Origin: an uncultured Clostridia bacterium
Lineage (GTDB): Bacteria; Bacillota; Clostridia; TANB77; CAG-508
DNA: 64,000 nt
Reading direction: 5' to 3'
Assembly (NCBI GenBank): GCA_948976265.1
Contig: CARFUA010000001.1
Span: forward strand, 56,331 to 120,330
Shown here: positions 1 through 64,000 of the stretch, piece after piece
How positions within the stretch are numbered: position 1 is the stretch's first letter
How the letters are laid out: each line of letters begins with the position of its first letter
Made by a program: the position numbers and the translations under genes
The notes under the pieces: generated by a model
What the model saw: the letters and a program-made list of their open reading frames with translations, nothing else
Databases searched by the model: none
Told to the model about the DNA's origin: nothing

Positions 1-950
1 AAATTACATATAACGAAAATCCAAATTTGCCAGAAGGAGAAGAAGTTGTAACAACAGAAGGGATTGCAGGAAAGCAACAAGTAAAAGTAATCAAATCCTA
101 TGAAAATGATGAATTAGTTTCAGAAGACGTTTTAGAAGCTATTGTAATAGAAAAAGCCACGCCACAAATTGTTGATCGAGGAACGTCTAAATTTTTAAAC
201 AACAACAAAGCGCATTTAGGTGATACGATGTATGTTACCAAAGATGTATCTTTAAAAGAAACTGCCAAGGATTCTGCTAGCGAAATAGGAACCATTTTAA
301 AGAGTTTAGATGTGACTTTAAAAGAATTAGAAGGCGAAGAGTGGTGCAAAATAAGTTATGATGGAATAGAAGGATATGTAAAATGTAAAGATTTAACAAC
401 TAGCAAAGTAACACCAGGAATTCTAGAATTAAATCGTATTCAAAGAATAAAAATGACATTGGGAAAAGAAATGTCATTAAATCGCTCAACCAATTTAACT
501 TTGGAAGATTATAAACGAATTCTATCAGGCAATCCAGCAGATAAAAATCATATTTTAGAACAAAATGCTGAAACATTTTATAACATTGATAAAAACTATC
601 ATATAAATGGTGTCTTTCTAGCTTCTATGGCGATTCACGAAAGTGGTTGGGGAACGTCAACCATTGCAAAAGACAAAAAAAATCTATTTGGATATGGTGC
701 GTATGACAGTTCACCATATGACAGTTCTTTTTCGTTTGAAACATATGCCGAAGGCATTGAATTGGTTGCCAAAGTATTGGTAAAAAATTACATAAATGAA
801 GCAGGAACACCGATTTACGAAAATGAACTTGCAAAAGGGAGTTACTACAATGGCTCAACCATAGCTGGAGTCAATACTAGGTATGCTAGCGATTCCAACT
901 GGCATAACAAAGTGTATAAATACATGGAATATTTATATAATAGATTATAA
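1..950 (+). CDS. Cell-wall hydrolase with glucosaminidase (N-acetylglucosaminidase/FlgJ-type) domain, 5'-partial. The frame is open to the window start.
   Basis: The motif 'FLASMAIHESGWGTS' is characteristic of the mannosyl-glycoprotein endo-beta-N-acetylglucosaminidase family. The frame reads through positions 3-26. Confidence 0.7.
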   Translation, partial: ITYNENPNLPEGEEVVTTEGIAGKQQVKVIKSYENDELVSEDVLEAIVIEKATPQIVDRGTSKFLNNNKAHLGDTMYVTKDVSLKETAKDSASEIGTILKSLDVTLKELEGEEWCKISYDGIEGYVKCKDLTTSKVTPGILELNRIQRIKMTLGKEMSLNRSTNLTLEDYKRILSGNPADKNHILEQNAETFYNIDKNYHINGVFLASMAIHESGWGTSTIAKDKKNLFGYGAYDSSPYDSSFSFETYAEGIELVAKVLVKNYINEAGTPIYENELAKGSYYNGSTIAGVNTRYASDSNWHNKVYKYMEYLYNRL

Positions 951-962
951 AATGGAGTGAGT

Positions 963-1781
963 ATGAAAACAAAAATTCATAAATTTGCATTGCCAATATT
1001 ATTAGCAATAATATTGGCAATCTTAGTCATTGATTATCAATGCATTATCAAAAAAATAATGAATAAAAATCAGTTTGCTAATCAAGTAGTACAAATTGCA
1101 GATGCTAATCGAGAGCCAATATTTAAAGTATCCAAAATCATAAAATACAGTAGCGCAGAAGCAATTGACAATACCATTGAGCAAAATCTGCAAGATTTAA
1201 GTATTTGCCAATATTCCGACCTTGCTATTTATATCGACAATTTAACAGATGAGCTAACCGAAAAAAATTCTGTTAAAGAACTTTATATTGACAATTTCAA
1301 AATTGATGTTGCTTACAAATATGGCACTCCAACGCTATATTATAAAAATCCACTTGAAATTTCAAAATTCAGAATGGTAGCTGAAAAAGAAATCCAAGAC
1401 AGATTGCAGTATAACATTATTTACACCAATCAACAAAACGAACAAAACGATTATGAAACGCCTACTTTTTTTGCAGATTGTTCCAATCCAATTACAATTG
1501 GATTTATTAATAAAAATATCCTAAGCAATTATCAAGTAACCAAAGAAAATGGATTAGTTTCCTTCGATGGTAGAATTTTTAATCAAATGGATATGAATTT
1601 AAAAGAATTATCACCTAAAATAAGTTTTACAATTCATCTAACCAATCTTCAAAACGAAAAGTTTGTATGCAATATGACAGCTGATTTACAACTTGAAACA
1701 AATGAGGGAAGCGTAAAAAGCGGCTATATTATTCAAATCACAGATGAATCAGAATATTATCGCTTTTTTAAAGAAGGATAA
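963..1781 (+). CDS. Hypothetical membrane-anchored protein with an N-terminal TM helix.
   Basis: ORF with an N-terminal hydrophobic segment. GGAG lies 8 nt upstream of the ATG at 963. No recognisable domain. Confidence 0.5.
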   Translation: MKTKIHKFALPILLAIILAILVIDYQCIIKKIMNKNQFANQVVQIADANREPIFKVSKIIKYSSAEAIDNTIEQNLQDLSICQYSDLAIYIDNLTDELTEKNSVKELYIDNFKIDVAYKYGTPTLYYKNPLEISKFRMVAEKEIQDRLQYNIIYTNQQNEQNDYETPTFFADCSNPITIGFINKNILSNYQVTKENGLVSFDGRIFNQMDMNLKELSPKISFTIHLTNLQNEKFVCNMTADLQLETNEGSVKSGYIIQITDESEYYRFFKEG

Positions 1782-1865
1782 AAATTAGCAAATTTCTTAA
1801 AAAACCACTTGAAAAATAATTGGTTTCATTATATAATATCTAAAGTTGAGCAAGACTTCTTTTAA

Positions 1866-1957
1866 GGAAGGTATGTTTCAATAAAAAGCTATGAATCTCG
1901 TCAGGTTCGAGAGAAAGCAGCGATAAGTAGTGTATTTATGTGAATTACATGCCTTCC
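1866..1957 (+). ncRNA. ffs: Signal recognition particle RNA (small 4.5S-type ffs), immediately upstream of dnaX.
   Basis: The SRP domain IV consensus GTCAGGTCCGGAAGGAAGCAGC matches GTCAGGTTCGAGAGAAAGCAGC at 1900-1921. An 11-bp closing helix ggaaggtatgt/acatgccttcc is present. The ffs-dnaX-ybaB-recR arrangement is conserved in Firmicutes. Confidence 0.6.
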
Positions 1958-1998
1958 TTAAGGGAAGTCTTAATTTATGGAAAAGAGGTGTTTGGAAT

Positions 1999-3570
1999 AT
2001 GGCTTATACAGCGTTATATAGGAAATTTAGACCATTAAAATTCGAAGACATGGTAGGGCAAGAGCACATAACAAAAACACTGAAAAATCAAATTATGGCA
2101 GGGCGTGTTGGGCATGCCTATTTATTTAATGGTGGACGTGGAACGGGAAAAACAACAACTGCCAAAATTTTAGCACGAGCAGTCAATTGTTTGAATCCGC
2201 AAAATGGAGAACCATGCAATGAATGTGAAATTTGCCAAGAAATTTTAGATGCTTCTTTGACCGATGTTGTAGAAATGGATGCTGCTTCCAACAATAGTGT
2301 AGAAGACATTCGTGCTATTCGTGACGAAGTAAACTTTTTACCAACCAAAGCCAAATATAGAGTTTACATTATTGATGAGGTACACATGCTTTCAGTAGGC
2401 GCTTTTAATGCTCTACTAAAAACCTTAGAAGAGCCGCCAGAACACGTAAAATTCATCTTGGCGACAACAGAACCACAAAAACTACCAGCCACGATACTTT
2501 CACGTTGCCAACGATTTGATTATAAAAAAATCAATGATGAAAACGTTATCAAAAGGCTAAACATTATCTGCACAGAATCTAACATAAAAATAACGGAAAA
2601 TGCTTTAAAAACTATAGCCATTTTATCGGAAGGCGCTATGCGAGATGCGATTAGTATCTTAGAAAGATGTAGCCAAGAAAGTTCAGATGAAATCACCATT
2701 GACCTTGTCAAAGATTTAGTCGGATTACCAAGTTTAGAATATATCCACAAATTAACGAAAGCACTGTTCGAAAACAATGAAATAATAGCACTAGAAGCGA
2801 TTGAAGATGTCATAAATAATGGAAAAGATTTATATAATTTTTTATGGGAAGTTATTAAATATACCAAAGATATATTAATTTATAAAGCAACACAAAAATT
2901 GGATTTATATTCTGAGCAACAAATATCGGAAATAAAGGATTTGGCTGGAAAAGTAGAGAAAGAAAGACTTTTAAATGTCATATATCAATTATCCGAGTTA
3001 GAAAATAATATCAAAAATTCTGCGCAAAAAACCATTTTACTTCAAACAGGAATCATAAAAATCTGTATGAATCAAGCCAACGGTGATATTATCAAACTTG
3101 AAGAAAAAGTTGCTCAACTCGAACAAAAAATCAACAACTTGAATTTTTCAACAGTTCCTAAAGTTGCGACTACTACACAATCAAAACAAATAATGCCCAA
3201 ACCAACACAATCAACCACAACTTCAAAACAAGTAGTAACCCCAACCAAACAAACAGAAGATTGGAAAGAAATTGTTGAGAATCTGAAAAACAGTGGGAAA
3301 ATCAGATTATTTACTTGTTTAGTAAATACCACAGTAAACAAACTAAATGATCAAACATGGGAAATTGAATTTCCAAATGGGTTAACAGAATTTAACAAAA
3401 GAATTTTAGAAGATATAACAAATCGAAATGATTTAATTAAAGCAATTGCAATGTCAACAGGATATGAAATCAATTTCAAATTAAAAGATGGAAAAAAGGC
3501 AAAACCAACAGAAGCACCTTCTGCATCTGGTTTTGATGATTTAGGAATTGATATTAACATTATCGATTAA
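1999..3570 (+). CDS. dnaX: DNA polymerase III subunit gamma/tau.
   Basis: The N-terminus reads MAYTALYRKFRP...GQEHI...AYLFNGGRGTGKTT (clamp-loader Walker A). The true start is an internal ATG of the listed ORF, with an AGAGGTG RBS. Confidence 0.93.
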   Translation: MAYTALYRKFRPLKFEDMVGQEHITKTLKNQIMAGRVGHAYLFNGGRGTGKTTTAKILARAVNCLNPQNGEPCNECEICQEILDASLTDVVEMDAASNNSVEDIRAIRDEVNFLPTKAKYRVYIIDEVHMLSVGAFNALLKTLEEPPEHVKFILATTEPQKLPATILSRCQRFDYKKINDENVIKRLNIICTESNIKITENALKTIAILSEGAMRDAISILERCSQESSDEITIDLVKDLVGLPSLEYIHKLTKALFENNEIIALEAIEDVINNGKDLYNFLWEVIKYTKDILIYKATQKLDLYSEQQISEIKDLAGKVEKERLLNVIYQLSELENNIKNSAQKTILLQTGIIKICMNQANGDIIKLEEKVAQLEQKINNLNFSTVPKVATTTQSKQIMPKPTQSTTTSKQVVTPTKQTEDWKEIVENLKNSGKIRLFTCLVNTTVNKLNDQTWEIEFPNGLTEFNKRILEDITNRNDLIKAIAMSTGYEINFKLKDGKKAKPTEAPSASGFDDLGIDINIID

Positions 3571-3615
3571 TCAAAAATAAGGCTATTTAAGCCCAATAAG
3601 AAAGGAGATTAAAAA

Positions 3616-3960
3616 ATGGCAAAACGAGGAGGATTCCCAGGTGGAATGGGAGGATTTGGCGGAATGAATATGAATCAATTAATGAAACAAGCTAAAAAGA
3701 TGCAAGAAGACATGGAAAAAACGCAAGAAGAATTACAAGAGAAAGAATTTGAAGCAACAGCAGGAGGAAATGCAATTTCAGTAAAAGTCACAGGAGCTAA
3801 GATGATAAAAGAAATAAATATTCAAAAAGACGTGGTTGACCCAGAAGATGTAGAAATGCTACAAGATTTAATTTTAACCTGTGTAAATGAGGCTTTAAGA
3901 AAAGTAGATGATGCGCAATCAGCTAGTTTTGGAAAATATAATATTCCAGGATTAATGTAA
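3616..3960 (+). CDS. ybaB: Nucleoid-associated protein YbaB/EbfC.
   Basis: 114 aa. Conserved YbaB sequence MAKRGGFPGGMGG...NMNQLMKQAKKMQEDM. Confidence 0.9.
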   Translation: MAKRGGFPGGMGGFGGMNMNQLMKQAKKMQEDMEKTQEELQEKEFEATAGGNAISVKVTGAKMIKEINIQKDVVDPEDVEMLQDLILTCVNEALRKVDDAQSASFGKYNIPGLM

Positions 3961-3984
3961 AAATAAAAAAAGGACTTAGGAAAA

Positions 3985-4585
3985 ATGGCAAATTATTCAC
4001 CATCCATTGAAAAATTAATTGAAAGTTTCGAAAAATTGCCAAGTATTGGGCATAAAACCGCACAACGATTGGCGTTTTATATGTTAGATGTAACACAAGA
4101 AGAAGCGAAAGAGTTTACAGATGCAATTTTGAATGCAAAGAAAAATTTAAAATTTTGTTCCAGATGTTTTAATATTTCAGATACAGACCCATGTAATATT
4201 TGCTCTGATTTAAAAAGAGATCAAAGCACAATTTGCGTAGTAGAAGATGTGCGCGATGTTTTTGCAATGGAAAGAACGCATGAATATAAGCGGTGTATAT
4301 CATATTTTACACGGTTCTATTTCTCCGATGAATGGAATTGGACCAGATGATATAAAAATTAAAGAATTATTGACCAGATTAATGGATGGAACAGTCAAAG
4401 AGTTAATTTTAGCGACCAATCCACGTGTGGAAGGAGAAGCAACTTCGATGTATATCTCAAAACTGGTTAAACCAATGGGGATTAAAGTTACAAGAATTGC
4501 AAGAGGAATTCCAGTTGGAGGCGATTTAGAATATACCGACGAAATCACACTTATGAAGGCATTGGAAGGAAGAAGTGAAATTTGA
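3985..4585 (+). CDS. recR: Recombination protein RecR, interrupted by a +1 frameshift at an in-frame CGG (4291-4293).
   Basis: ORFs 3985..4350 and 4247..4585 carry the N- and C-halves of RecR (C4 zinc finger, Toprim). Removing the C at 4291 yields [23 protein letters not shown], matching the conserved RecR GxYHVLxG motif. Confidence 0.85.
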
Positions 4586-4632
4586 CAAATTTACATAAAT
4601 ATGATATAATAAAAGGTAGAGGTATTTTTGAG
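4579..4632 (+). promoter_or_regulatory. Consensus sigma-A promoter cassette (TTGACA-17-TATAAT with extended TG) followed by a short hairpin. It is near-identical to the cassette at 23652-23703.
   Basis: TTGACA is at 4582-4587 and TATAAT at 4605-4610. The hairpin gagaagaatgaaaaaattcttctc and a T-tract follow. Confidence 0.55.
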
Positions 4633-4799
4633 AAGAATGAAAAAATTCTTCTCATTTTTGCTATTTTATGAGGAAAATGGGCAAAGTAATAAAGAAAAAT
4701 GAAATTTTCGAAAAAAACATGTTTTAATTTACTATTGTCAAAAAAAAATACTTATGATAAGATAATAAATAAGAGCTGTAGAAAGGGGAAATCACAAAA

Positions 4800-6569
4800 A
4801 TGTCTTCAAAAGATAACGAAAATGAACAAGAAGCACAAAAAGATAAAGAAATTTCAGAAATAGAAAAAAAAATTGATGCTAGCAAACCCAAAAAAGAAGT
4901 AGAAAGGAAAGAACAGACTCCAAAAGAGGAGGTTCCCCAAAAACAAAAATCTTCTCCAAATCCGAAAAAATTCGAGAAAATAGCAACAGAAAAAGAAAAC
5001 AAGGGTACGAAAAACAAAACCTTATTTATCTTAATGAGCATTATTTCAATATGGATAATTGTTTTGTTATTTTCTACAATCTTTGCATTGCTTAATTTAG
5101 GAAAAACAACAATTGCAAAAGGGGTATCCATTAAGGGGATAGATGTATCAAATTTAACGGTAGAAGAGGCAACCAACAAAATAAATGAAGCAATTAATGT
5201 TGAATTACTTTTAGGAATGGATATAATCTATCAGGATTACAAAGTTGATTTTGATGTAAACCAAATCCAATATACTTATGATGTATCTACTGCAATCAGA
5301 GAGGCTTATCGTATTGGAAAAAATGAAAATATCGTTTCCAATAATTATGAATTATTAGCAACGGTGTTATTTGGAAAAAATATAGAGCCGAAAGCTAGTT
5401 ATCAGGAAGAATCATTGAATGGAATAGTGGATGATATTGGCGCAAAAGTACCTGGATTGGTTGTTCAACCTAGTTACTATAAAGAAGGAGAGCAGTTAAT
5501 CATTAATAGAGGGACGGATGGAATTATCATAAAAAAAGAAGTGTTGAAACAAGATATTTTGAGAAATATACAAAATAGAAATGCTTTAAATATTATGAAA
5601 AATAGCGAAGAAGAAGTAATACAATTACAAGTTGAAGAAGCTAAACCAGAACCAATTGATTTAGATAAAATTTATCAAGAAGTTTATTCCGAACCTAAAG
5701 ATGCTTCCTATATTGCAGAGCCGTTTCAATTAATTCCAGAAGAACAAGGTGTCGATTTTGCAATTTCAATGGAAGAAGCAAAAGCCATCATTAATACAGC
5801 AGATTCAGAAGAATATAGCATTCCACTAAAATTAACACCAGCCAAGAAAACGATTGCTGATATTGGAACAGAAGCATTTCCTTACCTAATATCTTCCTAC
5901 ACAACGAAGTATGATGCAAGTAATACCAATAGAAGCGGAAATTTAAGATTGGCAGCCAACAAAATTAATGGTAAACTTTTGATGCCTGGTGAGGAATTTT
6001 CATTTAATGAAGTAGTTGGAAAAAGAACGATTCAAGAGGGATATCGAAATGCGAAAATTTACGAAAATGGACAAGTAGTAGATGGATTAGCAGGCGGAAT
6101 CTGCCAGATTTCTTCTACGTTGTACAACGCAGTTTTATTAGCTAATTTAGAAATTACCGAAAGGCGAAATCATTCTTTTACTTCCACTTATGTTCCAGCA
6201 GGAAGAGATGCGACTGTAGTTTATGGAACGCAAGATTTTAAATTTAAAAATTCAAGGAATTATCCAATCAAAATTGAAGCTAATGTGGCAAATGGAATTG
6301 CGGAATTTAAAATCCATGGAATTAAAGAAGAAGTAGAATATGATATAAAAATTATTCCAGTTACAACACAAACGATACCATATCAAACAGAATATGTTCC
6401 AGATGCAACGTTACAGCCAGGTCAGCAAAAATTGACGCAAGCGGGACATAGTGGTTGTAAAGTTACAACGTATATCGAAAAAAGACTTGGTGGAGCTGTA
6501 ATTTCGAAAAAAGTGTTATCCAATGATACTTATAATGCAATGAAAGCAATTATTAATGTTGGGCAATAA
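4800..6569 (+). CDS. VanW-family protein with an N-terminal Lys/Glu-rich region, a TM helix and a C-terminal G5 domain.
   Basis: The VanW signature region reads GEEFSFNEVVGKRT...GLAGGICQISSTLYNAVLLANL. The C-terminus is G5-like. Confidence 0.75.
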   Translation: MSSKDNENEQEAQKDKEISEIEKKIDASKPKKEVERKEQTPKEEVPQKQKSSPNPKKFEKIATEKENKGTKNKTLFILMSIISIWIIVLLFSTIFALLNLGKTTIAKGVSIKGIDVSNLTVEEATNKINEAINVELLLGMDIIYQDYKVDFDVNQIQYTYDVSTAIREAYRIGKNENIVSNNYELLATVLFGKNIEPKASYQEESLNGIVDDIGAKVPGLVVQPSYYKEGEQLIINRGTDGIIIKKEVLKQDILRNIQNRNALNIMKNSEEEVIQLQVEEAKPEPIDLDKIYQEVYSEPKDASYIAEPFQLIPEEQGVDFAISMEEAKAIINTADSEEYSIPLKLTPAKKTIADIGTEAFPYLISSYTTKYDASNTNRSGNLRLAANKINGKLLMPGEEFSFNEVVGKRTIQEGYRNAKIYENGQVVDGLAGGICQISSTLYNAVLLANLEITERRNHSFTSTYVPAGRDATVVYGTQDFKFKNSRNYPIKIEANVANGIAEFKIHGIKEEVEYDIKIIPVTTQTIPYQTEYVPDATLQPGQQKLTQAGHSGCKVTTYIEKRLGGAVISKKVLSNDTYNAMKAIINVGQ

Positions 6570-6707
6570 ATAAAATAGTTTTATGAAAAGTACCAAAATA
6601 GGGTGCTTTTTATAATGCGTATAAAAAATATTCTGTATTTTAGGCTTGTTTTTTTTAGGGAAAAATGGTAAGATTAAGAAAAATTGTATTGATTTTCTTG
6701 AAAAAAT

Positions 6708-6783
6708 TGGTGCGCCATAGAGGGGTCGAACCTCCGACCATCAGATTAAGAGTCTGCTGCTCTACCAACTGAGCTAATGGCGC
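6708..6783 (-). tRNA. tRNA-Lys (anticodon CTT).
   Basis: The reverse complement folds as a canonical cloverleaf: GCGCCAT acceptor, GCTC/GAGC D-stem, anticodon loop CTCTTAA, TTCGACC T-loop, discriminator A and CCA. The anticodon loop is a normal 7 nt. Confidence 0.85.
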
Positions 6784-6851
6784 ATTTACCTTTTTATTAT
6801 AAAACATGAAATTGAATTTGTCAAGAAAAATTGATGATAAAGGAGAAATTT

Positions 6852-7583
6852 ATGATTGATTTGCATTGTCATATTTTGCCTAAAGTAGATGATGGTTCAG
6901 AGAGTATGGATGAAACGATTGCAATTCTAAAAAAGGCAAAGAAATCTGGATTTCAGACGATTTGCTTTACGCCACATTATGCTGGTCCAAATTATGTTAA
7001 TACAAAAGAACAAAATTATCAAATCGTAAAACAAGTCGAAAATAAGTTGAAAGAAGAAAATATTTCAATGAATTTATTATTGGGAAATGAAGTTTTTATA
7101 CAAGAAGAAATGGAAAGTTTATTGGAAAATGGAACCATAGCGACATTGGCTGACAGTTCCTATATTTTGATTGAAATACCAATGTATCAAGAAGTACCTC
7201 AAATAGTAGTTCAAAAAATGTTAGAAGGTGTTCGTCAGAAAGGTTTTAAAATTGTAATTGCTCATCCAGAAAGATATTTGTATATTCAGAAAAATCCAAA
7301 TATACTCACTGAATATTTTGGGGAAGATGTGATTTTTCAAGGGAATTATGCGAGCATTCTTGGAATTTATGGAAAAGGGGCACAGAAGACAATAAAAAAA
7401 TTGTTAAAAAATAAGCTTATTCATTATTTATCAACCGATACACATTATGCAATAAAATGTTTTTATGATGAAATGGAGTTAATCCAAAAAAAACTGCTGA
7501 AAGTCATTGATAAGGAATATTTTGAAAGATTAACAAAGATAAATCCCCAACTTATAATAGAGAATAAGGAAGTTATTAAATAA
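6852..7583 (+). CDS. CpsB/YwqE-type protein-tyrosine phosphatase (PHP domain).
   Basis: N-terminus MIDLHCHILPKVDDGSES...FTPHY. An AGGAG RBS precedes the ATG at 6852. Confidence 0.8.
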   Translation: MIDLHCHILPKVDDGSESMDETIAILKKAKKSGFQTICFTPHYAGPNYVNTKEQNYQIVKQVENKLKEENISMNLLLGNEVFIQEEMESLLENGTIATLADSSYILIEIPMYQEVPQIVVQKMLEGVRQKGFKIVIAHPERYLYIQKNPNILTEYFGEDVIFQGNYASILGIYGKGAQKTIKKLLKNKLIHYLSTDTHYAIKCFYDEMELIQKKLLKVIDKEYFERLTKINPQLIIENKEVIK

Positions 7584-7598
7584 AAGAAGAGGTAAAAT

Positions 7599-8129
7599 AT
7601 GAAAATATTAATGGGAACTAAAAATCCAGGAAAAATAGAAGGAGCGAGACAAGCATTTTCGAAATATTTTGAAAATGTTGAAATAGAAGGCATTGCTGTG
7701 GAATCTGATGTTGGCAATCAACCAGTTAATGAGCAAATCTTGCAAGGGGCGAAAAATAGAGTTCGAAATCTGAAGAAATATGCCCAAGAAAAGAATTTAA
7801 AACCAGATTTTTATATTGCTAGTGAAGCAGGAATTACGAACTTATTAGGAGAATGGCTAGATTTTAACATGGCAGTAATTGAAAATAGCGATAGTGAACA
7901 AAGTATAGGGTCCAGTGCTGGTTTTCCAATTCCAGATAAATATATAACTGAAATAATGGATACAGAACTTGGAAAAGTCATGGATAAATTGTTTCATTCT
8001 ACTGGATTAAGCAAAGAAAATGGAGGAATCGGTATTTTAACACGAAACGAAATTTCTAGGATAGATTTAACCAAGCAAGCTTTTATTATGGCTTTAGTGA
8101 AATTTGTGAATGGGGAAATTTGGAAATAG
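7599..8129 (+). CDS. Inosine/xanthosine triphosphatase (YjjX family non-canonical NTPase).
   Basis: 176 aa, with the overall pattern of YjjX (TNPxKI...VESGV..QP....GA.NR). Confidence 0.65.
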   Translation: MKILMGTKNPGKIEGARQAFSKYFENVEIEGIAVESDVGNQPVNEQILQGAKNRVRNLKKYAQEKNLKPDFYIASEAGITNLLGEWLDFNMAVIENSDSEQSIGSSAGFPIPDKYITEIMDTELGKVMDKLFHSTGLSKENGGIGILTRNEISRIDLTKQAFIMALVKFVNGEIWK

Positions 8130-8142
8130 AAAGAATTAAAAA

Positions 8143-8186
8143 TCAGAAAAGCAAGAACCCACAGTCTGTGAGGTACTTGCTTTTTT
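8143..8186 (+). terminator. Rho-independent terminator after the YjjX-like gene.
   Basis: GC-containing hairpin followed by a T7 tract (gcaagaacccacagtctgtgaggtacttgcttttttt). Confidence 0.5.
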
Positions 8187-8188
8187 TG

Positions 8189-8686
8189 CTAGACAAAAAT
8201 TTCGCGCGATATACGAAGATATTCTTTAAAAAAGGAACCTTCTGTAGCAAAGATTGTAGAGTAACTTATTATAGCTCCGTTCCGAGCTGTAAAAGATTGG
8301 ACAGGAACGGAAGCATACCTACATGGTACATTGTTTTCTTTTTCTTTCTTTGACAAAAAACGTACATCTTTGGTGATATCGGCTATCAACAAATGGTTCT
8401 TTTCGTTGTAATATCCTACGGCGAAATTGTTTTTGTTTTTAGTGGAAATTAAAAATGATTCAATTTGCTTTGCTTTTAACTTGGAAATTAGAGCAAGGCT
8501 AAAATGAAGGGAGCTTCCCAAATGAGAAGTTTCAACCCAATGTGTAGTTTTTTCTAGCATTTCCCGAACGGAAACATTGAGGGACGCTAAGTTGTTGTTG
8601 AATTGTGTTGCCACCGCTAAATCGTATTTCGCAGTTTTGACAATGCTTTGATAGACTTCGGTTACTTGCTGTGTAATTGTTCCCAT
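8189..8686 (-). CDS. GAF domain protein. Contains the only in-frame CGG (gtt cgg gaa) seen in an intact native gene in this window.
   Basis: GAF-like sequence. AAGGAG RBS lies 8 nt upstream of ATG (MGTITQQ). Confidence 0.65.
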   Translation of the reverse strand: MGTITQQVTEVYQSIVKTAKYDLAVATQFNNNLASLNVSVREMLEKTTHWVETSHLGSSLHFSLALISKLKAKQIESFLISTKNKNNFAVGYYNEKNHLLIADITKDVRFLSKKEKENNVPCRYASVPVQSFTARNGAIISYSTIFATEGSFFKEYLRISREIFV

Positions 8687-8886
8687 GAAAATAATCTCCT
8701 TTTCTAAATCAAACAAAAATTAATGAATAATACTTTATCATATTTATTCACAAATGTCAATAATATTCAAATAATTACATTTATAAAAAGTGGAGAAATT
8801 GTAATTTTTGAGAAAATCAGTATTTTTGCATAAAAACATCAAATTTGTGCATAATACAGTTAGAATTTTAAGAAAGGGTGAGAAAA

Positions 8887-9075
8887 ATGGGAACATTAAA
8901 TCAAGCAGAATTGCAAAATTTAAGACATTTAATTGGGGCACAAGAAACTAATTATGAGAAATTAACGAATTATGCAGACAATAGTGTGGATCCACAAATT
9001 AAGCAGGTTTTAAATAAAGCTGCGCAAGATTCATTAAACACAAAACAAAAATTAATGTCATTTTTTAATAATTAA
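8887..9075 (+). CDS. Small hypothetical protein, possibly spore-coat related. It is paired with the downstream CotF-like gene.
   Basis: 63 aa ORF with an RBS, in an operon-like position with the Coat_F gene. Confidence 0.45.
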   Translation: MGTLNQAELQNLRHLIGAQETNYEKLTNYADNSVDPQIKQVLNKAAQDSLNTKQKLMSFFNN

Positions 9076-9087
9076 AAAGGAGGGAAC

Positions 9088-9333
9088 ATGGAAGAAAAAT
9101 ATATGGTGAATGATATTTTGGAATGTACCAAATCCAGCTTAAAAGATTACCAAGGGGCAATTATTGAAACTGCCAATATGGAGCTTAGACAAACATTTCA
9201 AAATTTAAGAAATGCAGAAGAAAGTTTTCAGTATGAATTATTCAAATTGGCAGAATCAAAAGGATACTATGTGCCTGCTGAAAATGCCAAACCAGAAGAA
9301 ATTCAAAAAGTAAAAAATGAATTATCCAATTAA
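9088..9333 (+). CDS. Spore coat protein F-like (Coat_F domain).
   Basis: The sequence MVNDILECTKSSLKDYQGAIIETANMELRQTFQNLRNAEE matches the CotF/YhcQ family pattern. Confidence 0.6.
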   Translation: MEEKYMVNDILECTKSSLKDYQGAIIETANMELRQTFQNLRNAEESFQYELFKLAESKGYYVPAENAKPEEIQKVKNELSN

Positions 9334-9351
9334 AAAATAGAGATTTACTCT

Positions 9352-10042
9352 CTATTTTTTATAATTTATATCACCAGATAAGTCTCGATAAAAATGGAAT
9401 TCAGATACTTGGACATAAGGGATAAGCCAAAGAAATCCAATGCCAAACGTCACAAATGAAAGAATAACCCAACCAATAAAACTCAAATTTAAACAAAAAA
9501 GTGACCAAATATTTCCTTCCATTAATTCAGCACTTCTTTCAATGGCTTCTTTTCCAGTTAGCTCAGATTGTTCGTAAGAAATATAAATGGACAATCGATA
9601 AGAAAATATTTTTACAAAATAATAAATAACAGAAATTACATAAAAAATAAAACCGATGAATGTTAAAAGGCTATTTTGATGAATTTTTCCATATTGAGTG
9701 AGGATTGCACAACTCAAAATGAATAAAATTGGAAATAATAGCTTTAAAATAGTTTGAAAAGAGATACTCCAAGCTTTTCCAAAGTGAGAAAAACCGTTTT
9801 GAAAAAAGGTCAAAATAATTGTCAGAAATAGAATTATTCAAATCGAGTAAAGTTGTGATAAAACCGTAAAACAATGGTACAGTTATGATGATAAAAGCAA
9901 AATATCCAAGAAGTGGTTCGGATTTCAAAATACGAGAAAGAAGGTAGATGGTTACTAAAAGAATCAACGTTGTTAGTGCTGATTTTCCCCATTTTGAAGC
10001 AAGACTTTGACGGGCTTTTGCGCGTATTTGAGAAGCCTTCAT
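9352..10042 (-). CDS. DUF975-family integral membrane protein, interrupted by a +1 frameshift. The only C/G motif in the 143-nt overlap is coding-strand 'aaa cgg ttt' (plus-strand ccg at 9794-9796).
   Basis: Two overlapping minus-strand ORFs (9671..10042 and 9352..9813) together form one multi-TM protein. Confidence 0.6.
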
Positions 10043-10280
10043 GATAAAATCCTCCTTTTAAAATATTAATTACAGTATATCTTAAAATGAGTAAGATAGC
10101 AAGAAAAAATACAAACTCAATATTACAATTATGTAACAAAATATAAAAAAATAAGAATAGACAACCTAGTGGGAGATTTTGGAAGAAAAATCAAAATAAA
10201 TATTTAAAAAAAGTTTATTTTGCTCTTGCCAAAAAAGAAAAAATTTTATACAATGCAATTAACACATAAGAATAAAAGGA

Positions 10281-11300
10281 GTGTTTAAAATAAAAAGGGT
10301 ATTAAAAAATACAGTAATTCACTTAAGAACTAGCTTTAAATTTGCGTTATTGCTAATCATTGGAATTGCGATGATATCATTTCTAGTTTTTGTAGTATAT
10401 AAGCCAATGTATAGTGTAACGTTAAATGGAGAATTCCTAGGATATACGTCAGATAAAAGCGAATTACAAAGCAAAATAAGTGAATATACCAAAAGTGGAG
10501 ATAGCCAAACAGTTGCTTTTGTTGAAATAGATACTTTACCAGAATACAAAATGTGCTTATTAAAAAAAGGATTGACAGCAAATGATTCTGAAATTTTATC
10601 AAAAGTAGTGAGTACAGGAACGCCTTATTATAAGTATTATGCAATTTTAGAGAATGGAGTAGAAAAGTGTTGGGTATCAACTTATGAAGAATCGGAAGGG
10701 ATTATTAGCCAATTAAAAGAGAAAAATAGTAGCAATAAAGACAATGTATCCTATGTTGTAAAATATGATACACAATTGGCTGAATTAACTAATACTGAGA
10801 CAGCAGTTGCTTCATTATATACAGCGCCAGTTGTAAATAAGAAAGTACCAACCACAACTTCGACAGGCAAAAATACCATTACTTACACAAATTCTTCTTT
10901 AGGACTAGCTTCGATTCAACAGCCAATTTCAGGACGTATTACCTCAAGATTTGGGGTAAATAGTAGAATTCGTTCTTCTGCCCATACGGGATTGGATATA
11001 GCCAATGCTTCAGGCACGCCGATTCTACCAATTGCGCCAGGAACCGTTACATATTCAGGAAGAAAAGGTTCATATGGTTTAATGGTAATTATCAGTCATG
11101 GAAAAAATGATAAAGGTCAAAAAATAGAATCATATTATGCTCATTGTAGTAGGTTAAATGTTAGTGTAGGGGACCGTGTGGATACGAATAGTATCATTGG
11201 ATTTGTTGGTTCAACAGGAAATTCAACAGGACCACATTTGCATTTGGAAATACGAATCAATGGGAAAGCAACCAATCCGCAAAATTACTTATATCATTAA
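10281..11300 (+). CDS. M23 family metallopeptidase (LytM-like) with an N-terminal TM helix.
   Basis: C-terminal HTGLDIA...YAHCS...GSTGNSTGPHLHLEI M23 motifs. The start codon is uncertain (GTG at 10281 or ATG at 10371). Confidence 0.8.
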   Translation: MFKIKRVLKNTVIHLRTSFKFALLLIIGIAMISFLVFVVYKPMYSVTLNGEFLGYTSDKSELQSKISEYTKSGDSQTVAFVEIDTLPEYKMCLLKKGLTANDSEILSKVVSTGTPYYKYYAILENGVEKCWVSTYEESEGIISQLKEKNSSNKDNVSYVVKYDTQLAELTNTETAVASLYTAPVVNKKVPTTTSTGKNTITYTNSSLGLASIQQPISGRITSRFGVNSRIRSSAHTGLDIANASGTPILPIAPGTVTYSGRKGSYGLMVIISHGKNDKGQKIESYYAHCSRLNVSVGDRVDTNSIIGFVGSTGNSTGPHLHLEIRINGKATNPQNYLYH

Positions 11301-11467
11301 TAATTTAAATAGGAAAAATAAATGAGAGCAATATTTTTAAAAATGTCAAGTACCTGATGATGTTAATACTACAGAAATAGTGAAGGAATTGACTAGATTT
11401 AAAAATAGTGCTTTCTTTTTATCATATTTTTAAAAGTGATTAATAAGATAATGAAGGGAGAGGAAAA

Positions 11468-12209
11468 ATGGAAAGTATAGGTACTATAACAATTTACGGG
11501 TTATTATTTGGTATGTTAGGGACGACTTTGGGGGGCTTGATTGGGGCATTTTTAAAAGTTCGTTCTAATAAAATATTGAGTTTTGTATTAGAATTTGCGG
11601 CTGGACTAATGACCGCTATTATTTGTTTTGATTTAATACCAGAAGCTTTAGAGTTTGCTAAGATAACGGGATGTCTAATTGGAATCATCATTGGCGTTGC
11701 GGTTATGATATTGTGCGATGAGATGATTAGTCGAATTAATTTTGCCAAAAAGGATGTAAAAAATAATACATTGTTTAAAACAGGAATGATTATTTGTGTT
11801 GGGCTTGCAGTGCATAATTTCCCAGAACGGATTGGCAATTGGTTCAGGATTTGATGCTTCTACAACATTAGGATTATCACTTGCGATTGCGATTGCCATT
11901 CATGATGTACCAGAAGGAATCTCCATTGCACTGCCGATTAACAACAGTGGATATGGAAAAGCTAAAGCAATTATTCTTACTGCGTTATCAGGAGTAACAA
12001 CAGGAATCGGTGCTTTTTTTGGGGCAATTATTGGAAATATTTCGAAAGAATTGATAGGATTTTCTTTGGCATTTGCAGCTGGAGCAATGCTTTATATTGT
12101 CTCTTGTGAGTTGATTCCAGAATCGAATAAAATGTATAAAGGAAGATTTTCATCTTTTGGGAATATCTTGGGAATTACATTAGGAGTTTTGGCAAATGTA
12201 ATAACTTAA
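11468..12209 (+). CDS. ZIP-family zinc/metal transporter (ZupT/GufA-like), interrupted by a +1 frameshift at an in-frame CGG (11828-11830).
   Basis: ORFs 11468..11854 and 11796..12209 cover the two halves. Deleting the C at 11828 restores the conserved HNFPEGLAIGSGF motif. Confidence 0.8.
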
Positions 12210-12223
12210 AAAAGTACAGAGAA

Positions 12224-12799
12224 TTAATCTGTACTTTTATTGTATTTTTCTAACATTCTTTTTTGATAAGGAATTAATGAGAAGAACGAAACAACAAGAG
12301 AAAGTTCCAAAATAATAGTGGAAGAAAGTTTGCTAAGTAAAGAACTCTCGTATTCTTCTTCGATTTTTGTAACAACTTGATTGGCAAAATCTGGGGAGAT
12401 AATTTCGTAAGTTTCATAGGTTTGCTCAATGGCAGTTATATAAATGAAATTATGAACCCACAAATAAGCTATACAACCCAAGATAGATAATAAAATGCAA
12501 ATCACGAAAAATAAATTCATTTTTCGTAAAAAAGGATGACAATATTCTTCTGATAATTTAAGTTTTTTAAAACTTTCAATGGTACTGGTTCGACATACAA
12601 AATGTAATAAATAAAAAATGACAATAGCACTCATGAAAGAAAGTGTTATAGATAGAAAAATATTGGAAATATCATGTAGCGCGCATTTGACAATGATAGT
12701 AACTAAAATAAAGATAAATCCTATTAAAATCCCATAAGATAAAAATAAAATAAGATTTGATTTTAAAGTTTTCTTAAAATTTGTTTCTTTTGTTTCCAT
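12224..12799 (-). CDS. Hypothetical polytopic membrane protein.
   Basis: 191 aa ORF with several hydrophobic helices. Confidence 0.45.
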   Translation of the reverse strand: METKETNFKKTLKSNLILFLSYGILIGFIFILVTIIVKCALHDISNIFLSITLSFMSAIVIFYLLHFVCRTSTIESFKKLKLSEEYCHPFLRKMNLFFVICILLSILGCIAYLWVHNFIYITAIEQTYETYEIISPDFANQVVTKIEEEYESSLLSKLSSTIILELSLVVSFFSLIPYQKRMLEKYNKSTD

Positions 12800-13037
12800 A
12801 AATTTCTCCTTTGAATAATATAAATAATTATATCATATAGAAGAAAATTAGGGCAAGCCTTTTTGAAAAATTAATTTTGAGTAAGTAAAAATAATGCATT
12901 TCTAAAAGATAAATTGTAATTTTAAGAAATGCTTTTTTGAATTTATCGTGAAAACTTCGTGAATTTTCACATATTAACTTGAAAAAAAAAAGCATAACTG
13001 ATATGATAAGATAAAAATTTACAATTAGGCGGAAAAA

Positions 13038-14207
13038 ATGATGGAAGAAAAACCAAAGATACGTTCAAAAAAAAATCTTTTTAAAATAGGAATATCTTGT
13101 TTTATCATTATTTGCGTAATATATGTGTTAGCTAGTTATTTAATAAACGATGAATTTAGAAGTATGGTTGATACAAAGATTTTAAAAAAAGAAGTGACAG
13201 AGAAATCATCTAAGGTGATTGAAATAAATTCTGATGGCAATCCATACTTATTTGCTTACGATAGATATATAACTGTACTGAGTAAAAATGTTTTGACTTT
13301 ATATAATCAAGACGCAAATGCTGTATCCAAAATAGATGTTAATATTACAACCCCATATATGACGGCAAATAATAAATATCTTGCGTTAGCAGAAAAAGGT
13401 GGGCAAAAATTATACTTAATTTTTGATACAGGTATAAAGTGGGAGAAAGATATTGAAGGGGAAATTTATCGAGTAAATGTAAACCAGAATGGCTATGTTT
13501 CGGTACTTTTTAAGAATACAACTTATAAGTCATTGGTAATAACTTATAATCCAGAAGGAAAAGAGTTGTTCCGAAATTATTTAGCAAGAGGGCATGTAGC
13601 AATATGTTCTGAAATTTCAGGAAATAATAAATATTTAGCAATCGGACAAATTGATTATTCTGGGGCGATTGTAAAATCAAATGTAAAATTAGTATCCATG
13701 GATGCTGCAATAAATAATGAACCAAATACGCATTTATATACGTATGAATCTGAATCAAGTAGAATTTTAAATAACATAAAGTTTAATAGCAAAAACGAAG
13801 CGATTTGTATGTTTGATTCATACATTCAAAAAATTACGACGTCATCTGATGAAAGATTGTATGATATAACAGATGAAAATATATTTTTGGATATTAATTT
13901 AGGGGATAATATAGTAATTGTTGAAAAAGAAAATTCAGGTTTATTTTCTCATCAATACCAAATGAATATAAAAAGTACCACAGGAAAAAGTGATAAATTA
14001 TACATTTTAGAAAAAGATGTGCCTAAAGAATTGGCGCTAACGCGAAATTTGATTTGTATTCGACTAATAAATGAAGTAAGTGTAATTAATCCAAGTGGTT
14101 GGCTAATAAAACGTTATACAACCGATCGCGAAATGCAAAATATGTTATTGGGTGATAGTATTTTGGGAATTGTATATAATAATAAAATTGAAGTAATTGG
14201 ATTATAA
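13038..14207 (+). CDS. Hypothetical protein with an N-terminal TM anchor.
   Basis: 389 aa ORF with coding-like composition and no recognisable domain. Confidence 0.45.
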   Translation: MMEEKPKIRSKKNLFKIGISCFIIICVIYVLASYLINDEFRSMVDTKILKKEVTEKSSKVIEINSDGNPYLFAYDRYITVLSKNVLTLYNQDANAVSKIDVNITTPYMTANNKYLALAEKGGQKLYLIFDTGIKWEKDIEGEIYRVNVNQNGYVSVLFKNTTYKSLVITYNPEGKELFRNYLARGHVAICSEISGNNKYLAIGQIDYSGAIVKSNVKLVSMDAAINNEPNTHLYTYESESSRILNNIKFNSKNEAICMFDSYIQKITTSSDERLYDITDENIFLDINLGDNIVIVEKENSGLFSHQYQMNIKSTTGKSDKLYILEKDVPKELALTRNLICIRLINEVSVINPSGWLIKRYTTDREMQNMLLGDSILGIVYNNKIEVIGL

Positions 14208-14225
14208 TGGAAGAAGGAGGCAAGT

Positions 14226-14909
14226 ATGAGCGGTATAGTAGTGGATTTAATACTGTTTTTTATCTTAGTAGGAAATGCTATTCTAGGTTATAAAAGAGGC
14301 TTGGTACGTGTTATATTTAATATATGTTCTTCCTTGATTGCCATTGTTTTAGTTTTAATATTATATGTGCCAATCACGAATTATATCATTAATAAAACGC
14401 AGATATCACAAAAGTTAGAAAATGTTTTTGAACAAAAAATCGCGGTTTTATTTGAAGAAGATTCAATCGAAACAGCCGAACAATTACAACAAAATAGTAG
14501 TATGATCAGCATTTTTAAGATATTTGCAGACGTTGAAGAAGGCAGTTTGATTGAGGAGACAACAGATAATATTACTAAATATTTATCAACGCAAATTTCA
14601 CATAAAATACTAAGTGTATTGGTATTTTTTGGATTGTTTGTGGGGATAAGATTAGTATTATTTGTTTTAAGAAATTATGTAGAATTGATTGCTAATCTTC
14701 CAGTTATCAAATTATTCAATCAATCAGGTGGAATGATATATGGTGTTATAAAAGGATTTTTGGTGATTTATATAGTGTTGGCGGTATTATCATTATTATT
14801 GCCAAGTATCCAAGACACGATTGTTATAACTGCCATTCAAAAGGCACCAATTGGAAGCAAAATGTTTAATCATAATATTATTTTAAATTTAATTTTTAAA
14901 TTTTTATAG
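14226..14909 (+). CDS. CvpA-family membrane protein.
   Basis: N-terminus MSGIVVDLILFFILVGNAILGYKRGLVRV is typical of CvpA. Four TM helices. Confidence 0.65.
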   Translation: MSGIVVDLILFFILVGNAILGYKRGLVRVIFNICSSLIAIVLVLILYVPITNYIINKTQISQKLENVFEQKIAVLFEEDSIETAEQLQQNSSMISIFKIFADVEEGSLIEETTDNITKYLSTQISHKILSVLVFFGLFVGIRLVLFVLRNYVELIANLPVIKLFNQSGGMIYGVIKGFLVIYIVLAVLSLLLPSIQDTIVITAIQKAPIGSKMFNHNIILNLIFKFL

Positions 14910-14925
14910 TACAGGAGATGATTTA

Positions 14926-16002
14926 TTGGGAAAAAATAAGAAAAGTAAAAAGAAGAAAAATGGAATCGGAAAAATATTATTTGTTTGTATCGTATTTTTG
15001 TTGATTGGATTAGGCGCATATTTGGGATATTCGATATCAATTAATGGAGGTGGCTTGCAAGGATTTTTGGCGACAATTTTGGATCAAGATGCCACTAAAT
15101 TAGAAAATTTGGATACGATAAATGTTTTATTATTAGGCGTTAGCCAAGATCTTGATTCAGAATTAACAGATACAATTATGGTATGCTCCTATAATCCTAA
15201 AACCCAGAAAGCATCTATGCTTTCCGTACCAAGGGATACATTCGTTGGAAAAAATAAAGCGAAGGCATCTGGAAATGATAAAATAAATGCAATGTACGCT
15301 AGAAAAGGTCCAGAAGAAACAATGGAATATGTAGAAAAATTAACTGGAATGGAAATTAAGTATTACGTTGTTGTAAATAATCAAGTTGTAATTGACTTAG
15401 TAGATGCAATTGATGGTGTATATTTTAATGTTCCAATTGACATGAAGTATGACGATAAAACCCAAAATTTGCATATACAATTAAGTGCAGGTTATCAAAA
15501 AATAGATGGAGAACATGCTGAGCAATTATTAAGATTTAGACATAATAATAATGGAACTTCTTATCCAACGGAATATGGAGATAATGACTATGGAAGAATG
15601 AGAACGCAAAGAGAATTCATGATGGAAGTTGCCAAACAAACTTTGAATTTAAAAAATATAACACGTATCAAAACAATAACATCTGCGATTTTTGAAAATG
15701 TAGAAACCAACTTAACTTTAGATGATATATACGCGTATTTGCCTTGGGCAGTTAGTTTTGATACAGCCAATATCAGCAGTAATCAAGTACCAGGAGAATC
15801 CGAAAAATGTAACGGACTGTGGTTTTTTGTACACAGTCAAAAGCAAACAACACAAGTTGTTTCAGAAATGAACAACTACTTAGAAGGCATTGAAGCAAAC
15901 GAAGAAAGTATTTCCAATACTACAAATACAACGAATACTGTAAATACTACCAATAAGAGCAATACTACAACAAACACAAAAACGCCAAAAAGTAAAAAAT
16001 AA
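14926..16002 (+). CDS. LytR-CpsA-Psr (LCP) family cell-wall glycopolymer ligase. TTG start.
   Basis: LCP core LLLGVSQD...DTIMVCSYNP...LSVPRDTFV. AGGAG lies 8 nt upstream of the TTG. Thr/Asn-rich C-terminal tail. Confidence 0.8.
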   Translation: MGKNKKSKKKKNGIGKILFVCIVFLLIGLGAYLGYSISINGGGLQGFLATILDQDATKLENLDTINVLLLGVSQDLDSELTDTIMVCSYNPKTQKASMLSVPRDTFVGKNKAKASGNDKINAMYARKGPEETMEYVEKLTGMEIKYYVVVNNQVVIDLVDAIDGVYFNVPIDMKYDDKTQNLHIQLSAGYQKIDGEHAEQLLRFRHNNNGTSYPTEYGDNDYGRMRTQREFMMEVAKQTLNLKNITRIKTITSAIFENVETNLTLDDIYAYLPWAVSFDTANISSNQVPGESEKCNGLWFFVHSQKQTTQVVSEMNNYLEGIEANEESISNTTNTTNTVNTTNKSNTTTNTKTPKSKK

Positions 16003-16068
16003 AATGGATAAAATTTTCAAAAAAAGCTTGCTTTTTTCAAAGCAAGCTTTTATAATAGAAAAAGGAAT

Positions 16069-17313
16069 TTATTTCCTAAATTTTTTCTTTTTCACTTTTT
16101 TCTTAGTTGATATTTTCAAAATCATAACCCCAAACATCAACAATAAAATTCCACCAATTAAAACGACGATTTCGATATTTAATTTTTTTTCAACATTAGA
16201 TTTAGCTAAAAGTTCAGTCGAATATTCAATTCCATCAATTGTATAAGTAATGCTTCCCAAGCTATCACCAGTTTGAATTGGTGCTTCTAAATTTTCATGT
16301 AAGGTTATACTTGGAGCTAATCCATCCAAATCCAATTCTTTTTTGAGATAAGCAAATAATGTATCTTTTGTGATTAAATCTAAATTTTTGGTATCCTTTG
16401 TTCCATTTTTTATTTCAATAGTTTGAACAATATCTTTTTCTTGAACAATATCAGAAAATTGGAAGTTGTCAAAACCATAGTCGAATAAAGCTTTTGTATC
16501 AAGATAACGTTCACTTAAACCTTCAGCATTTGTGCCAGCGTGTAATGTAACAGAAATTAATTCAACATCATTTTTTCTAGCTCCAGCAATTAAACAATTT
16601 CTGGCTTCAGTTGTATATCCTGTTTTGATACCAATAACATTCTCATCATAATAACGACTGTTTGGACGAAGCATATCATTTGTTGTTAAACAAATTCTAT
16701 CTGCAGTTGGATGCTTATTTGTTGCAGGTAAGGTATAAGATTTTGTGGAAACATAATTTCTAAAAGTTTCATTTTGCATTCCATACATAGCCATAATCGC
16801 TAAATCGTAAGCAGTAGAATAATGGTCTTCGTGATGAATTCCATTTGGATTGACAAAATGAGTATTTTTACAACCCATCTCTTTTGCTTTTTTATTCATC
16901 ATATCTGCAAAATTTTCAACAGAACCACCAATATGTTCTGCCAGAACGACAGCAGCATCATTTGCAGATTTTACCATCAAAGCATACATTAAATCATTCA
17001 CAGAAAGTTCTTCCCCTTCATGTAAATTACAATTAACATATCCATTTGGAATAGAAAAAATAGCGTTCTTACTAACGACAGCTTTTTCTTTCAAATCACA
17101 GTTTTCCAGCACCAAAATAGCAGTTAGGATTTTTGTTGTACTTGCTGGATACATTTTATCATAAGCATTTTTCTCATATAATATTTTTCCAGTTGTTGGT
17201 TCCATTAATATTACAGCAGTAGAAGCAATTGTTGGCTCAGAGGCGAAATTGAAATTTGTAAAAACCAAGCAAAACAGGATAAATATCATAAAAATTTTTC
17301 TTTTGCAATTCAT
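16069..17313 (-). CDS. D-alanyl-D-alanine carboxypeptidase (PBP5/DacB-like serine peptidase).
   Basis: Signal peptide. The ASTTK (SxxK) active-site motif lies in the context AVILMEPTTGKILYEKNAYDKMYPASTTK. Confidence 0.85.
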   Translation of the reverse strand: MNCKRKIFMIFILFCLVFTNFNFASEPTIASTAVILMEPTTGKILYEKNAYDKMYPASTTKILTAILVLENCDLKEKAVVSKNAIFSIPNGYVNCNLHEGEELSVNDLMYALMVKSANDAAVVLAEHIGGSVENFADMMNKKAKEMGCKNTHFVNPNGIHHEDHYSTAYDLAIMAMYGMQNETFRNYVSTKSYTLPATNKHPTADRICLTTNDMLRPNSRYYDENVIGIKTGYTTEARNCLIAGARKNDVELISVTLHAGTNAEGLSERYLDTKALFDYGFDNFQFSDIVQEKDIVQTIEIKNGTKDTKNLDLITKDTLFAYLKKELDLDGLAPSITLHENLEAPIQTGDSLGSITYTIDGIEYSTELLAKSNVEKKLNIEIVVLIGGILLLMFGVMILKISTKKKVKKKKFRK

Positions 17314-17406
17314 AAAAAACTCCTTAAAACTTTTTCTACTATCATATCTCAAATTGATACGAAATTCAACATAAAATTCAAATAAAATTAGAAAGGAATG
17401 ATAAAT

Positions 17407-18021
17407 ATGGATAAACAAAAAATAATCAAAATTGCGATAGTCATTATTATAGCAATTCTAGCTATCGTATATTACATTTCAACCAATCAAAACACAGCGG
17501 ATTATGAAGATATTTTAACCAATGCCGCAATTGTAGAAAATAAAAAAGAAGAACCAAACACAAAAGAAGAAAAAAACAAAATCAAAGTATATGTAGCAGG
17601 AGAAGTAAATATACCAGGTGTGCTTGAATTAGAAGAAGGAGCCAGAATTGAAGATGCCATACAAGGTGCTGGAGGAGTAAAAGTGGAAGCCGATTTAAAA
17701 AATATCAATTTAGCCTATGAAATTTCGGATGGAGAAAAAATTTATATTCCCAATACGGCAGAAGCTGAATCCGAAGAAAGCGGAAATTCTTCGGATGTTT
17801 CTTCTGGAAACAACAGCAATTCGAATGGAAAAATCAATATTAATAAAGCGACTGCCACAGAACTCACAAGTGTTCCAGGAATTGGAGCTTCAACGGCACA
17901 AAAAATTATTACGTATCGTGAAGAAAATGGAAAATTCCAAGCAATTGAAGATGTCAAAAAAGTATCTGGAATTGGAGATAGTAAGTTTGAAAGTATGAAA
18001 GAGTATATTTCAGTAAAATAA
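17407..18021 (+). CDS. comEA: Competence protein ComEA (helix-hairpin-helix DNA-binding).
   Basis: C-terminal ININKATATELTSVPGIGASTAQKII...GIGDSKFE tandem HhH motifs. Confidence 0.8.
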   Translation: MDKQKIIKIAIVIIIAILAIVYYISTNQNTADYEDILTNAAIVENKKEEPNTKEEKNKIKVYVAGEVNIPGVLELEEGARIEDAIQGAGGVKVEADLKNINLAYEISDGEKIYIPNTAEAESEESGNSSDVSSGNNSNSNGKININKATATELTSVPGIGASTAQKIITYREENGKFQAIEDVKKVSGIGDSKFESMKEYISVK

Positions 18022-18108
18022 AATTTTCATCAAATCATCTTTTGCTATTGATATTATATACATATTTTGATATAATATGCCTATAATAAAGATATGGAGG
18101 TGCATATT

Positions 18109-18366
18109 ATGCCAATTATTAGACCAAGTTCAGATTTAAGGAATAAATATAATGAAATATCCAACCTATGTCATGAAACAAACGCTCCGATATACATTAC
18201 CAAAAATGGAACTGGTGATTTAGCAATTATGAGTATAGAGTTGTATGAATGTTTAATTGAGAGATTTGAGATATATGGAAAAATAGAAAAAGGACTTAAA
18301 TCTGTAAAAAATGGAGAAGAATATTCAGTAGATGAAGTTTTTGACGAAATAGAAGGCGAGGTATGA
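18109..18366 (+). CDS. Type II antitoxin, Phd/YefM family.
   Basis: 86 aa. GGAGGTG RBS. The stop overlaps the toxin start (ATGA). Confidence 0.65.
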   Translation: MPIIRPSSDLRNKYNEISNLCHETNAPIYITKNGTGDLAIMSIELYECLIERFEIYGKIEKGLKSVKNGEEYSVDEVFDEIEGEV

Positions 18367-18367
18367 A

Positions 18368-18670
18368 TTGAATCATTATACAATAAAAATTACAAAAGAG
18401 GCGAAAGATGATTTAAAATTAATTAAAAACTATTTAGCCGATAATTTACAAGAGTTAATTATAGCCAATAAAGTCATAAGGAAATTAAAAGAAAGCATAA
18501 ATAGTCTTTCAAGTTTTCCAGAACGTTTTCCGATTGTAAGTGATTATTATCTTTCAATACGAAATTTAAGAAAATATACGATTGATAAATATATCATTTT
18601 TTATACGGTAGAAAGAGATAAAAAAATAGTACATATTATTAGAATTCTGCATGGTAAGATTGACTGGTAA
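18368..18670 (+). CDS. Type II toxin, RelE/ParE family.
   Basis: 100 aa. The C-terminal IIRILHGKIDW motif is typical of ParE/RelE. Translationally coupled to the upstream antitoxin. Confidence 0.65.
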   Translation: MNHYTIKITKEAKDDLKLIKNYLADNLQELIIANKVIRKLKESINSLSSFPERFPIVSDYYLSIRNLRKYTIDKYIIFYTVERDKKIVHIIRILHGKIDW

Positions 18671-18743
18671 AAAGAATCGATTTTTATTAAAATCGACTCT
18701 TCTAACTATTTTGCTTTTCATTGGCTTGTTTTTTCGATAGTTT

Positions 18744-19871
18744 TTATTCCATTAACAACACCTTACAAATACTTTCTGTCGAATTTGGCTTTGCCAAAGA
18801 AAGCGTATTTTCTTTCATTAAAGCTAATTTATGTGGGTCGCGATATAAATTTTTTAGAACTCTTGCAATATTATCATTTTTCTTAATCCAAACAGCGACG
18901 CCTTTTTCCACTAAAAATTCAGCATTTTCTTCCTCTTGACCAGGAATTGGATTAATCAGGATCATAGGCAAATGAGAGGTCAAACTTTCAGTTGAAGTAA
19001 GCCCTCCAGGTTTTGTAATAACAAAAGATGAAACAGACATCAATTCAGGCACTTTATCGGTATATTCTAGGACTTTGATTCGTTCTTCAGAATCTGTATT
19101 TTTCACAAGTTCCTCGAATTTAGCTTTCATTTTTGGATTTTTTCCAGAAATTGCCACAACTTGAAGCTTCGAAAATAAACGAATCAATGATTTTAATACC
19201 ATAACCGTTGTTTTGTTTCCCAATCCAAATTCTCCGCCTGCAAAAAATAATACAATTTGCTCGTCTGGATTTAAGTTAAATTCCTGTGCAATTTGTTTTC
19301 GGTCATAATCTTGTTGAAATTTATCTGACACAGGAATGCCTGAAACGAAAATTTTGTCTTCCTTAATTCCATATTCTATCATATCACTTTTCATTTGATT
19401 ATTAGCAACAAAGAAAAAATCGCAATATTCATGAAAAGCCAGCCATTGCCCATGAATGTGGAAATCCGTTAAAATAGTAGCCAATTTGCAATCAATTTTT
19501 CCTTTTTTCTTCAAAAATCCACACATTTGCGTGCCAAATGGATGCGTCGAAATAATTAAATCAGGGCAAAAATCTTGCAATAAAGTATTCAGCTTTATAG
19601 AAAAAAGCCTATTTGAAGTAGTAACGGCTTTAGAAGTAAGTCCATCATTAGCTAGATGATAGGCAGTTTTCCAAGCAAAAGGGATTTTTTTTGCTGCTTC
19701 ATTATAACTATCTGACAATAATTTATTCAAATGCTTATTAATATATTCAATACAATCCACCAATTTTATTTCAATATCTGAATAATTATTTTTTATATGA
19801 TTCTCAATCGATTTTGCAGCCGACAAATGACCGCCACCATAAGAACTATAAAATACTAAAATTTTTTTCAT
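18744..19871 (-). CDS. MGDG-synthase-family glycosyltransferase (UgtP/YpfP-like diglucosyl-diacylglycerol synthase).
   Basis: N-terminus ILVFYSSYGGGH and a GT-B C-terminal fold pattern. Confidence 0.7.
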   Translation of the reverse strand: MKKILVFYSSYGGGHLSAAKSIENHIKNNYSDIEIKLVDCIEYINKHLNKLLSDSYNEAAKKIPFAWKTAYHLANDGLTSKAVTTSNRLFSIKLNTLLQDFCPDLIISTHPFGTQMCGFLKKKGKIDCKLATILTDFHIHGQWLAFHEYCDFFFVANNQMKSDMIEYGIKEDKIFVSGIPVSDKFQQDYDRKQIAQEFNLNPDEQIVLFFAGGEFGLGNKTTVMVLKSLIRLFSKLQVVAISGKNPKMKAKFEELVKNTDSEERIKVLEYTDKVPELMSVSSFVITKPGGLTSTESLTSHLPMILINPIPGQEEENAEFLVEKGVAVWIKKNDNIARVLKNLYRDPHKLALMKENTLSLAKPNSTESICKVLLME

Positions 19872-20000
19872 AAAAACTCCTTAAATTTATTTAGCATTAT
19901 AAATTTTTTAAAATTATATCATGAAAAAATCAAAATTACAATATTTGGAATATTAAAAACAATTTTGGAAAAACTAATAAAAATTAAGGAGGAATATAAA

Positions 20001-21353
20001 ATGAATAATGGTGTAAAAACGAAAATACTTACAATAACGACAATTTTATTAGCAGTTATTAGCATTACAATTGGATATTATGCTTATCATAGAAACCAAA
20101 GTTATGCGACATTTCAAGTCAATCGCTATAATGAATCATTTGGAAATTTAGTCAATTATATGAATAGTGTGGAAAGTTTGCTTGCCAAATCTATGATTTC
20201 CAAAAGTCCAGAATATGCAGCAGAAAGCTTAACCGAAGTTTGGAGAGATTCCAATTTAGCATTGGTTTATTTAAGTGGAATTCCCATGAATACAGAAGAA
20301 CTTTCCCAGACAGCCAAATTCTTAAATCAAGTTAGCGACTATTCGTATTCATTATCCCGAAAAAATATTCAAAATGAAGAATTATCAGAAGAGGATTTTG
20401 AAAACCTAAAAACCTTGCATCAATATAGTATTCAATTAGAAAATACATTAAATCAATTATCCGAAGAATTATATGCAGGAACCATCAAATGGGATGATTT
20501 AACCAAGAATAATTCCCTAGAATATGCCCAAGCAGTTGACAACATCTCAGTATTTTCCAATATTGATTCAAACTTAAAACAATACGAAGGTTTAATTTAT
20601 GACGGAGCTTACTCCGACCATGTCAATAAAGCAGAAAAAGTCGGATTAGTCGGAAATGATATTTCCCAAGAAGAAGCACAACAAAAAGTTCAAGAATTTT
20701 TGGGGGAAGACAAAATCGAAAATATACAATTCAATCAATTTCTAGAAAATGCAGATATTCCAAGCTATGATTTTTCAGTCAAATTAAAAAACCAAGAAAA
20801 TACAATCAATCTAGAAATTGCCAAAAAAGGTGGAAGCATTGTTGAAATGCAAAACAATCGAGAAGTAACAGAAGAAAAACTATCGCAAGAGCAAGCCAAT
20901 GAAATTGGAAAACAATTTTTGGCGCAAAAAGGTTTCAAAAATATGAAAGAAACCTATTTTACCAAATTATCCAATGTTGTAACAGTGAATTATGCTTACG
21001 AATACGACGGAATCATTGCCTATCCAGATTTAATAAAAGTCAAAATAGCTTTAGACAACGGGGAAATTTTAGGAGTTGAAACCAATGGTTATTTGAATTC
21101 ACATACAAGTAGAGATTTTGGCGCCGTAAAATTAACAATCGATGAAGCACGAGCCAAACTAAATTCCAATTTAAAACTTTTAGACGAAGGAATGGCAATT
21201 ATCCCAACGGAATGGAAAACGGAAATTCTATGTTATGAATTTAAAGGAAAAGTAGAAGATAGAGAATTCCTCGTTTATATTAACTGTGAAACAGGGGAAG
21301 AAGAAGATATTTTAGTTATCCTAGATACACCAGGCGGAACTTTAACTGTATAA
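20001..21353 (+). CDS. ypeB: Germination protein YpeB (PepSY domains).
   Basis: N-terminal TM helix, then a YpeB-like region (YATFQVNRYNESF...LSGIP) and C-terminal PepSY repeats. Confidence 0.7.
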   Translation: MNNGVKTKILTITTILLAVISITIGYYAYHRNQSYATFQVNRYNESFGNLVNYMNSVESLLAKSMISKSPEYAAESLTEVWRDSNLALVYLSGIPMNTEELSQTAKFLNQVSDYSYSLSRKNIQNEELSEEDFENLKTLHQYSIQLENTLNQLSEELYAGTIKWDDLTKNNSLEYAQAVDNISVFSNIDSNLKQYEGLIYDGAYSDHVNKAEKVGLVGNDISQEEAQQKVQEFLGEDKIENIQFNQFLENADIPSYDFSVKLKNQENTINLEIAKKGGSIVEMQNNREVTEEKLSQEQANEIGKQFLAQKGFKNMKETYFTKLSNVVTVNYAYEYDGIIAYPDLIKVKIALDNGEILGVETNGYLNSHTSRDFGAVKLTIDEARAKLNSNLKLLDEGMAIIPTEWKTEILCYEFKGKVEDREFLVYINCETGEEEDILVILDTPGGTLTV

Positions 21354-21448
21354 AAACTTGACACTTTATGTAAAATATGATATTATAATAATCAAGTAAC
21401 GTAGATACAAGCTAAAAAATAATTTTTTTAATTGGAGGAGGAAATGAC

Positions 21449-21982
21449 ATGTTAAAGGAAAAGAAAGAGCAGATTGAAAAGAGTGAAGAGAGGAAACATC
21501 AGTTACGGTGTGGTGCAGTAATACTATTGACAGCTGGATTGATAGTTTACGGGGCAAAGCAAATATATGATACAATTTATGGAGAATTTGATTCTTTTAA
21601 TGTATCATTCGTGATGTATGTTGCAGTAGTTTGTGCATGTTTGATAATATACTTCGTATGTTCGTACTCTGTCTACAAAACGGAAGCGGCAATCACAGAA
21701 AGATGGAGTGCTATAAAAGAAGACGAAATCTTACAAGCATTAAAAAAGTGTAATAAAGTAGAGTTGGACTTGGATTATTGGGAAGCTGTTGAAAATGATG
21801 ATGTGTTTTATGATCTTATTGGAAATACGCTATTTTGGAGAAAGTATGAACATATTTATGTATGTGTGACAAAAGAAAATAACTTTTATATTTGGGCCGA
21901 AAATCAGAAAGAGAAGGTATGGGAACATACGTGCAGGAAATCAAATTCTGCGTTTTTAGGTAAATATTTCGAGCCAGTATAG
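21449..21982 (+). CDS. Hypothetical membrane protein of atypical (higher) GC content. Carries an in-frame CGG-T.
   Basis: 177 aa ORF with GC content visibly above the flanks. Two terminator hairpins follow. Confidence 0.4.
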   Translation: MLKEKKEQIEKSEERKHQLRCGAVILLTAGLIVYGAKQIYDTIYGEFDSFNVSFVMYVAVVCACLIIYFVCSYSVYKTEAAITERWSAIKEDEILQALKKCNKVELDLDYWEAVENDDVFYDLIGNTLFWRKYEHIYVCVTKENNFYIWAENQKEKVWEHTCRKSNSAFLGKYFEPV

Positions 21983-22035
21983 GGGCGAATGTTATAAGGG
22001 GCAGGTTTTCCTGCTCCTTTTTCTTTAATTTAGAA

Positions 22036-22068
22036 AGAAACCCCCAGTACAACTGGGGGTTTTTCATT
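22036..22068. terminator. Bidirectional rho-independent terminator between the 21449 ORF (+) and murC (-).
   Basis: Hairpin aaaccccc-agtacaact-gggggttttt, flanked by an A-tract and a T-tract. Confidence 0.7.
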
Positions 22069-22081
22069 TCTTTTTCTATTT

Positions 22082-23464
22082 CTATTTCGTAAGCATTGGT
22101 CCAATTTCTGTTACTGTACCAGCGCCTAAAGTTAAGACTAAATCATGTGGTTTGGCGTTGGATTTTATATAAGTTACAACTTCTTCAAAATCTTTAATAT
22201 AAATCACTTCTTTTCCCAAAGTCTCCATTTTATCAGCTAAATCTTGAGAAGAAATACCAATCGTATTTTTTTCTCTAGCCGCATAAATATCTACTAAAAT
22301 AATATGGTCGAATCCACTTAAAGATTCCGCAAAAGCCTCCAAATGAGCTGCTGTTCGACTATACGTATGTGGCTGAAAAATAACCCAAGATTCATGAAAA
22401 TCTTTATTTTTAATAGCATTTACAGTTGCCAAGATTTCAGTTGGATGATGACCATAATCATCAAATACAGAAACATCATTAAAAGAACCTTTATATTCCA
22501 AGCGACGACTAGCTCCAGTAAAGCTCTTTAAAGCCTCAGCCAATGTTTCCTTATCAATCTCATAAGAATGGCAAACACTAATGCAAGCCAAAGCATTTAA
22601 AACATTATGATTTCCTGCCACAGAAAGAGAAAAACGATGAAAAAACTCACGATTTTTATAAACGTCAAATGTTGCAAAACCGTTTTTATCAAATGTAATA
22701 TTTTTAGCCAAAAAAGTAGCTTCGCTATTTTCAATTCCATAAGAAATAAAATTTGATTTCGTAATATTTTTTAAAGCAAGACAATTTGCATCATCAGCAT
22801 TTACAACCAGCAATCCGTTTGGTTCCAAAATTTTTACAAAATCTTGAAACGCTTTTACCACATTATCAAATGTCTTATAAAAATCCAAATGGTCATTATC
22901 GATATTTAAAATAACCTCTGTTTTTGGAAACAATTTCAAAAAATTCGCTTGATATTCACAAGATTCTACAATAAAATAATCACTATTTCCCACTTGATAA
23001 TTACCACCAATCGTGTCCAAAATAGCACCGACTTGAATGGATGGGTCTAAATTGGCTTTTAGAAAACAAAGTGAAATCATAGAGGTTGTTGTTGTTTTTC
23101 CGTGTGTGCCAGAAATACAAATCGATTCTTTGTATAATTTTGTCAAATATCCAATAAATTCACCACGTGTTACAAGTGGAATCGAATTTTGCTTGGCAAT
23201 CATCATTTCAGGGTCGTCTTCTTTAATGGCAGCAGAATAAATAATCAAATCCGCCTTTTTACAATTCTCCAAATCGTGACCAATGGAAGTTTTTATTCCA
23301 TGTAAATTCAATTTGTCCGTAATTTCACTCTGATTTAAGTCAGAGCCTGTCACGATGTGGTTCCAATTATGTAGTGTTTCCGCAATGGCACTCATGCTAA
23401 TTCCACCAATTCCAATTAAATGTATATGTTGATAGTTAGATAAATCTTTCTTTTCAAAATTCAT
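22082..23464 (-). CDS. murC: UDP-N-acetylmuramate--L-alanine ligase.
   Basis: HLIGIGGISMSAIAE...GTHGKTTTTSMIS Mur ligase motifs. Confidence 0.92.
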   Translation of the reverse strand: MNFEKKDLSNYQHIHLIGIGGISMSAIAETLHNWNHIVTGSDLNQSEITDKLNLHGIKTSIGHDLENCKKADLIIYSAAIKEDDPEMMIAKQNSIPLVTRGEFIGYLTKLYKESICISGTHGKTTTTSMISLCFLKANLDPSIQVGAILDTIGGNYQVGNSDYFIVESCEYQANFLKLFPKTEVILNIDNDHLDFYKTFDNVVKAFQDFVKILEPNGLLVVNADDANCLALKNITKSNFISYGIENSEATFLAKNITFDKNGFATFDVYKNREFFHRFSLSVAGNHNVLNALACISVCHSYEIDKETLAEALKSFTGASRRLEYKGSFNDVSVFDDYGHHPTEILATVNAIKNKDFHESWVIFQPHTYSRTAAHLEAFAESLSGFDHIILVDIYAAREKNTIGISSQDLADKMETLGKEVIYIKDFEEVVTYIKSNAKPHDLVLTLGAGTVTEIGPMLTK

Positions 23465-23651
23465 TTTTACCTCCCAGTAGTTGTCTAAATTTTAATATAA
23501 ACTTATTATACAATTAAAATATGCTATTTTCAAGTATAATGTTAATATTTATTATGCGAATATTGGAAAAAAATATACAAGCCCAAAAGACAAAAGATAA
23601 AAATCATGAAAGCAAGTAAAATCAAGTGAGAGCATAAAACAGAAGATTTGT

Positions 23652-23703
23652 CAATTGACAAATTTACATAAATGTGATATAATTAAAGTTAGGGGCATTT
23701 TTC
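23652..23703 (+). promoter_or_regulatory. Consensus sigma-A promoter cassette upstream of spoVG (TTGACA-17-TGTGATATAAT) with a downstream short hairpin. Near-identical to 4579-4632.
   Basis: TTGACA is at 23655-23660 and TATAAT at 23678-23683. The hairpin gcatttttctagaaaatgc follows. Confidence 0.55.
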
Positions 23704-23843
23704 TAGAAAATGCAAGCGTTTTATAAAAAATAAAAAAATATTGTAAAAATTAGAAGGAATTTTTGATATTTTGGCGAATAATATAATTAATACATACAAA
23801 AACAGCGTATGTATTAATATAAACAATAGAAAGAGGTGCCAAA

Positions 23844-24122
23844 ATGCAAATAACAGATGTACGTTTAAGAAAAGTAAATTCAGAGAACAGAATGAAAGCT
23901 GTTGCTTCTGTAACATTCGATAATGAATTTGTAATTCATGATATCAAAGTTATCGAAAGTGCAAATGGATTATTTATAGCTATGCCAAGTAGAAAAACTC
24001 CAAACGGAGAATTTAAAGATATAGCTCATCCAATTAATGCTGAAACAAGAGAAAAAGTTCAAAAAGCAATTTTGGAGGCTTATGATGCTCCAGATGCTGA
24101 AACTGCCGAATCAGCAGAATAA
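23844..24122 (+). CDS. spoVG: Septation/sporulation protein SpoVG.
   Basis: [11 protein letters not shown]...[18 protein letters not shown] is a near-canonical SpoVG sequence. Confidence 0.93.
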
Positions 24123-24389
24123 TATATAAGTATATTAATAGTTTAGTCACTATTTTGCAATAGTGGCTATTTTTTATGGTCAGAAAACTTGGAAATTCGA
24201 CAAGTTTTTTTGTCAATTTTTCAAGAAAGACTTGTGTTTTTTGGAAAAATGTAATAAAATAGATAAAAATTATCACAAAATGTAAAAAACTTTTCAATAT
24301 TTGAGGAAAGAAAACGACAAAAAAAGTATTTATTTAGTGATTAAATACTAATCAAGGAAGAAATATTTGAAAAGTAGAGGTGGTTAAGG

Positions 24390-26777
24390 ATGTTTCAAAA
24401 TATAACAGAACGTGCTGAAGAGCAAGAAAATCAAATCAGTAAAGTAAATTTAATTTTAAGAGAATTCATAAAAATAAAGAACATTGTTCTCTTTATTTTA
24501 ACTTTTTGTATGTGCATGATTTCAATTGAAAATGAAATCACGCCATTTGGACTAGCCATATTGGCGGCTACATTAAGCAGCGGAATACCTGTATTTGGGG
24601 TTTTGATAGCAGCAACAATAGGAACGTTAGTTGGAAATGGCATGAGTGCATTTTTAAATTTCATATTTAGTGTTATCGTGTATTTTGCACTAGTACTTAT
24701 TTTTAAACCCAAAATTGCAATTCAGGAAAGAAACGAATTATTAAAAACAGGGAGACATTTATTTGTTGCATGTTTTATCATCACATTTTTTCAAAATGTA
24801 AAAGGTGTTGTGCTTACGTATGACATATTTATGGCGGTTGTTACAGCAACTTTAACGTATGTGTTTTATAAAATATTTGTCAATGGGTTAGTAGTGATAA
24901 AAAATTGGAAAATCAAAAAGGCGTTCACATTGGAAGAATTAATTGGAGCATGTATCATTATTGCTATTGCAACTATTCCTGTAAATCCAGAGTTATTATT
25001 TGGTTTACATTTGAGTAATATTGTTATTATATTTTTTGTGATGTTACTTGGTTGGAAAAATGGCATGTTAGTTGGATGCACAGCTGGTTTAACAATGGGA
25101 TTAGTTGTTTCAATGATAGAATTACAAAATGGTTTGCAAATTGCTGTATTTGCAGTATCTGGAATTTGTGCAGGCATATTGAATCGATTTGGAAAAGTGG
25201 GTGTAGTAAGCGGGTTTATTTTAGGAAATAGCTTGTTAATTTACTTAACCAATGGTGATACGATAAAAGTGGTTTATTTACGAGAGATTTTTGTGGCAGC
25301 ATTAGGGTTGTTTTTTGTACCAACTAAAATGAAATTGGAAATTGAAAATTTAGTTAATCAACATAAATTATTGAGTGATTTGGGAGAAAATAGATTAGCA
25401 CAAAATGAAGAGATGCTAAATAAGTTGAATATCATCTCAGACACAATTTCTGAAATGGTGGTCGACAAACCAGAAAAATTCACGAATATGGATGAAGACT
25501 TTAAAGATATATTGTTTGGAAATTTGGAAGAAATACAAAATAATATGTTTTATGAAGATATTATCAATGAAGATAATCACATTGCAGATGAACTATATAC
25601 AACTTTACAAACCAATGATATAATGCTTGAAAACGATTTTATTGAAGTATTAAAAAATCACAATAATTATATTATCATGCAGGATGAAACGATAAAAAAT
25701 GATTTGCAGGAAATAATAAAAATCATCAATCGTTCTTATAAAATGTTGCAAATCGAAATTACCAAAAAACAAGAAAAAGCAAAACATTTTAAAACGATGA
25801 AGAAGGGGTTAGAAGATATTTCAAACGCGATTAAAAATAGTGTTAAGACGAGTGAAACGAATAGCAACAGTAAATTTGCTCCAAAAGAAAAGGAATTGTT
25901 GGTTTTATTGCAAAACAAGTATCCAAATACAGTTTCATGTCGCATAAAACAAGCAAGCAATGGCAAATACATTATTGATGTAGCTTTTTCGAATGATAAA
26001 GTAAAAGAAAAACAGTATATAGCCAATATCGCAAATATTATGAGTAAAACACTTGGTTCAAAACTTATATTCATGCAAGATAAAAAAGGAGAAAGTTATA
26101 TACAAACTTATACTAGTGAAGATAAATTTATTTTGCAAATTGGAAGTAGCAAAGTAACTAAAGAAGGAAGTACTGTTTCAGGTGACTGTAATTTGCAGAT
26201 GAAGTTAAAAGATGGTAAATATCTATTAGCCATAAGCGATGGAATGGGAAGTGGAAAAACAGCCAGGGAAAGTAGTAAACTAACGATAAAAATGCTAGAG
26301 GATATGCTAGTTAATGGATTTGATAAAGAAGAGTTAATTACTTTTATTAATGACAAAGTTAATTTTAATACAGATTCTGAAATGTATGCTACGTTAGATT
26401 TTGCAATTTTAGATATGTACACAGGAAATATAAAGATAGCCAAAAGTGGTGCTTGTAATACGTATATTAAGAATCGAAAAAATATAAAAGTGGTAAAATC
26501 GCAAACGCTTCCTGTAGGAATTGTTGAAAAAACAGAACTAGAAGTACAAACAGTTACAGCACAAGATGGTGATATTATTGTAATGTGTAGTGATGGATTA
26601 TTGGAGTCACAAAACGATGGCAGAAAAGATTGGATTGAAGAATATTTAAGAAATATTAATACAACCAATGTTCAAAAAGTGGCTGATTTGATTGTGGCAG
26701 AAGCTGTTGATAATAGTTTTGGAATTGCTAGAGATGATATTACAGTGATTATTGCAAAGGTGGCAAAGAAAAAATAA
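24390..26777 (+). CDS. spoIIE: Stage II sporulation protein E (10-TM region plus PP2C phosphatase).
   Basis: Multi-TM N-terminal half. The C-terminal PP2C motifs are LAISDGMGSG and SDGLLE. Confidence 0.88.
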   Translation: MFQNITERAEEQENQISKVNLILREFIKIKNIVLFILTFCMCMISIENEITPFGLAILAATLSSGIPVFGVLIAATIGTLVGNGMSAFLNFIFSVIVYFALVLIFKPKIAIQERNELLKTGRHLFVACFIITFFQNVKGVVLTYDIFMAVVTATLTYVFYKIFVNGLVVIKNWKIKKAFTLEELIGACIIIAIATIPVNPELLFGLHLSNIVIIFFVMLLGWKNGMLVGCTAGLTMGLVVSMIELQNGLQIAVFAVSGICAGILNRFGKVGVVSGFILGNSLLIYLTNGDTIKVVYLREIFVAALGLFFVPTKMKLEIENLVNQHKLLSDLGENRLAQNEEMLNKLNIISDTISEMVVDKPEKFTNMDEDFKDILFGNLEEIQNNMFYEDIINEDNHIADELYTTLQTNDIMLENDFIEVLKNHNNYIIMQDETIKNDLQEIIKIINRSYKMLQIEITKKQEKAKHFKTMKKGLEDISNAIKNSVKTSETNSNSKFAPKEKELLVLLQNKYPNTVSCRIKQASNGKYIIDVAFSNDKVKEKQYIANIANIMSKTLGSKLIFMQDKKGESYIQTYTSEDKFILQIGSSKVTKEGSTVSGDCNLQMKLKDGKYLLAISDGMGSGKTARESSKLTIKMLEDMLVNGFDKEELITFINDKVNFNTDSEMYATLDFAILDMYTGNIKIAKSGACNTYIKNRKNIKVVKSQTLPVGIVEKTELEVQTVTAQDGDIIVMCSDGLLESQNDGRKDWIEEYLRNINTTNVQKVADLIVAEAVDNSFGIARDDITVIIAKVAKKK

Positions 26778-26792
26778 GGAATAGGAGGTATC

Positions 26793-28307
26793 ATGAGCAG
26801 AGGTAAAAGATGTGATGATGAACCCAAATTGAATATCAAAAAAGTGATTGCAACAATGGTAGCAATAGTTGTGGTGATTATGGTTGTAATTTCTATCAAA
26901 AATTTGTTATTTAATATGCCCAAAACAAAAGATGTTAGCATCATAGAAACGTATTTTCCAGCTTATACGAACGAAAAATGGGGCGTGATTGATAATAACG
27001 GTCAAACAGTTATAGACATGATATATGATGAAATGGTGATTATACCAGATAAAAATAAAGATTTGTTTATTTGCACAGCAGATATTGATTATGAAAATGA
27101 AACCTATCGTACAAAAGTAGTAAATAAAAATGGAACAGAAATTTTAACGAATTATCAAAATGTTCAAGCCATTGAAAATGCAAATGAAACAGATATCTGG
27201 TATGAGAACAATATTTTAAAATTTGAGCAAGATGGGAAATATGGATTGATTGATTTTAGTGGAAAGCTTATTTTAAATGCAGAATATGATGATATTTATG
27301 CATTAGAGGGAATTTCTAAAAATCTCATTATTGAGAAAAGTGACTTAAAAGGCTTGGTAAATACAAGCATGGGAGAAATTATTATTCAGCCAGAATACAC
27401 TGATATTACAACTGTAACTGATAACTATGATAATGGCTATATTGTAAAAAAAACAGACAAATTCGGTATCATTGGTGCAGATGCCAAGCTTGTACTTGAA
27501 CCAAAATATGACGAAATAAAGGAACTGGCTTCTAATGGATATTATGCAGTTGTGCAAAGTGGGAAAACGAGCTTAATTGACAAAGATGGTCAAGAAATAT
27601 TAAAAACTGGATTTGACACCATTGAAGAAATTAATACAGATAATATCACAACAAAGCTGAATGGTTTATATGGTGTTATAACAGTAGATGGAACAACAGT
27701 AATTGCTAATGAGTATGAAGATTTGAAATATGTATATGGTACGTATTATATTGCCAAAAAAGATGGAAAATATGGTGTAATTTCGACAACAGGAGATACC
27801 CAAATTGACTTCATCTACGCTGCAATGGAATACATAAAAACAGCAGATTTCATAGAAGCAGAAAAAGATAATTATAAAACAGATTTAATTAACCGAGAAT
27901 TTAAGGTTGCTTTAGAAGATGTAATTGTGTCTGAACTTAACTTAGAGGATGGCTATATTCGAGTAAGAATAGGCGAGGAATATCGTTATTATAATTTTGA
28001 ATTTCAAGAAAAGAAAAGCCAGGAAATATTGGCAACAAGTACATTATTTTTAATAAAAGAAAATGGCAAATATGGATATGAAAATAAAAACGGAGAAAGA
28101 GTCGTAGATTGCATCTATGATGACGCAAAAGAGCAAAATAAATTTGGCTATTGTGCGGTACAAAAAGACGGACTTTGGGGGTGTTTAAAATCAGATGGAA
28201 CTGTAGTAGTTGAGCCAAGCATAAATTTAAGTGAGTATTTGTATGTAGATTTTATTGATACTTGGTATCTAAATAAAGATTTGAATTTAAATATATATAC
28301 CAAATAA
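26793..28307 (+). CDS. WG-repeat (KWG) containing protein with an N-terminal TM anchor.
   Basis: Repeated KWGVID / KYGLIDFSG / KYGVIS / KYGYENKNG motifs with a ~40-aa periodicity. Confidence 0.7.
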   Translation: MSRGKRCDDEPKLNIKKVIATMVAIVVVIMVVISIKNLLFNMPKTKDVSIIETYFPAYTNEKWGVIDNNGQTVIDMIYDEMVIIPDKNKDLFICTADIDYENETYRTKVVNKNGTEILTNYQNVQAIENANETDIWYENNILKFEQDGKYGLIDFSGKLILNAEYDDIYALEGISKNLIIEKSDLKGLVNTSMGEIIIQPEYTDITTVTDNYDNGYIVKKTDKFGIIGADAKLVLEPKYDEIKELASNGYYAVVQSGKTSLIDKDGQEILKTGFDTIEEINTDNITTKLNGLYGVITVDGTTVIANEYEDLKYVYGTYYIAKKDGKYGVISTTGDTQIDFIYAAMEYIKTADFIEAEKDNYKTDLINREFKVALEDVIVSELNLEDGYIRVRIGEEYRYYNFEFQEKKSQEILATSTLFLIKENGKYGYENKNGERVVDCIYDDAKEQNKFGYCAVQKDGLWGCLKSDGTVVVEPSINLSEYLYVDFIDTWYLNKDLNLNIYTK

Positions 28308-28310
28308 AAT

Positions 28311-28341
28311 AAGGCACGAAAGAAACGTGCCTTTCTTTTAA
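28311..28341 (+). terminator. Rho-independent terminator.
   Basis: aaggcacgaaagaaacgtgccttt followed by a T-tract. Confidence 0.65.
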
Positions 28342-28353
28342 AAGGAGAAAAAA

Positions 28354-28722
28354 ATGAAGATTAGTTGCGGTACAGATATTATAGAAATTGAGAGAATTCA
28401 AAAAGCGATTGAAACAATGGGAGAAAAATTTTTGCAAACAATTTTTACACCAAAAGAAATAGAATATTGTGAAGCAAGAAAAGTTCAAAAATATCAACAT
28501 TATGCAGCTAGATTTGCAGTCAAAGAGGCGGCTTTTAAGGCACTTGGTGATAAAATGAATAAAAGTGAAATGAACTGGAAGAAATTTGAAGTTGTTAAAC
28601 GAGAAAATGGAAAACCAGCGTTGGAAATAAAAGAAGAAATCAAGGATTTAGAAAGTGTGGACATTAGTATTTCGCATTGCAAATTATATGCGACGGCGAA
28701 TGTAGTTGCGATGTTTCAATAG
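28354..28722 (+). CDS. acpS: Holo-[acyl-carrier-protein] synthase.
   Basis: GTDIIEIERI...ARFAVKEAAFKALG AcpS motifs. Confidence 0.88.
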   Translation: MKISCGTDIIEIERIQKAIETMGEKFLQTIFTPKEIEYCEARKVQKYQHYAARFAVKEAAFKALGDKMNKSEMNWKKFEVVKRENGKPALEIKEEIKDLESVDISISHCKLYATANVVAMFQ

Positions 28723-28739
28723 TTGGAAGGAGAAATAAT

Positions 28740-29504
28740 ATGGAATTTTTTGATTCACATGCACATTATAATGATGAAAAATTCGAAAAGGATAGAGCTG
28801 AAATTATTCAAAAGATTTATAGCGAAAATGTAACCAAAATCACTTGTATTGGATATAATAGTAGGTCGAGCCAAATGGCATTAGAATTGAGCAAACAATA
28901 TGATTTTATATATGCTACAGCAGGAATTTCTCCAAATGATATTAAAAATGTAAAAATACAAGAAATTGATAAAATACGTTCAATTGCGCAACAACAAAAA
29001 GTTGTTGCAATTGGCGAGATTGGGTTGGATTATTATTGGGAAAAAGAAAATAAAACACAACAAAAGGAGTTTTTTATCCAGCAAATTGAATTGGCAGATG
29101 AGCTGGATTTACCAATTGTTATTCATTGCAGAGATGCAGTAATGGACACTTTGGCGATTTTGAAAAATGAAATTAACCCTAAAAATCGAGGCATTTTTCA
29201 TTGTTGTATGCTGAACAAAGAATTGATAAAAGAAGCTGTAAAACTAGGTTTTTATATATCGTTTAGTGGAAATATAACTTTCAAAAATGCGAAAGCGAAA
29301 GAAGCAATTGAAGAAGTGCCTGAAAATAGAATATTGATTGAAACAGATAGCCCTTATTTAACGCCAGAACCATTTAGAGGAATGCGAAATGATTCCAGAA
29401 ATGTAAAATTGGTGGCAAAAAAAATAGCTGAAATCAAAAAGCTAGATTTGGCAGAAATAGCAAGCATTACTTATCAAAATGCGAAAGAAATATATAAAAT
29501 TTGA
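28740..29504 (+). CDS. TatD-family metal-dependent hydrolase.
   Basis: FFDSHAHYND...GEIGLDYYW...ETDSPYL TatD motifs. Confidence 0.85.
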   Translation: MEFFDSHAHYNDEKFEKDRAEIIQKIYSENVTKITCIGYNSRSSQMALELSKQYDFIYATAGISPNDIKNVKIQEIDKIRSIAQQQKVVAIGEIGLDYYWEKENKTQQKEFFIQQIELADELDLPIVIHCRDAVMDTLAILKNEINPKNRGIFHCCMLNKELIKEAVKLGFYISFSGNITFKNAKAKEAIEEVPENRILIETDSPYLTPEPFRGMRNDSRNVKLVAKKIAEIKKLDLAEIASITYQNAKEIYKI

Positions 29505-29570
29505 AAAAACTCTTGTATATATTTTTTTATATGATATAATGTCATTAATCTATTGTAGGAGGTTAAAATT

Positions 29571-30125
29571 ATGGGATTAGCAATTGTTATCATTATTGTT
29601 GTCTTGTTAGTCATCATTGTGGGAATGTATAATGGATTGATTACATCTAGAAATAAAGTAAAAAATGCTTGGAGTCAAATTGATGTACAATTACAAAGAA
29701 GATTTGATTTAATTCCTAATTTGGTTGATTCTGTAAAAGGATATATGAAACATGAAGAAGGCGTTTTAGCAAAAGTAACAGAACTTAGAACATCTTGGGC
29801 AAATGCTACAACAGTTGGGGAAAAAGCTGAATTAGATAATCAATTATCAGGTGCTTTAAAAACAATCATGGCAGTTTCAGAAAATTATCCTGATTTAAAA
29901 GCAAATCAAAATTTTAGTGAATTACAAGAAGAGTTGAGAAATACTGAAAATAAGATTTCCTATTCAAGACAATTCTATAATGATAGTGTTACAATGTATA
30001 ACACGAAATTGGAAGTAATTCCAACCAACATAATAGCAGGTTTATTTAGTTTCAAGCCAGAAGAATTATTCAAGACAGAATCTGAAGAAGCCAGAAAAAA
30101 TGTTAGAGTGGATTTCAACAATTAA
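29571..30125 (+). CDS. lemA: LemA family protein.
   Basis: N-terminal TM helix followed by the LemA pattern ([21 protein letters not shown]). Confidence 0.8.
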
Positions 30126-30130
30126 AAGCA

Positions 30131-30162
30131 AGGGGGTGCAGTTTAAGTTGCACCCTTATGTT
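30131..30162 (+). terminator. Rho-independent terminator.
   Basis: gggtgcagtttaagttgcaccc followed by a T-rich stretch. Confidence 0.6.
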
Positions 30163-30179
30163 TTAGAAAGGGGAATAAA

Positions 30180-31079
30180 ATGTACGAAGATATCAAAAAA
30201 AACAAAATGAAAACAGGAGGCATTGTTTTTATCTTTTTACTTATGATAACTTTAATTTTATACTATGTATGCTATATGTTTGATATAAGCAGTTATGCCG
30301 CGATTGCTATAGCGTTGAGCTTTTCGATTCTTTCAACAATTGCGACTTACTATAATTGTGATAAAATTGTATTAGCAAGCGTAAAAGCACGAGAAGCAAC
30401 GCATGAAGAGGATTTACAACTAACGAATATTTTAGATGCCTTAATGGTCGCTTCGGGATTAGAACATAAACCACGTTTGTACGTTATGGAATCAAGCCAA
30501 CCCAACGCATTTGCAACAGGAAGAAATCCACAAAATGCCATTATTTGTGTGACAACAGGACTGCTGGAAAAGTTAGATTATTATGAATTAGAAGGGGTTG
30601 TAGCGCATGAATTATCGCATATAAAAAATTACGATATCTTACTTTCAGCTGTAATAAGTGTTATGGTTGGGTTTGTGATTATGCTATCAGACATATTTAC
30701 AAGAACCATGTTCCGTTCTTCCAGAAGGGACAATGATGAGAACGACAGCAAAGGAAATGCCGTTTTATTATTAATTGGTTTAATATTTTTAATCTTATCG
30801 CCAATTATTTCTAATTTAATCCAACTAGCCGTTTCGCGCAGAAGAGAATATTTGGCAGACAGCACAGCAATTCAATTTACGCGTAATCCAGATGGATTGA
30901 TTTCCGCTTTGAAAAAAATATCAGAAGATGACTCAGAATTAGATGTTGCAAGCAATAGCAATGCCTATATGTACATCAGTAATCCATTTCCTAAAAAGAG
31001 GAAAAAGAAAATGAGTAACTTACTTTCAACGCATCCTTCTATAGAAGAGAGAGTGGAGGCTTTGGAGAATTTGAAATAA
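30180..31079 (+). CDS. htpX: Zinc metalloprotease HtpX (M48 family).
   Basis: HELSHIKNYD (HExxH) within a 4-TM context. Confidence 0.85.
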   Translation: MYEDIKKNKMKTGGIVFIFLLMITLILYYVCYMFDISSYAAIAIALSFSILSTIATYYNCDKIVLASVKAREATHEEDLQLTNILDALMVASGLEHKPRLYVMESSQPNAFATGRNPQNAIICVTTGLLEKLDYYELEGVVAHELSHIKNYDILLSAVISVMVGFVIMLSDIFTRTMFRSSRRDNDENDSKGNAVLLLIGLIFLILSPIISNLIQLAVSRRREYLADSTAIQFTRNPDGLISALKKISEDDSELDVASNSNAYMYISNPFPKKRKKKMSNLLSTHPSIEERVEALENLK

Positions 31080-31295
31080 AGAGAGCAAAAGGGAAAGATT
31101 CTTTTTAAAGATATTCAGAAATCAAGAAATTACAAAAAATGCCACCTAAGTCAAATAAAAAGCTGAAGTACCCACAATTATTATGTAAAACATTGTATTT
31201 CATGTCAATTTATGGTATAATAAAATTAAATAAAGCAATTTTAGCTTTTGTTGAAAACCGTGTTAAACAGATTTTTTACTTAAGGAGGTAAAATC

Positions 31296-32021
31296 ATGAT
31301 TAGATCTGAAAAGTTTGCATTGCGGGACGTGGAAATTAAAAGTTTGTCAGATGAACGTCTGATGCTAATTGACCCAACGGTGAAAGGGTTTTATAAGAAT
31401 GTTCTGCAGTTTGCAACTGCAAATAAGAATATTAATGCATTTGTAGAGGCAATCTATGAAGTGCAGAAGATAGAACTTGAACCATTTTGGCGACCTGTAA
31501 TGGATCCATCCGAAATAGATGGAGAGATTGTCTATATGAAAGGGAAACCACCAGCAGTGGGACATTCATATAAATGGTGGGAAGATAAACTTACCAACAT
31601 GAATGGTGTAGAAAATAAGATTTGGGGCATAGGAAACGATTATCAGTACTACGTTGATAAGGTAGATCTTATCAATCGGCTTGTTGCTAAAGGATATGAT
31701 CTAAGTAAGGCAATTGAAGGAGTTGTCTTGAATTCGGCGAAGTTTGGACATTATGCTAATTCAAAGAAGGCAAAGCATCATTTTGAGGTAACAGGTTCAC
31801 GTGAAGTATGTGGTCGATATGACCTGGGAAATACTTGCAAGATTGTACATTGTACAAACTGGAAAGACGGAATTTTTTGGATTGTTGGTGGCGCCTACTG
31901 TCATTTTGGAAACGATCGTCCATTGATTGATTTTGATTATGGCAGTCTTGTGGGGATTGATGGTGTCTGCAATATTAGTGTTGCCTGGCCTGTGCTTATG
32001 TCTAGAGCTAAATTTATTTGA
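31296..32021 (+). CDS. Hypothetical Cys/His/Trp-rich protein of atypical, higher (~40%) GC content. Likely horizontally acquired.
   Basis: 241 aa ORF with its own promoter-like region and a downstream terminator. Uses in-frame CGG Arg codons, unlike native genes. Confidence 0.5.
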   Translation: MIRSEKFALRDVEIKSLSDERLMLIDPTVKGFYKNVLQFATANKNINAFVEAIYEVQKIELEPFWRPVMDPSEIDGEIVYMKGKPPAVGHSYKWWEDKLTNMNGVENKIWGIGNDYQYYVDKVDLINRLVAKGYDLSKAIEGVVLNSAKFGHYANSKKAKHHFEVTGSREVCGRYDLGNTCKIVHCTNWKDGIFWIVGGAYCHFGNDRPLIDFDYGSLVGIDGVCNISVAWPVLMSRAKFI

Positions 32022-32185
32022 TTTCCAAAAAAGGAAGAGACCTGCTAATAGCAGGTCTTGTTTCAATTTAACTGCGTTTTCTATAACATAAAAATTTTAA
32101 TTTAAAATCACAAAAACAATTGACATTTTTTTTAAAAGTGATATAATAAAGCAAACATAAGTTTTATAAAAATAAAGGAGCAAAA

Positions 32186-34486
32186 ATGGGATTATTAGAT
32201 GAATTAAACGATAAACAATATGAAGCTGTAACAACAACAGAAGGACCAAGCTTAGTAATTGCAGGTGCAGGAAGTGGAAAAACCAAAGTTTTAACACATA
32301 AAATTGCCTATTTAATTGGTGAAAAAAATATCAAACCATGGAATATTTTAGCCATTACATTTACCAATAAAGCAGCAAATGAAATGAAAGAAAGAGTTCG
32401 AAATCTTATAGGAGAAGTAGCAGATGATATTTGGATGGGAACATTTCATTCCATTTGTGTACGCATTTTAAGAAAAACCATTGATCGAATTGGATTCGAT
32501 TCTTCTTTTATCATTTTTGACACATCTGACCAAAAAACAATGATTAAAAAGATACTAAAAGAACAAAATTTAGATGACAAAATTTTTACAGACAAATCCG
32601 TTTTATATGAAATTAGCAATGCCAAAAACGAAATGCTTCAGCCAGCCCAATATGCGGCTCGTAGCAATGGAGATTTTAGAAAAGAGCAAATTGCGGAAAT
32701 TTATAGCATTTATCAGAAAAGGCTAAAAGAAAACAATGCCATTGATTTTGATGACATCATCAATTTTACCATCGAAATTTTACTAGATAATCCAGACATA
32801 CTCGAGTATTATTCCGATAAATTTAGATATGTCTTGGTAGACGAATATCAAGATACCAACAAATCACAATTTACACTCGTAACACTTTTGGCAAGCAAAT
32901 TTGGCAATATTACTGTCGTAGGAGATAATGACCAAGGAATTTATTCTTTCCGAGGAGCAGATATTAGCAATATTCTAAATTTCGAAAAAGATTTTCCAGG
33001 TACAAAAATTATAAAGTTAGAACAGAACTACAGATGTACACAAAATGTTTTAAATGTTGCCAATGAAATCATTAAAAATAATGAAACCAAATATGAAAAG
33101 AAATTGTGGACAAGTAACGAAGCTGGTAGTTTACCAAAAGTATATCGTGGAGACAATGAATATGATGAAGCCAATTATATTGTAAGCGAAATCAATAGTT
33201 TGCGCAGAAACGAATATTACAAATATTCTGATTTTGCAGTATTATACAGAATGAATACCCAGTCACGTAGTATAGAAGATATTTTGCGCAGAGAAAATAT
33301 ACCTTATAAAATTATTGGTGGGCTTAAATTCTATGAAAGAAAAGAAATTAAAGATATTATTGCATATTTAAGATTAATTCATAATGTAGCCGATAATCTA
33401 AGCTTAACAAGAATTATTAATGAACCCAAACGTGGTGTTGGAAAAACAAGTTTAGATAATGTTGAACAAATAGCAAATAGCAATGGAATCCCAATGTATG
33501 AAGTGATTAAAAGAGCCGATGAATTTGGCTTAAATCGAGTATTTGGAAATACACGAGAATTTATTGCAACCATCGAAGAATTACGTGATTTAAAAGATAC
33601 AAAATTAATTTCAGATTTAATTAAAGAAACTTTGAAAAAAACAGGATACACCAAAGCTTTAGAAGACGAAAATACCATAGAAGCAGAAAACAGAATAGAG
33701 AATTTAAACGAATTTTTAACTGTAGCAATAGAATTTGAGGAACAATCAGCGGACCATTCTTTGACAGAATTTTTAGAGGGAATCACATTAAGTTCTGATT
33801 TAGACGGTATGGAAGAAGCTGAAGAATCGATTACTTTGATGACTTTACATAGTGCCAAAGGACTTGAATTTCCAGCTGTATTTTTAGTTGGAATGGAAGA
33901 AGGAATTTTTCCAGGTTATAAATCAATTGGTGAAGAGAAAGAATTGGAAGAAGAACGCAGATTGTGCTATGTTGGCATTACGCGTGCAAAAGAAAAATTA
34001 TTTATGACAGCGGCAAAACAAAGAACCATTTTTGGTTCGACCAGTTTCAATAATATATCAAGATTCATCAAAGAAATTCCAGCGAACATGTTAGAGGGAA
34101 TGGAAGAATTAGAACAAAATTCAAATTCTACTTTCGGTGAAAGCAATATGGAATGGAATTATGGAAATTCAAGAAACAGTGGATTTTTTGACAATCCAGT
34201 AACTACCTATAAAAGTCATGAAATTCCTAAAAAAGCGACTGCTGCAAGTTTTGGATTTAAAAGCGCTGAAACCTTTTTGGCAAATTTAAACAAGCCAAGA
34301 AATAATGCCATTAGTTTGGAAAATTATAAATCAGGAGTGAAAGTATATCATAAAAAGTTTGGTGAAGGCTTAATTAATTCAGTTGAGCCAGAGGGAGATG
34401 ACTTAAAAGTCGATATTTCATTCGAAAAAGCTGGTCATAAAAGGTTAATGGCTAAATTTGCAGGTTTGCAAATTTTAGAAAGTTAA
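32186..34486 (+). CDS. pcrA: ATP-dependent DNA helicase PcrA (UvrD family).
   Basis: AGAGSGKTKVLTHKIAYL...ILAITFTNKAANEM helicase motifs I/Ia. 766 aa. Confidence 0.93.
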   Translation: MGLLDELNDKQYEAVTTTEGPSLVIAGAGSGKTKVLTHKIAYLIGEKNIKPWNILAITFTNKAANEMKERVRNLIGEVADDIWMGTFHSICVRILRKTIDRIGFDSSFIIFDTSDQKTMIKKILKEQNLDDKIFTDKSVLYEISNAKNEMLQPAQYAARSNGDFRKEQIAEIYSIYQKRLKENNAIDFDDIINFTIEILLDNPDILEYYSDKFRYVLVDEYQDTNKSQFTLVTLLASKFGNITVVGDNDQGIYSFRGADISNILNFEKDFPGTKIIKLEQNYRCTQNVLNVANEIIKNNETKYEKKLWTSNEAGSLPKVYRGDNEYDEANYIVSEINSLRRNEYYKYSDFAVLYRMNTQSRSIEDILRRENIPYKIIGGLKFYERKEIKDIIAYLRLIHNVADNLSLTRIINEPKRGVGKTSLDNVEQIANSNGIPMYEVIKRADEFGLNRVFGNTREFIATIEELRDLKDTKLISDLIKETLKKTGYTKALEDENTIEAENRIENLNEFLTVAIEFEEQSADHSLTEFLEGITLSSDLDGMEEAEESITLMTLHSAKGLEFPAVFLVGMEEGIFPGYKSIGEEKELEEERRLCYVGITRAKEKLFMTAAKQRTIFGSTSFNNISRFIKEIPANMLEGMEELEQNSNSTFGESNMEWNYGNSRNSGFFDNPVTTYKSHEIPKKATAASFGFKSAETFLANLNKPRNNAISLENYKSGVKVYHKKFGEGLINSVEPEGDDLKVDISFEKAGHKRLMAKFAGLQILES

Positions 34487-34496
34487 AAGAGGAAAT

Positions 34497-34530
34497 AAAA
34501 AAACAATCCGTAAATGGATTGTTTTTTTGT
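34497..34530 (+). terminator. Rho-independent terminator after pcrA.
   Basis: caatccgtaaatggattg followed by a T7 tract. Confidence 0.65.
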
Positions 34531-34543
34531 GACATACAAAAGA

Positions 34544-35671
34544 TTATTTTTCAGCGATAATCAATGGAACTAGCATTTCATCCACGCTAATTCCAGCATG
34601 GGCTGTTTTAAAAATATTGCCTTTTTCATCATAACGTAAACAAGTATGACCAATACTAACAGCGATATAATCAGCAAAATTATCTGTTACAATGTCATTT
34701 TTAATATGTTTGCCAAATAAGTTATATTGGATGACTTCATTTTTAGAGAATAATTTAAAATCATTCTTAAATTCTTGTAAAAATAGGTGCTCGAAAGCTT
34801 TTTTATCAACATTGTTTTTTAATTTGATAGCACAAGCTCTGGTTTCAATAGCTGTTGTTCTAGCTAACATATCATACAATGGAGGATAATCACTCAAAGT
34901 CTTGTATTGGCAGGCAATATGTCCATGATCAGCAACAATAATCAAAAGTGAATTTTGCGGAATAGATTTATATAATTTTTCGGTCATGAAATTGATGTTC
35001 AACATTTCTTCTTTGACAATTGGGCTATTTAAGCCATTTTCATGCATTAATTTATCGGGATTATGGTAATACGCATAAATAAATTTTTTATTTGGAATAT
35101 GACATAAGTCACAGATTCTTGACTCAATTTCCTCTAATGTACAACAAGGATATTTTTCATCAAAAGGCCAAGCCCAATAAGCATCGTTTGGTGTTTGTAA
35201 ATTAATCTTGTCTAGAATGTTTTCATAGTGCATTTCGGGTCGATTTTTAGTAAGCTGTTTGGCAGGAGATACAGAGTCCTTTAAAGTATTTTTAAAAATA
35301 GAAACGGTTTCATCGTCATCTTTAAAATACATATCCCAACCTAACCAGCCATGTTCACTTGGTTCCAATCCAGTCAAAATACTAGTTGTAGCAGCCGTTG
35401 TAGTGGCTGGAAAAATAGAAGAAATATCACAAATTTTATTTTTTTGCAAAAAAGAAGTTTTGGGCAAAAAGCGGTCCAAAATACAACTACCCATACCATC
35501 ATATAAAATGAGTACGATATTTTTAAAGTTTTTTTGAGAAAATATTTTATCCAATTCTACTAATGTAGAAGAATAAGGCAAACTGCCCATTTCCTTCAAA
35601 ATAGAATTACTTAAATTGACCAAATTCTTGCCAGCAATTGGCCACATAATTTTGGGATTAGTTTCTAACAT
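34544..35671 (-). CDS. Alkaline-phosphatase-superfamily metalloenzyme (nucleotide pyrophosphatase/phosphodiesterase-like).
   Basis: LILYDGMGS...ATTTAATTSILTG...IIVADHGH are AP-core metal-ligand motifs. Confidence 0.6.
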   Translation of the reverse strand: MLETNPKIMWPIAGKNLVNLSNSILKEMGSLPYSSTLVELDKIFSQKNFKNIVLILYDGMGSCILDRFLPKTSFLQKNKICDISSIFPATTTAATTSILTGLEPSEHGWLGWDMYFKDDDETVSIFKNTLKDSVSPAKQLTKNRPEMHYENILDKINLQTPNDAYWAWPFDEKYPCCTLEEIESRICDLCHIPNKKFIYAYYHNPDKLMHENGLNSPIVKEEMLNINFMTEKLYKSIPQNSLLIIVADHGHIACQYKTLSDYPPLYDMLARTTAIETRACAIKLKNNVDKKAFEHLFLQEFKNDFKLFSKNEVIQYNLFGKHIKNDIVTDNFADYIAVSIGHTCLRYDEKGNIFKTAHAGISVDEMLVPLIIAEK

Positions 35672-36069
35672 ATAACCTCCATTTTTAAGTAGATTGATGA
35701 ATTTAATATATCATATATATCTTGCAAAATCAACTGTTAGGCATTTTTATTAGATAAATTTTATGTAAAATCTATTTTAAGCCAATTTGTTTAATTTTTA
35801 ATGATAAATCATAAAAAAATCAAACAAATCGATTTAAGGTATTCTTCCGAATTTTTTAGAGTCATAAAAACAGGTGCCTTGAGAAAAATAGAAATGTGTA
35901 TCAAACATGTAGAAGGGCTAGAAGAGGACGAGAAATAAAAAGGACACATAATACACAAGAAAAAGGTAAAACCAAATTAGGAAGAGAAATATAAAACAGT
36001 TTTCCCACAAAACAATTGCAAAATTTTAATAAATAAGTTATAATAAATGGTAAAAATGGAGGAAAAATA

Positions 36070-36627
36070 ATGAAACAATATAAAGAAGTGTATGAAGTTG
36101 TAAAAGCAAGATTAAGTGAATATAGATTACATCATTCAGAATGTGTAGCAAAACGTTGTTTGGAATTGGCAAGTATTTATCAGGTAGACAAAGAGGCTGC
36201 AAGATTAGTTGGACTGGTACATGATATTGCCAAAGAAATGCCTGATGATGAAAAAGTAAAGTATTGCCTAGAAAATCATTTAGAAATGGACGCAATCGAA
36301 AAAGTGCATAAAGGTTTATTACATGGAAAAATTGCTGCTGATATTGCCAAAAAGGAATTTGGTTTTAGTGAAGACTTATGTTCCGCTATAAAATATCATA
36401 CAACTGCAAAAGAAAATATGTCACAATTAGACAAAATCATGTATGTAGCAGACATGACAAGCGATGACAGGCAATTTCCAGATAAATCCTATGTAATTGA
36501 ATTAGGGAATAAAGATTTAGATGAATGCGTAAAATATATTTTAAAATTAGGAATTAGTCAAAGAATGCAACAAAATAAAAAAATACATTTAAATTCATTA
36601 AAAGCCCTAAACTTTTTTATGCAGTAA
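36070..36627 (+). CDS. yqeK: HD-domain hydrolase YqeK (Ap4A hydrolase family).
   Basis: RLHHSECVAKRC...LVHDIAKE...YHTTAK HD motifs. Confidence 0.75.
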   Translation: MKQYKEVYEVVKARLSEYRLHHSECVAKRCLELASIYQVDKEAARLVGLVHDIAKEMPDDEKVKYCLENHLEMDAIEKVHKGLLHGKIAADIAKKEFGFSEDLCSAIKYHTTAKENMSQLDKIMYVADMTSDDRQFPDKSYVIELGNKDLDECVKYILKLGISQRMQQNKKIHLNSLKALNFFMQ

Positions 36628-36735
36628 TCCAAAATTCCAAAAAACCAAAAAGTAAATTATAATATTAAATTTTACAAAAAAATACAAAAAATATATTCAC
36701 AAAAACGAATCAAAATGGTATAATAGAACAAAGTA

Positions 36736-37642
36736 ATGATGGGGGATGTTGAAATGATTTTTAAGGATTATTATAAAATTCTAGGATTGGATACCAATCG
36801 AGTAACAATCGATACCATAAAATTAGCTTATCGCAAACAAGCTAAAAGGTATCATCCAGATGTTAATATTGGAAATAAAAATAATGAAGAAATCTTCAAA
36901 GATATAAATGAAGCTTATCGAGTATTATCTACCTCATCAAGTAAAAGAAAATATGATAGAATGTGGAATCATCATGTTGGTAGAAAAAACAAAGCAACTT
37001 ATGAAGAAAGCAAAAGAAGCAAGGATTCTTTATTTAGTGACTTTTTTAACATGTTTTTTGGTGTACTGAATGAAGTAAAAGTAGCCCAGCAACCAGAGCT
37101 TTACAAAGGCGAAAATGTTCAAACAGAAGTAAATATTTCAATCGAAGATGCTTTTAGAGGAAAAGAGCAATCCATAGCAGTAAGAACAATTGATGGAAAT
37201 TTGAAAACTTTTCGAATCCAACTTCCACCAGGAATCCAAAACAATGAAAAAATTCGACTAGTAGGTCAGCGGTAAACCAGGAAAAAATGGAGGTCGAAAT
37301 GGTGATTTATTAATTCGAATCAAAATAAAAAATGACGATAAATTTAGATTAGAAGGCTATAATCTAAGAACCAATTTATATTTAACACCATGGGAAGCTG
37401 CCCTTAGTACAAAAGTAACCATAAATGGTATCAACGAAGATGTTTCTGTGTACATACCAAAGGGAATCCAAAGTGGAGATACCATCAATATTGAAGGAAG
37501 AGGCTATAAAAACGGAAAAGGAGGCAGAGGTGACCTGATTTTAGAAACCAAAATTATGGTGCCAAAGCAATTAAGCTCAAAAGAAAAAGAGTTATTTGAT
37601 GCCTTAAATAGCGCTTCTAATTTTAATCCAAGAATTTGTTAA
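36736..37642 (+). CDS. J-domain co-chaperone (DnaJ/CbpA-like), interrupted by a +1 frameshift at an in-frame CGG (37270-37272).
   Basis: J-domain DYYKILGL...YHPD. Removing the C at 37270 reads through as ...IRLVGQ-G-KPGKNGGRNGDLLIRIK, typical of a DnaJ C-terminal domain, ending at 37642. Confidence 0.75.
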
Positions 37643-37737
37643 AGTTATTGACATAATAATGAAATTATTATATAATAAAAAGGTAAGTTTATACATAAGA
37701 AAAGTCGCATTTAAAAATGTAATAAAGGAGAGTAAGT

Positions 37738-38274
37738 ATGGAAGAAGAAAACTTACAGGGAAAATATTTCAGTATTACTGATCCAAAGGAGGTAAACACT
37801 GTAATATATCAAGTAAACAGAACTGAAAAAGAATTTCTAGACAGAGCACCTAAATTTACAGTAGAAAGGTTAGATTTTTCAGAGCAACTTGTTGGAGAAA
37901 AAAAGAGAAAGACATTTTTTGTTGATCATCCTGCACCAGAAGGAAATCCATTGGTGTTTTTATCATTTGGAAAAGATAAAGTTGTAGTAAACACAGGATT
38001 TTTGGATTACGACGAAGTTAAAATCTCAAAAAAACCAATGCCAATGAAACTCTCAACCATTTATAATGAAAAAGAAACTGTTTACAGAGAGTTTGAATAT
38101 ACTCCAAACATGAAAAGACCTATTTCTATAATAGATCCAGAAACAACAGAAGAAGTAAAACCAACTTTGTATTTCGACGAGGAAGCAAATGAGGTAAAAG
38201 GAAAATGCACGCTAAAAGCATGCAAAAAATATTTTGCCTTTCAAATAAGTGATAGAAAAAATAGGAAGGCTTAA
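37738..38274 (+). CDS. Hypothetical protein, the first gene of the putative mobile-element remnant.
   Basis: 178 aa ORF with a GGAG RBS. Confidence 0.45.
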   Translation: MEEENLQGKYFSITDPKEVNTVIYQVNRTEKEFLDRAPKFTVERLDFSEQLVGEKKRKTFFVDHPAPEGNPLVFLSFGKDKVVVNTGFLDYDEVKISKKPMPMKLSTIYNEKETVYREFEYTPNMKRPISIIDPETTEEVKPTLYFDEEANEVKGKCTLKACKKYFAFQISDRKNRKA

Positions 38275-38287
38275 GGAGGAGAATTTT

Positions 38288-38710
38288 ATGAATCATTCCG
38301 ATGCTCCAACTGGAGAAAATGGAAATAGAAAATTAGAACAATATCGACAAATGAATGTAAAAGAGGTAGCCAAGGAATCACTAGCCGAAAAATGGGCAGA
38401 TTTTTTACAAGACCAAACAATAGAAGGTCACCTTGAATATGGACAGCAATATGGCGAATTTTTAGTCTTAGATATTCCAGAGATACCAGAAAAAAACAAA
38501 GATAGCATTTTTCAAAGTGTAGAATCAAGTGTTTTAGAAATAGTTAGAGAGGATACTTTTGTAAAAGCAACAACACTTCTACCAGAAACGGAGAAAAACA
38601 AAGAAGCATTTAAGCGAGCGAGAGAAAAAGCAAAAATGCAAGGTCAAATTAGAATAGAGCGTGCCAATAAAGGAAGCAAACAATCGACACAAGAAAATAC
38701 AGAGAGATAA
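38288..38710 (+). CDS. Hypothetical acidic protein.
   Basis: AGGAGGAG RBS upstream of the ATG. 140 aa. Confidence 0.45.
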   Translation: MNHSDAPTGENGNRKLEQYRQMNVKEVAKESLAEKWADFLQDQTIEGHLEYGQQYGEFLVLDIPEIPEKNKDSIFQSVESSVLEIVREDTFVKATTLLPETEKNKEAFKRAREKAKMQGQIRIERANKGSKQSTQENTER

Positions 38711-38735
38711 TTTACAGAAGAAAAGGTGATAAATT

Positions 38736-40704
38736 ATGAGTTTTTTTGATAAAATAAAAGCGGCCTTTAGAAAAATAAAAACAAAATTAATTGTATATTT
38801 AGTAATTATAATTGTAGTAGCAATTATGGGAGTGGCACCATTTAATGTATCAGTTCAAGAAGGACAAATGGCAGCAGAAGCGGGAGAAGACTTTTTCGCT
38901 GTTTTCTTTACACAACTATTTCATAATATTCAAAAGCCATTATCTTGCTTAGGAGAATGCTTTTCATTATACTTTAGTGCTTTTATGAATACATTAAAAT
39001 GGTATTTATTTGTGTGTTCGATTTTTGGGATTATAGGTTTATTGAAGGCGTTTCCAAAGCATGAATTTCAAGATATAGAAAATGGCTCTAGTGATTGGAG
39101 TGAAAATGGAGAACAATATGCAGTTCTAAGTAAAAAAAAGGGAATTATATTAGCAGAAAAAAATTATTTGCCTGTAGATAAACGTGGTAATGTTAATGTA
39201 TTAGTTGTGCGGAGGTTCTGGTGCTGGTAAATCAGCTTCTTACGTTAAGCCAAATGCCTTACAACTTTTGGGTTCTTATGTTTTTACTGACCCGAAAGGA
39301 GAATTATATGACGATACAGCTGGCTATTTCAAATCACAAGGTTACGATATAAAAGTATTAAATTTAGTGCATCCACAAAACAGCGATGGCTACAACCCAC
39401 TTCACCATATCAACAATGAAATTGATGTTGACGTTATTGCACATACCATTGTAAAAGGACAAAGTGACGGAAGTGGTTCTGATCCATATTGGGAAGACAT
39501 GGGTGAAATGTTACTAAAAGCATTGATTTATTATTTAAAAGCAGTACGACCACCAGAAGAGCAGAATTTAGCAAGCTGTTCCGAACTAGTAAGAGCAGCC
39601 AACAATAATGGTGGTGATAACCTACTAACCAATCTAATGAATCAACTACCATATGACCATCCAGCTAGAATGAACTATAAATCCATTGAAATTGCGCCAG
39701 AAAAAACGTATGGTTCTATCTTAAGTACATTACAATCTAAATTGGGTAAGTTTGATTCAAGAGAAATTGCAGAAGTAACTTCAACAGACACGATTGATTT
39801 TACCTCCATTGCTAAAAAGAAAACAGCTGTATATGTTATTTCTTCAGATACACATACTGCTTATGATTTTCTACTAACCATATTTTTCTCGCAAATGATT
39901 CAGCAATTGTATGATTTTGCAGATATCAATGGAGGCGCTTTGCCAATTCCTACATATTTTATATTAGATGAGTTTGCAAACATAGGTCAAATTCCAGATT
40001 TCGATAAAAAAATATCGACTTCAAGAAGTAGAAAAATTTCTTTTAGTGTAATTCTACAAAATCTAGATCAGCTAGAGGCTGTATATAAAGAGGCGCATGA
40101 AACCATTCTAGGTAACTGTGATACGCATTTATTCTTGGGTTCTAACTCGCAAAAAACAGTAGAATATTTCTCAAAGGCATTAGGAGAAAAAACAATTACT
40201 AGAGATAGTATTAATGTAAATAAAGATAGGGATAATTGGAAAACAGGTTTAAGTCAATCTGACCAAATTATGGGAAGAGCACTTATGACACCAGATGAAC
40301 TTCGCCGAATGGATGAAGATATGTGTATCATTTATGAAAAAGGAATTAAGCCGGTTAAGGCAAATAAATATTATTATTTTAAATATCCAGAAGGAAAAAT
40401 TATTAAAAAATATAAAGTTGACCACAATGATGTTCATATTGAAAGAGGACCATGGAGAAAATATAATCCATATAATCCTTATGTAGAAGGGCAAGAAAAC
40501 AAGGGTGGAAATCCACAAACTTTAGAAAATTTAGATAATTTATTCCAAGAAGAAGATGGACTAAAATCAGATACAAATCCTGCAGGTAAGCTTCCAGTTG
40601 ATTCAAACGAAAAAGAAGAAGCTAATAAAAAGGAGGAGTTGACAGATATTCAAAAAGAACTAGAAGCAAAATTTGATGAATTATTTGGGAGTTTAGAAGA
40701 ATAA
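38736..40704 (+). CDS. Type IV secretion coupling protein (VirD4/TraG/TraD family ATPase), interrupted by a +1 frameshift at an in-frame CGG (39210-39212).
   Basis: Two N-terminal TM helices. Removing the C at 39210 restores the Walker A NVLVVGGSGAGKSASY. The C-terminal half carries typical T4CP motifs. Confidence 0.75.
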
Positions 40705-40748
40705 AAGTGAGGGACGTAAAAGTTATGCGTCCCTCACTTTTATTTTGG
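40705..40748 (+). terminator. Strong rho-independent terminator after the T4CP gene.
   Basis: A 13-bp perfect stem (agtgagggacg...cgtccctcact) followed by a T-tract. Confidence 0.8.
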
Positions 40749-41030
40749 TAGTTCCCAAAAACAAAGTGCATGTGTCAAAGGGGAATTTAATTTGCTCAAA
40801 AAGCGCTCTAAAAATCATTTTAAGAGGTTTGTTTGGTGGATTGGTATAAATTTACGCTTGAAGAAAAAAAGGTTGCTAAATGGGGCGTTTAGAATGTTGT
40901 CAGAAAAAACATTTTTCTGAGACCAACTGATTTTATGACTATAGGAAGCTGTAAGACTGATTTAGACAGCGATTTCTGTGGTTTTTAGTCATTTATCATT
41001 AAAAACAGAAAAATAGCTTAGAATTCATAA

Positions 41031-41065
41031 AAAAGAGGGACGCATCGTTGGCGTCCCCCTTTTAT
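41031..41065. terminator. Bidirectional terminator with a stem gggacgc/gcgtccc related to the one at 40705.
   Basis: Hairpin flanked by an A-tract and a T-tract. It is also the 3' end of minus-strand ORF 41062..41370. Confidence 0.65.
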
Positions 41066-41370
41066 GCTACTATTTCATTGATGAAGATATCAAGTTCTTC
41101 GCAAGAATCTTCCAAATGTAAATCGTTGATAATTTCCCAAAAAAGATAAATTTTTTCAGTGCGCAACGAGAAGAATGTTTCCGCATTTGTGAGGCAGGAG
41201 ATGTCTTTGTAGTATTCCTGTTTGTCTAAGACAAGGCATTTCTCTGCGCGTATCTGAAAATCCCCTACACGTGCCCATAAATTGTGGCTTTTTTGAAAAA
41301 TATCTACTAAAATTTCCCGATTCTGAAAATCCAACTTAAGTTGTAATTTGTATTCTATCAATGATAGCAC
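41062..41370 (-). CDS. Hypothetical small protein.
   Basis: 102 aa ORF. Confidence 0.4.
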   Translation of the reverse strand: MLSLIEYKLQLKLDFQNREILVDIFQKSHNLWARVGDFQIRAEKCLVLDKQEYYKDISCLTNAETFFSLRTEKIYLFWEIINDLHLEDSCEELDIFINEIVA

Positions 41371-41466
41371 CTCCTAAAAATATTTGTAAAAATTATATCA
41401 CAAGTAAACCATAATTGCAAGAGATTTATATGAATTTAATTACCGAACAAATTTTTTGTATTTTTA

Positions 41467-41497
41467 TTGACTCTCGAATGGATTTATGATAGAATCA
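41467..41497 (+). promoter_or_regulatory. Sigma-A promoter upstream of sbcD/yhaO (TTGACT-17-TAGAAT with extended TG).
   Basis: ttgactctcgaatggatttatgatagaat. Confidence 0.5.
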
Positions 41498-41522
41498 AAA
41501 TCTAATCAAAAGGAGTGATTTT

Positions 41523-42594
41523 ATGAAATTTGTTCATATTGCAGATATGCATTTTGATAGTCCTTTTACAGGACTAAATGTGGTGGATAATTTAGGAGAC
41601 ATTAGGAGACTGGAGCAAAGAGAGGTTTTTCGAAAAATAATAGATTATATCCAAAAAAACGCAATTGACTATTTGTTGATAGCAGGAGATTTATACGAGC
41701 AACAATATATTAGAAAATCCACCATAGAATTTATAAATAATCAATTTGAAACAATCAAAAACACGAAAATATTTATAGCACCGGGAAATCATGATCCGTA
41801 TGTTAAAAATTCTTATTATGATAGTTTTCAATGGAGTCAAAATGTACACATTTGCAAACATGAATTGGAACGAATAGAAGAACCGGAAGTTGACATTTAT
41901 GTAACCGCTTTTACGAATTTTTTTCAGAATGAGTCGCCCATTGAAAAAATGGAAATAAAGAATGCCAACAAGTGCAACTTATTGCTAACACATTGCGATT
42001 TAAACGGTAGAAAAGACCAAAATCGGTTTTGCTTATCATCCAATATCAGAATCTCAATTGAGTGCTTTAGCGTTTGATTATGTGGCAATGGGACATATTC
42101 ATAAACCAAGTATTACTCAAAGTGGGAAAATGGTCTATCCTGGGTCACCAATTTCTTTTGGATTTGATGAAATGGGAGAACATGGAATGAGGGTTGGAGA
42201 GGTCACGAAGCAAAGCTTGCAGACCGAATTTGTTAAACTTGATGAAAGACAATTTGAGAAACGAGAATTATCAGTAAATAATTTGCTAATACAGGAAGAT
42301 TTGGTGGAAACAATAGAAAATTTGGAATTGAAAAGAAATCATATGTATGAAATAGTTTTGGTGGGAAATCGACAATTTGAGATGAATCCAAGAGAAATTT
42401 TAAAACTAATTCCAACCCCTAATATTTTAAAAATAAAAGATAGTACAAAAATGGCTTATAATATAGAAGAAATTGCAAAAGAGAATAATTTGAGGGGAAT
42501 TTTTGTAAGAGAAGTTATAAAAAAATACCAGAATGGAGATTATTCAGAAGAGCAAATCCAAAAGGCAATTGAACTTGGCTTAGAAGCGATGTAA
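41523..42594 (+). CDS. sbcD: Mre11/SbcD-like nuclease (YhaO-like calcineurin phosphoesterase), interrupted by a +1 frameshift at an in-frame CGG (42024-42026).
   Basis: MKFVHIADMHFD...GNHD phosphoesterase motifs in ORF1 and GHIHK in ORF2. Deleting the C at 42024 joins the frames as ...KDQN-G-FAYHPISESQLSALAFDYVAMGHIHK. Confidence 0.75.
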
Positions 42595-42609
42595 TTTGGA
42601 AAGGAGGAT

Positions 42610-44214
42610 ATGAATTTGAAAATTGAAGAGATAAAAATAAATGGATTTGGCAACGTGAAAAATAGAAGAATCGAGTTAAAAGATGGAATTAATATTATTT
42701 ATGGAGCAAATGAATCAGGAAAATCAACGATTTTGAAATTTGTAGAGTCTGTTTTGTATGGCATATCCAAAAATAAAAATGGGAAAAACATTTCAGATTT
42801 TGACCGTTATAAACCGTGGGATGATTCCGAATTTTCAGGGAAAATCAAATATACGTTGGACAATGGGAAACAATATGAAGTTTTTCGTGATTTTAAAAAG
42901 AAAAGTCCCATCATTTATCAAGCCAATGAGGACATTTCTAAGGAATTTGAGATAGACAAAACAAAGGGAATTCGCTTTTTAGAACAACAAATTGGAATCG
43001 ATGAAATTGCATTTTGTAATACGATTATGATGAAACAACAAGAGGTAAAACTTGGAAAAGTAGAGACCAATAGTATGGTACAAAAGATTAGTAATTTGGT
43101 TTCAACAGGAGATGATAACATCTCTTTCCAAAAATCTATGGACAAGTTAAACAAGTGGCAAAACGAAAAAATCGGAACAGAGCGAACGAAACAAAAGCCG
43201 ATTAATATTGTAGATAGTAAATTAAAACAGTTATTAGATGAAAAAAGAACATTAATGGGGTATCGAGAAAATATAGTTCACCAAGATAAGCAAAAAGAAC
43301 AGATAAAATCTCAACTAGATAAATTACAACAAGAAAAAGAGAAATTAAAAAATAATAGGCAAAGTGTTAATGAAGATAAAATCAAAAATATGGAAATGCA
43401 TTTCCAATTGAAAATAGCAATGGCAGTAGCTATATTTCTCGTTATTTTGGGGGGCGTATTATTGTTGACAACAAAGAATCGATGGTTTGCATTAGCTCCA
43501 GTAATACTATTAATTGCAGATATTTTTGCGATTTTGAAAGTACGCCAAAAGCTCAATCCAAAAGATTCTGAGTTTGACTTTTCGAATATGGAGAAAAAGA
43601 TTGAGAAAATGGAAGCAGAAATAGGAGATTTACAACTAAAAAGTCACATTTTGGAAACAGAAAGAGCCAAAGTAGATGAAAAAATAGAACAGCTGGCGAG
43701 AATAGAAGAAGAATGGGCGGAGCAAAAAGAAATCAAGGATGAGCTACTTTCCTTAAATGTATCCTATAATATTGCTAAGGAATGTCTGATAAAAGCGTAT
43801 GACGAAATAAAACATAATTTGAGTCCACAGTTTGAACAGAAATTATGTGAAATAACAGCAGATTTGACAGATGGAAAATATAAAAATATCGCTGTGAGTG
43901 ATGAAAAAGGCTTGTCAATAGAAGTCGAAAATGGTGCTTATATGCCAGTAGACAGGCTAAGTATTGGAACCATTGATGAAATGTATTTGGCGTTAAGATT
44001 GAGTATTTTGGCGGAAATTTCAAAAGAAAAGTTGCCGATTTTTTTGGATGAAACGTTTGCTTTTTTTGATGAAAAGCGTTTGAAAAATATCATTTGTTAT
44101 TTGCAAGACCAGAATTATGATCATCAGATTTTGATTTTTTCTTGTAGCAATCGAGAAATAGAGGTGTTGGAACAATTAAAAATAGAATATCATTTAATAA
44201 ACCTTGAAAATTAG
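42610..44214 (+). CDS. SbcC/YhaN-like ABC-type ATPase with coiled coil and central TM helices.
   Basis: Walker [10 protein letters not shown], a coiled-coil region, two TM helices, and a C-terminal signature/Walker [11 protein letters not shown]. Confidence 0.7.
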
Positions 44215-44254
44215 AAAAAATTGGTGTATAATATCATCAGAAAGGAATGATAAA

Positions 44255-45316
44255 ATGTTTCAAAAATTAGAAGGTGTAGAAAAGCGATATGAAGAATTAA
44301 ATCAGTTGATTAGTGACCCAGAAGTGATTTCAAATCAATCGGAATGGCAAAAATTAATGAAAGAACACGGAAGTTTAGAAGATGTAGTAGAAAAATATCG
44401 AGAATATAAAAAAGTAAAACAACAAATGGAAGAAGCAAAAGAAATGCTAAATGACCCAGAACTAAAAGAATTGGCAAGCATGGATTTTGAAGAGGCAAAA
44501 GAAAACTTACCTAAAATCGAAGAAGAATTGAAATTTCTTTTAATTCCCAAAGACCCAAATGATGATAATAATGTTATTTGTGAAATCAGGTCAGGTGCTG
44601 GAGGAGAAGAAGCGGCGCTATTTGCAGGGACGCTTTTTAGAATGTATTCGATGTACGCAGAAAGAAAAAATTGGAAATTGGATATTGTAAATGAAAATGC
44701 CACAGAACTTGGTGGTTACAAAGAAATTACATTTATGATAACAGGAAAAGGCGCGTATAGTCGATTCAAATTTGAGAGTGGTGTTCATCGTGTACAACGT
44801 GTTCCAGATACCGAAAGTAGTGGAAGAATACACACTTCAACTGTAACGGTAGCCGTACTTCCAGAAGTAGAAGATGTGGAAATTGAATTAAATCCTGCGG
44901 ATATAAAAATGGAAGTATTTCGAGCATCAGGAGCAGGTGGACAGCATATTAATAAAACGTCTTCAGCAGTTAGATTGATTCATGAGCCAAGTGGGATTGT
45001 GGTTGAATGTCAAACGCAAAGGTCACAAGTGCAAAATCGAGAATATGCAATGAAAATGTTGCGTTCAAGATTATATGAAATTGAGAAGGAAAAGCAAGAT
45101 TCAGCAGTTGCCAATGAAAGAAAGAGTCAAGTTGGAACAGGAGATAGAAGTGAGAAAATTAGAACGTATAATTATCCGCAAGGACGTATTACGGACCATA
45201 GAATTGGAATGAGTATATTCCAATTTGAGAATTTTTTGAATGGTGATTTAGACGAATTAATTGACAATTTAATTGCAACGGATAGAGCAGAAAAATTAAA
45301 AGGAAATGAGGAATAA
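44255..45316 (+). CDS. prfA: Peptide chain release factor 1.
   Basis: The PxT-type anticodon motif ([14 protein letters not shown]) and the GGQ motif ([11 protein letters not shown]) are present. The RF2 SPF motif is absent. Confidence 0.88.
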
Positions 45317-45320
45317 AAGG

Positions 45321-45350
45321 TAGAGGCGATAATAAATCGCCTCTATGTTT
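45321..45350. terminator. Bidirectional terminator between prfA and mecA.
   Basis: agaggcgat-aataa-atcgcctct hairpin followed by a T-tract. Confidence 0.6.
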
Positions 45351-45937
45351 CATTTATGTAGTACGTTTTCTGTTACTAATTTTCCACATTCTTTGATTTT
45401 ATGCATAATCAAATCTGAATTTTGAATGGGAGTGGCAAATTCGCTGATAACACTTGATAGAGTTGTTGCATAGGAAGGTTCCAAATTTTGTAAAATGAAG
45501 AAAAAGCAATCATTATATTGATATAATGAATTGGTTTCCGTTAGATTATCGACTAAGTTTGGTAAAGAAATGGATAAAAAGTTAGTAAAATTGCAAAAAT
45601 CATCAAAATTTGAGAACTTGTAAATAAAAGTATTGTTGGTAGCAACAATTGTTTTTCTATGAGCCTGTACGCGTGTGGATTTTAGAACTTCTTTTTCAAT
45701 TCTTGTAACAGTAATAATAAAACTACCATTGCTAAGTGCAATTGCTTCAATGGAAAGTTTGTAATTGTCAGTGATAAAGCCTACTTCACGCTCTGCTTTA
45801 TCTAACATGGTTAAAAACAAACTTTGACTTTCGATAGAATTGGACATAAAAGAATGGACATCAATATTATTTTCTTTTAAATCAGAATGATTAAATGTGA
45901 TTCGAATTCTATTTTCATTAACTTTCTCTATTTTCAT
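45350..45937 (-). CDS. mecA: Adapter protein MecA (ClpC adaptor).
   Basis: N-terminus MKIEKVNENRIRITFNHSDLKENNIDV resembles the MecA N-domain. Confidence 0.65.
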   Translation of the reverse strand: MKIEKVNENRIRITFNHSDLKENNIDVHSFMSNSIESQSLFLTMLDKAEREVGFITDNYKLSIEAIALSNGSFIITVTRIEKEVLKSTRVQAHRKTIVATNNTFIYKFSNFDDFCNFTNFLSISLPNLVDNLTETNSLYQYNDCFFFILQNLEPSYATTLSSVISEFATPIQNSDLIMHKIKECGKLVTENVLHK

Positions 45938-46016
45938 AAGGCAAACCTCCTAAACATAATTTAATTATACTACGTCTAAACAAAAAGTAAATACTAAATT
46001 TCTGGAAAAACTGGAA

Positions 46017-46235
46017 CTGTTAAAGCTTTGCTTGTTACAGTTCCAGTTGTTACTATTTGTGGATACAAATAGTAACTTCCTTAAAATAGACTGTTAAAGC
46101 TTTGCTTATTACAGTTCCAGTTGTTACTATTTGTGGATACAAATAGTAACTTCCTTAAAATAGACTGTTAAAGTTTTGCTTATTACAGTCCCAGTTGTTA
46201 GTATTTGTGGATACAAATACTAACTTTCTGATTGC
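46017..46235. repeat. Tandem array of 3 copies of a 74-bp unit, each containing an 11-bp-stem hairpin/palindrome, in the mecA-radC divergent intergenic region.
   Basis: Copies are 46017-46090, 46091-46164 (1 mismatch) and 46165-~46235 (diverged). The palindrome is gttactatttg-tggata-caaatagtaac. Copy 3 has a compensatory C-G to G-C flip. Confidence 0.85.
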
Positions 46236-46362
46236 TTCTTTTAATTATATTAAGAAATCTTGAAAAATGTACTAAAATTACTTGAAAAATTTACATTATC
46301 ACGATATAATAGATAACAATAATTCTATTTGGGGGAGAAATAAGTGAACAGAAAGGAAAAAT

Positions 46363-47043
46363 ATGGCAACCAAAATGAATTTATTACCAATGTCAGAAAG
46401 ACCATATGAAAAATTACTTACTTATGGAGAAGAGACATTAAGCAATAGTGAATTATTGGCAATTATTATAAAAACTGGAACAAAAGATACAACAGCATTA
46501 GATTTAGCAAGACAAGTGATGAATTTAAGTTTATATGGAAATCGAAATGATTTACGATTTTTGCAAGAAATTTCTATCCATGAACTGATGAAAATTAATG
46601 GAATTGGCAAAGTAAAAGCAATTGAACTAAAAGCGATTGGCGAAATTGCTAAACGAATGTCAAAACCAATTAATTTAGATAAAATCTGCATCAAAACCAA
46701 AGCGGATGTAGCCAACTTGTTAATGCAGGAAATGCGATATGAAAAAAAGGAAATATTAAAACTGATTTTATTAAACAACAAAAACATTGTACAAAAAATA
46801 ATTGATATTGCAACTGGAAAAGATAATACATTAATATTTGATATCAAACAAATTTTATCCGAACCCATTAAATTACAAATACCAAAAATTGTTCTAGTAC
46901 ATAACCATCCGAGTGGAAATTCTATGCCAAGTCAAGAAGATATCCAAGCAACGAAAAGAATCCGTCAATCTTGTGAATTGATGGGGATTCAATTATTAGA
47001 CCATATTATTATTGGGGATGGCGAATATCATAGCGCAATTTAA
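46363..47043 (+). CDS. radC: RadC-family JAB/MPN domain protein.
   Basis: C-terminal LVHNHPSGNSMPSQEDIQATKRI (JAMM motif) and an N-terminal HhH region. Confidence 0.85.
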   Translation: MATKMNLLPMSERPYEKLLTYGEETLSNSELLAIIIKTGTKDTTALDLARQVMNLSLYGNRNDLRFLQEISIHELMKINGIGKVKAIELKAIGEIAKRMSKPINLDKICIKTKADVANLLMQEMRYEKKEILKLILLNNKNIVQKIIDIATGKDNTLIFDIKQILSEPIKLQIPKIVLVHNHPSGNSMPSQEDIQATKRIRQSCELMGIQLLDHIIIGDGEYHSAI

Positions 47044-47104
47044 AGAGGAGAACAGTTGGACCAAATAAAGTCGCCTTAAATTCCAAAAGGAAAGGAATGA
47101 AAAG

Positions 47105-47920
47105 ATGAATCGAAATAAACAATCGAATATATTAGGTGGAATCATAACATTTATTATATTAATTTTATTAATCTTTCTTTCAAATGTTCAAAATGATAAA
47201 TTATCCTTTTTAGAAAGTGTAGTTAACTCAATTGTAACACCAATTCAAAGAGTATTTACTGACTTAAAATATAAAATACAAGGAAATTCAGCTTATTTTA
47301 CAAATTTAGAAAATTTGCAAGCAGAAAATAAAGAGTTGAAAGAAACAAATAGTAAATTGGAAACAGAACTACGTGAGCTAGAAAGCATAAAAGCGGACAA
47401 TGTTACGCTTCAAGAATACATGAATTTAACCAAAAAATATGCGGATTACAATACAATCCCAGCTTATATCATCAACAAAGATGTAAGCAACTACAGCAGT
47501 GATTTAGTGATTAATGTAGGAAAAGCGGATGGAGTAGAAGTAAACATGACAGTAATTGCAGATAAAGGTTTAGTGGGGCATATTATATCTGTCACAGAGC
47601 ATACAGCTAAAGTGCAAGTAATTGTAGATGCGGCTAGTACAGTAAGTTGTAATATTAGTACAACAGAACAAAGTATTATTTGCAAAGGAACCATAGAAAA
47701 AAATCAAATTTTAAGAGCGTCGTATATTCCGACAGATGCAGAATTGATTCAAGGAGATAACGTATATACTTCTGGAATCGGAGGAATTTATCGAAAAGGC
47801 ATTTTAATTGGTACAATCGAAGAAATTATAACAACTACCAATGTAATTGATCGCTATGCTACGATTAAGCCAGCTGTGGATTTTGCCACAGTCGATACAG
47901 TATTAGTAATCAACAATTAG
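47105..47920 (+). CDS. mreC: Rod shape-determining protein MreC.
   Basis: N-terminal TM helix, a coiled coil, and MreC beta-domain motifs (GLVGHIISVTEHTAKVQ). Confidence 0.85.
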   Translation: MNRNKQSNILGGIITFIILILLIFLSNVQNDKLSFLESVVNSIVTPIQRVFTDLKYKIQGNSAYFTNLENLQAENKELKETNSKLETELRELESIKADNVTLQEYMNLTKKYADYNTIPAYIINKDVSNYSSDLVINVGKADGVEVNMTVIADKGLVGHIISVTEHTAKVQVIVDAASTVSCNISTTEQSIICKGTIEKNQILRASYIPTDAELIQGDNVYTSGIGGIYRKGILIGTIEEIITTTNVIDRYATIKPAVDFATVDTVLVINN

Positions 47921-47930
47921 GAGGAAATTC

Positions 47931-48464
47931 ATGAAAAAAACAACCATAACGATTATCTTAATTTTAACATTTTTCATCCTATTTTATCTACAAGCAAATG
48001 TTTTTCAAATGTTGACAATAGCAGGAGTCATGCCGAATTTATTTGTGATATTTATTTTATTTGTAAGTTTATCATCAAATGCCACTTTGGGAATATCTTT
48101 TGGGGTAATAGGCGGATTAATGATTGATTTAGTCTACAGCAAAGCTGTGGGAATTACAGCGGTTATGTTATGTTTGGTAGGTTATTTGGGGGCTTATTTT
48201 GACCGTAATTTTTCAAAGGAAAATAAAATAACAATTATCATCATGTCTGCTTTGGCGACCATTTTATTTGAATTTGGCTATTATATACTAAATTCTGTCA
48301 TTGTAGGATTTGATTTGGAATTATTCTATTTCATAAAGATATTATTGATTGAAGTATTATATAATATCTTGCTAGTCATTCTATTTTATCCTTTGATTCA
48401 AAAAGCAGGCTACACAATGGACAGGGCATTTAAGAGAAATAATATTTTAACAAGATATTTTTAG
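47931..48464 (+). CDS. mreD: Rod shape-determining protein MreD.
   Basis: 177 aa polytopic membrane protein in the conserved position after mreC. Confidence 0.7.
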   Translation: MKKTTITIILILTFFILFYLQANVFQMLTIAGVMPNLFVIFILFVSLSSNATLGISFGVIGGLMIDLVYSKAVGITAVMLCLVGYLGAYFDRNFSKENKITIIIMSALATILFEFGYYILNSVIVGFDLELFYFIKILLIEVLYNILLVILFYPLIQKAGYTMDRAFKRNNILTRYF

Positions 48465-48486
48465 AGTTTTATAAATTGATAAGAAG

Positions 48487-50616
48487 GTGAGAGAAACGAG
48501 ATTAAATAATGAATTACAAAACTTAAATTTTAGATTTAATATGCTTTCTGTTCTTGTATATGTGATAGGCGTGATTGTATTAATCCGATTATTTGATTTG
48601 CAAATTATTAATGGACAAGAATATCGAGAAGATTCAAACACGAGATTATCTCGTGAATCGACAATAGAAGCGGCAAGAGGAAGCTTCACAGATCGTTATG
48701 GAAATGTGTTGGTCAGTACAGATATGAGTTTTTCGCTTGAAATGTATAAAACAAAAGTAGAAGATGAACAACTAAATAATTCTATTTTGTTGATGACAAC
48801 AATATTGGAAAATAACGGAGATAGTTATCTGGATACATTTCCAATTAGTATTGAGCCGTTTGAATATCATTTTGAGTCTGATGAAAAGTTGGCTCAATGG
48901 AAAAAAACTTACAAAATCCCAGAAACGGCTTCTGCGGAAGAAGCATTTTATTTGATGCGAGATAAATATAAAATTGAAACCGACGACATTAAAGATATTC
49001 GAAAAATTCTAAGCATACGATATGGAATTACGACTACTGGTTATTCAGCTACTAAATCAATTAGCATTTCAGAAAAAATATCAAGAGAGAGTGCCATTCA
49101 GTTACAAGAAAGAAGTCAGGAATTAACGGGTGTTAATATTGTAAAAGAACCAATTCGAAAATATCATACAGCAAATATGGCGTCTCATATTTTAGGATAT
49201 ATGGGAAGAATTGGCCCAAAAGATTTGGAAGAATTAGAGAAAAGTGGCGATAATTATGAATATAAAACAACCGATAAAATTGGAAAAACAGGAGCAGAAA
49301 AAGTATTCGAAGAATATCTAAGAGGCGAAGACGGTGTAAAACAAATTGACATGTCAGTAGACGGAACAATAACCGGTGAATATACTGCCAAAGAAGCCAA
49401 AGGTGGTGCAGATGTCATATTAACAATTGATTCTAATCTCCAAAAAATAACGGAAAGAGCATTGGTGACTAATATCGAAAAAATCCGAACAGGAGGTTTT
49501 TCTCAAAGATATGATACTAAAGGAGGTTCTGTTGTAGTAACCAACGTAAAAACAGGAGAAATCTTGGCAATGGCGAGTTATCCAGATTATGAACCAGAAC
49601 TGTTTTATAACGGAATCAGCAATGAAAAATATGCGGAATATGACAAAAATCCATTAACACCATTGCATAATCGAGCCATTTCTAGTCCTTATGCGCCAGG
49701 TTCAACTTTCAAAATGATAACAGCTATTGCAGCATTAGAAACAGGAGTCACCAATACAACAGAAAGAATTAATGATAGTGGTCCTTATCCAGCAGCTCAT
49801 CATCCAGCTTGTTGGTATTATAATACGTATAGAAGAGGTCATGGTCCGTTAAATGTAACGGGGGCGATTGAAAAGTCGTGTAATTATTTCTTTTATGAAG
49901 TAAGTAACCGAATGGGAATTGACAATTTAGAAAAATATGCAAGTTATTTTGGATTGGGACAAAAAACAGGCATCGAATTATATAATGAAAGAACAGGCGT
50001 TTTAGCCAATAGAAGGATTACAGAAAGCAAAGGAACTTCTTGGATGGTAGGAGATACTTTAGTTGCATCTATAGGACAAGGGTATAACAACTTTACACCA
50101 GTACAAATGGCAAAATATATTTCTATGATAGCCAATGGTGGAAAAAAGATTGATTTAAGTATTGTAAAAAATGTCATTCGAGCGGATGGAACGCAAGTGC
50201 CAGAATCAGAAATAAAAGAATTTACCAATAAAAAATTAGGAATTGAACCAAATAATACAGAAGATTTACAAATCAGCGAACAAACGATAAATGCTGTATT
50301 AGAAGGAATGAGGTCAGTAACATCCGATGAAGGCGGAACAGCACATTCTGTTTTTTCAGACTTTGATATTGTTGTAGGTGGAAAAACAGGTTCTGCTGAA
50401 ACTACAAATGGTGATGTAAATGCATGGTTCGTGGGATTTGCACCGTTTGATGACCCTGAAATTGCAGTTGTTGTAATTGTAGAAAATGGAGGACACGGTT
50501 CTTATACAGCAGAAGTTGTAAGAGAAATTATTGCAGAATATTTTGGAATGAATCTTCAGCAAATGACAGGAATAGAAGATATGTCAGCAGAAAATGAAAT
50601 GGAAAGAATTACTTAA
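48487..50616 (+). CDS. mrdA: Penicillin-binding protein 2 (elongation-specific transpeptidase).
   Basis: N-terminal TM helix, a dimerisation domain, and the transpeptidase motifs STFK (GSTFKMITAIAALE), SCN and KTGS. Confidence 0.88.
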   Translation: MRETRLNNELQNLNFRFNMLSVLVYVIGVIVLIRLFDLQIINGQEYREDSNTRLSRESTIEAARGSFTDRYGNVLVSTDMSFSLEMYKTKVEDEQLNNSILLMTTILENNGDSYLDTFPISIEPFEYHFESDEKLAQWKKTYKIPETASAEEAFYLMRDKYKIETDDIKDIRKILSIRYGITTTGYSATKSISISEKISRESAIQLQERSQELTGVNIVKEPIRKYHTANMASHILGYMGRIGPKDLEELEKSGDNYEYKTTDKIGKTGAEKVFEEYLRGEDGVKQIDMSVDGTITGEYTAKEAKGGADVILTIDSNLQKITERALVTNIEKIRTGGFSQRYDTKGGSVVVTNVKTGEILAMASYPDYEPELFYNGISNEKYAEYDKNPLTPLHNRAISSPYAPGSTFKMITAIAALETGVTNTTERINDSGPYPAAHHPACWYYNTYRRGHGPLNVTGAIEKSCNYFFYEVSNRMGIDNLEKYASYFGLGQKTGIELYNERTGVLANRRITESKGTSWMVGDTLVASIGQGYNNFTPVQMAKYISMIANGGKKIDLSIVKNVIRADGTQVPESEIKEFTNKKLGIEPNNTEDLQISEQTINAVLEGMRSVTSDEGGTAHSVFSDFDIVVGGKTGSAETTNGDVNAWFVGFAPFDDPEIAVVVIVENGGHGSYTAEVVREIIAEYFGMNLQQMTGIEDMSAENEMERIT

Positions 50617-50641
50617 AAACAGACCAAAAAAGGGAGGAACA

Positions 50642-51256
50642 ATGATGTTAAACAATGTAAGAATAAAGCAAACAACCAAAGAAATCATATTAAGTGTCAA
50701 TATGCAAACAGAAAGTCAACAGATTATTCAAGAGTTGGAAGAAAAGTTACCCAAATTAAAAGAGTTTTATCAAAACTCTAATGTACCAATGAGAGTAACG
50801 GGAAAATTATTTACCGAAGCAGATAGAAAAATCATAGAAAAAATGATTATAGAAGAAATAAAAGTAGAAGTGAAGTTTGATGAGCCATCTGACCTTTTGG
50901 GACTGCATGCTATCAAAAAAACCTTTGAAATTGATACGGAAATTTCAGAAACGAAATATATCTACAATTCAATTCGTTCTGGAATGAAAGAAGAATTTGT
51001 AGGAAGTATTGTGATTTGTGGAGATGTTCATTCTGGTGCAGAAATTGTGGCTGGAGGAAACATCATTATATTGGGTACATTGAGAGGGGTTGTACATAGT
51101 GGAGCCAATGGAAACAATAAAGCCATTATAGCAGCAAACACCATTGAAGCAACACAAATCAGAATTTCAAATTTAGTGAAAGAAGTCACAGAAAAAGAAG
51201 AAAGATGCCCTATTTTTGGTATTAAGAATGATGCGATAGAATTACTAGAAAATTAA
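50642..51256 (+). CDS. minC: Septum site-determining protein MinC.
   Basis: C-terminal beta-helix repeats ICGDVHSGAEIVAGGNIIILGTLRGVVHSGANG. No minD or minE follows in this window. Confidence 0.8.
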   Translation: MMLNNVRIKQTTKEIILSVNMQTESQQIIQELEEKLPKLKEFYQNSNVPMRVTGKLFTEADRKIIEKMIIEEIKVEVKFDEPSDLLGLHAIKKTFEIDTEISETKYIYNSIRSGMKEEFVGSIVICGDVHSGAEIVAGGNIIILGTLRGVVHSGANGNNKAIIAANTIEATQIRISNLVKEVTEKEERCPIFGIKNDAIELLEN

Positions 51257-51625
51257 CAAAAATAAGATAAGCAATAAAATGAAATCATAATTTGTGTCTT
51301 TCAAAAATTGAAAAGCGTGTTTTTCATCCAAAGAATCTAGAACAGATAAAAGATTTGCAATCTTGACATACTGTTCTAGTTTTTCTTTTTTGGTATCTTC
51401 TAAATAAGGTTTCAGAGAGTGCAATAACTGATTCCTTGGATTATTTTTCTGATTCATACTACTCATGATATTTTTTATTTTTAAAATGGTATTAATATCA
51501 AATGAGAAGTCATCTGTATTTTCATTAGGCGGATTAGAACCGCCTAATATGTTATTTAAGTCAATATCTTTTTCCTTTAAAATATCGGAAAAATTATTTA
51601 AAATATTAGAAAAATCTTCATTCAT
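51245..51625 (-). CDS. Hypothetical protein.
   Basis: 126 aa ORF. Confidence 0.4.
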   Translation of the reverse strand: MNEDFSNILNNFSDILKEKDIDLNNILGGSNPPNENTDDFSFDINTILKIKNIMSSMNQKNNPRNQLLHSLKPYLEDTKKEKLEQYVKIANLLSVLDSLDEKHAFQFLKDTNYDFILLLILFLLIF

Positions 51626-52051
51626 ACTCTACTCCTGTTTATCAATATTGTTTTTTATATCAGAATTATTCAAAATTTGTTGAGCACGATATAAATTTTT
51701 TTCTAATTCAGTTTTATCCATTTTTGAGAGAACAGAGAGTAATTTGTTAATATCCATGTTATTATTCAATAAAAACGCCTCCTTTAATTAAGAAATCTTT
51801 ATACAGTATATGCAATATTTCCAAAAAAGGAACCACTTTTTCACAAAAAGCCTGTGGATAAAGTGTGTAACTAAAATGTAACACAAATTTAATATAAACT
51901 TAATATTCTTTGCAAACCTATATTTTCCGTAAAAAAAGTTACCTGAAAAAGCTTAGAAAATAGCTGTATCTGGTAAGTTTTGTTATTTACAAAATGCTAA
52001 AATTACTTTAATATAATAGTTAACATAGAAAACAAAGAAAGAAGGAGAGTT

Positions 52052-64000: not shown

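Follow-up and report, generated by a model that had tools for sequence, protein, structure and literature searches.

A tandem array of paired perfect hairpins in the mecA-radC spacer of an uncultured gut Clostridia bacterium

Introduction

Does a hairpin-forming sequence that is repeated head to tail between two divergently transcribed genes, and that keeps its base pairing while its letters change, encode a functional RNA, mark the binding site of a protein, or reflect the way in which palindromic DNA itself is copied and maintained? The question is raised by the spacer between mecA and radC in a 64-kb stretch of DNA (hereafter the window, meaning the whole stretch that was analysed) from an uncultured mouse-gut Clostridia MAG with a G+C content of 31%. 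The gene content of the window includes dnaX, ybaB and recR at one end, sporulation genes, and an sbcCD-like pair. A first-pass annotation of the window described three tandem 74-bp units in this spacer, each with one hairpin, read a paired base change in the stem of the third copy as a signature of selection on the structure, and proposed either a reiterated operator for a dimeric regulator or a set of small RNA or terminator-like modules.

Results

The locus and its repeat array

The genes around the spacer are ordered prfA (rightward), mecA (leftward), the 425-bp spacer itself, and radC, mreC, mreD and pbp2 (all rightward). The neighbours named in the first-pass annotation were identified by Pfam among the open reading frames: mecA (45350..45937, minus strand) codes for the adaptor protein MecA of 195 aa (PF05389, 2.9e-32), and radC (46363..47043, plus strand) for a RadC protein of 226 aa (PF04002), followed by mreC, mreD and a PBP2-type transpeptidase gene. 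A consensus scan places a predicted mecA promoter, TTTACT-16-TATAAT, at 45964..45991 on the minus strand (10/12 positions), and a predicted promoter for radC-mreC-mreD-pbp2, TTGAAA-17-TATAAT, at 46282..46310 on the plus strand (11/12), both of them being predictions only. They lie on either side of the array, in keeping with the divergent promoter region described earlier, and from their positions the array is upstream of both predicted -35 boxes. A bidirectional terminator is found near the locus at 45320-45346. The GC skew is positive throughout the window, so the locus is neither an origin nor a terminus.

Tandem Repeats Finder (TRF) reports a single strong tandem array at 46016-46226, with a period of 74, 2.9 copies, 96% matches, no indels and a score of 387, which makes it the strongest repeat of the window by a wide margin. 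The three tandem units are therefore real, although their register is shifted by one immaterial base relative to the earlier description: unit 1 covers 46016..46089, unit 2 46090..46163 and unit 3 46164..46237, as delimited by TRF and a repeat search. Units 1 and 2 differ by one base (99% identity), while unit 3 is just 82% identical to unit 1 because its last ~12 nt form a diverged tail. Head-to-tail units of at least 10 bp with high identity are what defines a minisatellite, and with a period of 74 and first two units that are 99% identical the array belongs to that category. The window contains exactly three occurrences each of the 28-nt hairpin and of the unit's first 33 nt, where 100 shuffles gave an expectation of 0. 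As had been noted, this is not a CRISPR array, since the whole 74-bp unit is repeated, including the sequence between the hairpins, and there are no unique spacers; the CRISPR-DR family of Rfam has no match within the array either.

The 16 nt to the left of the array (45989-46004, AAATACTAAATTTCTG) share 94% identity with the end of unit 3 (46215-46230). This direct repeat, D2, is the only one in the flanks and also corresponds to one arm of hairpin B, so that the array is bounded by a partial unit-like copy, which doubles as the mecA -35 region. It is part of a left flank that we call F (AAATACTAAATTTCTGGAAAA, 45989..46008), delimited by D2, the inverted repeat I24 and the comparison of spacers described below; as a partial unit, F resembles the 3' arm of hairpin B plus the linker. 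To the right of the array lies a conserved block (TTTTAATTATATTAAGAAATCTTGAAAAATGTACTAAAATTACTTGAAAAA, 46240..46290), also delimited by the spacer comparison.

Two hairpins per module

The full module is ~72 nt long and consists of two adjacent perfect hairpins, A and B, where the first-pass annotation had only one. Hairpin B is present in every unit, at 46049..46076 (inverted repeat I15), 46123..46150 (I16) and 46197..46224 (I18). In unit 1 it reads GTTACTATTTGT-GGAT-ACAAATAGTAAC; the stem is thus 12 bp long and closed by the 4-nt loop GGAT, rather than 11 bp long with a 6-nt loop as first described. The compensatory change in the third copy is exactly as reported, a C>G on one arm and a G>C on the other converting GTTACTATTTGT/ACAAATAGTAAC to GTTAGTATTTGT/ACAAATACTAAC. 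Hairpin A, the longer of the two, is delineated by the inverted repeat I9, folding and covariation, and its complete copy (46009..46048) has the form AACTGGAACTGT-TTAAAGCTTTGCTTGTT-ACAGTTCCAGTT, in which a 12-bp stem, with arms 16 nt apart, encloses an internal loop, a 4-bp mini-stem (AAGC/GCTT) and a TTT triloop. Only unit 1 has it complete, as its 5' arm lies to the left of the repeat register: the boundary of the tandem unit cuts this arm and does not coincide with the module ends. In units 2 and 3 hairpin A is accordingly reduced to a 5-6-bp stump, which in unit 2 is ACTGT/ACAGT.

Unit 1 with its flank folds as RNA at -34.6 kcal/mol (z = -8.0), and the opposite strand at -33.0 kcal/mol (z = -8.5); parameters for DNA give -23.7 and, for the opposite strand, -23.4 kcal/mol. 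The two strands of the module are therefore equally foldable under either set of parameters. The stems are AT-rich, with 3-5 G·C pairs per 12. T-rich tails are carried by the outermost hairpins only and point outward: on the plus strand TTTCTGATTGCTTCTTTT directly follows hairpin B of unit 3 and was flagged as terminator-like by the consensus scan, and on the minus strand TTTTT follows the complete hairpin A, adjoining the mecA promoter. The internal units have no T-tract.

Pairing is conserved across related species

Eleven units from the window and related species were aligned and scored against the two-hairpin structure. Paired cells make up 91.3% of the alignment, as opposed to 30-44% when the partners are slid by 1-3 columns, and 12 of the 27 stem pairs have changed on both sides, among them 5 of 12 B-stem pairs and 6 of 11 A-stem pairs; the observed values were reached by none of 500 shuffles. 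The same helices are predicted independently by RNAalifold. Pairing is thus clearly maintained, and the covariation in related genomes that had been proposed as a check does exist. The seven full modules contain 180 Watson-Crick pairs, no G·T pair on the module strand, 4 A·C and 2 other mismatches, and hairpin B has not a single wobble cell in any of the 11 units.

Conservation of the letters is distributed differently from that of the pairing. The half-sites of hairpin B differ across species and even between adjacent units (GTTACTATTTGT, GTTAGTATTTGT, GTTAATCTTTGT, GTTACAATTGAT, GTTAATATTTAT) while their complementarity stays perfect, and the stems are still perfect across species whose MecA proteins are only ~70% identical, with linkers and B loop randomised. 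Between the clades carrying the module in forward and inverted orientation, identity is 64-77% in the stems, 74% in the A-loop region and 29% in the B loop. The loop region of hairpin A (TTAAAGCTTTGCTT) is comparatively conserved, with 74-89% identity and an invariant TTAAAG..T..CT, whereas the 4-nt loop of hairpin B is free to vary (ATGC, GTCA and others in relatives). Also invariant in hairpin B are the outer GTTA...TAAC and the central TT/AA, and short conserved motifs, GTTGTTA and TAACTTC, are found at the feet of the hairpins.

Replication template switching can create perfect stems and fix their pairing in one event (PMC8794818), and hairpins that arise and are kept by template switching or quasipalindrome correction have been described (PMC7202029). 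Because such an event can yield both changes in one step (PMC8794818), compensatory double changes alone do not prove selection. What stands of the signature of selection seen in the third copy is therefore the preservation of pairing, which extends to 12 of 27 pairs, and not the proof of selection.

The spacer in relatives

When relatives were retrieved through MecA, 13 related MAG species proved to have this divergent gene pair, and MecA homologues located on contigs added further relatives. Both promoter regions and the ~50-nt right block are kept in every relative compared, while the sequence between them varies. On the left, the mecA -35 box and its upstream flank are kept throughout; on the right, the block hardly changes even where MecA identity has dropped to 61%, and it forms the boundary of the variable part of the spacer. 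Flank F is present also where the module is absent, and on this comparison is considered ancestral.

The closest relative, L019 (MecA 87% identical), has two diverged units, and L023 (77%) has two of which the second is decaying. One full unit in inverted orientation is found in L027-L030 (68-71%), and L031 corresponds to L030 minus one unit, lost exactly between CTTTAACAG repeats. Other relatives have remnants: in L110 (85%) only hairpin B remains, in L122 hairpin B has collapsed and includes two plus-strand G·T pairs, and in L021, L024, L111 and L127 nothing but the 3' arm of hairpin B is left. What survives of the hairpin in L110 and L122 has TTCTTTTT or TTTTTT after it. Nothing recognisable is left in the spacers of L022 and L108, and L109 bears an unrelated 110-bp filler at the same spot. 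L130 (64%) and L132 (61%), the most distant of the relatives checked, have no module, and only 13-20 nt separate their conserved blocks.

Some of these spacers contain palindromes of their own. In L130 there is a new perfect palindrome of 12 bp, with the conserved right block as its 3' arm, and L020, L025 and L123 have a short one for which the mecA -35 block supplies the 5' arm. Together with the resemblance between the arms of hairpin B and flank F, these make up independent cases of inverted copies of conserved flanking sequence.

The junction between units, ...AATAG|ACTGTTAAAG, is common to the window, L019 and L023, and is found in reverse complement in the inverted clade, where ...AATAG|CTGTTAAAG is retained in L027-L030. 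This shared junction indicates that the module and a second partial unit are older than the split of the window species, L019, L023 and the inverted clade, and that the array was inverted as one block. The order of events was read from a neighbour-joining tree of a single protein, MecA, drawn without support values, which is compatible with an early origin of the module followed by many losses. The module looks dispensable, as it is lost or truncated in most relatives while both promoter blocks persist.

Copy number changes by whole units

The window has three units, a number shared by at least two independent assemblies, all from short reads. In sample XIAO15-1, whose MecA and RadC are identical to the proteins of the window, one contig of a short-read assembly reads u1-u2-u2 before it breaks and a second one starts with u3, which implies at least four units. 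Contigs tend to break at the array. Copy number thus differs by whole units in these short-read assemblies: three against at least four in XIAO15-1, two in L019 and L023, and one fewer in L031 than in L030. Within the L019 species, the two-unit array is invariant in 10 contigs, nearly all of them from different sequencing runs.

The array of the window species is recently expanded from an older module. At position 19, unit 2 has the A characteristic of later units, which it shares with unit 3 and with unit 2 of L019, and its remainder is like unit 1. Unit 2 may thus be a hybrid, with its left part from unit 3 and its right part from unit 1, as would be expected of an unequal crossover in an ancestral two-unit array. 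Unit 3 is, judging by the alignment, the older, terminal unit and the ortholog of unit 2 of L019.

Searches for further copies and known families

A covariance model was built from the unit alignment and run on the whole window with filters off. It found the three units only (98, 82 and 76 bits; in detail 98.2 for unit 1, 75.8 for unit 2 and 81.6 for unit 3) and no further copy. The next match, 24 bits at 40703-40769, was rejected as an extra copy, since it is an ordinary terminator that follows a gene for a T4SS coupling protein. In 640 kb of related loci, copies were retrieved from mecA-radC spacers only; the term locus-bound, as used below, refers to the about 0.7 Mb of DNA sampled in this way, beyond which a low-copy dispersed family may exist. 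The exact hairpin had no match among 185,579 species genomes, in which the species of the window is evidently not represented. A degenerate pattern of the module gave chance matches only, none with hairpins, in JGI metagenomes and IMG/VR; an 18-mer had 9 isolated matches in IMG/VR. No match was obtained with blastn against phage and plasmid collections.

The Rfam search that the first-pass annotation had recommended yielded no family for the array, be it the radC motif, Clostridiales-1 or a terminator-like family, at either gathering-threshold or E-value level: at the gathering threshold only tRNA and SRP RNA were found in the window, and a permissive scan of 45940-46360 had mir-4637 as its best match, a palindrome artefact with 29.5 bits against a cutoff of 89. 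None of the 57 open reading frames of the window has a transposase or HUH domain according to Pfam. The picture of a neutral minisatellite, against which the first-pass annotation had set its own proposals, applies in part: copy number does vary between strains, and no copy lies outside the spacer in the DNA sampled.

Two further candidates were discarded. ARAGORN finds no tRNA-like structure in the 74-nt unit. Minus-strand mini-ORFs (MYPQIVTTGTV..., preceded by GGAAG-N6-TTG) are not conserved, being truncated in L023 and without a start in the inverted clade, and 74 is not a multiple of 3, which speaks against coding repeats.

Discussion

The explanation that we favour, if with a confidence somewhat short of even, is a locus-bound palindromic minisatellite that owes its maintenance mainly to processes at the DNA level, has expanded by unequal crossover and plays at most an architectural role between the divergent promoters. 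With their double substitutions, equal folding on both strands, tolerance of inversion, and occurrence either as perfect stems or as one arm, the perfect AT-rich palindromes behave like DNA palindromes. It is this behaviour, taken together with the precedent of template switching and with the palindromes built from the flank in L130, in L020, L025 and L123 and in hairpin B itself, that leads us to prefer the minisatellite reading.

According to this reading, the module and a second partial unit would go back to an early stage of a clade of uncultured gut Clostridia that corresponds to about a genus. The module would have been partly templated from the local flank, since the 3' arm of hairpin B and the linker resemble the mecA -35 region. 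Two units would then have been retained in the lineages of the window species, L019 and L023, a block inversion would have taken place in another lineage, and most other lineages would have undergone deletion to single arms or to nothing. A recent step from two to three units in the window species, and to at least four in another strain, would be due to unequal crossover or slippage between units. The arms would be held exactly complementary at the DNA level, likely by intramolecular replication templating (template switching or quasipalindrome correction), to which weak selection for a hairpin or cruciform may add. The array would give rise to no trans-acting product, and any effect would be architectural, each unit adding 74 bp (~7 helical turns by our own arithmetic) and extrudable hairpins between the two promoters. 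DNA-level maintenance, an origin in situ, a history of unequal crossover and the lack of a dedicated function are what we infer from these patterns.

Three observations sit less easily with a minisatellite. A conserved A-loop combined with persistent perfect stems is also the pattern of a functional structured element; template switching accounts for the pairing and not for the conservation of a loop; and the inverted copy in one clade is simpler to picture for a mobile element than as an inversion in situ. The A-loop and the long persistence of perfect stems thus keep both a functional structured element and a REP-like mobile element alive as explanations.

A structured RNA, either a small RNA or a cis-acting hairpin barrier (a terminator or insulator) that shields the mecA and radC promoters, with selection acting on RNA folding, is unlikely, although it has a real share of the evidence on its side. 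Both stems show strong covariation around a conserved A-loop region, the folding z-scores are about -8, and the array is capped on both sides by hairpins with T-rich tails, on the minus strand for hairpin A and on the plus strand for the last hairpin B; the hairpins that survive in L110 and L122 are likewise followed by such tracts, and that of L122 includes the two plus-strand G·T pairs. Against it, the module strand has no G·T in any of its 180 pairs, and the loops are of neither the GNRA nor the UNCG type. The tails are restricted to the outermost hairpins, with internal units and inverted-clade copies lacking U-tracts, and the stems have 3-5 G·C of 12. The element is also placed upstream of the -35 boxes predicted for mecA and radC, and most relatives have lost it. 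Nor is a promoter conserved in or beside the module: the in-unit candidates TGGATA-16-TAAAAT (plus) and TTAACA-17-TACTAT (minus) reach 9/12 only, and were rejected, because their hexamers include loop or linker bases that vary among relatives, or need an adjacent unit, which single-copy species do not have. An independent small-RNA gene would be recognised by a conserved promoter and terminator and a fixed strand; here the orientation relative to both genes flips between clades, L027-L030 being inverted. With no Rfam family in addition, the small-RNA or terminator modules proposed in the first-pass annotation gain no positive support.

We consider it distinctly unlikely that the module is a non-autonomous mobile hairpin of the REP/BIME type or of the HUH-related IS200/IS605/RAYT type, placed here by at least two insertions in opposite orientation and then duplicated in tandem. 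Such an element would fit the two orientations, the absence from the two most distant relatives checked, the two adjacent hairpins with their conserved feet (GTTGTTA and TAACTTC), the unrelated filler at the same spot in L109 and the tendency of contigs to break at the array. It fits poorly with the absence of further copies from the window, the 640 kb of related loci and the phage, plasmid, IMG/VR and JGI collections, with the lack of a transposase or HUH gene among the 57 open reading frames, with a unit boundary that cuts the 5' arm of hairpin A, and with the likeness of one hairpin B arm to the local flank. Two independent insertions are moreover disfavoured as the source of the inverted copy, since the internal unit junction is unchanged in the inverted clade, which points to one origin and a later inversion of the array.

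An undescribed functional structured element, in which the hairpin pair would be bound as single-stranded DNA or RNA through the A-loop and the feet, or would act as an orientation-independent insulator, has in our estimation a small probability as well. Recognition by a dedicated protein, for example an HUH-type enzyme, would make the module a REP-like mobile hairpin family, the first of its lineage, and an insulator would uncouple the promoters of mecA and radC-mreCD, with a copy number that could be tuned.

Least probable is the reiterated operator or upstream activating site, where a dimeric regulator would bind the duplex palindromes to control mecA and/or radC-mreCD, with copy number tuning occupancy: perfect palindromes between divergent promoters, the invariant outer GTTA...TAAC and central TT/AA of hairpin B and a 74-bp period near an integral number of helical turns (again by our own arithmetic) would suit it, but the interior half-site bases vary freely as long as the partner varies too, even in adjacent units (both-side changes in 5 of 12 B and 6 of 11 A pairs), the arms of hairpin A are 16 nt apart, and most relatives keep both promoters and the right block without the palindromes. 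A DnaA-box cluster, oriC or dif site was rejected as well, as the 8/9 match GTATCCACA in each B loop is at chance level (26 found, 23 expected) and not conserved in relatives, and there is no skew switch.

If the minisatellite reading is true, the locus provides a natural example of perfect hairpins that are born from their flank, kept without wobble, inverted, amplified and deleted, and a caution against taking a compensatory change as proof of a functional RNA or of an operator. Should the module prove functional or mobile, a new structured element would be at hand from an uncultured lineage of the gut, and its importance would remain local. In practice, the array breaks short-read assemblies of the organism and could serve as a strain marker.

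Comparison with known systems

Among bacterial intergenic minisatellites, or VNTR loci, are the MIRU-type tandem repeats of mycobacteria, with units of 40-100 bp. The present array resembles them in its head-to-tail intergenic units, its near-identical neighbours, its gain and loss in steps of one unit, and a copy number that differs between strains identical at the flanking genes. It is unlike them in that what defines the unit is a pair of perfect hairpins that remain paired from species to species, and in that it was seen at one locus only, where it persists with diverged units over genus-level divergence. The hairpins themselves are comparable to those produced by template switching, as the stems are perfectly Watson-Crick, show double or multi-base compensatory changes without wobble intermediates, and are accompanied by adjacent sequence newly copied in inverted orientation (L130, L020/L025/L123, and the B arms relative to F). 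Template switching is, however, a mutational mechanism and not an element family, and by itself it explains neither why the A-loop is conserved nor why the module has lasted so long.

The REP/BIME elements of enterobacteria occur in hundreds of dispersed copies, mostly at the 3' ends of genes or inside operons, and are associated with RAYT transposases. Like them, the module consists of extragenic palindromes of two kinds with linkers in tandem, in variable copy number and in either orientation, with structure conserved more than sequence; unlike them, it is found at a single locus among the ~0.7 Mb sampled, upstream of both promoters and with no transposase nearby. Intrinsic terminators, including bidirectional ones, share with the array the stable stem-loops and, at the outermost hairpins, the outward T-rich tracts; they differ from it in that the array stems are AT-rich, the internal and inverted copies are without T-tracts, and the position is upstream of two divergent promoters. 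In LhrC1-5 of Listeria, small-RNA genes are arranged in tandem, each unit with its own promoter, terminator and conserved single-stranded seed. The array is similar in having several structured units of ~70-110 nt head to tail in one intergenic region, and dissimilar in having no conserved promoter, terminator or seed and an orientation that flips between clades.

Recurrent palindromes in the mecA-radC spacer

New palindromes are found in the mecA-radC spacers of four related loci. In L130, at 64% MecA identity among the most distant relatives checked, the spacer (locus 1275-1500, reverse strand) contains the perfect palindrome TTTCTTAATATA-N7-TATATTAAGAAA, the 3' arm of which is supplied by the conserved block to the right of the array. 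The spacers of L020, L025 and L123 carry a different perfect palindrome, AGTAAAT-N-ATTTACT, whose 5' arm comes from the conserved block containing the predicted mecA -35. Both palindromes are new and arose independently from conserved flanks. As palindromes have been built from flanking sequence in L130 as well as in L020, L025 and L123, the comparison suggests that the spacer makes inverted copies of its own flanks again and again.

Conserved flanks and mini-ORFs of the units

The right-hand block (TTTTAATTATATTAAGAAATCTTGAAAAATGTACTAAAATTACTTGAAAAA, about 50 nt, window 46240-46290), located 5' of the radC -10, hardly varies among relatives, even where MecA identity falls to 61%. Within it lie two copies of CTTGAAAAA, with a spacing of 21-22 bp, as well as a TATAAT on the minus strand, and the block could be either the region that truly regulates the radC-mreCD-pbp2 operon or a second promoter directed leftward. 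On the other side of the array, the conserved left flank AAATTTCTGGAAAAA (window 45996-46010) lies immediately upstream of the mecA -35. The CodY-box consensus is AATTTTCWGAAAATT, with which this flank agrees at 11 of 15 positions, making it at most a weak candidate for a CodY box.

Every unit of the array also contains an ORF of 24-29 codons with a TTG start (MYPQIVTTGTV..., window 45994-46216, minus strand), preceded 5' by GGAAG at Shine-Dalgarno distance. Since these mini-ORFs are conserved neither in L023, a relative with two units, nor in the clade carrying the module in the opposite orientation, they are probably non-coding. Similar peptides have been called by gene callers at contig ends, for instance a 22-aa product in L004.

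Genomic context of the array

Rightward of the array, radC is directly followed by mreC, mreD and a PBP2-type transpeptidase gene (window 46363-50616), mreB not being among them, and then by minC (50594-51256). A small DUF4321 membrane-protein gene (PF14209, 1.8e-21) is located between the conserved promoter and radC in the more distant outgroup loci L032 and L035, and is missing from the clade containing the window.

About 5 kb to the left of the array lies a gene for a T4SS coupling protein of the TraG/VirD4 type (39205-40704, 499 aa). Ahead of it come four small ORFs that match nothing in Pfam, and the region (37738-40704) may be a conjugative-element remnant amid core genes. Three genes are apparently split or truncated: recR (3985-4350), short at 121 aa, with HhH and zinc finger and the Toprim part absent; a ZIP transporter gene in two overlapping ORFs (11468-12209); and an sbcD-like Metallophos gene split in two (41523-42594). 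These defects are either assembly frameshift errors or pseudogenes. The window further includes an SRP RNA (1865-1961, 55 bits) immediately 5' of the dnaX ORF call and overlapping it, a tRNA (6711-6783, minus strand) and a Phd/ParE toxin-antitoxin pair (18094-18670).

The mechanical call for prfA (RF-1; 44204-45316) gives 370 aa from a TTG overlapping the upstream sbcC-like gene, whereas gene callers on other assemblies give 353 aa, so the later start is probably the true one. Between the convergent prfA and mecA, a hairpin of 10-11 bp with T-tracts on each of the two strands (45320-45346) is a textbook bidirectional terminator, and its G+C-rich stem provides a useful contrast to the AT-rich hairpins of the array.
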